This document shows positions 1-64,000 of a DNA stretch of 64,000 nt, in pieces. Positions within the stretch are counted from its first letter, which is position 1. Each line of letters begins with the position of its first letter. Location of the stretch: NCBI GenBank assembly GCA_964016885.1, contig OZ024741.1:327298001-327362000 (forward strand), written 5' to 3'. The stretch comes from Eledone cirrhosa. Lineage: Eukaryota. The position numbers were made by a program, and so were the translations under genes. The notes beneath the pieces are model-generated. The model was not told the origin of the DNA. It worked only from the letters and a program-made list of their open reading frames with translations, and did not search any database.

Positions 1-12511: not shown

Positions 12512-15500
12512 ATGGCTATGCTAAGAGTAGGCTGTTTAAATGCGCGTGGCCTGGGCTCAACTTGGAAGCAAGCAATGCTTCTAAATGACCTCAGGTCACA
12601 ACGTATAGATGTGATGGTTATTTGCGAGGCCCGGATCAGCAACGTGCGACAGCTGGCCCCCACCTTTGATGACTTTGAGATGCACGCATCTCTCTGTCAG
12701 CCCGGAGGTGGGGGTGGAGTTGTCGTTCTGCTGCAAAAACATCTGGGTCTCGCAACACAGATGGTACATTTGGACCCGGAGGGTCGACTAGTGGTTCTGG
12801 ACCTTGGCAGTGGTAAAGGCGGAGCGTTTAGGTTGGTAGCCGCCTACGGCCCTTTCGGGTCAATGCGGCCGGACTTCTTCCATCGCCTGGAGACTTTTCT
12901 GGGGACGTCCCGCTCCTTGCTATTAGTGGGGGACTGGAATGGTATCCTAGATGCACGCTGGGACTACGTAGGGGCCTGCCCCGATAGAGAGGGGTGTAAT
13001 AGCCTCAAAGGGTTAATCGGTCGATTTGACCTGGCCGATAGATATCGACTAGATTTTCCGACTGCGCCAACCTGGACTTGGGCAAATCGTAGCGGATCAT
13101 CTAGGTCGTACCTAGATAGGTTCTTAGTTAGAATTAAGGATAAGGACTTTTTAAGTTGTCCAAAAATGCGCATGGTTGGCTATTCAGACCACAAATTAGT
13201 GACCTGCATGGTCAACCTTGACAGAACTCATAGACAGGGCCCCGGTTACTGGAAGCTCAACTTGTCCTTGCCGGCAAGTAGAGCCTACAGGAATCGGATT
13301 AGTACGTTAGTTAAGGAACGGTTGACTGAAGCGATCGTCAACAGCAGGTGGTGGGTATCTCTAAAGAGAGAGATTAGAGTAGTCTCGATAGAATTTAGTA
13401 AGGTTCTAGCTGCGGATAGGAATAGGAAGGAAAGGGAGCTAATAGATAGAGTAGAAGAGGCAATTAGAAGCGGCGACGTGGCGAGAGTGCTAGCGTCGAG
13501 AACGGCTTTGAGCCAGTTTTTCGACGCGAAGCACGAAGGCTGCGTTGTCCGAAGTAAAATACGTGCTCTAGGGAACGAGGGGACCAAAGCTGTTAGCTGG
13601 GCCCGCGTGACAGAGGCCAACAGTGGAACTAAATCCACCATCCGGTCTTTGCGAGACCTGGATGGACGGGCGATTCTTGAGCCTAAGCAGATGTGTGAGG
13701 CCTTTCAAAGGCACTTTGCCCGACTGTTCGGGAGGGGCGGGGGGCCGGTTGGGAACGTGGACTTCGGTCCATACCTCGACGGCCTGCCGCGCCTCTCGGA
13801 CAGGGAGGCGAAGTCCTGCGAGGAGCCGATTTCGGCCGCTGAGATAGAGGACGTGCAGAGCCAATGCGGCAAACGCAAATCCCCGGGTCTCGAAGGTCTT
13901 CCTTACGAATTATATCTAGCTATGCCGGACTTGTTCCCCGATCTCCTCGAGGCGGTCTACTGCAACTGGCAACAGAATGGGAGAATTCCCTGTACTGTGA
14001 CCAAGGGCGTAGTCACGCTAGTGAGGAAGGACGAGAACAAGGGGGACGAAATAAGTAACTTCAGGCCCATAACTCTGCTAAATACAGAGTTACAGATTTT
14101 GGCCAAGGTGCTAGCAAAGAGGTTGGCGCTTGTCGTGGGCAACCTGGTGGGAGATGCGCAGACATGCGCTATCCCGTCCAGGTCCATCCATGACAACCTC
14201 CACCTCATGCGATACATCATAGAGAGGGTTGGGAACGAACCCGGCTTTGGTGGGGCTCTGATCAACTTGGATCAATCTAAGGCGTTCGATAGGGTCGACC
14301 ATGGTTACCTGGATGCGGTGCTAGCGGCGGCAGGCTTCGGACCCGTTTTCAGGGGCTGGATCACTGCTATGCACAGCAGCCGCATCTGCTCTAGGGTCAA
14401 GGTGAACGGCTACCTCTCGGAGCCGTTCAAAATCGCGCGGTCCATCCGACAGGGGTGCCCTCTCTCCTCCCTTCTGTATGTGTTGACTCTCGAGCCACTA
14501 CTGCGGAAGTTGGAGTTGTTGCAGGGCATCCCTTTGGAACCGGGATTGCGGAAAGCGGTGTCGGCCTACGCCGATGACGTGACAGTAATGGTGTCGACGG
14601 CCTCCGAAATCGAGGCGGTCGGCACCTTACTGGAGGAGTACGAAAAGTTCACAGGGGCTAAGCTGAACCGGGACAAGTCGATCGGTTTGCAACTCGGCAC
14701 GTGGAGGGGCATACCGATGCCCTCCGATGGCGTCGTCGGACGCTGGACGGAGGGCCCGGTGAAGTTGCTCGGGGTCTGGTTCGGACCGGACCTCCAGGTG
14801 GAGAAAAACTGGGCGGAGGTTACGAACAGGGTGTTTGCACTGACCCAGAAGTGGGCCAGTTGCAAACTATCCCTGAAAGGTCGGGCGGAGGTGGCGAACA
14901 CCTACATAGCGTCCGTCATCTACTACCGCCTGACCGTAGTGCCCTGCCCAAGGGAAACCCTCACCAAGATGGAGCGCGCGCTCTTCCAATTCCTTTGGAA
15001 GAGGCGGGCTCCTATGGTGAGGAGATCCATCTGCTGTCAACACCCTTCGAAAGGAGGGCTGGGGATGCCGTGGCTAATGATGCGTAAACACGCATTAAGG
15101 CTACGGCACCTCTACGTATTCCTCACCGGACAACCGGTGTGGGCCTCGTTTGTGAGGCGAACCTTTCCCAGACTCGTCTCACTCACCGAGCTGCAATCCT
15201 GGGTCAAGCAAAGACCGAGAAAACTGGGCGCCTGGCACACTGAGTGTGCCCAGGCGCTCACCGCCCTCTGGCAGGCGGATCCGGTTATCAGTGGAGACTC
15301 CACCGCAACATTCTATAGAGGGCTGGTACGCAGCAGGTGCGACGACGCCCTCGGAGAAGCCCTAGACATGGAGGAGGACGAACTGGCCAGCCTGTTCGGT
15401 AGGACATTCAGCCCGGGACCTATGGACAACTTCCAGAAGTCCCTGGCCTGGCAGTGCTACCGAGGGGCTTTACCCGTTCGAGAAAGGCTCTACAGACACG

Positions 15501-15949
15501 GGCGCCCGGGTAGGGACCCCGCCAAAAAGATCTGTCCCAGATGCGTGTGCGACGAGGAAACCGTTGCACACGCATTGGTACACTGCTCGGGCGTAGCCGA
15601 TCTGTGGGGCTATGTCGAACAACTGCTGTCAAGGGTGGAACCGATCCGGTTGACCACCGAGTCTATTGTAATGATCAAGCCGCCTCCCCCCTTCAAAGAT
15701 GAAGCAGAGGCGGTGTTTCTGTGCGTAATAGCCATGGCGAAAGAGGTTGTATGGTGGACGCGTCTGAAAGGACTGAGGTCAGGCACCTTTCTCTCTGGCC
15801 AACAACTGGTCCGTTTCTTCCGATATCATTTCGGAAGAAGGATCAGGATGGAGAGAGAGGTGCTGCACCCCAGCCGTTTCTATGAAAGATGGGTGAAAGT
15901 GGCGAGAATGGCCCGTGTGAATGGGCCTTCACTCTACATCAGACTATAG
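12512..15949 (+). CDS. Tx1 ORF2: AP endonuclease + reverse transcriptase + C-terminal zinc finger
   Basis: LNARGL, GDWN, YLDRF, SDH (APE); WKLN, FRPITLLN, DQSKAFDRV, RQGCPLS, YADD, KGGLG (RT); CPRC..HALVHC. First ATG at 12512; frame open from 12488. Confidence 0.96.
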   Translation: MAMLRVGCLNARGLGSTWKQAMLLNDLRSQRIDVMVICEARISNVRQLAPTFDDFEMHASLCQPGGGGGVVVLLQKHLGLATQMVHLDPEGRLVVLDLGSGKGGAFRLVAAYGPFGSMRPDFFHRLETFLGTSRSLLLVGDWNGILDARWDYVGACPDREGCNSLKGLIGRFDLADRYRLDFPTAPTWTWANRSGSSRSYLDRFLVRIKDKDFLSCPKMRMVGYSDHKLVTCMVNLDRTHRQGPGYWKLNLSLPASRAYRNRISTLVKERLTEAIVNSRWWVSLKREIRVVSIEFSKVLAADRNRKERELIDRVEEAIRSGDVARVLASRTALSQFFDAKHEGCVVRSKIRALGNEGTKAVSWARVTEANSGTKSTIRSLRDLDGRAILEPKQMCEAFQRHFARLFGRGGGPVGNVDFGPYLDGLPRLSDREAKSCEEPISAAEIEDVQSQCGKRKSPGLEGLPYELYLAMPDLFPDLLEAVYCNWQQNGRIPCTVTKGVVTLVRKDENKGDEISNFRPITLLNTELQILAKVLAKRLALVVGNLVGDAQTCAIPSRSIHDNLHLMRYIIERVGNEPGFGGALINLDQSKAFDRVDHGYLDAVLAAAGFGPVFRGWITAMHSSRICSRVKVNGYLSEPFKIARSIRQGCPLSSLLYVLTLEPLLRKLELLQGIPLEPGLRKAVSAYADDVTVMVSTASEIEAVGTLLEEYEKFTGAKLNRDKSIGLQLGTWRGIPMPSDGVVGRWTEGPVKLLGVWFGPDLQVEKNWAEVTNRVFALTQKWASCKLSLKGRAEVANTYIASVIYYRLTVVPCPRETLTKMERALFQFLWKRRAPMVRRSICCQHPSKGGLGMPWLMMRKHALRLRHLYVFLTGQPVWASFVRRTFPRLVSLTELQSWVKQRPRKLGAWHTECAQALTALWQADPVISGDSTATFYRGLVRSRCDDALGEALDMEEDELASLFGRTFSPGPMDNFQKSLAWQCYRGALPVRERLYRHGRPGRDPAKKICPRCVCDEETVAHALVHCSGVADLWGYVEQLLSRVEPIRLTTESIVMIKPPPPFKDEAEAVFLCVIAMAKEVVWWTRLKGLRSGTFLSGQQLVRFFRYHFGRRIRMEREVLHPSRFYERWVKVARMARVNGPSLYIRL

Positions 15950-16286
15950 GTGAGGAAGATGAAAGACCAAGGGAGCACCCCTTCTCTGTGCTCCTGAGGA
16001 GAAGGGTTGCACACTTTTTTCGGGGGTGTGTGCGACCCCCCAAGGCGCCTCCTCTCTATTGAGGATTTTGTTAAAAATTTTATTTTTTGTTATATCTTAT
16101 TTTATTTTTATATTTTGTTATTGCCTCCTCCTTATTGAGGACGCCTTTTTGTGTAAACTTCCCCCTTTGTACTTGTCCCACTTTTGATGCCCTAGTGGCA
16201 AATAAAAGAAATATATCTATCTACCTAGCTACTTACATATATAAAATATTCTCTCTCTCAATTTCTATCTCTCTCTACACACACGC

Positions 16287-16317
<31 letters not shown>

Positions 16318-16387
16318 TTTATATATATATATATATATATAAAGATATATAGATATATAGAGCCATATATCTATATATCTATCTATG

Positions 16388-16460
<73 letters not shown>

Positions 16461-16470
16461 ACATACATAC

Positions 16471-16506
<36 letters not shown>

Positions 16507-17015
16507 AGTTAAAGAAAGAAGAGTAACATTTTTGGGTGTACAATAAGTGCTTTATTCAAAGTGCTGACAATTGTTTCGTTGATCTGGTGCGTCTTTAGTT
16601 CGCTAATCGCTTGATGCTGCGCCAATCGAATTCCAATACGTTGTTTACAACCAGTCAATACACCAGAGAGAGTGAATATGAGAATAATACGCAAGGCTTT
16701 TATAGAAGAGTGGTGTTAAACCAAAACAATAACATCAGTAACAAAATAGCTAGATAGCGAATAATTAAAACACGCATGGTAAATAAACAGAGATTATACA
16801 GATGTATGAAGTGACATGCAAAATCTAAAATAAGGTACATTAACAGTAGTAGTAATATTAAGAGAATGAGGAAAAGTAGATAAACGAATAAAATAATAAA
16901 ATGTACTTAGAGTCAGATTTTAGGATCTCTACTGTAAGTGCAATTATGAGAAATTTAGATACAAATGAGCTGTGGGCGGAAAAATGAACAACAATAAAAC
17001 GGATATTAATTTAAA

Positions 17016-17203
17016 GGTGGTGGATTGGCAGTATCGGTAGAGGGTCGGACGCCATGCTTTCCAGCATAGTTACGTCCCTTTACGATCTGAGTTCAAATCC
17101 CGCCGAGGTTGACTTTGCCTTTCATCCTTACGGGGTCGATAAAATAAAGTACCAGTAATGCACTGGGTAATTGCTGGCCTTGTGCCTAAAGTAGAAACAA
17201 TTA
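17016..17203 (+). mobile_element. tRNA-derived SINE (family 1, octopus-type)
   Basis: tggcagtatcggtag ... gagttcaaatcccgccgagg ... tttcatccttacggggtcgataaaataaagtaccag; repeated at 38491, 48743 and ~61660. Confidence 0.85.
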
Positions 17204-17495
17204 ATTTATGGTTTGACAGATAAATGCTTGTAGTAGATATTTTCCCTTGTTGTATTATCCCAGGGAGATTTATGGAGGGAGTATATAGAGATTTATTGTT
17301 CTATGGTTAGCTGGTATTATCTTTAACTATTATTACTCCAAGTATAACCTGCATAGAAATTACCGCGAACTCGCTGCATCAGTATGGAAGCGACTTGTTG
17401 AGTCAAAGTAAGCCGCACGTTAAAACCAACCACAATACGGAGTACTCTAACTGGACTACCTCTAAGCGGATCACCTATAACGCGAACCTGTTATC

Positions 17496-17540
<45 letters not shown>

Positions 17541-17864
17541 CGTGTGTGTGTGTGTGCGTGTGTGTGTGTGTGTGTGTGAGTGTGTGTGTGTGTGTGTGTG
17601 TGTATGCATATATACATATGTATATATCCATAAAAATGCATATGGGTGTTTCTTCGCATGATCGATAGATTGAAAATTTAAAATATTAATGTATCGTATC
17701 ACTATAAAATTGTCGATCCAAAAAACGTCAACGCTATATGTTCAAGCCTGATCGATATTCATCATGGCTTTCTTTTTGTGTCAAGAACAATAATTAAAGA
17801 AACACAATAATCATTTACGTAACAGATTATATTTCATTTGAATAATAAAATACCATTTCTTAGG

Positions 17865-17899
<35 letters not shown>

Positions 17900-18317
17900 C
17901 CGACAAAATATGCACACTCCACTTTTCCTTTTGTATGCACACACATACTCTTATATTAACATGCTTTGGCTCATAGCTTTGTACTGACAAGCACACACAC
18001 ACTCTTTTACTTACATATGCAAACATTGCTTCTTAGCTTCGTACGGACGTATAATAACCCCCCACCCCACCCCATACTCATGCACACAAACATGCATACG
18101 CACGCATACATATATAGCTCTTTTTCAAAAACGCTTATCTTTCCATTTCAGGTAGACGGCTCATCATCTACTTACAAAAATAAAGCATACATAAAACGCC
18201 AGCATCAAGAGTTTTCCAAGATATGTAAAATATGAATGTACCTGTTATTTTTATATAGAGACTTTCTTTCCAATTCTAACCCAGCCGTCCCTTCTATCTA
18301 TTTTATTTCTCATTCTT

Positions 18318-18353
18318 TCTTCTGATGAAGGACTAGTGTCCGAAACGTTAAGA
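18318..18353 (+). ncRNA. Minimal PLE-type hammerhead ribozyme
   Basis: tctt-CTGATGA-a-ggac tagt gtcc-GAAACGTT-aaga; stem III reduced to palindromic ACGT. Confidence 0.8.
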
Positions 18354-18494
18354 CCCATTTCCTGCTACTTCAAGCGTTAACATCATATATTCCTTCTATA
18401 TACTGTACCGATTGTATTGTTATTTTTGTTTAGATTTACACACACGCACACACCCACACCCACACCCACACACACATACACATGTATATATATA

Positions 18495-18680
18495 TTTATT
18501 TAATATAGAAAAGGCTTCTACAAGACTAGAACTCTTTTATTCGGGAGAAATCAAGATGATTTCACCCGAATGAAACAGTCGTAGTCCTGTAGAACCCTTT
18601 TCTATATTAAATATTTATACTCTGCTTTGTATTGAGTACCTTAATTACTGTGGTTACCCTCGATTGATAACCGGGATAAA

Positions 18681-18684
<4 letters not shown>
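18495..18684. mobile_element. Family A foldback element with two 5'-truncated HHR halves
   Basis: Imperfect palindrome centred at ~18555; right arm ..gatgatttcacccgaatGAAACagtcgtagtcctGTAgaac matches the 1696 and 27599 HHRs; tail shared with 23240-23298 and 27475-27545. Confidence 0.75.
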
Positions 18685-18725
<41 letters not shown>

Positions 18726-18919
18726 CCTGATTGTTTTTTTTTTCGTTGCTCTGGTTTCATGTGGCTGTGTCACAGGTCGCAGTTTTCTATCTGTCAAGCT
18801 ATCTACCGTATCTTATTACTCTAAGGTGACACAACCTTATCGAGTGCTTCGCTGCACATTCCTAATTGTATATCGTTAGCTTGGCCACAGCCAAAACTAC
18901 GAATTTACTAAACTTCCAT

Positions 18920-19023
<104 letters not shown>

Positions 19024-19340
19024 AGGGAGTGTAACGTGATATTACAGTAGGTTCACCCAGGTGAGCACTCGATGTTTAGGTTTGCGTCAGTGGCGAGGTG
19101 TAGAGCTAGACAGAATGGAATATAATAATATAACAAGGGCAATTTGCTAAGCCTTCATTACGTTTATTGATTGGCGACGCGCATTTCGCTATTATTCAGC
19201 TCAAGGTTCGATCTGTATCGATCTGGCAGGACTCTGGAATCAAAAGCTCGTCGGACCTCTGCTGTTGTAATTACGTCACCAATCAATAAACGTAAGGAAG
19301 GCTTAAGTAATCGTCCTTGCTATATCATTATTATTGTCAT

Positions 19341-19395
<55 letters not shown>

Positions 19396-19526
19396 GTATG
19401 GTTGCATGAAACGTGCGCCGGAAGACGGTATGCTGGTTAAGCACTCGATGCTCGCGCAGAGCTGAGTATAATATTATAAGGAGAACGAACAAGCACTGAG
19501 TGTTGCATCATAGCATATTTAATAAA

Positions 19527-19614
19527 ATATTACATATGTTTCACTATCGATTAGCTCGAGACAAAAACTATTATAGATCGAAGCTAACTCTGTAATCAAA
19601 AGGTCGTCAGATAT
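19527..19614 (-). ncRNA. Hammerhead ribozyme with long stem II
   Basis: Minus strand: atat-CTGACGA-(~60 nt incl. ttagcttcga/tcgagctaa)-GAAACATATGTA-atat; palindromic ACATATGT; base of stem II imperfect. Confidence 0.65.
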
Positions 19615-19664
19615 GCTTAGTATATGAATTCATCTCCGATTCCGTATTAGCTATCTATATATAG

Positions 19665-19750
<86 letters not shown>

Positions 19751-19813
19751 AATGAAGTAATTCCGTCGGAAAGGTCCAGGAAAAAAGAGTGCTCTATGTA
19801 AGTTACATAGCTT

Positions 19814-20043
19814 ATTAGTTATGTAATAAACAACATAAGATAATTATTTCATTTACCTGTGGTTGCTTGAAAGCAACCAAAATTGCTTTCGTTCATCAGA
19901 ATGAAAAACTCCTGGTGTCATTATTGACAGTGGATTTTCAAATCCACTGTTAATAAAGACATTCTGATGAATGAAAGCAATTTAGTTGCTTTCAAGAAAC
20001 TAATGGTAAATGATATAATTATCTGATGTTGTTTATTACATAA

Positions 20044-20048
<5 letters not shown>
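19814..20048. mobile_element. Foldback element with two divergent HHRs
   Basis: ~90-bp inverted arms around a central hairpin; HHR at 19960-20012 (+) and degenerate mirror at 19850-19903 (-; GAAAC changed to GCAAC). Confidence 0.78.
19960..20012 (+). ncRNA. Type I hammerhead ribozyme
   Basis: catt-CTGATGA-a tgaaagcaa tttag ttgctttca a-GAAACtaatgGTA-aatg; 9-bp stem II. Confidence 0.78.
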
Positions 20049-20077
<29 letters not shown>

Positions 20078-20081
<4 letters not shown>

Positions 20082-23000
20082 CGAAACATAAGTCAATTGT
20101 GAACTCATAATCCTTTATTTACCGCTATATATATATTTCGATGATACCCATTGTATAGCTATGACCTCATCCGGCAGTTAGTAAGTTCTTAGACATGCCA
20201 GCTCTGGGTTTTTGCTTTTGATGGTTTTAGAGCCTTCGGACATATGAACTTGTTAGGGATAAATTAATGTTGTCAGCAGGAATAATTTTAGTTTTAATTG
20301 GTCAGTTTGTACATGCTAGTAGGATTGGTATGTGACCTCAAAGTGGTCGGTGGTGTTGTAAAGTTCAAACCGTCAGTTTCTTATGATTGATTTTCATTCC
20401 TGGTTAGATATATATTCAAATGAAATTCGATACTACAGGGCATTCTTAAATTGAGGAATTTATGTGGGGTAATAATACTGAAAATTATGGTTAGATTCAA
20501 ATACTTAGAAAGTTTACATATAAAGAAAAATTATTGTTTAGACTAGACAAAAGTAGGGTGTGATACATATATTCACAGCAATAGCTTAGTGACTTTAGAG
20601 ATTAGGCGATTCCCTTAGTACAGACATATACAGGTACACGCACCCACTCATACTTGTATACCTCTGGATGCGTGTGTATGTCTATATACACATGTGCATT
20701 CATACAAGAGAGCATACACAAATATACTCTTAAACATACACTCGAACATTTTTCAAATGCAACCTGGGGTATTAGTATATCGTTGCGTTCACATAAGTGC
20801 GTACATTCACCTAATCCCGGTATACACACACAACGCACGGTTGCGGGCACACTGTTTGTTAGGATAATAGCTCCTCTTGTGTGGGCGACTCCCTTGGGGA
20901 GCGGTATATCGGTTTCAAAAAACGTGGTTGAGCTGACTCCTAAACAGTAGAGTACCTGGTGGACAATCCACTTTGGGGACCACAAACTATGGGTGGCTGT
21001 TGTTGCCCATTGGTCATTGGTACGGGGTGTAGGGAGCCCTACATGGGGGGGGGGCTTTCAATTTTGTGTATCTCGGCAGTTCATTAGAGCTTGCCCAGTA
21101 TGTGAGGAGCTACGGGAGTGGACCTATGTGGGAGGTGTGTGTGAAAATGCACGGGGCATTGCTATCCTATAATAGGGGTGCCGAAATTTCTGCTAAGGGC
21201 TGGTCGGAGGAAGTAGAGGTGGGAAAAGGGTGTTGAAGGGAGGCCGTAACCGGGGTTTATCCATATAGCTTGAGGACAGTTCCCGTCCTAAGTTGTCTGC
21301 AGGTGCCAAATAAGGCGGCCCTTCTGTTTAATAGCTTGGTTCCGCCATGAAGTATCTCGAGTGTCTCACTAAGACAGAGGTTGCAAATACCAGACCCACC
21401 TGTGTCTGGGCGAACCTTTCTAACTACGGACCAGATCAAAGAGTGCGGGGTCCCTTCAACTTTGACTTCCAGATCAATTCAGAAAGGGCCGTACATTTCC
21501 TTTTTTCTATTCTGTTAAAGGAGTGGCGGTGGTTATACCACCTATCATTGAAGTTCGTCGCCGTGGATCCTATGTAGTTGTGCTCCGAGTTAGGGGTTGT
21601 GACCCTGCACCTGTAGACTACGTTTTTCGTCTTACATTCATTACTAAGGGGGCATAGTGATGGGTTTCTGCAATTGCCTGACTTTTTAAGTCCCTGCACA
21701 TGTACCGTGGGATTACCATCAGGTGGGGTTGGCTGGCTAACCGCCGCATTCAGCACATGCTCGTTGGATTGCGCTGTGCTAGTTGGGCCTGCCCGGGGTC
21801 TGGGGCGTCTCGTGTGCTGGTTCCGTTGGGTGGCTCCAGGGTTTACGGTGGTATTAGAAGCGGTGAGCCTACTCCTATTTATACCGGCTATGTGCTGGGC
21901 TACGGAATGTGTGGTTGAGTAGGATAGTTTCAGCATATGCCTGTTGAATACTTTATGGTACCTGTGGGCCCTAGGGAAACATTTATCCACTACTCTTAAG
22001 AATGTTTTAGCCAGGCTGGTACGTAGACCCAGCGAGTACGGGGGGTTATACCATGTGACCTTCCTGGTCCTATTCCTGCGGGGTAGTTGGGTGTCCGTCG
22101 TGGTCCATTGCGGGATTGTTCACAGCTCAGGTCGAGCTCCGTTGGTGTTACACAGGTGTGTAGAGCGGGTAGCGTTCGTTGTTCGGTCACTATCAAGCGT
22201 GTTATATGGGCCTACCGTGGGGCTATAAATCTGCGCGGTGCGGTGTCCCTACTCAATGAGGGTTCGGTGGGCGGTGAGGCAGGGCGGGGCTGTCTATGCT
22301 CCGCACTACAGTGGTCATCAGTGTTGTAGGTATTAGACCGGTGGTGTATGCAGGACCTTCTACCGGGGGTGGTGGAGGTTAGGGGTCTGGGCGTATTACT
22401 ACTGGTCACCGTGGTATTAGGTGGGCGATTCATGCCCCTGAGGGTATTGGCCCGGGGCACCCTTGGGTCATCTAGATCATGTCCCTTAGGGTTATAGCTG
22501 ATCCTATGGCTATGGGACGCCTTAGCTAGCGCTGAGTTATAATAATCAGCATTACTATTGAAGATCTTTTTATTGGCAGACAAGTTAGAGATCCTGTCAG
22601 AGACACTCTTAACTACGGCCTTAACTATAGATCTAGGCTGATTGATATACACCAGCTTCTCATTGGGTTTATGATATGGGTGGTGTGGCTTGGTGTTGAG
22701 GTTGAGGGTGGTGTCCAGGAAATTCACTACTTTTCTATTGGGTCCCATCTCTACTTTAAGTCGTACCTTGCTAAAAAAGTGACTAATTTTCCTCTTCATA
22801 TTTTCGACCATTTGGTGCTGTGGGCCACGACGGTGAAGAGGGCGTCGTCTCTGTACAGTTTGCCACCCAGTTTGGGTATTTTGCTCCTGATCTTGTAGAA
22901 TATGTATATCCCAACCAGGTCCGTTAGCTGGAGGGAGTCACTGGAAACCATTGTGATGTCAAAATTATTTGGCCAGTCACTCCGGGTCCATAGGTCCCCA

Positions 23001-23197
23001 CCGAATCGGATCAGGGTCTTTTTGACGGCGTGTATGATTCGGACCTCTTCGCGCGGTAGGTCTGTCCTATTCATCGCGAATATGAGGGCATTGTTCAGGA
23101 CTATGGGCGAGATAGAGGAGTAGTAATTGTTGATGTCTAGTTGTATGAAGCTAGTCGTATGTTTGTCAGGTAAAGAAGTAAACCAGTCCAGCACCAT
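20078..23197 (-). mobile_element. Penelope-like element, 5'-truncated and decayed, with 3' HHR-bearing end
   Basis: RT (QLDINNYYSSI, LYRDD, FLDTTLNL, YHKPN), linker (FPRAHRYHKVFNRH..SYS), GIY-YIG (NC..CPL..C, VVYRC..YIG, CNLCLSE); degenerate HHR at 20120-20180 (CGGATGA). That the 3' region belongs to the same element is inferred. Confidence 0.88.
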
Positions 23198-23292
23198 ATA
23201 TATATGTTTAATATGTATATATGTTTAATATAGATAAGCTTATGTATTGAGTACCCTACTTACTGTGGTTACCCCCGATTGAACCCGGGTTA

Positions 23293-23361
<69 letters not shown>

Positions 23362-23549
23362 AAAATAACAGATTAAAGTTCAAGCAAAAATCGCTGCTTT
23401 CACCCTTAACGGGATCTTCACATTTATTATTACTATTTTTATTATTATTATATATATGTGTGTGTATATGTGTGTGTATATATGTGGGGGGGTGCGTGGG
23501 GGGGGGGTGCGTATGTGTGTGTCAAGTGAAAGACTGAATGAACAGTACA

Positions 23550-25260
23550 GAAATATGTTTACACCCCCATCGATGCGCATGCAAATAACAAAGCGAGAGG
23601 ATTTCTCTCATGCCACAATACTCCACGAACAAATGGCGACCATCAACTACATAGAAATAACCGAGTAAGATGTGATATCCGCCATAGAAGAAACTAGAAC
23701 ACACTCAGCTGCTGGACCTGATGAATTCCCAGCAGTCCTCCTGAAAACATGTGAGCGTCCCTTAGCAAGCAACTGAAGATCCTTTTCAGAAGTTCTTTGG
23801 CTGGCGGTAAACTACCCAGAAAGCTAAAAGAAGGCACAATATGCACTATCCATAAAGGAGGAAGCAGAACGGAGGCCAAAAATTATAGGCTAGTCTACCC
23901 CACGTCACATATCAGTGAGGTGATGGAACAAATCATCAAAATGAAACTGATCACGTTCCTCGAGGAAAATGCCCACCTAACTAACACGTATGACTTTCGT
24001 ACAGAAAGAAGTTGATTTACACAGCTGTTACCACACTATGATTGGGTACTGAAACAACTGCAGGACAACTCACACGTTGACGTGATATATCTTAACTTTG
24101 CGAAGGCATTTGGCAAGGTCGACTATGGAATGTTATATCACAAACTACACAGACTTGGTATAACTGGAAAAGTAGAGGAGGGGCTGCATGATTTCTTAAG
24201 AGATAGAAGCCAGACAGTTGCAGCCAATGGGACGGTCTAAAAGGAAACATCAATAATAAGTGGGTTGCGCGAGGGCACGGTCTTAGGTCCACTACTGTTT
24301 TGGGGGGCTCTCTCAGACATTCCCTCTGTAGTACATACAACATCCCTCACTACCTATGCTGATGACACAAAGGCAATAAAAAACACGGCTGATGCTGCCC
24401 TTTTACAATAAAATCTGAATGGCTTATACAAATGGGCTGAGGAGTACAACATGTAGTTCAATGCTAGAAAACTTCAAGCCCCACAATACCACCCTGCTAA
24501 CACAAAGACAGTACAACACAGCTATGCCAGATCAGGGGGGGGGGGTCGAAATCCCCGTGTCGAAATCGATACGAGACCTGGGGATAGACATGAGCGTCGA
24601 TGCAGCTTTTACTTCACACATCATGAGGGTGGCGACAATGTGCATATGACTCGCTGGATGGATCTTGAGGGCATTCCGGACAAGAGACGGAAATACCATA
24701 TTGATAATATGGAGGACATTTGTCTTACGCCGACTGGACTACTGCTCCCAACTGTAGTCACCCATAGTATCAAACTAACCACAGACCTTGAAGCAATCCA
24801 ACGAAGCTACACTAAGAGGATTGGAACGATGAAGGAGATAAGCTCCTGGGAGAGGCTAAAAGAACTGAACCTCTACTCCTTGGAACGAAGACGGGAGAGA
24901 TACGTGTTATAAACATATGGAAAATCCTGGAGGGACTAGCATCAATCTTTGGCATTGTGAGCTGGACCAAGACTAGCACCAAACTTTGGCATTGAGAGTT
25001 GGACCAAACCCCGAACAGGACGATCTGTATGGTACCAAAGGTCCCATTTTTCACATCTAGAATAATGAGCAGATATTGCAATAGCTGGGGTTGAAAGGCC
25101 CTCACCTCTTCAAAGAGCTGCCAAGAAATGTGTCAGATCTGCATGGTGTGGACGTGGATGTTTTCAAGAATCATCTGGACACCCTGCTATCCAGGGTCCC
25201 GGATGAGCCCACGGCACGGTACGAAGGTAACCTAAGGGCAGAGAAACGAACCCCCTCATA
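23550..25260 (+). mobile_element. CR1/L2-like LINE 3' fragment, decayed RT
   Basis: GPDEFPAVLLKTC, IHKGGSR..NYR, YADDTK, LEAIQRSYTK, ERLKELNLYSLERRRERY; many stops and frameshifts. Confidence 0.87.
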
Positions 25261-25363
25261 CACCAATGGGCAGCCAACGAAGGCTGTAGATAGAACGTGT
25301 AGCAACAAGGCTGTATCGTAGCATGGCCTCAGCCGGATGGTAAAAGATTGATAGAGTAAAAGA

Positions 25364-25399
<36 letters not shown>

Positions 25400-25468
25400 A
25401 ATGTGCAAATTCATATATGCACACATACAAACACACATACACACTCACACATGCACACGCACACGCAC

Positions 25469-25505
<37 letters not shown>

Positions 25506-26679
25506 CGTGTGCGTGTGTGTGTGTTTACGTGTGTTTGTGTATGGATATATTCGAATATTCCGAGGCTCGTGATCACAAATGTGTTCAACATATATTTATC
25601 TGTGTGGATTTATGGGAAATGCCTACATAATCAATAGCAAACAGATTTAGAATAGGTCGTACATTGCACAAATGAAAAAATGAAAAAAAACCTGTGTAAA
25701 ACAACTAGCTATGCCATACAGCTCTGATTATATTCAGATATCCAACAACACCTCCACAATTATGTTCAAAATGAATAAATGTGGGTGTAAGTATACAGCA
25801 ATTTACCAAAAGAATACAACTTTGGATTTTCTGAAATTCAATCAGAGCAAACTTTTATAATTCCTTCTCTGTCTCAGCAAGCAAGTCTACGGCTAGGCGC
25901 GAACTAATCTTTCAGAGATTAATGTTCTCTGTAGTTTGTATCATCACCGCATAGAGTTATTTCTATATACGTGGAGGCTACTCGATGTCGGTTGTAAAAC
26001 GTTGTAAATCGCAGCTCATGGATATTGAAATAGGAAACAATACTGTCGGTGTCGAATAAAAATGACCTAGTTTTACTATGAAAGGAAGAGCCTGTTTGTG
26101 AAAGTAACTTGCAAACACCTGAGCATTCTATAGGTGCAAGTACTCTTAATATGTTTCTCGTGAAGTTCCAATGTGACACTGTATAAAACGTCTGGCCATT
26201 TTAATCAAAGGTATACTTTATCCAGTGAAATTTAAACACTATTTACCTATTCTATGTTACTTCAGAAGCTTGTAAATGATATTTTCCCCAGATATCCCGC
26301 AGTTGGAGCAACGCCGGACAAAAGATTGTGGGGAAAAATTAGTTAGCTTCCAGTCATGTTTCCAGCACTCTTATTTTTAGAAGAAACGAAAATATTTTTG
26401 TCGAATTTCATAAATCTGTTACAAAATAGATTTATATTTGTGGAAATTCAATGACAAATTTGTGCTACTGTAATTAGTCGAGATAGTTTAATTAATAAAC
26501 AAATTACAACTGCTGAGAACAGAGAGAGAGAGCGGAGGAATAAACATCATTAGTGTAAATAGATGGCAACATTGCCAACAGCATACGACTGTCATCACCA
26601 ACTTTACAACAATATCAACACATTAAACACCAACGGCTATGTATTATCACCGGTATGCCGAACAACAAACTCTGTTCGT

Positions 26680-27180
26680 AAAATGGCCTTCTCACTCCTG
26701 TTGGAGTAACCCATCCCTGGTTGATCTCCACCGTGTGCTATCACTGGCTCTATTGGGTCATATTGGGTCATATGGGGCCGAAGTATCGGGTCAGATAATC
26801 ATGACATCTAGCCTTTAGTCGCCCTCTAGTTCTTCTCCACTGTATTGGTGTCCACTCAATGGTTCGTGCAGACCAGGTGTTGTCACTGTAACGTGAGTCA
26901 TGGCCAGTCCATATATGTTTACCTTTCTAAGCGATCTCGATTTTTTCATTCACTCCCGTCTGCTGTCGAATCCAGATGTTGCTCTTCCTATCACATCTGT
27001 ACATCTTCCTGTCACGTCTGCACCATCCTAACAGCCTATAACCAACAAGAATTTGAGGTGATGCTCAATACTGCCCACACGATGCGCCAATCAGTAAATC
27101 TTAACATCCATCTTGGTAAATCCAAGGATATTATTATCAGCGACGCCAATTATTGTACAACACTGATTAACAGAGGAAAA
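26680..27180 (-). mobile_element. RTE-like LINE 3' remnant
   Basis: Minus strand reads WTGHDSRYSDNTWSARTIEWTPIQWRRTRGR, matching the RTE C-terminal W.GH..R..D..W....EW.P...R.RGR pattern. Confidence 0.65.
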
Positions 27181-27418
27181 ATCCCGTTATTCAACTTAAC
27201 GCTTAAGTAAAACCATTCTACATGCTTCCGTAGGGATCGAGGTTTGGTTGGGGATTTTTTTGTTGTTGTTTATTTGTTTCTTTGAAAATTTAGTTTGTGG
27301 ACTAAATATTTTGAAGAATGTTGTTGCTATGCAACAGTATTCGTGCTGTCTATAAAATATGTCTCAGAAAGTATAACGTTTGGGTTGGTAAGTGGTGTAT
27401 GTATGTGTATATATATAT

Positions 27419-27822
<404 letters not shown>

Positions 27823-27881
27823 TTGTGTGTGTGTGATAAATGACGGGGTTAATGTGTCATGCTAGTCACGAACTACACATA

Positions 27882-27882
27882 C

Positions 27883-27938
<56 letters not shown>
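27882..27938. repeat. (TAG)n microsatellite
   Basis: Direct reading of the sequence. Confidence 0.95.
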
Positions 27939-28659
27939 ATTGTTGTTCTTGTTATAGTAAAATGGGCAGGTTTGTAAACCTTCTTCACAATGTATACACG
28001 AAGTAGTGTCCACTATATCGCCGTATTTTTTTGTTGTTTTTATTCTTCGTTTTTCGAATACTTTATAAGTTCATTTTATTTCTAAATTCATTCTTTCCTT
28101 TTGCGTTATCGATCTTCAATTCAATTTGGAAGTTAGATTGAATGCAATGTTATTATACATGGACTATTTTAATATATGTTGGTAAAGCTCATAACGGAAC
28201 ACTCGACCAATAAAATGTCTATCTGTCTTTTCTTGTCTATATTTTGACAAGTGTGAACGTTTACTTGTGTTGTTTTTAGCCATGCTTTATTTATTCACAC
28301 AAATATAAATCTATGGCGGCGGCCATTGCTGATTTTCTGTTTTTTGTGAGCATTTGTCTACTTGTGGTTTTACAGTGTATTGTGAATGTTTTGTTAGTCT
28401 AAAAGCGAAGATTGTTTCATTACTTTTTCTTTTTTTTCCGGAGGAAAATTTAACAAGGACAATTCTTTCTCTGGGTATTGAATAACGAATATTTAGGAGT
28501 TGCGATATTGCGTACTGACTCAAAGTTTTAGACGTTTAAAAGTTTGAAATTAGTATATCCCAATTATATTCTTGTTTCTTCTGCCTGATACATACGAAAA
28601 AAAGAAAGAAAGGAAAACAAATACGTCTATCACTACAAATGTTATATGTGCATATGTTG

Positions 28660-28830
28660 GCGCTGGCTTGGTAAAGGGTTAAAGAGGTTCGCTCCAAAAT
28701 CATGAGTTCGTGGTTTGATGTTATTGCGTGGCATCTTGGCCAATTATCTTTACCATAGTCATGGAGGGAGCCATATATTGTGAGTAAAATCTGGTAGATG
28801 GGAACAGTTTCGAAAACACTTCAGTGGATT
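28660..28830 (+). mobile_element. Degenerate tRNA-derived SINE (family 3)
   Basis: tRNA-like head then catcttggccaattatctttaccatag...tgtgagtaaaatctggtagatggga; related decayed copy at ~52820-52935. Confidence 0.5.
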
Positions 28831-29859
28831 GTCCCTGTAATTCAAAATGTTCAACTTTGTAACATTGTGTTCTCATATTGTGTCAATCAGATTAGGGAAC
28901 ACGTGTCTAGGAAATACTCAGCAACATACTGGGTAACTCGTGAGTCGGATGCTCAGTTAATCAAACCAGTGAATGTTCATCGAGGAAACCAATAGAAGAT
29001 CACTATATGCAACCCATCCCACACACACACACATACACACACATACACACAACACACACTACACTCAGACGCATACACACAACACTTCGTACACACACGC
29101 ACGCACTCTTACATACACATATACACAACACTTCACACACATATCCATATACACATATACACAGACACAGACATATAAGTTAAAAAAACATGCATACTTA
29201 CATATATACATATTTGCACATATATTTATACATTGAATAGTCATAAATCCTATGTGTTTTAAATATTGAACCGCCATTATACAGTTTTAATTACCTGTCA
29301 TACAAACCAATAGAACTTACTTGTACACCAAGTAGATGGATACGACGTAATTGTATTTATAATGAGATACCAATAAAGAGTATTATATTTAAAAACGTTT
29401 GTGCAGGTTTAATTAGTGAAATTATACGAGATTTAGGTTTTATTAGATGAGGCATATATAGACGTCAACTCCAAATCATAGAACAAAAGTGAAGTTATAG
29501 CGACAGCAATCACGTGATACTGTCTTTAATCCCAATGCGTATCACCCTAATAGGCAATGACTGTGGTGAGCCTGTTCTACAGAGAATCAGTATAACAGTT
29601 TTTGTCTGCGTTTGAGAATTTTTTTAATTTTCTCGGAATTTCAATCACTATATATATATATATATATATGTAGATAAATCTACCAAAAGTTTACGGTAGT
29701 GTCCAATCCGTATGAAGAACTCAATGTAATCCGGATATCATGAAAAGAGAAGATGCATTCAAAAACTACTTTCGGTGAAAAATAAACGGAAAACAGAGTC
29801 AAGATAAATTAATAAAATAATGAATAAACAAAGAAACAGTTTCTTATATTAAAAAAAAT

Positions 29860-30001
29860 TCATCATTTTACGATCGTTTCTAGGATATATATGTGTTAGA
29901 GTTGGTATGCATATTCTATAGATCTATGTACAATATTTATACAAACTATCAGAGGGAATATACATACCTACACATATACATGCTGTCTTCAGAAATAATA
30001 A
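29860..30001 (-). ncRNA. Hammerhead ribozyme with ~105-nt stem II
   Basis: Minus strand: ttattattt-CTGAAGA-...-GAAACGATCGTA-aaatgatga; palindromic ACGATCGT, GUA site. Confidence 0.78.
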
Positions 30002-30194
30002 TATTTGTTTATTGAAAAAAACAAAGATTCAATACAATAGGTCTGTTTGGGAACAGGTTTTGAATGGACCAATCAAGATAGTAATATAGTAATCAAGATA
30101 GTAAAATAGATCAACGGTTTAATTCTCCTACTCAACAACCAAAAACATAAAACAAAATATAAGTGCCTATAATGCATATAAATGTAAAAAAACC

Positions 30195-30668
30195 ATGAGT
30201 ATACCACCAGTACATCAAACTAACCCTAATATCTCCTCAGATACAGGATTCACGAAAAGTTGTAACTGTAGAAACAAGGCAAACTGTCCGTTAAAAGGAA
30301 ATTGCCTTGTTAATAACATAGTATATAAATGTAAAGTTAACACTAAGGACTCAATTTATTCATATATAGGAGCTACCTCTAACAATTTTAAGGTAAGATT
30401 TAATACCCACAAACATAGTTTTAAAAATGCCGCACTAGCTAATACAACATCTCTAGCTGAAATAATTAATAGTTATAGAAAGAGGAATATAGAATATGAC
30501 CTGACCTGGAGTGTGCTCAAAAGGGCCACCCCTTATCAAAATAGTAGAAATGAATGTAGATTATGTTCCCAAGAACTTTTCGAAATGATGAAATCTAAGG
30601 ACATCCTATTAAATAAGCGACAGGAATTAATAATATCGTGTAATCATAAACTGAGAAAAAACCTTTAA
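30195..30668 (+). pseudogene. GIY-YIG endonuclease domain of Penelope polyprotein (truncated fragment)
   Basis: CNCRNKANCPLKGNC, IVYKC..YIGAT..FKVRFNTHK.SF, CRLC..E, LLNKRQE...C.H; upstream degenerate FS-YS linker shows it is the tail of a longer ORF. Confidence 0.9.
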
Positions 30669-30892
30669 ATATTATAAACCTAATTAATATACAGTTTAGA
30701 AATTAATATATAAATTACTTTTAATTTAGTTAACCTATAATTAATATTCTACTACTGATGAACTACATAATTCTGCTTTAAATATTATAAACCTAATTAA
30801 TATACACTTTAGAAATTAATATATAAACTATTTTTAATTTAGTTAACCTATAATTAATATTCTACTACTGATGAACTACATAATTTTGCTTT
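30665..30892. repeat. 113-bp tandem duplication in PLE 3' UTR
   Basis: Two near-identical copies offset by 113 bp. Confidence 0.85.
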
Positions 30893-31103
30893 CCTTCTTA
30901 CAAATACCATTTCCTAAAACTTATACCATTAAGTAAACATATATAATGCTTTAACTTCAGGTTATGACTCTATGTTCCTTGAAAACTATATATATTTACT
31001 ATTTCTCACTAATTAATTTAATTCCCCCCCCCCCAATAATTATATGTATATATAAGTGTGTATGTGTGTGTATATATATATGTGTATGTATGTATATATG
31101 CAT

Positions 31104-31168
<65 letters not shown>

Positions 31169-31914
31169 CATGTGTGTGTGTGTATGTGTATATATATGTA
31201 TATATATATAAGTGTATATATATATATATATATATATGTGTGTAAGTGTATATATATATATATATATATATATAAGTATATATATATATATTATTTTTAT
31301 ATTCTTTTAATTTCCCCTCAACTTTAACAGCACTTTTCAACTGCATCTAACTCTTATTTATCATATCTATATGTATTAGTATAATTTTATCAATATAAAT
31401 ATACCCATCAATTAAATTAATTTTATATTCTTTTCATAGATGTATTTTTTTCACTAACATTCTTATCTTAAAACTTTGGTCACCTTAGATATTTGTATTG
31501 GCATTACTATTTTATAACAGCAACTGCTTGTATACCTTTTACTGACCACCTGACCTATTTTCACCACTAAAATAAGCTTCAATTTACCATTTGGCCAATT
31601 ATTAACTTTCTATTGGTTAATTCTAAACCTCTTACCAAACAGACAGAATATATTAGATCTTTGTTGGTTTTATTCAATGAACAAATAAAATTATTTCTGA
31701 GGTCAGCATAAGACCTATTTCCTCCCTAAAATAATCCTTCATTCATAATATTCTTTTCCATCCAAAACCGAAATCTACCTTCCTCTACCCATAATTTAAG
31801 GTTCTTCTACTATATTACTATCTTGACCCTCACTATCTCCTGATTGGTCAATTCAAAACCTGTTCCCAAACAGACCTATTGTATTAAATCTTTGTTTTTT
31901 TCAACAAACAAATA

Positions 31915-32056
31915 TCATTATTTCTGAAGACAGCATATATATGTGTAGGTATGTATATTCCCTCTGATAGTTTGTATAAATATTGTACATAGATCTATAG
32001 AATATGCATACCAACTCTAACACATATATATCCTAGAAACGATCGCAAAATGATGA
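31915..32056 (+). ncRNA. Hammerhead ribozyme in 3' pLTR, cleavage triplet mutated (GCA)
   Basis: tcattattt-CTGAAGA-...-GAAACGATCGCA-aaatgatga; mirror of 29860-30001. Confidence 0.68.
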
Positions 32057-32138
32057 ATTTTTTAATATAAGGAACTGTTTCTTTGTTTATTCATTATTTT
32101 ATTAATTTATATATATATATACATATATATATACATAC

Positions 32139-32185
<47 letters not shown>

Positions 32186-32209
32186 AATATATATATATAC
32201 ACACAAATA

Positions 32210-32252
<43 letters not shown>

Positions 32253-33371
32253 TCTAATTGATTTTCTCTTAAATTTTCTCTTATATTATTTCGTAGTATG
32301 TTGTGTTTAGTTCTGTTTCCATTAACATTTCTCTGTATTTCATGTAAATTTTGTTGACGGAGAAATTGGGGTCATTTTATTATTAACCATCATTTTATCT
32401 CATCGATCCGAATTGTCACAGGCAAATTAACATATCAAGACGTAGAAAATACAATGTCTTATTCTATGAGAATAAAAGAATAAAACCTCCTTCATAATTT
32501 ATTCTTCAGCTCTGATTGAATTTACATTTTATACATATTTATGGAAAATTTTATCAGGTCTTTTTCTTTTTCTTTCATTTGTATAAGTTCATTATTGTTT
32601 CCATTAAGATGTATCATGTTATTCTAATTTCTATGTTTTTATTTGTCTTCTGTTGTCCTTATTTTTCATGAATTTTCTCTCGAATTGGATATTATAGTAT
32701 GTGTAAATCTGTGGCAGTAGCCATTACCCTTTGTACCAGCAATGCCGGTTCATTATTTTATTTAGTATATGCTGGTTAAACTGTTATTTAAACGCCTTTC
32801 TTGTCACTTTTCTACGGTTACCATATTTGCATATTTTATTGTTGCTGCTATTTTATCATTAATTTTCTTTTTAAACCACAATAAAACATTTTCCTGGTCA
32901 ATATGAAGATATCCTTTCAATTTCTGCATCTTTTAACTATAACTATTTCTAGCTTCAGTGTATTTTCTGTATTCAAACTTTCCATTTTCAGAATTTTGTT
33001 TCTTTTTTCATGAATATTGCTATTTCTTTTGTTCTAATTCAGCGTTTGTTCGTTAATATTCTATAGATAAGCCCATCTTTGATTTTTGTGAGCTTGTTTT
33101 ATATTTTGTTTTGTATTTGCTACGGTGATCCTCCTATCTTACGTTCTTAATACTTTAAGCGTTATTTGAATTACCCTTTCCGTTTGCATTTTAATTGTAT
33201 TCCCGTTATGAATTGACCTTTCTTGTAAGTGGTCTATTCCTGTTGGAGATACCTTTTCTTCTATTCATAGGTCGTATCTTCATGAAATAACAAGTCCGTT
33301 TGGATCCAAAGTTAATTTCAGATAACAGTTATTTTCTCTCCAAGTATTTTGTGCGTATGCTGTATTATGTT

Positions 33372-33450
<79 letters not shown>

Positions 33451-33457
<7 letters not shown>

Positions 33458-34641
33458 ATACAATAACAGAGATAGTTTAAAGCTAAACTCTGACTGGTAT
33501 CCATCTCACTCAACAAACATTAGATTATATTTAAATATAAACCCAATTTAAGTGTTTGGGGTGCTAACAATATGTATAATGTGGAAAAACCAGTTGTATT
33601 ATTTTATGAGATATAATTAAAGTTAAAATACATCTCTCTTTCCAAACAATTGTTTCATTATAAGTTTTCTACAACTTGGGAGAATATTTCCAGTTTATGT
33701 AGAAGCCTAATATATATTCATATAAGAATATATTTAGGTGGGCGCTTATAAATCATCAGTGGAAGCCCATTAAACTTTGATATAAGAAAGAAATTCTTAC
33801 CGCAGTCAAAAATCGTGTCTGTTAAGTTGATCCTTCTCGCATCAAATGACCGCCAAATTTAAAATTCCAGCAGTTCTTGACTGAGGAAGTATCATAGCGA
33901 CACGAAGCGGGAAGGGGAGACAACTACGATCCACGAAAGGAGGAAAAAAATAATAATATACACGCTTGGTTAATTAGTTTTTTCGAAAACATTATCAATC
34001 CAACGTGTTAAGAACTCAATTGAAAAAAAAAATATATATATATATGCGTGTATAAATTACACACGCATATACATATTTTCTTAGGCTAAAATCAGAAGTT
34101 GTACCCGAATAAGAACCGCATCTCATAACCGCAGTAAATACAGAAAGTCATGCTTTAAAGGGCAAGTGGGAATGTAAATCTCCGGCCGAATTAAGAGTAA
34201 AATATAAAACATACGCGGGTTAATTAGTCATTTCAAAACTAATATCAATTCCTCGTGTAAAGAACTCAATTAATTAAAGAAAATAAATGTATGCATGTAA
34301 TTATATACATAGGCATATATATATTTTCTTCGGCTGAAAAACAGAGAAGTTACAACCCAAAAAAAACACAACATTTCACAACAGTAATAAATACGGAAAG
34401 TCAAATTCATAAGGTACCTGGAAATAAACACCTCTGGCCAATCAAGAGTAAATATTTAATACAATAACAGAGATAGTTTAAAGCTAAACTCTGACTGGTA
34501 TCCATCTCACTCAACAAACATTAGGTTATATTTAAATATAAACCCAATTTAAGTGTTTGGGGTGCTAACAATATGTATAATGTGGAAAAACCAGTTGTAT
34601 TATTTTATGAGATATAATTAAAGTTAAAATACATCTCTCTT
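33451..34641 (-). mobile_element. Non-coding terminally redundant HHR retroelement (~1001-nt monomer)
   Basis: 190-bp direct repeats (33451-33640 / 34452-34641, one visible mismatch), no ORF, HHR cleaving 4 nt from the repeat edge, (TA)n flanks. Confidence 0.85.
33640..33764 (-). ncRNA. Type I hammerhead ribozyme
   Basis: Minus strand: ttcca-CTGATGA-t ttataag...cttataa t-GAAACAATTGTT-tggaa; palindromic ACAATTGT, GUU site. Confidence 0.85.
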
Positions 34642-36501
34642 ATATATATATATAGGAGGGGGGGCGTGTGTGTGTATGTGTGTGTGTATGTGTGTGTGTA
34701 GATACAGAATATATTTTCACTGAGGCTTTATTGTATAACAAGCATGTAATATAGCAATCTATTCCTCCCACGCACATTTAAGCATTGTTTGGCCAGATAA
34801 TGCCTGCTTTTGTGGTTTTTCAGAACATTAAACCGTACGATATCAGTATTATTTTGGTAGCATTTGCTATAATTTCAATCTTTAGCTGTTTGAAATCATA
34901 CCAAATTATTTCGTGAGAATTCTATCGACCTGCTACTGTTTAACAAGGGAAGTTATGTTCGTTTGTGTTGAAGAAACCCTATAAAGTATGCTATTTACTC
35001 TATACTCTGTATTGTGGAACGTCCTGGTGTTTTGGCTATGCCACTTGATTTTTACAATTTCCGTGGCAGTTATTATTAAATTCCGTCAGTATTATTAGTG
35101 AAAATGTTTGTATTCAGTCACATCACGACGGTTTATCAGAGCTTCGGGACCCTTTAGATAGGGTGTAGATAAAAACAAAAATCATCCCACTGACCCAACA
35201 AAACCCGCCATCATAAAATACATTATTCAGAAGAAATGACAGAGAATATAAAAATGTTTAATTAACGGTTGGAAATATAACTCAGCACTTTCACCCCCTA
35301 ATAAAAAGATACTTCCCATATAAACGTTATTACTACAATATCATCAACTTACGCATGCTTAAGGATACTTATTCCGGTTTAGATAGCAACGCTTCAATTA
35401 TCCTACGTTATAACAGAAAGAAAAACCACGCAGCCACACATTTTACGACACACACACACACCAAAGACGAAACTGCCAATGCGGTACCCTATCAACTGTC
35501 CTCTATATGAATCATGCCTGTCAGCGACTGCGATCTTGAGAGCCATATTTATGCATCCATTTCTTTAGAGGTCAAACAGCCAATGATTTCATGGGTAGAC
35601 TTATTCAGTGTGTAAAATCCTTTCGGTGCAGAAACACGTGACCAAGAGCATAATATATTCAGTATTACATTGAACATTCAAGTACATCACATCCTACACG
35701 CCAAGGGGCCGCAGCTATCAAGTCTGCCTTTTCAAGGGGTATTGCAACAGCATGCGATACACATCAGCATGGAAACTAACATAAAGTTTTGCTGGCCTTG
35801 GAGGTGTGCCCTGCTATGAAAATTCAAAATACAGGCATCAGACATTCCCAGAAAGACGACATCAGTTCCACCGGCTTACATAAATATATGAGGAAAACAG
35901 TAGCTGCCAAACGCGATGACGTCACTAGGTCACCTATAGACCTGAACTAGATGTGACTAGATATTATCGAGATAAACGACGCAAACATTTGAATGCTCAC
36001 CCATTCATCAGCTCTTACATATTTATCAACAGCAGCACGTATCTTCAAACAACAAATACAGGCTTTTAAAAGTATGACTCCAAACTCTATTTTTTTTACT
36101 TTCTCTCCAATTAATTTGGTGACGTTAACGCGTTTAAATCATGAAACCCCTGGTAATTCTGAGTTAAGAGAAATTGTTAATATAGATATTCAACCTTCCA
36201 CATTATGTTTACTGCTCTTTTCTTTAGTTTTTTCCCACAACTATCAACAGAATTACACCAACATACACACGCACACGCGCACACACACACATACACACAC
36301 CCACACACGCACGCACACACGCACTCTCACACACACATATATACATATATAACGTTGAAAGAGATAGAAGGCTAAACAATGCAAAATGTACTGTAAGATG
36401 AGGTAACGAAAAGTAAAAGATACTTGGTAATCTTTGCTTTGTTTTGTTGTTGTCGTTCTTCTTCTGCTTCTTTTATCTGTCCGATATTTCAGGACCTACA
36501 G

Positions 36502-36565
<64 letters not shown>

Positions 36566-36762
36566 CTACCCGGTGACTAGTACACAAATCTGATCGCTCT
36601 TCCACCGTGTAAAATTTAGGAAGATAATCGTAGTTGGACCTTGAAACGTTAGGTAGCGCTTTCTGTCCCATCGTGTATTAACGTAGATAAATAACATAAT
36701 ATAAAGTAATATAATATATAAACATGCCAAAAGGGAATTTAATATATATATCTATGTATTAT

Positions 36763-36859
<97 letters not shown>

Positions 36860-37224
36860 AAGAATTCATATCTAGTAACAATATATACATACAGATGCAT
36901 ATCAATGCTAGTAAATATATAGGTTTTGTCTTAATAACAGTGTGGTTCGATGCATGGGGTTGCAGAACAATAATATAAGAGACGTAAAATAAGAAAATTA
37001 TAAAATTAACTTACTTACTAAAATATCACTTCCAACTAAATAGTTTCTGGAATGGAGTAAATATATTTTCCGAAGATTCTTTTTGAATTTGCCACAGACG
37101 TAGAGGCAGTGATTTTCTCAATGGCTTGGAATTCAGTCCACGCTTCGCTATTTCCTATCCACTGAATTATTTTTTAATAAGTTTCCAGTGTCCTCGCTTT
37201 GCCTGGAAACTTACATGAGAATAG

Positions 37225-37306
37225 ATTTTCCTGACGACGGAATGCTTCTCAATATTATTCTTCGGAAAATATATTTACTCCATTCCAGAAACTATTAATT
37301 GGAAGT
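37225..37306 (+). ncRNA. Hammerhead ribozyme, stem III mutated
   Basis: attttc-CTGACGA-c ggaatg...cattcc a-GAAACtattaatt-ggaagt. Confidence 0.65.
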
Positions 37307-37746
37307 GATATTTTAGTAAGTAAGTTAATTTTATAATTTTCTTATTTTACGTCTCTTATATTATTGTTCTGCAACCCCATGCATCGAACCACACTGTTAT
37401 TAAGACAAAACCTATATATTTACTAGCATTGATATGCATCTGTATGTATATATATGTTACTAGATATGAATTCTTTATTATTATCTCCAAATTATTTGTC
37501 GAGCAGTATTGGCCATGACTGCTGCTACGGTTGTAGGCAGGCCGCTGTCTTATTAGCAAACCACTTTCCACTGATTGACCTCGATGTCACGTGTTCGATT
37601 CTTTTTGAATTTGCCTCAGACGTAGAGGCAGTGATTTTCTCAATGGCTTGGAATTCAGTCTACGCTTCGCTATTTCCTACCCACTGAATTATCTTTTAAT
37701 AAGTTTCCAGTGTCCTCGCTTTGCTTGGAAACTTACATGAGAATAG

Positions 37747-37829
37747 ACTTTCCTGACGACGGAATGCTTCTCAATATTATTCTTCGGAAAATGTATTTAC
37801 TCCATTCCAGAAACTATTTAGTTGGAAGT
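37747..37829 (+). ncRNA. Type I hammerhead ribozyme
   Basis: actttc-CTGACGA-c ggaatg...cattcc a-GAAACtatttaGTT-ggaagt; 522 bp downstream of the previous copy. Confidence 0.82.
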
Positions 37830-37877
37830 GATATTTTAGTAAGTAAGTTAATTTTATAATTTTCTTATTTTACGTCT

Positions 37878-37942
<65 letters not shown>

Positions 37943-37988
37943 TTTCCTTTTGGCATATGTTAGCAGTGTGTCTTAGTTATCGTGTTGA

Positions 37989-38069
37989 GCTCTACTGATG
38001 AACGGTTCCAACCGTCACTAACCCCACTGACAAGTTTCGTGAAATAGTCTTTTTAAGACTATATAGAGC
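37989..38069 (+). ncRNA. Type I hammerhead ribozyme with full stem III
   Basis: gctcta-CTGATGA-acgg...tcgt-GAAAtagtctt ttt aagactaTA-tagagc; 6-bp stem I, 8-bp stem III, AUA site. Confidence 0.88.
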
Positions 38070-38302
38070 ATTTGTAGTATAAGTATTTGCCCTTAATTTT
38101 ATTCTGAGTTAAGATTCTATTGGTTTTTTCCCAGGATTACACAAAATCTGTGGCAAAATTTCTGTCTTGACTTTTTTTGAATTGAGATTGAATTTTTTTC
38201 CCATATCTTACGTTAAATATTTTCCATCTTGACGTAATAGTCACTTATATGTATGAATTACTGTTGGTTTCTTGCTCACATTAATTTCTCTATTTTCATT
38301 TG

Positions 38303-38336
<34 letters not shown>

Positions 38337-38490
38337 TATAAAACGGCGGACAACAGAGGCCACGTACCGTCCTCTCCGACTAAAAACATTCCCCCTCGGA
38401 AAAAATCCCAGTTGATGGATGCGAAATCCAAAATATAGGGACAATTAAATATCTTCTAAGGTAACTCTATCTCGTGTTATTATTTTTACA

Positions 38491-38677
38491 GTGGATTGGC
38501 AGTATCGGTAGTGGGTCGGACGCCATGCTTTCCAGCATAATTACGTCCCTTTATGATCTGAGTTCAAATCCCGCCGAGGTTAACTTTTCCTTTCATCCTT
38601 ACGGGGTCGATAAAATAAAGTACCAGTAATGCACTGGGATAATTGCTGGCCTTGTGCCTAAAGTAGAAACAATTATT
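38491..38677 (+). mobile_element. tRNA-derived SINE (family 1)
   Basis: Highly similar to 17016-17203. Confidence 0.85.
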
Positions 38678-38860
38678 TTTACGCTCTTTCCTACTTCCTC
38701 TACACACTATACGTCTCATTCTACATTTCCTCTTACATATCTCTCTTCACCACCGGATTCTGTTACTGGAGATTTACCCATCTGCATTGTTGAACTTCCA
38801 AAAAGACCAAATTTTTTATTATTCATCAATGCTTCAAGCAAACTTCGATACTCTCTTATC

Positions 38861-38922
<62 letters not shown>

Positions 38923-39181
38923 GATAAGAGAGTATCGAAGTTTGCTTGAAGCATTGATGAATAATAAAAAATTTGGTCTTTTTGGAAGTTCAACAATGCA
39001 GATGGGTAAATCTCCAGTAACAGAATCCGGTGGTGAAGAGAGATATGTAAGAGGAAATGTAGAATGAGACGTATAGTGTGTAGAGGAAGTAGGAAAGAGC
39101 GTAAAAATAATTGTTTCTACTTTAGGCACAAGGCCACCAATTATCCCAGTGCATTACTGGTACTTTATTTTATCGACCCCG
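38602..39181. repeat. Near-perfect inverted duplication (~263-bp arms) centred on (TA)n
   Basis: 38602-38864 mirrors 38917-39181 with one visible mismatch. Confidence 0.92.
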
Positions 39182-39949
39182 ATATAAAATCAAGGTTTAG
39201 CAAATAAGAAAAAAGTTTCAAAATAAATTTCATACATACATATATATATATGTATGTATGTATGTTTGCATGTATGTGTGTATGTATGTATGTGTGTGTT
39301 TAGTATCAATATCCTTTATTTCTTTATTCTTGCGTATGTCGTTTAATTTGAACAATCAATGTATTGCTTCCATTAATGTTTTTTTCAACACAAAAAATTT
39401 ACAAGTTTTATCTACAACATATAATATTCTTTAATGTGACTTGTTATTCTGTTATTGTCCTTTATATTATTTGCAACAATTATTGAAACAATATTTTCTC
39501 TGTTTCTCGTTTGAGTGCCCAGTATTTTGTAAAATTTCTATATTTCTATTCGGCACGTTAATTTCCAGCTTTACGTAAGAAGTGAATCATGTCTCTGAAT
39601 AAACGGATGGTTATCTATATAAATGTCGAATGGAGGAATAATACAGCAACCATATGTTATACCAGTATATATGCAGGCCATTAATCATTATTTAGGCATG
39701 CATGGAGATACTGGATGTTACGATAATATTTAACATCGGTAATAACATTCCTCACACATAGTACCACCAAGAATCTTCCCTATCAATAATAACTCAGCAC
39801 AGCACTATTTTATTATTTTATTTAGCACATGAGCTGGGGCCGCCATTATTGCCACACATTCTTTAGCCATCCTTATTTGTTTGACCATTGATCAATAAGG
39901 AAATTTTACATCGCCGCCCGCATATGAATTTTCTGCCGTGATGTAGGTT

Positions 39950-40105
39950 CTTCTGGTATTTTTCACAGCAGTATAAATAGGTTATCCTTGAAACTGTCTA
40001 CATCCCCTCCATGAAGATCTCCCATTTTGATTTTGTAGGCTTTTAAAGAGCTGTGGTCCCTTAAACTCAAAGCAATTATAGAACCTAATACTTACACTAG
40101 ATGAG
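39950..40105 (-). mobile_element. CR1-like LINE 3' remnant
   Basis: Minus strand reads FKGPQLFKSL...LHGG.VDSFKDNL, homologous to KGPHLFKELP...LHGVDVDVFKNHL at 25091-25190. Confidence 0.6.
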
Positions 40106-41482
40106 AACTGCATGTGCCGTATCTATGTGAATGTTTGTGTGTGAGCGTGTAGGTGCGTGTGTGTTTGTGTGTGCATTACTATAAAGTTAAATAACAAATA
40201 TGTTTATAATTTGTTGTTGAAGTTAAGACAAGGATTATGCTGTTGAAGAAACGCATAGATCTTATAATCGTATATTTTTCCGGCTGGTAGCACTGAAAGT
40301 CTTACGATTTCATGGTGAAAAATAGAGGCGGTAACAGAATATTTCAGACTCATAAAGCATTCAAAGTGAGGGAGTGAATTAACTTTAATTTCCGAAATAG
40401 GGATAGGTTAAATAACTACATTGATGTATCATCATGTATAAATTGTACACTAATGGAGGCAGAAGTGATATATATGTTAAATATATGTTACAACAGATTT
40501 AGATGACAGAAAAGATTGGACTATTTAATGTCATAGGCTGAGTATATCATATAATACAGACATGGTAATGCATTCATATGCATAGATACGGTACTGCTAA
40601 ATATTAGAATTCTAGTTGTTGGCAAGTAATGTGATCTCATATCACATAGGGAAATTATACCAATTATATAATGGTAGAATAATGTTAGCCACCGTGTTGT
40701 ACCTTTTTGGTAAATGGGTGATCTAAAACAGTATGTTGAACCTAAAGCAATTATATCGTAAAAGAATCATTTGAGCCACAGTTGTAATTGTGTGGCATGT
40801 GACTTGATCTGAGACCGTTTTCTGAAAGTAAAATAACTATATCATGGAAGAGGCATTCAGCTACATTTGTTATCGTTAGGTCAATTACTTAATTTGAAAG
40901 TCTGTTTTATTTAAAGAAGAATACATAGAGAAAGATTCCATTCAGCCACTTAAAACGTGTGTTTGACCAACGTCGCATCCGACAAATATTCAGGGTGTTT
41001 TGATCAAAGAAATAGCTTATTCCTTAAATTAACGTGTATGTAGCTGAGCAAGCTACAGACAAGTAAACAGTCAACGTCGTTATCAAGAAAATTCAGCGTG
41101 TTACACCGACGGATAAGGCTGGCCTTTTGAATCTAAAATTTTGTCAGCTGCGTAGACAGGAACAAGAGACAAAATGCCTTCATTAATGAATGAAAGTTCT
41201 GCTAGTAATCCGACTGACAATTTTAGAATCATGAGCCGTTCACCGTTCACCCTAGCCACAAGCAAATCAGGTTCTAATTTCAAACGTATTCACACACAAA
41301 TTATTTCACTTTAAATTCTATTTTATTTCGTATGGAAATTATTTTTGTCACAACCCTGTGTCCTGTGCATTGACCATCACCGAATCAGCGTAGGATTCTT
41401 GTATTATTTATTCACATTTTATATGAAAATGTTGTATATCCTGTATGTTCACATTCGTAACAACGCAGCACGTCATTTTTTC

Positions 41483-41557
<75 letters not shown>

Positions 41558-42648
41558 GATGTAAAATCCCGAATACGGCGCCAAGCAGTCTTGGCTTGTG
41601 TGTTCAGCAAGTATTTCCAAGGGTGTTGTAACATTTGTAGTGTGTGAAAAAATAGGTCCCTAGTCAGGTTAGTTCTTTGGTTGAATTTATCATAGTAAAC
41701 TGGTCTGATAGAAAATAGGGAGTCAGAGATGGTAAATGGTCAGGGGAAGGAAGTAGTGGGGTTGGTTAGTGAGTAGGAGTGGAGTAGGTGGATACCGGGC
41801 ATAATGTTCATAGGAATAGAGGTGGAGGTGTAAGGTTTAAGGCTATTTATATAAAGGCTTTATAGGCTGAAGGAGTATTTTAAAGTTAAGATTTAACAAT
41901 AAAAATTGATCTATATAGAAGTAAATAAGCAAATAGTTCAATAAATTAGTAAATAGAATCAGGTAAAACAGGATCAAATAAATTAGTAAATATGTCAGTT
42001 AAAATATAAGGGTTTAAATATAGGTAAAAAGTATTTTATAAGTTGGTAACCAGTGAAAATTGTATGCACTATGTTTATGCATACTGCGTACACACAAGCA
42101 CACGCAATAGTATAATAGGAAGTTTTGGAAGGAATATAATAGAAATGTATGAATAAAAAATAAAAATAAAAATTATCGCTCTACATGGCTGAATACAATA
42201 AATGTAATCTGAGGTTTTCACATATTAATAATAATATTCGATTCGTTTGCAAATATGCAACAGCCTCTTTTGTAAAGCCATGCCAGTAGAATGATCCTCT
42301 CATTCTTGTTCTTGTGTTGGCAGGTAAACCGAACTGCAGACACTAATGTTTCTGAGTATCACCCTTCATCAATGCAGTTCAATGTTCACCTTCCAACTGT
42401 CAGAGCTAGTAAAATTATGTGATAATTTCTAAAATATAGAGTGACTGATCGGCCTAAAAACATCAATTATTACTTTACTTAAAACAGGTTGTGAAGTAAG
42501 AATTCGGAAAGCAAATAAAGGAGTAGAAAAAACGTGTAAATATGAACACACAGACACAAGCATTCTTACACATGCACATATATATACCTGTGTCCATACA
42601 TACAGATACATACGCAAACATATACACGCACAGTCATAAGCACACATG

Positions 42649-42689
<41 letters not shown>

Positions 42690-42779
42690 TGGCTGCCAAC
42701 TCGTTTTCGAGTACGGCCACTACTTTATATCCTTGTAGGAGAACGACTACCGATTCGTTGAACAAGTGTGACTTTTCAG

Positions 42780-43245
42780 TCCAGCCAGCGACTTGAAAAC
42801 TCTGGTACAAACACTACACTTGTGACAATTATTGACACATAGTGCTGGGCCCATGGTACCATGTGACGACAAGTGCAGAAAGATCTCCAGATATAAAGCA
42901 ATGCCTGTGCTGTGAAGCTTTTATAGTGAGCAAAGGCGCTGCACAAAGCCAGTCCCACTCTCTTAACCAAGATGATATTTACCAAAAAGAAGAACAAGTC
43001 AACATCATTGGATACCATCAGGGTTGCAGGTGTTATATCAGAGTTTTCCTTCTCCTAGAATTCTGCCGTGACAAAGGCTAAGGGGTCACCTCTCCCGGTG
43101 ATTTTGGATGGCCATTGACACTTAAGAGCTCCTTTGCCCTTTGACAGGTTTTGTTTTTGGTCCTGCAGGATGTCCAAAGTCACCCTCCTCACCAGGAAAC
43201 CTTGGTGGGATTGCCAGTTTAGTCGCCAACAACCCGACCATGAGA
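42780..43245 (-). mobile_element. Remnant containing the 2211-2440 family sequence, possibly an RTE-like 5' end
   Basis: 43080-43245 is the reverse complement of sequence related to 2270-2405; downstream part is too decayed to classify firmly. Confidence 0.45.
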
Positions 43246-43449
43246 TTTATATATATATATACATACATAGATATATATATAAGTAACACCCATACTAAGA
43301 GTGGGAAATAAAATTTCGTTTCTTTCTTTCCGTTTACATATATATATATATATGCTTCCACTTTATTTATTCTCATCTCGGGAACAATTTTGAATAGCGC
43401 CAGTTCGTAATTTGAACTCGGGAATTTTTTATTCTCCGAGTTAAAAGAT

Positions 43450-43533
43450 CCTTCTGACGAGAGTTTATCTTTGCATTGGGTGCCGTATGGACTATCCGTT
43501 TATTTTTGAGACTCGAAACCGATTCGGTAAAGG
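43450..43533 (+). ncRNA. Type I hammerhead ribozyme
   Basis: cctt-CTGACGA-gagttt...agactc-GAAACCG att CGGTA-aagg; all three stems pair, GUA site; lies in a ~200-bp island between TA tracts. Confidence 0.87.
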
Positions 43534-43924
43534 TAACCATAGTAAGTAAAGTTAATTTTTCTAAATTTATTTTGAAACTTTTTCATATATATATACATAT
43601 ATATATATATATAAACTTGGAAGTTTGAAGAATTATTAGATAAATTATATACAGTACTTCCTCTCCCTAGTCCGTATGAATTAACTACATAAATAATCAT
43701 TTAAACGAGGCTATAAGTTTAAAATGTAACTATGAAGAAATAATAGACAAATGAGACAGACTATCTTCCGCGAGGGATAGCCAAATAAAATGTACCTAAT
43801 CATTTCCTTTAGCCCGTAGAATTTGACTAGACATATAATCAACTACGCGGAGTTAGGTATAAAATAGAAGGTTGAAGAAAAAATGTATATAAACTTTATC
43901 AAAATTCCTCTAGTCTCGACTACC

Positions 43925-44007
<83 letters not shown>

Positions 44008-44480
44008 GTATATATGAATATACATACTGACAATGTGACTTTTATTTGTCATTCAATTTCCGACAGTAACAGCACACTTCATAAGGCACACTATTAAACT
44101 TACGACTAGCTTCGTCAACAAATATTGTATATATATTGTATAAATAAGAAACATCACAACCAGTAGACACGTTAACTAAACCAGGAAATGATTGAACCAT
44201 GGTGTTGTCGATAAAAACGCAACAAGTACTATAATTCTCTTCCAAATCGCACCACCCCCAACACAATAGAGGTGGGTGTCAGATTGAACACACATTACAC
44301 GCTAGTTTTCAAATCGACGATGCCATCCTAGCTGTAGCGATATTATAAATCATTATTAGCATTAACACAATGCGATTCAGAATAGAGGAGTATTTGTAGA
44401 CATATACTCTATGTGTATATATAGTAAACTTAGATATCGCCGCGTAACGTATATTTTAAGGTCGGATCCTACACATATAT

Positions 44481-44665
44481 AGGCGCGTGGCCGAGTGGTT
44501 AGGTTAGAGAATTGGATTCGTAATCATGAGGTTGTGATTTCGATTCCCGGACCGGGAGAGAGACACTTTATCTCACGTTGCTTTTTTCTGCCTGGATTGG
44601 CGACTGACAGATAGTATTAGCAATCGGAAAGACAAATGGAAATATTGTGTCCTCGGTCCGATTTA
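44481..44665 (+). mobile_element. tRNA-derived SINE (family 2)
   Basis: ggcgcgtggccgagtggttagg...ttcgattcccggacc; body matches 7228-7440. Confidence 0.75.
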
Positions 44666-45279
44666 AGAGCTCCACCAAACTCGTTAAGCGAATGAGGTCT
44701 GGTAACTTGTCGATTGTCTGTCTATATATATACATGATCCGTGCTCGAGTTGTTGGCAACGATGCCGGAAATACGACCAAGCCTGCTTAGTGGGAAGGTT
44801 GGTTTTTTGTAATACCCTCTCGGATGGAAAACAAAATCTGTCTTACCACCTGGAACTGGTGAGAATCAACAGCCATCCAATATCGTATAATCATGATTGT
44901 ACATATATGATTATGTCCCATATGCTGGAGTGGCCTGTGTATTTTTTAATCAGCTGGTGTATACATGGATCAGTCTAACTCCAGTTAAATTCAACTATGC
45001 CATTTAGGTCAAAGGGTTGCATCCAGAGTAAGGCTTCATTGAAGAAAAATAAACAAAATCTAGCATATGGTGGCAGCGTGGTGGTCGTGTGATACCAAAT
45101 GGAGTTAGTTAACAATGATTCTGAGTAGCATTAAGTGACTAGCGCCGAATGGTTTATTAATGCGTTATCGAAACCTACTATAGATGGGCGGGCTGACAGG
45201 CTACATAGATAGATCGATAAGGTAGATATAATGCAAAGTGAGATTTTAATTCATTCATCAAGACTACGACAGGCCCTTC

Positions 45280-45640
45280 TTTCGTAAGAACAATGCTCTA
45301 GCACATAAATTCTTGGTTTCAATGGCTGCTGTACGTGACTGGCTTTGAACTGGTTGGTCACCCTCCCTATACTCCTGATTTGACTCCATTTAACTATGAC
45401 AGATTCCCCAACATGAAAAGACACTTGACTGTGGCACAGTATTGCAGTGATGATGACGTCCTATCTCGTGGTGATGACGTTTGACCAACATTATGAAACG
45501 TCTTAACCAATGTGATCCAAGCACTTCAACACTCATTTTGGACTGCAAATGTGACTATACAGAAACTATACCTCATTCGGTCACATTGCATGAGAGCAAC
45601 TTTGTCAGCCTATATACATTTCAGCCAACCCGCTCATATT
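45280..45640 (+). mobile_element. Mariner transposase 3' remnant
   Basis: NALAH..., FELVGHPPYTPDLTP..Y..FPNMKRHL....YCSDDDV and CDYTE, matching the mariner HPPYSPDLAP.D and GDY.E motifs. Confidence 0.8.
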
Positions 45641-45928
45641 ACTGTTTAAACATGTTAAGATATACAACTCTATACATTTACAGTATGCATGATACTAATG
45701 TTGGCTGATCATACATGGATAAAGTACCATTACAATTGCTACCTGCCACGAGATATGAAATGACAGCAACGGTTAAAATAATAATGACAAGAGCAACAAC
45801 AAACTGCTTTCCAGAACACAATACTACAAATTCTAACCATGCCGAAATATAGGAGAATAGAAAAACGAAAAGTTCCTGATAAATAGTCATGTTCGCAATG
45901 ACAAGAGTTTAAGAGAAAAGATGTTACA

Positions 45929-45964
<36 letters not shown>

Positions 45965-46004
45965 CAAAACATAAGTCAATTGTATGAACTCATAATCCTT
46001 TATT

Positions 46005-46062
46005 TACCGCTATATATATTTCGATGATAGCCGTTGTATGGCTATGACCTCATCAGGTAGTA
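46005..46062 (-). ncRNA. Hammerhead ribozyme in a solo Penelope terminal fragment
   Basis: Minus strand: tactac-CTGATGA-ggtcatagcc..ggctatcatc-GAAAtatataTA-gcggta; 45961-46060 is homologous to 20078-20180. Confidence 0.72.
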
Positions 46063-46131
46063 TAAGATACCACTAACATTGAGTACTTTGGTGCATTATG
46101 GTCCACCTGGTTCCTTACCACATTTCCTTCG

Positions 46132-46174
<43 letters not shown>

Positions 46175-46685
46175 CACGTACATACATATATGTATACAGA
46201 CGTACAGTAGTATGTATATATACATACATGCACACATATATATATGTACGTATGGATTCACCGAACATTTATTATAATGCTCGGTGTGTTTGTAAACAAT
46301 AGCTAATAAGCTTGAAACTTGTCAGTGTTGAACAAACGAGCAACGAAGTTTGCTGGACACTACGGCTTAATACGGGATGTTTGTAAACAAACATACCGAG
46401 CATTATAATAAATGTTCGGTGAATCCATACGTACATATATATATGTGTGTATGTATATATACATACTACTGTACGTCTGTATACATATATGTATGTACGT
46501 GTTCATACGTATATTTAAATAACAGCCGTACTAAGAGTGGGAAATGAAATTTTGTTTCATTTTTTTCCGTTTATCGTTTTCGGTGCACCCGGCCGATTAA
46601 CACACTCGATATGCAAATTGGGCTACTCAGCCGGTAATATGCATAAGGTAAGTATATACGTTCAACAATCTGGCAGGAATGTATA

Positions 46686-46726
46686 CGTTGCTGACGATAG
46701 TTAATAATCTTGAAACTAGTACAGAG
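46686..46726 (+). ncRNA. Minimal hammerhead ribozyme (stems I/II mutated)
   Basis: cgttg-CTGACGA-tagttaataatctt-GAAACTAGTA-cagag. Confidence 0.65.
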
Positions 46727-47102
46727 TTCCTTTGTCAGTGTTGATCCAGCGAGCAACGATGGTTGCTAGACACTACGGTTTATTACGGGATGTTTGTTTA
46801 CAAACACACCGAGCATTATAATAAATGTTTGGTGAATCCATGCGTACATATATATATATGTGTACATGTATGCATATATACATATAACTGTACGTCTCTA
46901 TACATATATGTATGTACGTGTACATACTTATATTTAAGTAACCGCCGTACTAAGAGTGGGAAAAGAAATTTGTTTCATTTTTTCCGTTTATCGTTTACGG
47001 GGCACCCGGCCTATTAACCCACTCGATATGCAAATTGGGCTACTCATCCGTTAATATGCATAAGGTAAATATATACGTTCAACAATCTGGCAGGAAGGTA
47101 TA

Positions 47103-47142
47103 CGTTGCTGACGATAGCTAATAAGCTTGAAACTAGTACACG
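47103..47142 (+). ncRNA. Minimal hammerhead ribozyme (1-nt deletion in stem I)
   Basis: cgttg-CTGACGA-t agct aata agct t-GAAACTAGTA-cacg. Confidence 0.72.
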
Positions 47143-47517
47143 TTCCTTTGTCGGTGTTGAACAAACGAGCAACGATGGTTGCTAGACACTACGGCTTATT
47201 ACGCGATGTTTGTTTACAAAGACCCCGAGCATTATAATAAATGTTCGGTGAATCCATGCGTACATATATATATGTGTGCATGTATGTATATATACATACT
47301 ACTGTACGTCTGTATACATATATGTATGTACGTGTTCATACGTATATGTAAATAACAGCCGTACTAAGAGTGGGAAATGAAATTTTGTTTCATTTTTTCC
47401 GTTTATCGTATTCGGTGCACCCGGCCGATTAACCCACTCGCTATGCAAATTGGGCTACTCAGCCGTTAATATGCATAAGGTAAGTATATACGTTAGACAA
47501 TCTGGAAGGAAGGTATA

Positions 47518-47558
47518 CGTTGCTGACGATATCTAATAAGCTTGAAACTAGTACAGCG
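47518..47558 (+). ncRNA. Minimal hammerhead ribozyme
   Basis: cgttg-CTGACGA-tatctaataagctt-GAAACTAGTA-cagcg; one stem II mismatch. Confidence 0.75.
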
Positions 47559-47932
47559 TTCCTTTGTCAGTGTTGAACAAACGAGCAACGATGGTTGCTA
47601 GATACTACGGCTTATTACGGGATGTTTGTTTACAAACACACCGAGCATTATAATAAATGTTCGGTGAATCCATGCGTACATATATATATATGTGCATGTA
47701 TTATATATACATACTACTGTACGTCTGTATACATATATGTATGTACGTGTACATACTTATATTTAAGTAACAGCCGTACGAAAAGTGGGAAATGAAATTT
47801 TGTTTCATTTTTTCCGTTTATCGTTCTCGGGGCACCCGGCCGATTTACCCACTCGATATGCAAATTGGGATACTCAGCCGTTAATATGCATAAGGTAAGT
47901 ATATACGTTCAACAATCTGTCAGGAAGGTATA

Positions 47933-47973
47933 CGTTGCTGACGATAGCTAATAAGCTTGAAACTAGTACAGCG
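47933..47973 (+). ncRNA. Minimal hammerhead ribozyme, intact
   Basis: cgttg-CTGACGA-t agct aata agct t-GAAACTAGTA-cagcg; GUA cleavage after 47968. Confidence 0.87.
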
Positions 47974-48234
47974 TTCCTTTGTCAGTGTTGAACAAACGAG
48001 CAACGATGGTTGCTAGACACTACGGCTTAATACGGGATGTTTGTAAATAAACATACCGAGCATTATAATAAATGTTCGGTGAATCCATACGTACATATAT
48101 ATATGTGTGCATGTATGTATATATACATACTACTGTACGTATGTATACATATATGTATGTACGTGTACATACTTATATTTAAGTAACAGCCGTACTAAGA
48201 GTGGGAAATGAAATTTTGTTTCAAATTGTCCGTT

Positions 48235-48278
<44 letters not shown>

Positions 48279-48740
48279 TTCACAGACAACAAGAAATATA
48301 AGATGGAGATGTTTTGTATTTCTTCATAGGTTTAAGCTAATCAGAGATTGTTTTGCCTGTTTAGTCTTTCGAAGATTATAGCTACAGACAGACATTTTGT
48401 TGATTAACGAACATTCAGAAGGCATACACGAAGAAACATTGTGACCAGCGGGAAAATACGTAAATTTGAACATATTTCATTTGAAAGAATTTTTGATTTA
48501 AGATAATTAATTATCGCCAACGGATATTTTTTTATGTTCAATGTTTCATTCTTAGTTAAATACCGTTTTGTCATTCACGTGTTTCTTTGCAAAGTAAGTT
48601 ATTTATAAGTTCATTTTATTTATTTTTGTTTTTGTTTTTTTGTTTTACAAATGTTTACCTGTTTTACAAATTGTATAAAGATAAACGACATTTCTGATTT
48701 TAGTCGACATAACACAGTACGCATTATTTTTAAGGACATG

Positions 48741-48955
48741 AGGGCGGTGGATTGGCAGTATCGGTAGAGAGTCGAACGCCATGCTTTTCAACATAGAGTT
48801 ACGGCCCTTTTCAGTTTAAGTTCAAGTCCTGACGAGGTTAACTTTGTTTTCACCCTTACGGGCTCGATAAAATAAAGTACCAATGATCACTGGGGTCGAT
48901 TCAATCGACTTTCCTCTCCCCCAAAATTGCTGGCCTCATGCTTATATAAGAAACT
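48741..48955 (+). mobile_element. tRNA-derived SINE (family 1) with TSD
   Basis: Homologous to 17016; flanked by attatttttaaggacatg at 48723-48740 and 48956-48973. Confidence 0.88.
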
Positions 48956-48975
48956 ATTATTTTTAAGGACATGTC

Positions 48976-49013
<38 letters not shown>

Positions 49014-50121
49014 CTAGAATTAAATGTAAAAATGTCTTCACTCTTATTTACTTTTGATCCCATAATTATCCCCCACTAAACAATAATGAGAAAAGGAGGA
49101 ATTATGTGATATTCTTCTTCTTTCCTATGAGATAGCAATCACGTGACATTCCACAGAAGCCGCGATCAGATCAGGGTAGTGGGATTTGTGAGCGGTGAAA
49201 TGGAGTGGAATACTGGGCACTCACTCTGTATGTGTTCTGTAGACTGCTCTTGTGAGCCTCACTTGGCAAGCTGCTGATATCGGATGGCCCTTTTAGTGAA
49301 TGACTGCACTGCAACGGGTATTATGTGATGATTTGTAATTTTCAAGAATTTATGAAAAGGAATGGAATGTAAAATGACAGAAAACATAAAAAAAAAACGG
49401 AAAAGGAAGGGAAAGGCAAGGGCTCTAGTGACACAGTGAGTGAGGAGAGGGGATTGGTCTCTGGGCTTAGGGTATGGCAGTGATGAGCCTGCGGATGATT
49501 ATGTCCAGTTTTAGTCTAGCGTTTTTGTCATGAAATATTATTACATTTACTCCTTAAACAGAGGTATATAGAAAAGCATATACAATATGTTTTTCTACAA
49601 CAAACACACATAAATCACGCTGTGGGAGTTGTAATATGCCATCATGTTATTATTGCCATAGTAGACATATTTTGATCACAGCTTAAAATAATCTCAATGA
49701 GACGTATTTACGTTATTTTTACATAAATATATTGTATATGCCTTCATATGTGAACGCATCTATAATGAAGTATGCTGTGTTGGTGCTACTGTTCATTAAC
49801 TTGTACACCTTGCTTGTGTCAAAGGCCCTGTACAGATATAAAACTATCACAGATATTCATTTAGAAAGCATGGGAGCCAGTTTTGGATTTTACTGTTTTA
49901 TTCATGTCGGGGAATATTTGGCCTTGTGCCGAATAGTCAAGTGATATGTTACGGTCGATAAACTAATGTGAGAGAATCAGAAATGACAATTTGGAACATC
50001 AAAACAAGAACTTGGGGCAAATACAGATATGCTCATCATCAACTACACTTGACTGAGTACATTTTATTTCGTTTTCAAATAAAAACAATTCATTCTGACA
50101 CTCGTAGTGTTATCTCTGTGT

Positions 50122-50225
<104 letters not shown>

Positions 50226-50262
50226 TGTGTATATATATATACATATATATACATATATGTGT

Positions 50263-50500
50263 AATGTAAAACGAAAAGTTAGTGATGTTTCTGAACTCAA
50301 TTTATTGCGTGTTACAATTGTTTCGCCGGCGGACAGCTCGAGACGCGATCATTTAGTGGATTAGACGTGTCCGTCGAACCTGCGGGTCCAGAATGAGACA
50401 GATCCACACAATGATCGCGTTTCGAGCTGTCCGCCGGCGAAACAATTGTAACACAATAAATTGAGTTCAGATGCATCACTAATTTTTCGTTTTATATTAT
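50263..50500. mobile_element. Foldback element carrying HHR 3' halves on both arms
   Basis: ~98-bp inverted arms each containing GAAACAATTGTAacac; degenerate 5' core gtgt-CCGTCGA at 50367-50377. Confidence 0.7.
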
Positions 50501-50577
50501 ATCATACTCTGCTCTGTAAGAGCATAGAGTGCTCAACCGGCATACCGCCTATGGAAGCATCTTAGCTACCATCCGAC

Positions 50578-50646
<69 letters not shown>

Positions 50647-53600
50647 TGTGTGTGTGTGTGTTCGTGTGTGTGTGTGTATATGTATGCTCTTATAAATACA
50701 CACACACACAGAGACATATCTAGATATATACATACATGCATACATTCATGCATACAAACATATATACATACAAGCATACATATATATATATGCATACATG
50801 CACGTGTACATATATGCATAGATTCATGCATAAAAACATATTTAGATACAAGCTTACATATATTCATGCATACATGCATACAAACATATATACATACAAG
50901 CATACATATATATACATGAATACATACTTGCATATATTCAGGCATACAAACATATACATACAAGCATACATATATACATGCATACATATGTACAGCTTGC
51001 AGCAGATAAAGAACAAACTAGTGTAAGAAATGTCTATTTCATGTATTTATCGATCACAGTAAACACTATTCTTGATAAATTTCACTTCACTAACTTCTCA
51101 TTGTTTTATACTTAACTTGCTTATATCTCATCATTCCTGCAGATTCTTTTCTCGCTCTTTTGTCTTCGTTTCATTGCTTGCTGTGTCTGGCTATTTTCTT
51201 TTTTTTGTATATCATTTCTTCTTGCTTTTTTTCTTCAATCTTATTTCATTCCAACGTTTCACCTCTGATCATTCTATGTCGCATGGTGTCCTTATAATCC
51301 GCTTATTTTTATCCGAAATGTTTTCTGCATATTCAAACAAGCATAAAACATCAGAACCGTTCTCTGTACCCCACCAACACCACCACCAGTACATTCCTTC
51401 TTTTCACTCCTACATGGTCCAATAGGGAAGCTGCGTGGCTTGGTGGTTAAGGTGTTCGACACACGATAATAAATATCTCCTTCAAATTTACTAATAGTAA
51501 CGTATTTTTTAGAAATATTTGAATAAATTCACGAGTCTTAGCGGTTAAGGAGTTCGGCACATGATCATTAATATTTCTTTTAAAATAACCGGGCGTGCCG
51601 TTATATTACACCAAAATAATTTAGTTATGTGCCTTGAGAAATATCGGATTCAACTCAACTGGTTTACTGGTTAGTAAGTTCGGGCACAACCATAAGCTCT
51701 TGAATTTGATTCCCGGTGGCGCATTGTCTCCATCAGTAAAATATATTTCACATTGCTGAAGTCACGCAGCTGACAAAAATTCATTGTAACTGTAATACCA
51801 CCCACGACATACAGTGTGATTATCCTTGCGAACTAGGCTCAAGATATATGTGTGTATGAACTATAGCTGTACTTTATCGGTCCAGATATGACATACACTG
51901 TGCCATGTTGAATTTCGCTGAGAATTACGATGCGTGTACACATGTCTGTGAAATGCCCGTTCATTCGTACGCTAATTTCATGATGAAGATGATCAAACAA
52001 CAGAAACACTCGTCGTCGGAGATGACGGAGATACATCAGACATGTTTCAGTTGTATATATGCCAAAGGTTAAACAAATGTAAATATTAGGAAATGTTAAC
52101 GTGTATTTCAAAACGGTTGCCATTGTTGTTATATTACTAAAGTAGGGCACAGTCGAAATACCACTCTGACTTAGATGTAGAGTGTGTCACCCTCTCCCCT
52201 TCCACCTTTCGTTCGTTAATAATTAATAATCTTTGCGATTTTCTTCCTTTTCCCTCTTATTTATCATATTTATAGTTCTTTGCAAGATCACATTTTCTTT
52301 CTTTCTGTTTGATTAATGTTAAATTCTTTATCATTTTATGTAATATTAACCTAGAAATATATTTCAGTATTTTGAAATATAACATTAGATTATAGACTAA
52401 AAAAGGAAATAAATAACTACGAATACTAAACAAGTCGAACGAGTTTCAGTTATATACGGAATCAAATTTACAGAAGAACTCATAAGAGTCAACGGTCATC
52501 TAAATTTAAAAAAAATCCTGCCAGGTCAATGGGTGGCAGTAGTCCGAACTGCACGCTGGGACTACTGCCACCCAAAAGACTGGTGTAGTGGTTCAGATGA
52601 TCAATGCAAATTGACAATGGTAAGGCGCTCCCGCTCCAGTTAGAAGAGAGCTACTGACCTTCAGGAGAAGCAGCGACCCCTAATTGTATTCAGCAACCGA
52701 AACAAATATGAAGTACACCGAATCCAATGCTCCTAGGGGCAGCCCTCGTTCTCCTTATTTGCGAGTATGGACAATATTACATCGTACTCGATCCAAGAAT
52801 TTCCGGGGATTTGTTCAAATTCGTTGAAAGCCTTGGGTTTCAGCTTCAATCTCATTGAGTGACATCCTGAGCAAGTGTCTTCTTCCATTTCCTCAGGTTG
52901 ACCAAAGCACTGAGTAATATTTGTTAAACGGAAAATATCCATAAAATTACTTTCTTTGGTGGGTGGGTGCTAATTGTAATTTGTCTCCCAGTTTAGCACA
53001 ACCTCGCTCATGGGTAAATTTAGTGGAGTTTACTTTGTGGCAAGCACTCAGTCCCGATACCCGGATTAGATACTGTGAGTTAGATTAACTGCCTTTGTAT
53101 TTGTACCCGTTCACATATCTCTAGATTGAAATCTCGCCATGGGTAACGTTGTTGTCCATCAGTTTAGCGTCGATAAATAATTAAATTACCATTTCCATGA
53201 CAGAGGATTGACGGAATAGTTAAAAGAGATGAACGTGACCTATTACTGTATTATAAAAGTACATACAGAAATACAGCCAAGTAGTAAGTATTTAAATATG
53301 TTGATACTGAAAACATCCTGGTCCTATTGTACAACGCTGTTTGTTGAAAGAGATTATATTTACCGGAAAATTCTTCCATCGTAAACTTTGTTAAGTTATA
53401 TTCCAAACATCAGCTTAATAATTAGAAAGTTAGGTAAATTACTAAAATTCTTATTTTCATATCCCACAAAATTCCTATTTTCAAAGTTAATTGAAAATTA
53501 TAGGCTGTGTCAATCAGTAGATATGTGGTATCGAATGAGTTAATCAGATGACTTGATTTTATTGTTATTTATTTTCTTCAAGCAAACAGTAATTGAAGCG

Positions 53601-53884
53601 GGTTTTTAATCGCGGGTTTTTAATTGAAGACAGTTCAGCTATTAATATAATACAATCAGATGACAACTTAGAGAAGCCATCCTATCGACTAAACAGCAAA
53701 CATTCAATAAGAGTTGAGTAGTAAGTTTATGAAATTTGTAACAATAGTAAGACATTTCCAAGTCGCCTAATGACCGTACGTCAGCTGAAGTAGAGGCAAA
53801 TACAACAAGCAGAACTATATTCAATATAAGTGGGCCAAAGAAGACCTCCATTATATCAACTTCTTATATATATAAATGTGCGTA

Positions 53885-54088
<204 letters not shown>

Positions 54089-55539
54089 ATGTACAAATGT
54101 ACGTTTGTCTGAATGCTTTTATGTATGTGTGGGTGTTTATATATGAGCAACTTTCGTTTGTGTATTTCTTTACGTTGACTCTGCGCTGAAAGTAGTGTTG
54201 TTTTATTATTTCTCGAAACGACGGTTTGATAAAGATCCATAAAATATACGGTATTGTATGGTACGGACCAAAACTCCTGATGGTGACATTTGTGCGCTGT
54301 AGTGGCATCTAGCATTTCTTGGGCATTTTCAGCCTAACGGAGCCCATTCTTTTCTAGGTTTATAAAATATAAACCAGACTTTAATATAAATCTTAGGAAG
54401 GATATGATCGACTAAAATCACAATGACACGCAAGGCCATGGGGAATCTCTAACCGGACACACAAAGACAATTTGTCAAATTAATAGGCAAACCAAACAAA
54501 AACAAAAAAGAACTGAGTTGCGAGATTATTCTTCTTCCCGTTGCTGATAGTATCTGCCGGTTGCATCTCCTGGCAGAAGGAGGCAGCATTTGAACCGAGA
54601 ACTTACAAATCCAGATCAGATAATGCGGTAAAATACCGTCCATATCTTCAACAATTCTGCAAATAATCTTCCATTCGAGTGGTTCTTTAGTTAGAGACTT
54701 ACATACTATAGGATATGGGATTCGATCTCAGAGAAGAAAAAACCGGAACAGATTCCAAGTATTTCGTTCTAACAACGACTCCACTATATCGCAATTTGAA
54801 TATTTATTTATCTATTTATTTCGGTGAAATGAATAATGGATGAAATACAACATTATGCATTCGAAATGGTAAGAAGCCGCTCTGATTGTTCATTCCACCT
54901 GTAACAGAAAGTTAATAAACACATCTCACACACATCTTAGAAAAATGTATTATTAAGAGAATGAGACTATATAGGCTCAGATATGGGAAAATAATAGACG
55001 GGATATTAATATTCGGACCATACGTTGGATCTATAAGAGCTGGCTTGTGGTTAAACAACAACAATGACTATAAAATTTATGCTGTATAAAATTCACAAGT
55101 CAATTTAAAGCCGTTATATATTTAACGAATTGTTCTTAAACAAGTTAATATTTAAATGAAACAAAGAATATAAATGAAAAGGATAATAGGAAACATCGGC
55201 AACAACAAAAAACGAAAACATCAACAGCAACAACACTAAAAACAACAACGGCACCCTATTAATATTGATTTAACTGATTTATGAGTTCGTTTTGTATTTT
55301 GTTTCGTTTTCTGTTTCATGTTTATTTTTTCTTTATTTATTTATCATTTATTTATCAATCTATTCTTTAGATGTGAACGGCTCTTTAGCGAACTACATAA
55401 CTAGCTGTCAATTTGAGCTGGAGAAACAGAGAAAATTAACGAAGCGTATTTATATTATAGTCCCTGCCACCATCCTATTGATTATATTCAGTGCAATATA
55501 TGTACCAATATATATATATATATATATACATATATATAT

Positions 55540-55605
<66 letters not shown>

Positions 55606-55724
55606 TATACACATTAAAAATATATATACACACATATACAAATAAATATAAACATGCACAGACACCCACACACACATATATATATATGTACATAATATAT
55701 ATATGTATATATACACATACACAT

Positions 55725-55774
<50 letters not shown>

Positions 55775-56639
55775 GAAATACAACCGTTGTCCGCCTTATT
55801 TACATGTATGTGTATGTTCATACATTTAAATAAGGCGGACATAGGTTGTATTTCATTTCCCATGATCAATCAAGCAGAATAAAATGGCGCATTACCATAA
55901 ATTATAAAACTGTGTCTGGGTGTTTTGGCGTTATTGTTTGAATAGCCGTAACTATTGTTACCTGAAGTATTTAAAGAAAATATCATTTCCGTTCATTACA
56001 TTTTGCTGTATTAACATTTAAAAGCCTTCTCTGCAGTATCATCTCTCTACATGATGTTTATGTTATTTTTATTTATTTTTTATTATTTTTTCGGTCATGG
56101 AGGTGTATTTCAATTTGAATGTTATATAGCTAATTTATTTCAGAGAAATATTTACAGAATCCTAATTACTGCATTTTTCTGAATACGGGGCGCAATCTTA
56201 TTTTGCAGAAATTGTTTTTGGTTAAATTCAGTGATATACAGTTGTACTAAAAGATGGCTTCTGTTTATTTCGCCCAAATATTCGAAGGTTATTTTGATCG
56301 AAAAAATATTTGTTCGAAAAAGAAAGAAAAACAAAAAAAATCATGGACACAGCAAACCCCACAATGTTAAGCCAGCTGTCACGTGACAGCCGCTCTAGCG
56401 TTAAGCTAAGGGGCACCGATCCCATAAGCACCACCTCCACCATGATAGATACTAGGCAGTATTTCCAACAACAATCACAGCAACACCAACAAAAGAAAAC
56501 AAACCATAAGAATGGAATTAATGTCAACCACTATGGACTTGTGGTTCGCACTCGGGGTGTGTAATCGAGTATGGTACCTCATCCATACCAAACCTGCCAG
56601 ATAGAAATAGTCCGGGGTGGATTTGGTGATCATTTTCCA

Positions 56640-57125
56640 AATCAAATCGGTTTGGTTACCCTGCCCTACGAGTTTTATCTAGAAATGCCAGACTTGTCCT
56701 CCGATCTATTCGAAGCGGTCTACTGCTACTGGCAGAAGAACGGCAGTATTCCCCATTCTCCTGTCAGGAGCAGTAGACTGAACCGGGGCAAAGTAACGCT
56801 GAAGAGGAAAGACGAGAACAAGGGGGATACATGAGATAATTTCAGACCTTTATATCTATTAAACACATAGTTTAAGAGTTGGGTCAAGGTATTAGTGAAG
56901 AGGTTAGCGCTTGTCGTCGAGAGTTTTGTAGGGGGTCCGCAAACTTGCGCAAACCTGACCAGGTACATACTCGACAATCTCCACCTCATGTGATACATCA
57001 TAGAGAGGGTAGGATGTAAACCTTGTTTCGAAAATCAATTTAAATAATTCGAAAACTCTCCATAGGGTCAACCATCGATTACTGAAGGCGTTCTTAAGAC
57101 AGCTGGCTTCGGTCCCATCTTCGTA
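56640..57125 (+). mobile_element. Decayed Tx1 RT fragment related to the element at 10470-16213
   Basis: LPYEFYLEMPDLSSDLFEAVYCYWQKNG..VTLKRKDENKGD aligns to ORF2 LPYELYLAMPDLFPDLLEAVYCNWQQNG..VTLVRKDENKGD; stops downstream. Confidence 0.88.
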
Positions 57126-57944
57126 CCAAACCTTCGTATTCCTGTCATCTTACATCTAACAATATCCCAAATGAGTTTTCAGCATTTATTTTGTTATTCA
57201 CTGGTCAATTATAATATATTCCTCTTTTAAACAATACTCTGTTTAATTTTATTATTGTCTCATATCGGCGTACAGAATAATGAATGTGTTAATATGGACC
57301 AAGATGCGGGATGAGGAAAAAGACGATGAATATTTAGCTATTAGCGATAGTTTTGGAGAACAAAACCGGCAACATATTTCCAGTTCAACAAAATATTTTG
57401 GTTAAAAAATAATCAGAATTAAATATACGTAATATCAGATTTCATTCAAAGAAAAGGAAAAGAGACGATAGCTAGATCGTACTGTGACAATATGTTACCA
57501 TTTGTCATTTCATTGGTATTATCTACGGGGCGCAACTATTTGTAGAAGCTTCATAAAGTTTCCGGTGTCAAGAAGCTAGATTTGAACTCAGAATTTGTTG
57601 GTCACATTTGAACCTGCGAATAATGTGGCAAAGAAACCTTGGAAAATCTATTAATTTCCGGTCCTGCAGAATGAATACGATATTGCATCTATAACGTATT
57701 TCCCAATACAAATCAACCTGACACTATATATGACATGGTTAGTTATTTAAACCCCAGCATTTATGCTGGAAGTTCGCCTTAAATGAACAACTAACTGTAC
57801 ACAACAAAACATAGTTCTAAAGACACATTGCTTTAACATATAAACAAGGATGTTCAGAAATAGAAAGTCCTTGGTTATATGCTTGTCATATGCAATAACT
57901 GAAATTAGAGAAATAAATTAGTTCAAAGACAGAAAGCTCTAAAT

Positions 57945-58267
57945 CAGGTAGGGGTGTGCAATATATTTCATTGGCGGGCCACTTTTATTCATTGGAACAA
58001 CTATTAGGGCCATTAATATTTATTAAGTACTATCCCAAAGATTCACCACAATTTCTGTCCATAACATGGAACTGCTAAATTATAACACACATAACCCTAT
58101 CAGTGAAGCCCTTTAGTATAGGTCAAGTAACAAAAAATTGTATTACGGTTACGAAAAATATTCTAAGTAAGCGTACAAAGTAAAAATTAAAAATGGTCAT
58201 AGCGAGCCACTCTGACTTGTCTGGCGGACCGGATTGTGGCCCGTGGACCACCTGTTGCACGCCCCTG
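57945..58267. mobile_element. Non-autonomous hAT (Charlie-like) MITE
   Basis: TIRs cagg(tagg)ggtgtgcaa / ttgcacgcccctg, subterminal gcgggcc-type motifs, 8-bp TSD ctctaaat / ctctacat. Confidence 0.75.
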
Positions 58268-59311
58268 CTCTACATGATCATTCAAGCTGCTAGAAATAGC
58301 AGCCGAATATCCCTGAAATCAGATTTATATATAGATGTAATGTAATGTACACTATACTAGTATCTTATTTAAACTATACACAATGTACAATATACATACT
58401 AGAGCCCATTTGCTTAGGAGCTGTTATGATGTATAATTGTTTACTTATAGTTATAGTGACTGATTATATATGTATATCTTTAAAAAATAAAAACACTTCC
58501 AATTACAACAAAAATATGAGAGGTAATACGCAATCATTCTTACCCCCCAATATCACAAACACGGCCGGAGTTGGGGGAATGCTATTCGGCCTCCAGGATT
58601 CCATGTACATGATACATCATGGTACTAGCTGGAAGAAGGAAGAAAGCGATGGAAACTCATAGAAACAGCCATTCAAACTTACTGATCTCACTTTCGCCTG
58701 TGGCCAGCTCCGACTAGACAGCAGTAAGGTGATGGTATGGAATCCAAGGACGTCGACATGGTAAGTCTGAGAATGAGATGGAATGGCCATAGGTAGAAAG
58801 TTTTTTACCATGGGTGGAATAGTTTGAAACTGAGCAGAGCTGGGGTTAGTGCTAAACAATAATACAAACAAAAACAAAATAAAACAGCTAAAACAAAAAC
58901 AACAATTCTTTCAATTTTACAAATTTGCTGCAAGTTAATTAAGTAGATGACAACAGAGTTTCAAATTCTAGCTTCCATCACGAATAGAAATCTCAAACAA
59001 TAGAGATATATTTTTATTGGGAACTATTATTCTCATAACAATATCAAACGGCGCTGTGTACGTAGTAGGCAGAACATTAAGCAAATTCCCTTGATCTTCC
59101 TTCAGACATGAAATCTTTAGAATGGATATAACAAATACATTATTGGCCATAGACATCAATAGATTTATTACTCCCATCGTACTTCTGACTTTACCAATAT
59201 ATAAACAATTGAAAGCCGTGTTATTTTGTTAACATTCAGAGATTTGTAAGCTGAGAGGTGCTATTACGATTCGATTTTTACTAAACATCCCATGAAAGAT
59301 AATCCACCAAA

Positions 59312-59352
<41 letters not shown>

Positions 59353-59431
59353 TGTGTGTATGTTTGTGCGTGTATGTGTATGTGTCTGTGTGTGTCTGTG
59401 TGTGTCTGTGTGTATAAATACATACACACAC

Positions 59432-59488
<57 letters not shown>

Positions 59489-59546
59489 CATAAATACATA
59501 TGTATATCATACACACAGATACACGCGCATATATATAATTATACGC

Positions 59547-59592
<46 letters not shown>

Positions 59593-60255
59593 ACAAACAA
59601 ATTGTTGATATTGTGCCTATCTTAGAAACAATTATGCTTCCCTGATAAATAATTAAATAATATTCAAAGCATAAAAATATATCAGAGAATATACATAAAT
59701 TCATTCATTGATGTAGGGTTTGTATTTGTATATATATAACGTAATGCATGTCATATATTGTTGCGGGGTACCAATGGTTTTGCGCTATCCATCCCAGAAC
59801 CTTTTTTATCCGCATATGTTATAGAAAAACATGAGAAATATTCTGGTAAAAATATTATCTGTTTTCCAAACCTCTACTTCAATGAAATGAAATACCACTT
59901 TCTCGGGAAATGTGAGTTATTCGTTATAATATTTGTGTTGTACCCATAACCCCTGAGGGAGTCGAATGGGCGCGATATTGACATACGGCATTTCATATGG
60001 CAATTTGTAAATATCTTTTCTAGGCCTGAATACGGCAAATATCTCCGTGAGAAGATAGCGGGTCAAAGAACGGAATATGTTTAAGTTTTTCGGTAGGTTT
60101 ATCAATAAAGCCTTATACCACGCTCGTGCTCTTTTTAAAAACTCGTCTCTAATAGTAGTCGTAAGACCTCAAATCTATCAGCACCCAGGTAAATTTTCGA
60201 TAGAACTGCGCCTTACTACAACCAAGCCACCTCCCCCCAACACACACTCTAGATA

Positions 60256-60660
60256 GTGGTTTTAAGGACAGAATTAAGTACACACCCAATCATTCCTAAG
60301 CCAACCATACTAAAAATACAGAAAAAGAAGACTTATCTAGTTTGCACTCCATTTTCCCTTAAAGTAAAGAAACATGTAGGCAAGACGTTTTTAAGTTTAA
60401 TATATAGACATTTACTACCACAACATAGATATAGTAAAATATTCAATCGTAATTCCGTCAAGATATCCTAATCATGTGGAGAATCAATGAGATCAAAAAT
60501 TGCCGGAAAGAATATATTCGATATTAATCTAACCTGCTCTAGCAGATGTAAGGAGGACTGTCCTCTCCAGCAGAAATACAATATAAAATCCGTTGTGTAT
60601 ATTTTATGTATTACTTTTAACGGTATCTTATAAACTGGTATAATCGCCGGAAGATAGGTC
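60256..60660 (+). mobile_element. Penelope-like remnant (RT-endonuclease linker)
   Basis: TPFSLKVKKHVGKTFLSLIYRHLLPQHRYSKIFNRNSVKIS followed by C...C...CPL and VVY; homologous to the linker at 21900-22060. Confidence 0.8.
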
Positions 60661-60770
60661 ACACTGTTCATATCTCTTGTACTCTGGAGTTGTGGTCAAT
60701 ATTGGGCCTTGAAACATTGGTTAGCGCTTTTGTTCTGTGTATGAATATAAATAGATAATATAATATATAT

Positions 60771-60819
<49 letters not shown>

Positions 60820-60824
<5 letters not shown>

Positions 60825-61210
60825 TAATAAAAGGAATTCCAACTTTGTCTGATTTACTCGTTTTGTTTACAATCCTTTAAAATGTATAATGATATTATAA
60901 TGAAATAGTATGGTAGAATATTAAATGTCAAATATTAATTGAAAAAGTACTTTCATACTTTCGCAATCTTCAGGTTCATATTCAGTGGTGACGGTCAAGT
61001 TTGCAATTTTCGACAGTTGAAAATTGCAAACTTGACTGTCACCACTGAATATGAACCTGAAGATTGCGAAATCATGAAAGTACTTGTTCAATTAACACTT
61101 AACATTTAATAGTCTACCATACAATTTCATTATAATATCATTATAAATGTTAAAAGATTGTAAATAAAACGTGTAAATCAGACAAAGTTGGAATTCCTTT
61201 TATTAATATA
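60820..61210. mobile_element. Foldback element (~190-bp diverged arms) with two divergent HHRs
   Basis: Palindrome centred at ~61015; HHRs at 60940-60978 (-) and 61052-61090 (+). Confidence 0.85.
61052..61090 (+). ncRNA. Minimal hammerhead ribozyme
   Basis: tgaac-CTGAAGA-ttgcgaaatcat-GAAAGTACTT-gttca; palindromic AGTACT; mirror copy has stem II tgc-gaaa-gta. Confidence 0.72.
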
Positions 61211-61261
61211 ATCTTCTATACACAATCATACACACCCGTGTATATTTATTTATATATATCT

Positions 61262-61346
<85 letters not shown>

Positions 61347-61659
61347 GTGGTCAAGTATGGAATTTGTAGAGTTTTGAGGCAAAAAAAGCAAATTTCTACA
61401 AATTGTATACTTGACGACCCAATATATAAAAAGTTTCGTTTACATGCCTCCATAGATTGATAGGCGTTTCACAGATGCTGGAGTTGGGTCCTAAATACCT
61501 TCTATATGAGACCTTGAGCCAAATATCTATGGAACGTACGTAACCGTACGATAATCAATACAAACATGTAAAGGCGCCTTTTCTTAATATATATATACAG
61601 TCTGTGTGTGCATCGAGTGCGCATATTGGGTCTACCACTAATAAATCACTGAATCACGT

Positions 61660-61790
61660 ATTTAGGTTCTGAGTTCAAATCCCCCCGGTGCTAACTTTGC
61701 CTTTCATCCTTACGCGGTCGATAAAATAACGCACCAGTAATGCACTGTGATAATTGTTTGCCTTTTACCAACAGTAGAAACAATTATATA
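61660..61790 (+). mobile_element. 5'-truncated SINE (family 1)
   Basis: ttctgagttcaaatccc...tttgcctttcatccttacgcggtcgataaaataa...gtagaaacaatta. Confidence 0.75.
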
Positions 61791-61987
61791 TATATTTGTT
61801 GGTAAAATTTCAATTTCATAATATATGTGCTAAGATATATTTATTGCCTGCCCCGCCTCCCCCTTCAACTGTGACATATAATTGACAAGCCATATTCATA
61901 TTATATGTGCTCAGTTGTATAGAAATAGTTGTCTATAGCTATCTACCTATATGTGTGCGTGTGATTCTCTTTGAGTGTGTATACAGT

Positions 61988-62190
61988 GAAGGCGCGTGTC
62001 TTACTGGTTAGAAAGTTGGTTTCGCAATCGTTTGGTTGCGAGTTCAATCCTCGAACTAGGTGATGCGTTGTTTCCTAGAGCCAACCACTTTATTTCATGT
62101 TTTTCCTTCTACCAGGAGTTGCAACTGGTAGATATTATCAGCAATGGAAAGACTAATGTAACCATTTTTTCCTTGTCCCGATTGACGAGG
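61988..62190 (+). mobile_element. tRNA-derived SINE (family 2)
   Basis: gaaggcgcgtg...tggttagaaag...gagttcaatcc...cactttatttcatg. Confidence 0.7.
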
Positions 62191-62337
62191 CCCACCCCGA
62201 CTCGACCAGAGTGAATGATACAGTGAGAAATTAGTGGCAAACAGCTATGTCCCTATATATCTATCAAATTTCGCAGTATCTATCTGTTATCTCTTTCTCG
62301 CTCTTTCTTTCTTTTTCACACACACATACACACACAC

Positions 62338-62425
<88 letters not shown>

Positions 62426-62429
<4 letters not shown>

Positions 62430-63044
62430 AATATAGTGAATTTTGCAATACACTCTATGCTTAATTAAAAGCTTTTTGAAGACCTTACGCTATTGATTTA
62501 GAGTAGTGACAGTCTCACTTACTTTAAATTTTCAGCCAACAGTGGGAGATAAAGCTGACAGAGCTCTGGTTCGTACTATTTGGTACTTATCAAAGCTAAG
62601 TACTCCACCTGTTTGATGAAAATCATGAATGTTTGATTCTTATAGATTTGTAGTAATAATCAGGAACTGATTATACACTATATATACATTCATATGTATA
62701 TCGTTATTTCAGACCACCAATTCTAATTTTCAATTTCTGCTTGACCGGCAACCGCTCTGTATAATCAGTTCCTGATTATTACTAGAATTCTATAAGAATC
62801 AAACATTCATGATTTTCATCAAACAGGTGGAGTACTTAGCTTTGATAAGTACCAAATAGTACGAAACAGACCTCTGTCAGCTTTATCTCCCCCTGTTTGG
62901 TGAAAATTTAAAGTAAGTGAGACTGTCACTACTCTAAAACAATAGCGTAAGTTCCTCAAAATGCTTTTAATTAAGCATACAGTGTATTGCAAAATACACT
63001 ATATTTACATTCATATGTATATCGCTATTTCAGAGTACCAATTC

Positions 63045-63051
<7 letters not shown>
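62426..63051 (+). mobile_element. Non-coding HHR element: inverted copy plus terminally redundant ~321-nt monomer
   Basis: 62426-62677 mirrors ~62758-63010; 62675-62730 repeats directly at 62996-63051; (TA)n flanks. Confidence 0.85.
62838..62882 (+). ncRNA. Hammerhead ribozyme with U3-A8 core variant
   Basis: agct-TTGATAA-gtac caaata gtac-GAAACAG acct CTGTC-agct; all three stems pair, GUC site; mirror copy at 62553-62597 (-) has the same TTGATAA. Confidence 0.75.
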
Positions 63052-63078
<27 letters not shown>

Positions 63079-63775
63079 CTAGCTAAACCACCCATCCTTT
63101 TTTGGTATGTAGTTCTTTAAACTAAACAAAGTAAATTTGAATACATAGAAGAAAAACGTACTTTATGTAAACATGAAAACCTTAGGCACTATTCCAGCGA
63201 AATAATTACTATGTGAGCTCGGTGTCGTTTTTGACAACAGTAAAAACGCATCATGAAATAGAGGGGTGAAGTGAATAATAGACACTATTATGTACAAAGC
63301 ATAATATTGTAACAGTTATAACATCACTTAATGTATGAACATCAAGCTTAAAACGACAAATTATACAATGTCAAATCTTTAACTTAACTTAGTAATCTGT
63401 TAGAAATTGCTGGTTGAGATATATACAAAATAATATTGTTAGTCTCAAGGAATCGTCCATTTTGTTAAAGTACAAAGAGTAAATTAAAATCCGAATCAGC
63501 CGAATTACGAAAGATAACTCTTGTCTTACTTAAAGATAACTCTTGTCTTATTTAATCACGAAAATTCACACAAATAACCGAAACTTTTTTAATGTCTCAA
63601 AAGGCCCCAATATCGATTTTTGAAAGCCTTTGTAGATCATGTACAGGTTTTGTGCAAAGAGAAGATCTGTAAAAAGTTTCAAAGAAATCGCATGAATGGT
63701 TTCGAATATATGAGCCCTTATTAAAAATTGTCCACACACACACATAGAGAAAACCTCGTCTTTATGTATATATAC

Positions 63776-63811
<36 letters not shown>

Positions 63812-64000
63812 AGAGAGAGAGAGAGGGGGAGAGAAGTAGAGAGAGAGAGAGATCATTTGGCTAACTAACATTAAATATATACGTTCCATTAATCAATTGA
63901 ACATAGTTTTGCTCATTTCATTGAAAAATAACATTTCACAATGTTTCGCACAACGTTATTGCGTTCGATCGAAGCCGAAGCTGAAATATGTGACGTTAAT

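Follow-up and report, generated by a model that had tools for sequence, protein, structure and literature searches.

A U3-A8 hammerhead core in a 321-nt retrozyme-type repeat family of Eledone cirrhosa, with apparent repeated switching of the 3-8 pair

Does a hammerhead motif with TTGATAA in place of CTGATGA represent a private, inactivated copy of an ordinary ribozyme, or is it the normal state of the repeat family to which it belongs? The question is raised by an inverted repeat near the end of the window (the whole 64,000-nt stretch of Eledone cirrhosa DNA analyzed here, contig OZ024741.1, positions 327,298,001 to 327,362,000). In the preliminary description both arms of this repeat were said to have U3 and A8 in place of C3 and G8 in the hammerhead core, and the element was assigned to a variant-core retrozyme family.

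The insertion occupies positions 62413-63051 and consists, in this order, of an inverted arm, a 58-nt partial unit and a full 321-nt unit, with a (TA)n target microsatellite on the left (62375-62425) and on the right (63052-63078). The full unit (q1-321; 62731-63051, plus strand) is non-coding, with 33% GC, and no stop-to-stop frame of 120 aa or more was found overlapping it. The preceding unit is 5'-truncated (q264-321; 62673-62730, plus strand) and forms a partial tandem with the full one, being identical to 62994-63051 at 54 of 58 positions. The 321-nt period of this direct repeat agrees with the monomer proposed earlier, and tandem arrays at other loci, of up to three units, have a period of 320-321 nt; the redundancy itself, however, is 58 bp and not the 56 bp first given. 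Nor is it a feature of the family, since the leading partial units of other copies may be as short as about 25 nt or as long as about 300 nt, and the length seen here marks an incidental truncation point. The inverted arm (q28-292; 62413-62677, minus strand) is also 5'-truncated. Its 265 nt are 94% identical to the other arm (94% complementary as an inverted repeat) and end at the short 3' end, without a tail, and its outer edge grades into (TA)n near 62426. Both arms share a 5-nt microhomology at the inversion junction (62673-62677). The plus arm ends with a 26-29-nt "tail" (63023-63051), which lies between the two preferred 3' ends of the family, q292 and q318-321.

The plus copy carries a type I hammerhead within a long rod (62811-62908). 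In its fold three helices surround the conserved core; stems I, II and III are of 4 bp each, stem I is open, and a GUC site is present, as first described. Stem I is formed by 62838-62841 and 62879-62882, U3 is at 62842 and A8 at 62847, stem II spans 62849-62862, GAAA 62863-62866 and helix III 62866-62877; cleavage is predicted after C17 at 62878. The fold was more stable than in shuffled sequences (z = -3.45 for 86 nt, with none of 200 shuffles as good, and z = -5.63 for 131 nt). The second hammerhead copy (62527-62624, minus strand) also has TTGATAA, with U3 at 62593 and A8 at 62588, and its helix III palindrome is intact. The claim that stems were intact in both arms holds for the plus copy but not for this one, in which A15.1>C at 62569 gives GAAC instead of GAAA and breaks the A15.1-U16.1 core pair; on this evidence the minus-arm hammerhead is likely to be impaired. 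The plus arm has a private G>C change of its own at 62871, in the helix III loop, which destroys the 12-nt helix III palindrome kept by the family. G was present at this position in about 99% of contig depth, a figure drawn from contigs of four runs of one study and informative about family variants only.

The variant core is not private to this locus. A DNA search of the 3.0-Gb assembly with the 321-nt unit gave at least 97 matches from the 40 scored of 2,625 candidates; the best of the matches scored were 95-97% identical, and many of them were in tandem or inverted pairs. An exact 25-mer containing U3-A8 matched the genome 77 times and its CTGATGA version 0 times, contradicting the view that the family consensus is CTGATGA. 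When positions 3, 7 and 8 were left free, 795 matches were obtained; of the 100 that were listed, 98 had U3-A8 when read by eye. Another subfamily with U3-A8, distinguished by its stem II (GCAT-stem), gave 424 matches to a pattern in which position 3 was fixed, and A8 was present in 98 of the 100 listed. All these counts refer to arms and tandem units, not to insertions. U3-A8 is the fixed state of the subfamily to which the 321-nt unit belongs and not a private mutation.

The two nucleotides are also kept together in genomic copies, as had been anticipated. One shared pattern matched 573 copies with U3-A8, 317 with C3-G8, 8 with U3-G8 and 10 with C3-A8, so that 890 of 908 have the Watson-Crick 3-8 pair of a type I hammerhead. 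The 18 mismatched copies arise in both backgrounds at about 1-2% per site, which is the level expected from decay after insertion since copies diverge by 2.4-3.3% from the majority of their subfamily. Those that were placed in the trees described below are tips.

Related families were reached through the 3'-terminal 21-mer of the unit, which has 21,050 matches in the genome. One subfamily of about 318 nt has a C3-G8 core and is about 85% identical to the 321-nt unit. A homogeneous sister family of 310-312 nt, about 65% identical to the 321-nt unit, also has a C3-G8 hammerhead and forms arrays of more than ten units; it is probably the youngest member and probably accounts for the bulk of the 21,050 shared-motif matches. 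This sister retrozyme was seen at L092-L108 and L114-L120, with a canonical C3-G8 core in long tandem and inverted arrays. An older sister lineage gave 163 matches, and among the 22 of 30 loci in which the core was read there were 12 with U3-A8, 9 with C3-G8 and 1 with C3-A8. In this old lineage (L190-L218) the base of stem II has an A10.1-A11.1 mismatch common to the U3-A8 copies, where the old C3-G8 copies are paired. At L258 (plus strand, at minus-numbered scan positions 8649 and 8967) another U3-A8 subfamily has a third, fully paired stem II sequence. A tandem and inverted repeat of 592-593 nt with TTGATAA (L219:721-2294) was considered as a relative; it has no blastn similarity to the 321-nt unit, the pattern found no GAAA strand in canonical order after its TTGATAA, and it was treated as apparently unrelated.

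The history of the 3-8 pair was followed in trees of 72 of 166 units (all members of the old and early groups and random subsamples of the large young groups), from which columns 3 and 8 were removed; dropping five mismatched rows left a 67-unit tree. A quick tree that had placed the outgroup inside the U3-A8 group was rejected, because a constrained tree scored higher, and more careful trees were used instead. On the 67-unit tree the 3-8 state changes three times; all three changes are forced by supported branches and are present in every bootstrap interval. A single U3-A8 clade was rejected (p-AU 0.001). With the hammerhead rod removed four changes were obtained, three of them forced, and a single U3-A8 clade was again rejected (p-AU 2.5e-7). 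The subfamily of the window lies in a young U3-A8 clade nested within a C3-G8 subfamily (support 100/99, and 76/76 without the rod). These trees indicate that the 3-8 pair has switched between C-G and U-A at least three times across related subfamilies. Which way the deeper switches went depends on where the tree is rooted, and the whole-unit tree and the tree of non-hammerhead columns disagree within the old lineage, so that some copies there may be mosaics.

Joint changes were not limited to the 3-8 pair. Between the C3-G8 and the early U3-A8 subfamily, which are separated by about 20 differences, 18 substitutions include three structure pairs changed on both sides, the 3-8 pair among them (p = 0.03 within the hammerhead region and 0.003 over q30-285). 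Two U3-A8 subfamilies are separated by 16 substitutions, and 8 of these belong to four compensated pairs of stems II and III (p = 2e-4 by permutation for the hammerhead region and 2.5e-5 for q30-285). In both stems, compensated change went on after the switch. The subfamily differences leave all nine invariant core positions untouched. One compensated pair sits inside the helix III tetraloop and can pair only between two hammerheads, that is in a dimer. In an alignment of 13 distinct, hand-picked copies from four subfamilies 96.5% of the cells were paired, and nine pairs changed on both sides as against one or two in slid controls, a count inflated by the relatedness of the sequences. DNA template switching can produce paired changes in a hairpin without selection; this does not apply to the 3-8 pair because that pair is not in a hairpin. 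The hammerhead of the 321-nt family appears to be under structural selection.

As to what kind of element this is, the family resembles the metazoan non-LTR retrozymes as described in PMC7229834 and 10.64898/2026.07.22.740005: its tandem unit measures about 320 nt, is low in GC, non-coding and self-paired and contains one type I hammerhead, and the family co-occurs with Penelope-like elements (PLEs). At other loci the unit occurs in tandem within the 170-400-nt size range of that class, each unit with its type I hammerhead, and its GC is below the 45% limit; the window copy itself has one full unit and one partial one. Folded as a circle, the 321-nt monomer is predicted to be 59% paired (z = -5.8 against 40 shuffles). 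The family differs from these retrozymes in its U3-A8 core, in a 4-bp helix III set in a 12-nt palindrome, and in consisting mostly of dispersed short inverted insertions with a tail. It is distinct from the minimal hammerheads of PLEs, in which helix III is absent or 1-2 bp and stem II is 7-8 bp, since both measure 4 bp here, and from autonomous PLEs, since no reverse transcriptase (RT) plus GIY-YIG reading frame was found in the unit or as its upstream body. At the Rfam gathering score there were no hits in five loci, with C3-G8 and U3-A8 members alike; the variant core is therefore not the reason for the miss. As to a putative tertiary contact between loop II and stem I, the plus copy aligned end to end against HH9, with matching bulge and loop II letters, at 19.6 bits compared with a gathering score of 52. 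The earlier assignment to a retrozyme-type family is supported; the wider family, however, does show up in CUGANGA searches, by way of its C3-G8 sister subfamilies.

Secondary-structure predictions, which leave out tertiary contacts, point to a hammerhead that is inactive when alone. In 38 copies of the main subfamily a single hammerhead was predicted to adopt an inactive fold with a median probability of 0.98, the active fold lying 2.9 kcal/mol higher; in the inactive fold helix III pairs with stem I and with core positions 3-5. This preference was stronger in the GCAT subfamily (0.99; 7.0 kcal/mol) and weaker in the C3-G8 subfamily (0.53; 1.2 kcal/mol). When two copies were folded together, the optimum was a double hammerhead in 31 of 38 main-subfamily copies, 11 of 11 GCAT copies and 15 of 24 C3-G8 copies. 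Four natural tandem arrays were also folded whole; in one of them the double hammerhead dominated (0.96), in another it was minor (0.14-0.16) and in the remaining two it was not favoured. Behaviour of this kind, monomer-off and dimer-on, is described as established for animal type I hammerheads (PMC4209133, PMC7229834), and, as in amphibian retrozymes, the palindromic helix III of the 321-nt family suggests cleavage as a dimer.

The anatomy of the insertions was surveyed in 201 arms at 109 loci, after removal of known overlaps and with a few segmental duplicates remaining. The 3' ends fall into two classes, 93 at q315-321 and 75 at q286-298, with 33 elsewhere, and 87 of the 93 tailed ends run into (TA)n. 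Among 79 inverted pairs, 50 had two classifiable ends: 45 combined one short and one tailed end, five had two tails and none had two short ends. Arms longer than one unit numbered 91 of 201. No peak of 5' ends was seen at the cleavage site, only 4 of 201 lying within 5 nt of it, which suggests that cut linear RNA leaves no mark on the insertions; this count is biased by the selection of loci, which were those with full-length or hammerhead matches. The partial tandem, the inverted 5'-truncated copy, the tail at one end and the microsatellite target are all features of PLE-mobilised insertions. Craig et al. 2021 (PMC8557442) described this pattern for EN+ PLEs, and Frangieh et al. 2024 (PMC11167929) described initiation at two internal sites by an anole PLE in vitro. 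The AT-rich or microsatellite targets and the two 3' ends are also held in common with EN+ PLEs, as portrayed in these two papers, whereas the 321-nt unit lacks an RT or GIY-YIG reading frame and has a tail of 26-29 nt, not 30-40 nt. Judged by its anatomy, the 321-nt family appears to be a non-autonomous retrozyme with PLE-type insertions, likely to be copied by Penelope-like retrotransposons.

The explanation we favour, with a probability of about 0.65 for the whole of it, is that the window copy is one aged insertion of an approximately 320-nt non-coding repeat family copied in trans by the RT and endonuclease of a PLE; that the family hammerhead would self-cleave, U3-A8 being a working substitute for C3-G8, and would cut multimers into units that can close into circles; and that U3-A8 arose on the branch leading to the subfamily of the window, the pair having switched elsewhere in the lineage as well. 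Tandem copies would be transcribed, and adjacent hammerheads would pair through the palindromic helix III and cut after GUC. Units cut from multimeric transcripts would close into circles, in which the lone hammerhead, with helix III invading its core, is predicted to be inactive and would protect the monomer circle. The PLE protein would nick both strands of a (TA)n run, and reverse transcription would start at two internal sites, q292 and q318, one for each strand, and read through the cleavage site and the unit junction. The two cDNAs would then be joined at a microhomology, and in the resulting inverted structure only one of the arms would have a tail.

Since the plus run of the window continues across the cleavage site and also across the unit junction, its template may have been a circle or an uncleaved multimer; an uncleaved multimer explains the read-through as well as a circle does. 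The hammerhead could be functional and selected and yet produce no circle on the way to insertion, uncleaved tandem transcripts being the template and cutting serving only to release or turn over the RNA. Such a course fits the small number of 5' ends near the cleavage site and the existence of tandem source arrays, and also the in vitro results with the anole PLE, where hammerhead mutants are described as leaving insertion unchanged and unprocessed RNA as the main substrate (PMC11167929). On the other hand, retrozymes of the same size are reported to accumulate as circles in coral, mussel and axolotl (PMC7229834), and strong, continued selection on the hammerhead of a non-coding element is easier to explain if cutting lies on the replication path. 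We consider this variant unlikely.

Two further readings are given little weight. Instead of forming an independent non-autonomous element, the units might be truncated terminal repeats (pLTRs) left by an unsampled autonomous PLE, since their anatomy is identical to that of truncated PLE insertions and the U3-A8 motifs of Schistosoma are described as mostly remnants of this kind (PMC4209133). Arms that extend past q1, however, continue into the end of the previous unit, for up to three units here and more than ten in the sister family, and the reading-frame lists of the flanks contained PLE fragments at some loci, none readable as the upstream body of the unit, which makes this origin improbable. 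It is also hard to believe that the U3-A8 core is dead, or nearly so, and was carried along with a successful master copy. With the number of differences separating the C3-G8 and early U3-A8 subfamilies any two changes on that branch co-occur by descent, and a single hammerhead is predicted to misfold. Against this, both changes in the core fall precisely on positions 3 and 8 and spare the nine invariant positions, the switch recurs, compensated stem changes continue after it, and U3-A8 hammerheads are reported to be active in vitro (PMC3088659, citing Przybilski and Hammann 2007).

The favoured explanation can be extended, tentatively and with more doubt than conviction, to a 3-8 pair that acts as an evolvable dial flipping between C-G and U-A, combined with a folding switch that silences the monomer circle and allows cutting by paired hammerheads only, U3-A8 being present also in unrelated elements of the same genome, among them an intact two-ORF PLE that is a possible helper. 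If this were so, the genome would contain an ordered series of natural mutants bearing on hammerhead catalysis and on the way parasitic circles tune their cutting rate.

The components of this picture are not new. Perreault et al. 2011 (PMC3088659) reported natural covariation from C3-G8 to U3-A8, and Cervera and de la Pena 2014 (PMC4209133) described about 1,300 minimal U3-A8 hammerheads tied to Schistosoma PLEs, with a dedicated descriptor; the preliminary description therefore overstated the rarity of U3-A8, and it mentions neither the PLE-type insertion anatomy nor the recurrent switching. Animal retrozymes, those of mussels included, were defined by Cervera and de la Pena 2020 (PMC7229834) and are derived from PLEs according to Li, Clavereau and Pollet 2026 (10.64898/2026.07.22.740005); neither U3-A8 nor U3A8 occurs as a string in the main text of these two papers. 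The hammerheads of the Schistosoma Cercyon PLEs, as presented in PMC4209133, share with the 321-nt family the U3-A8 covariation, the PLE context and the frequent occurrence of two motifs on opposite strands, 100-700 bp apart. They are, however, minimal, with little or no helix III and a 7-8-bp stem II, and lie in terminal repeats and remnants, whereas the hammerhead of the 321-nt family is canonical in size, lies in a non-coding tandem unit and has a switching history that can be traced. In the same way, the account of Perreault et al. (PMC3088659) contains several isolated U3-A8 examples, and here there is a lineage in which the pair switched repeatedly and which has more than a thousand matches. 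Our search of the openly accessible literature turned up no description either of this family or of recurrent switching of the 3-8 pair. Retrozymes, the PLE anatomy and the U3-A8 variant have each been published; the repeated switching and the tail rule are the part added here.

Repeated joint switching of the 3-8 pair in one traceable lineage constitutes comparative evidence that a retrozyme hammerhead is selected, and bears on the question whether retrozyme ribozymes matter for PLE-driven spread. The rule of one short and one tailed end (45/50) provides genomic support for two-site internal priming, so far known in vitro for one anole PLE. The natural subfamilies supply matched C3-G8 and U3-A8 constructs for kinetic comparison, and over a thousand motifs of this genome would escape surveys based on CUGANGA alone.

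A possible source of the copying machinery came from one copy of the 321-nt family that sits within a fragment of an abundant PLE. This PLE has many intact 775-aa frames behind an overlapping 409-aa frame (L252-L259, for example L252:4970-8433 on the minus strand, and L220). The 775-aa frame, with RT, CxxC and GIY-YIG regions, matched the Pfam models for RT (E-value 1.5e-6, just under the curated cut-off) and GIY-YIG (3.5e-6), and from the CxxC linker the element may be Neptune-like. In all eight long loci examined, a U3-A8 hammerhead motif (TTGAAAA) whose helix III is palindromic was present in the 3' region. The element inserts in (TA)n and has two 3' ends, separated by about 65 nt; its last 7 nt are those of the 321-nt unit, and no wider similarity to three test units was found beyond them. 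It is therefore no more than a candidate helper of the 321-nt family. PLE-like endonuclease and reverse transcriptase fragments are also present in the window itself, at 30123-30668 (plus strand) and 21436-23224 (minus strand). The PLE of 30123-30668 belongs to a young, abundant family with frames of up to 834 aa; it was rejected as a helper, since the 1 kb after the reading frame contained no canonical hammerhead or shared terminal motif in 30 loci.

Other repeats were observed in the window. At 60820-61210 a second inverted repeat, with 195-nt arms of 92% identity that adjoin (TA)n, contains a degenerate CTGAAGA...GAAA motif and resembles a truncated PLE-type insertion of a different family. 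At 18322 (plus strand) a repeat family seen also in L002 and L045 has a canonical hammerhead motif with C3-G8, in which helix III is short and palindromic. A long non-LTR retrotransposon with two frames (597 aa and 1153 aa) occupies 10694-15949 on the plus strand and appears nearly intact.
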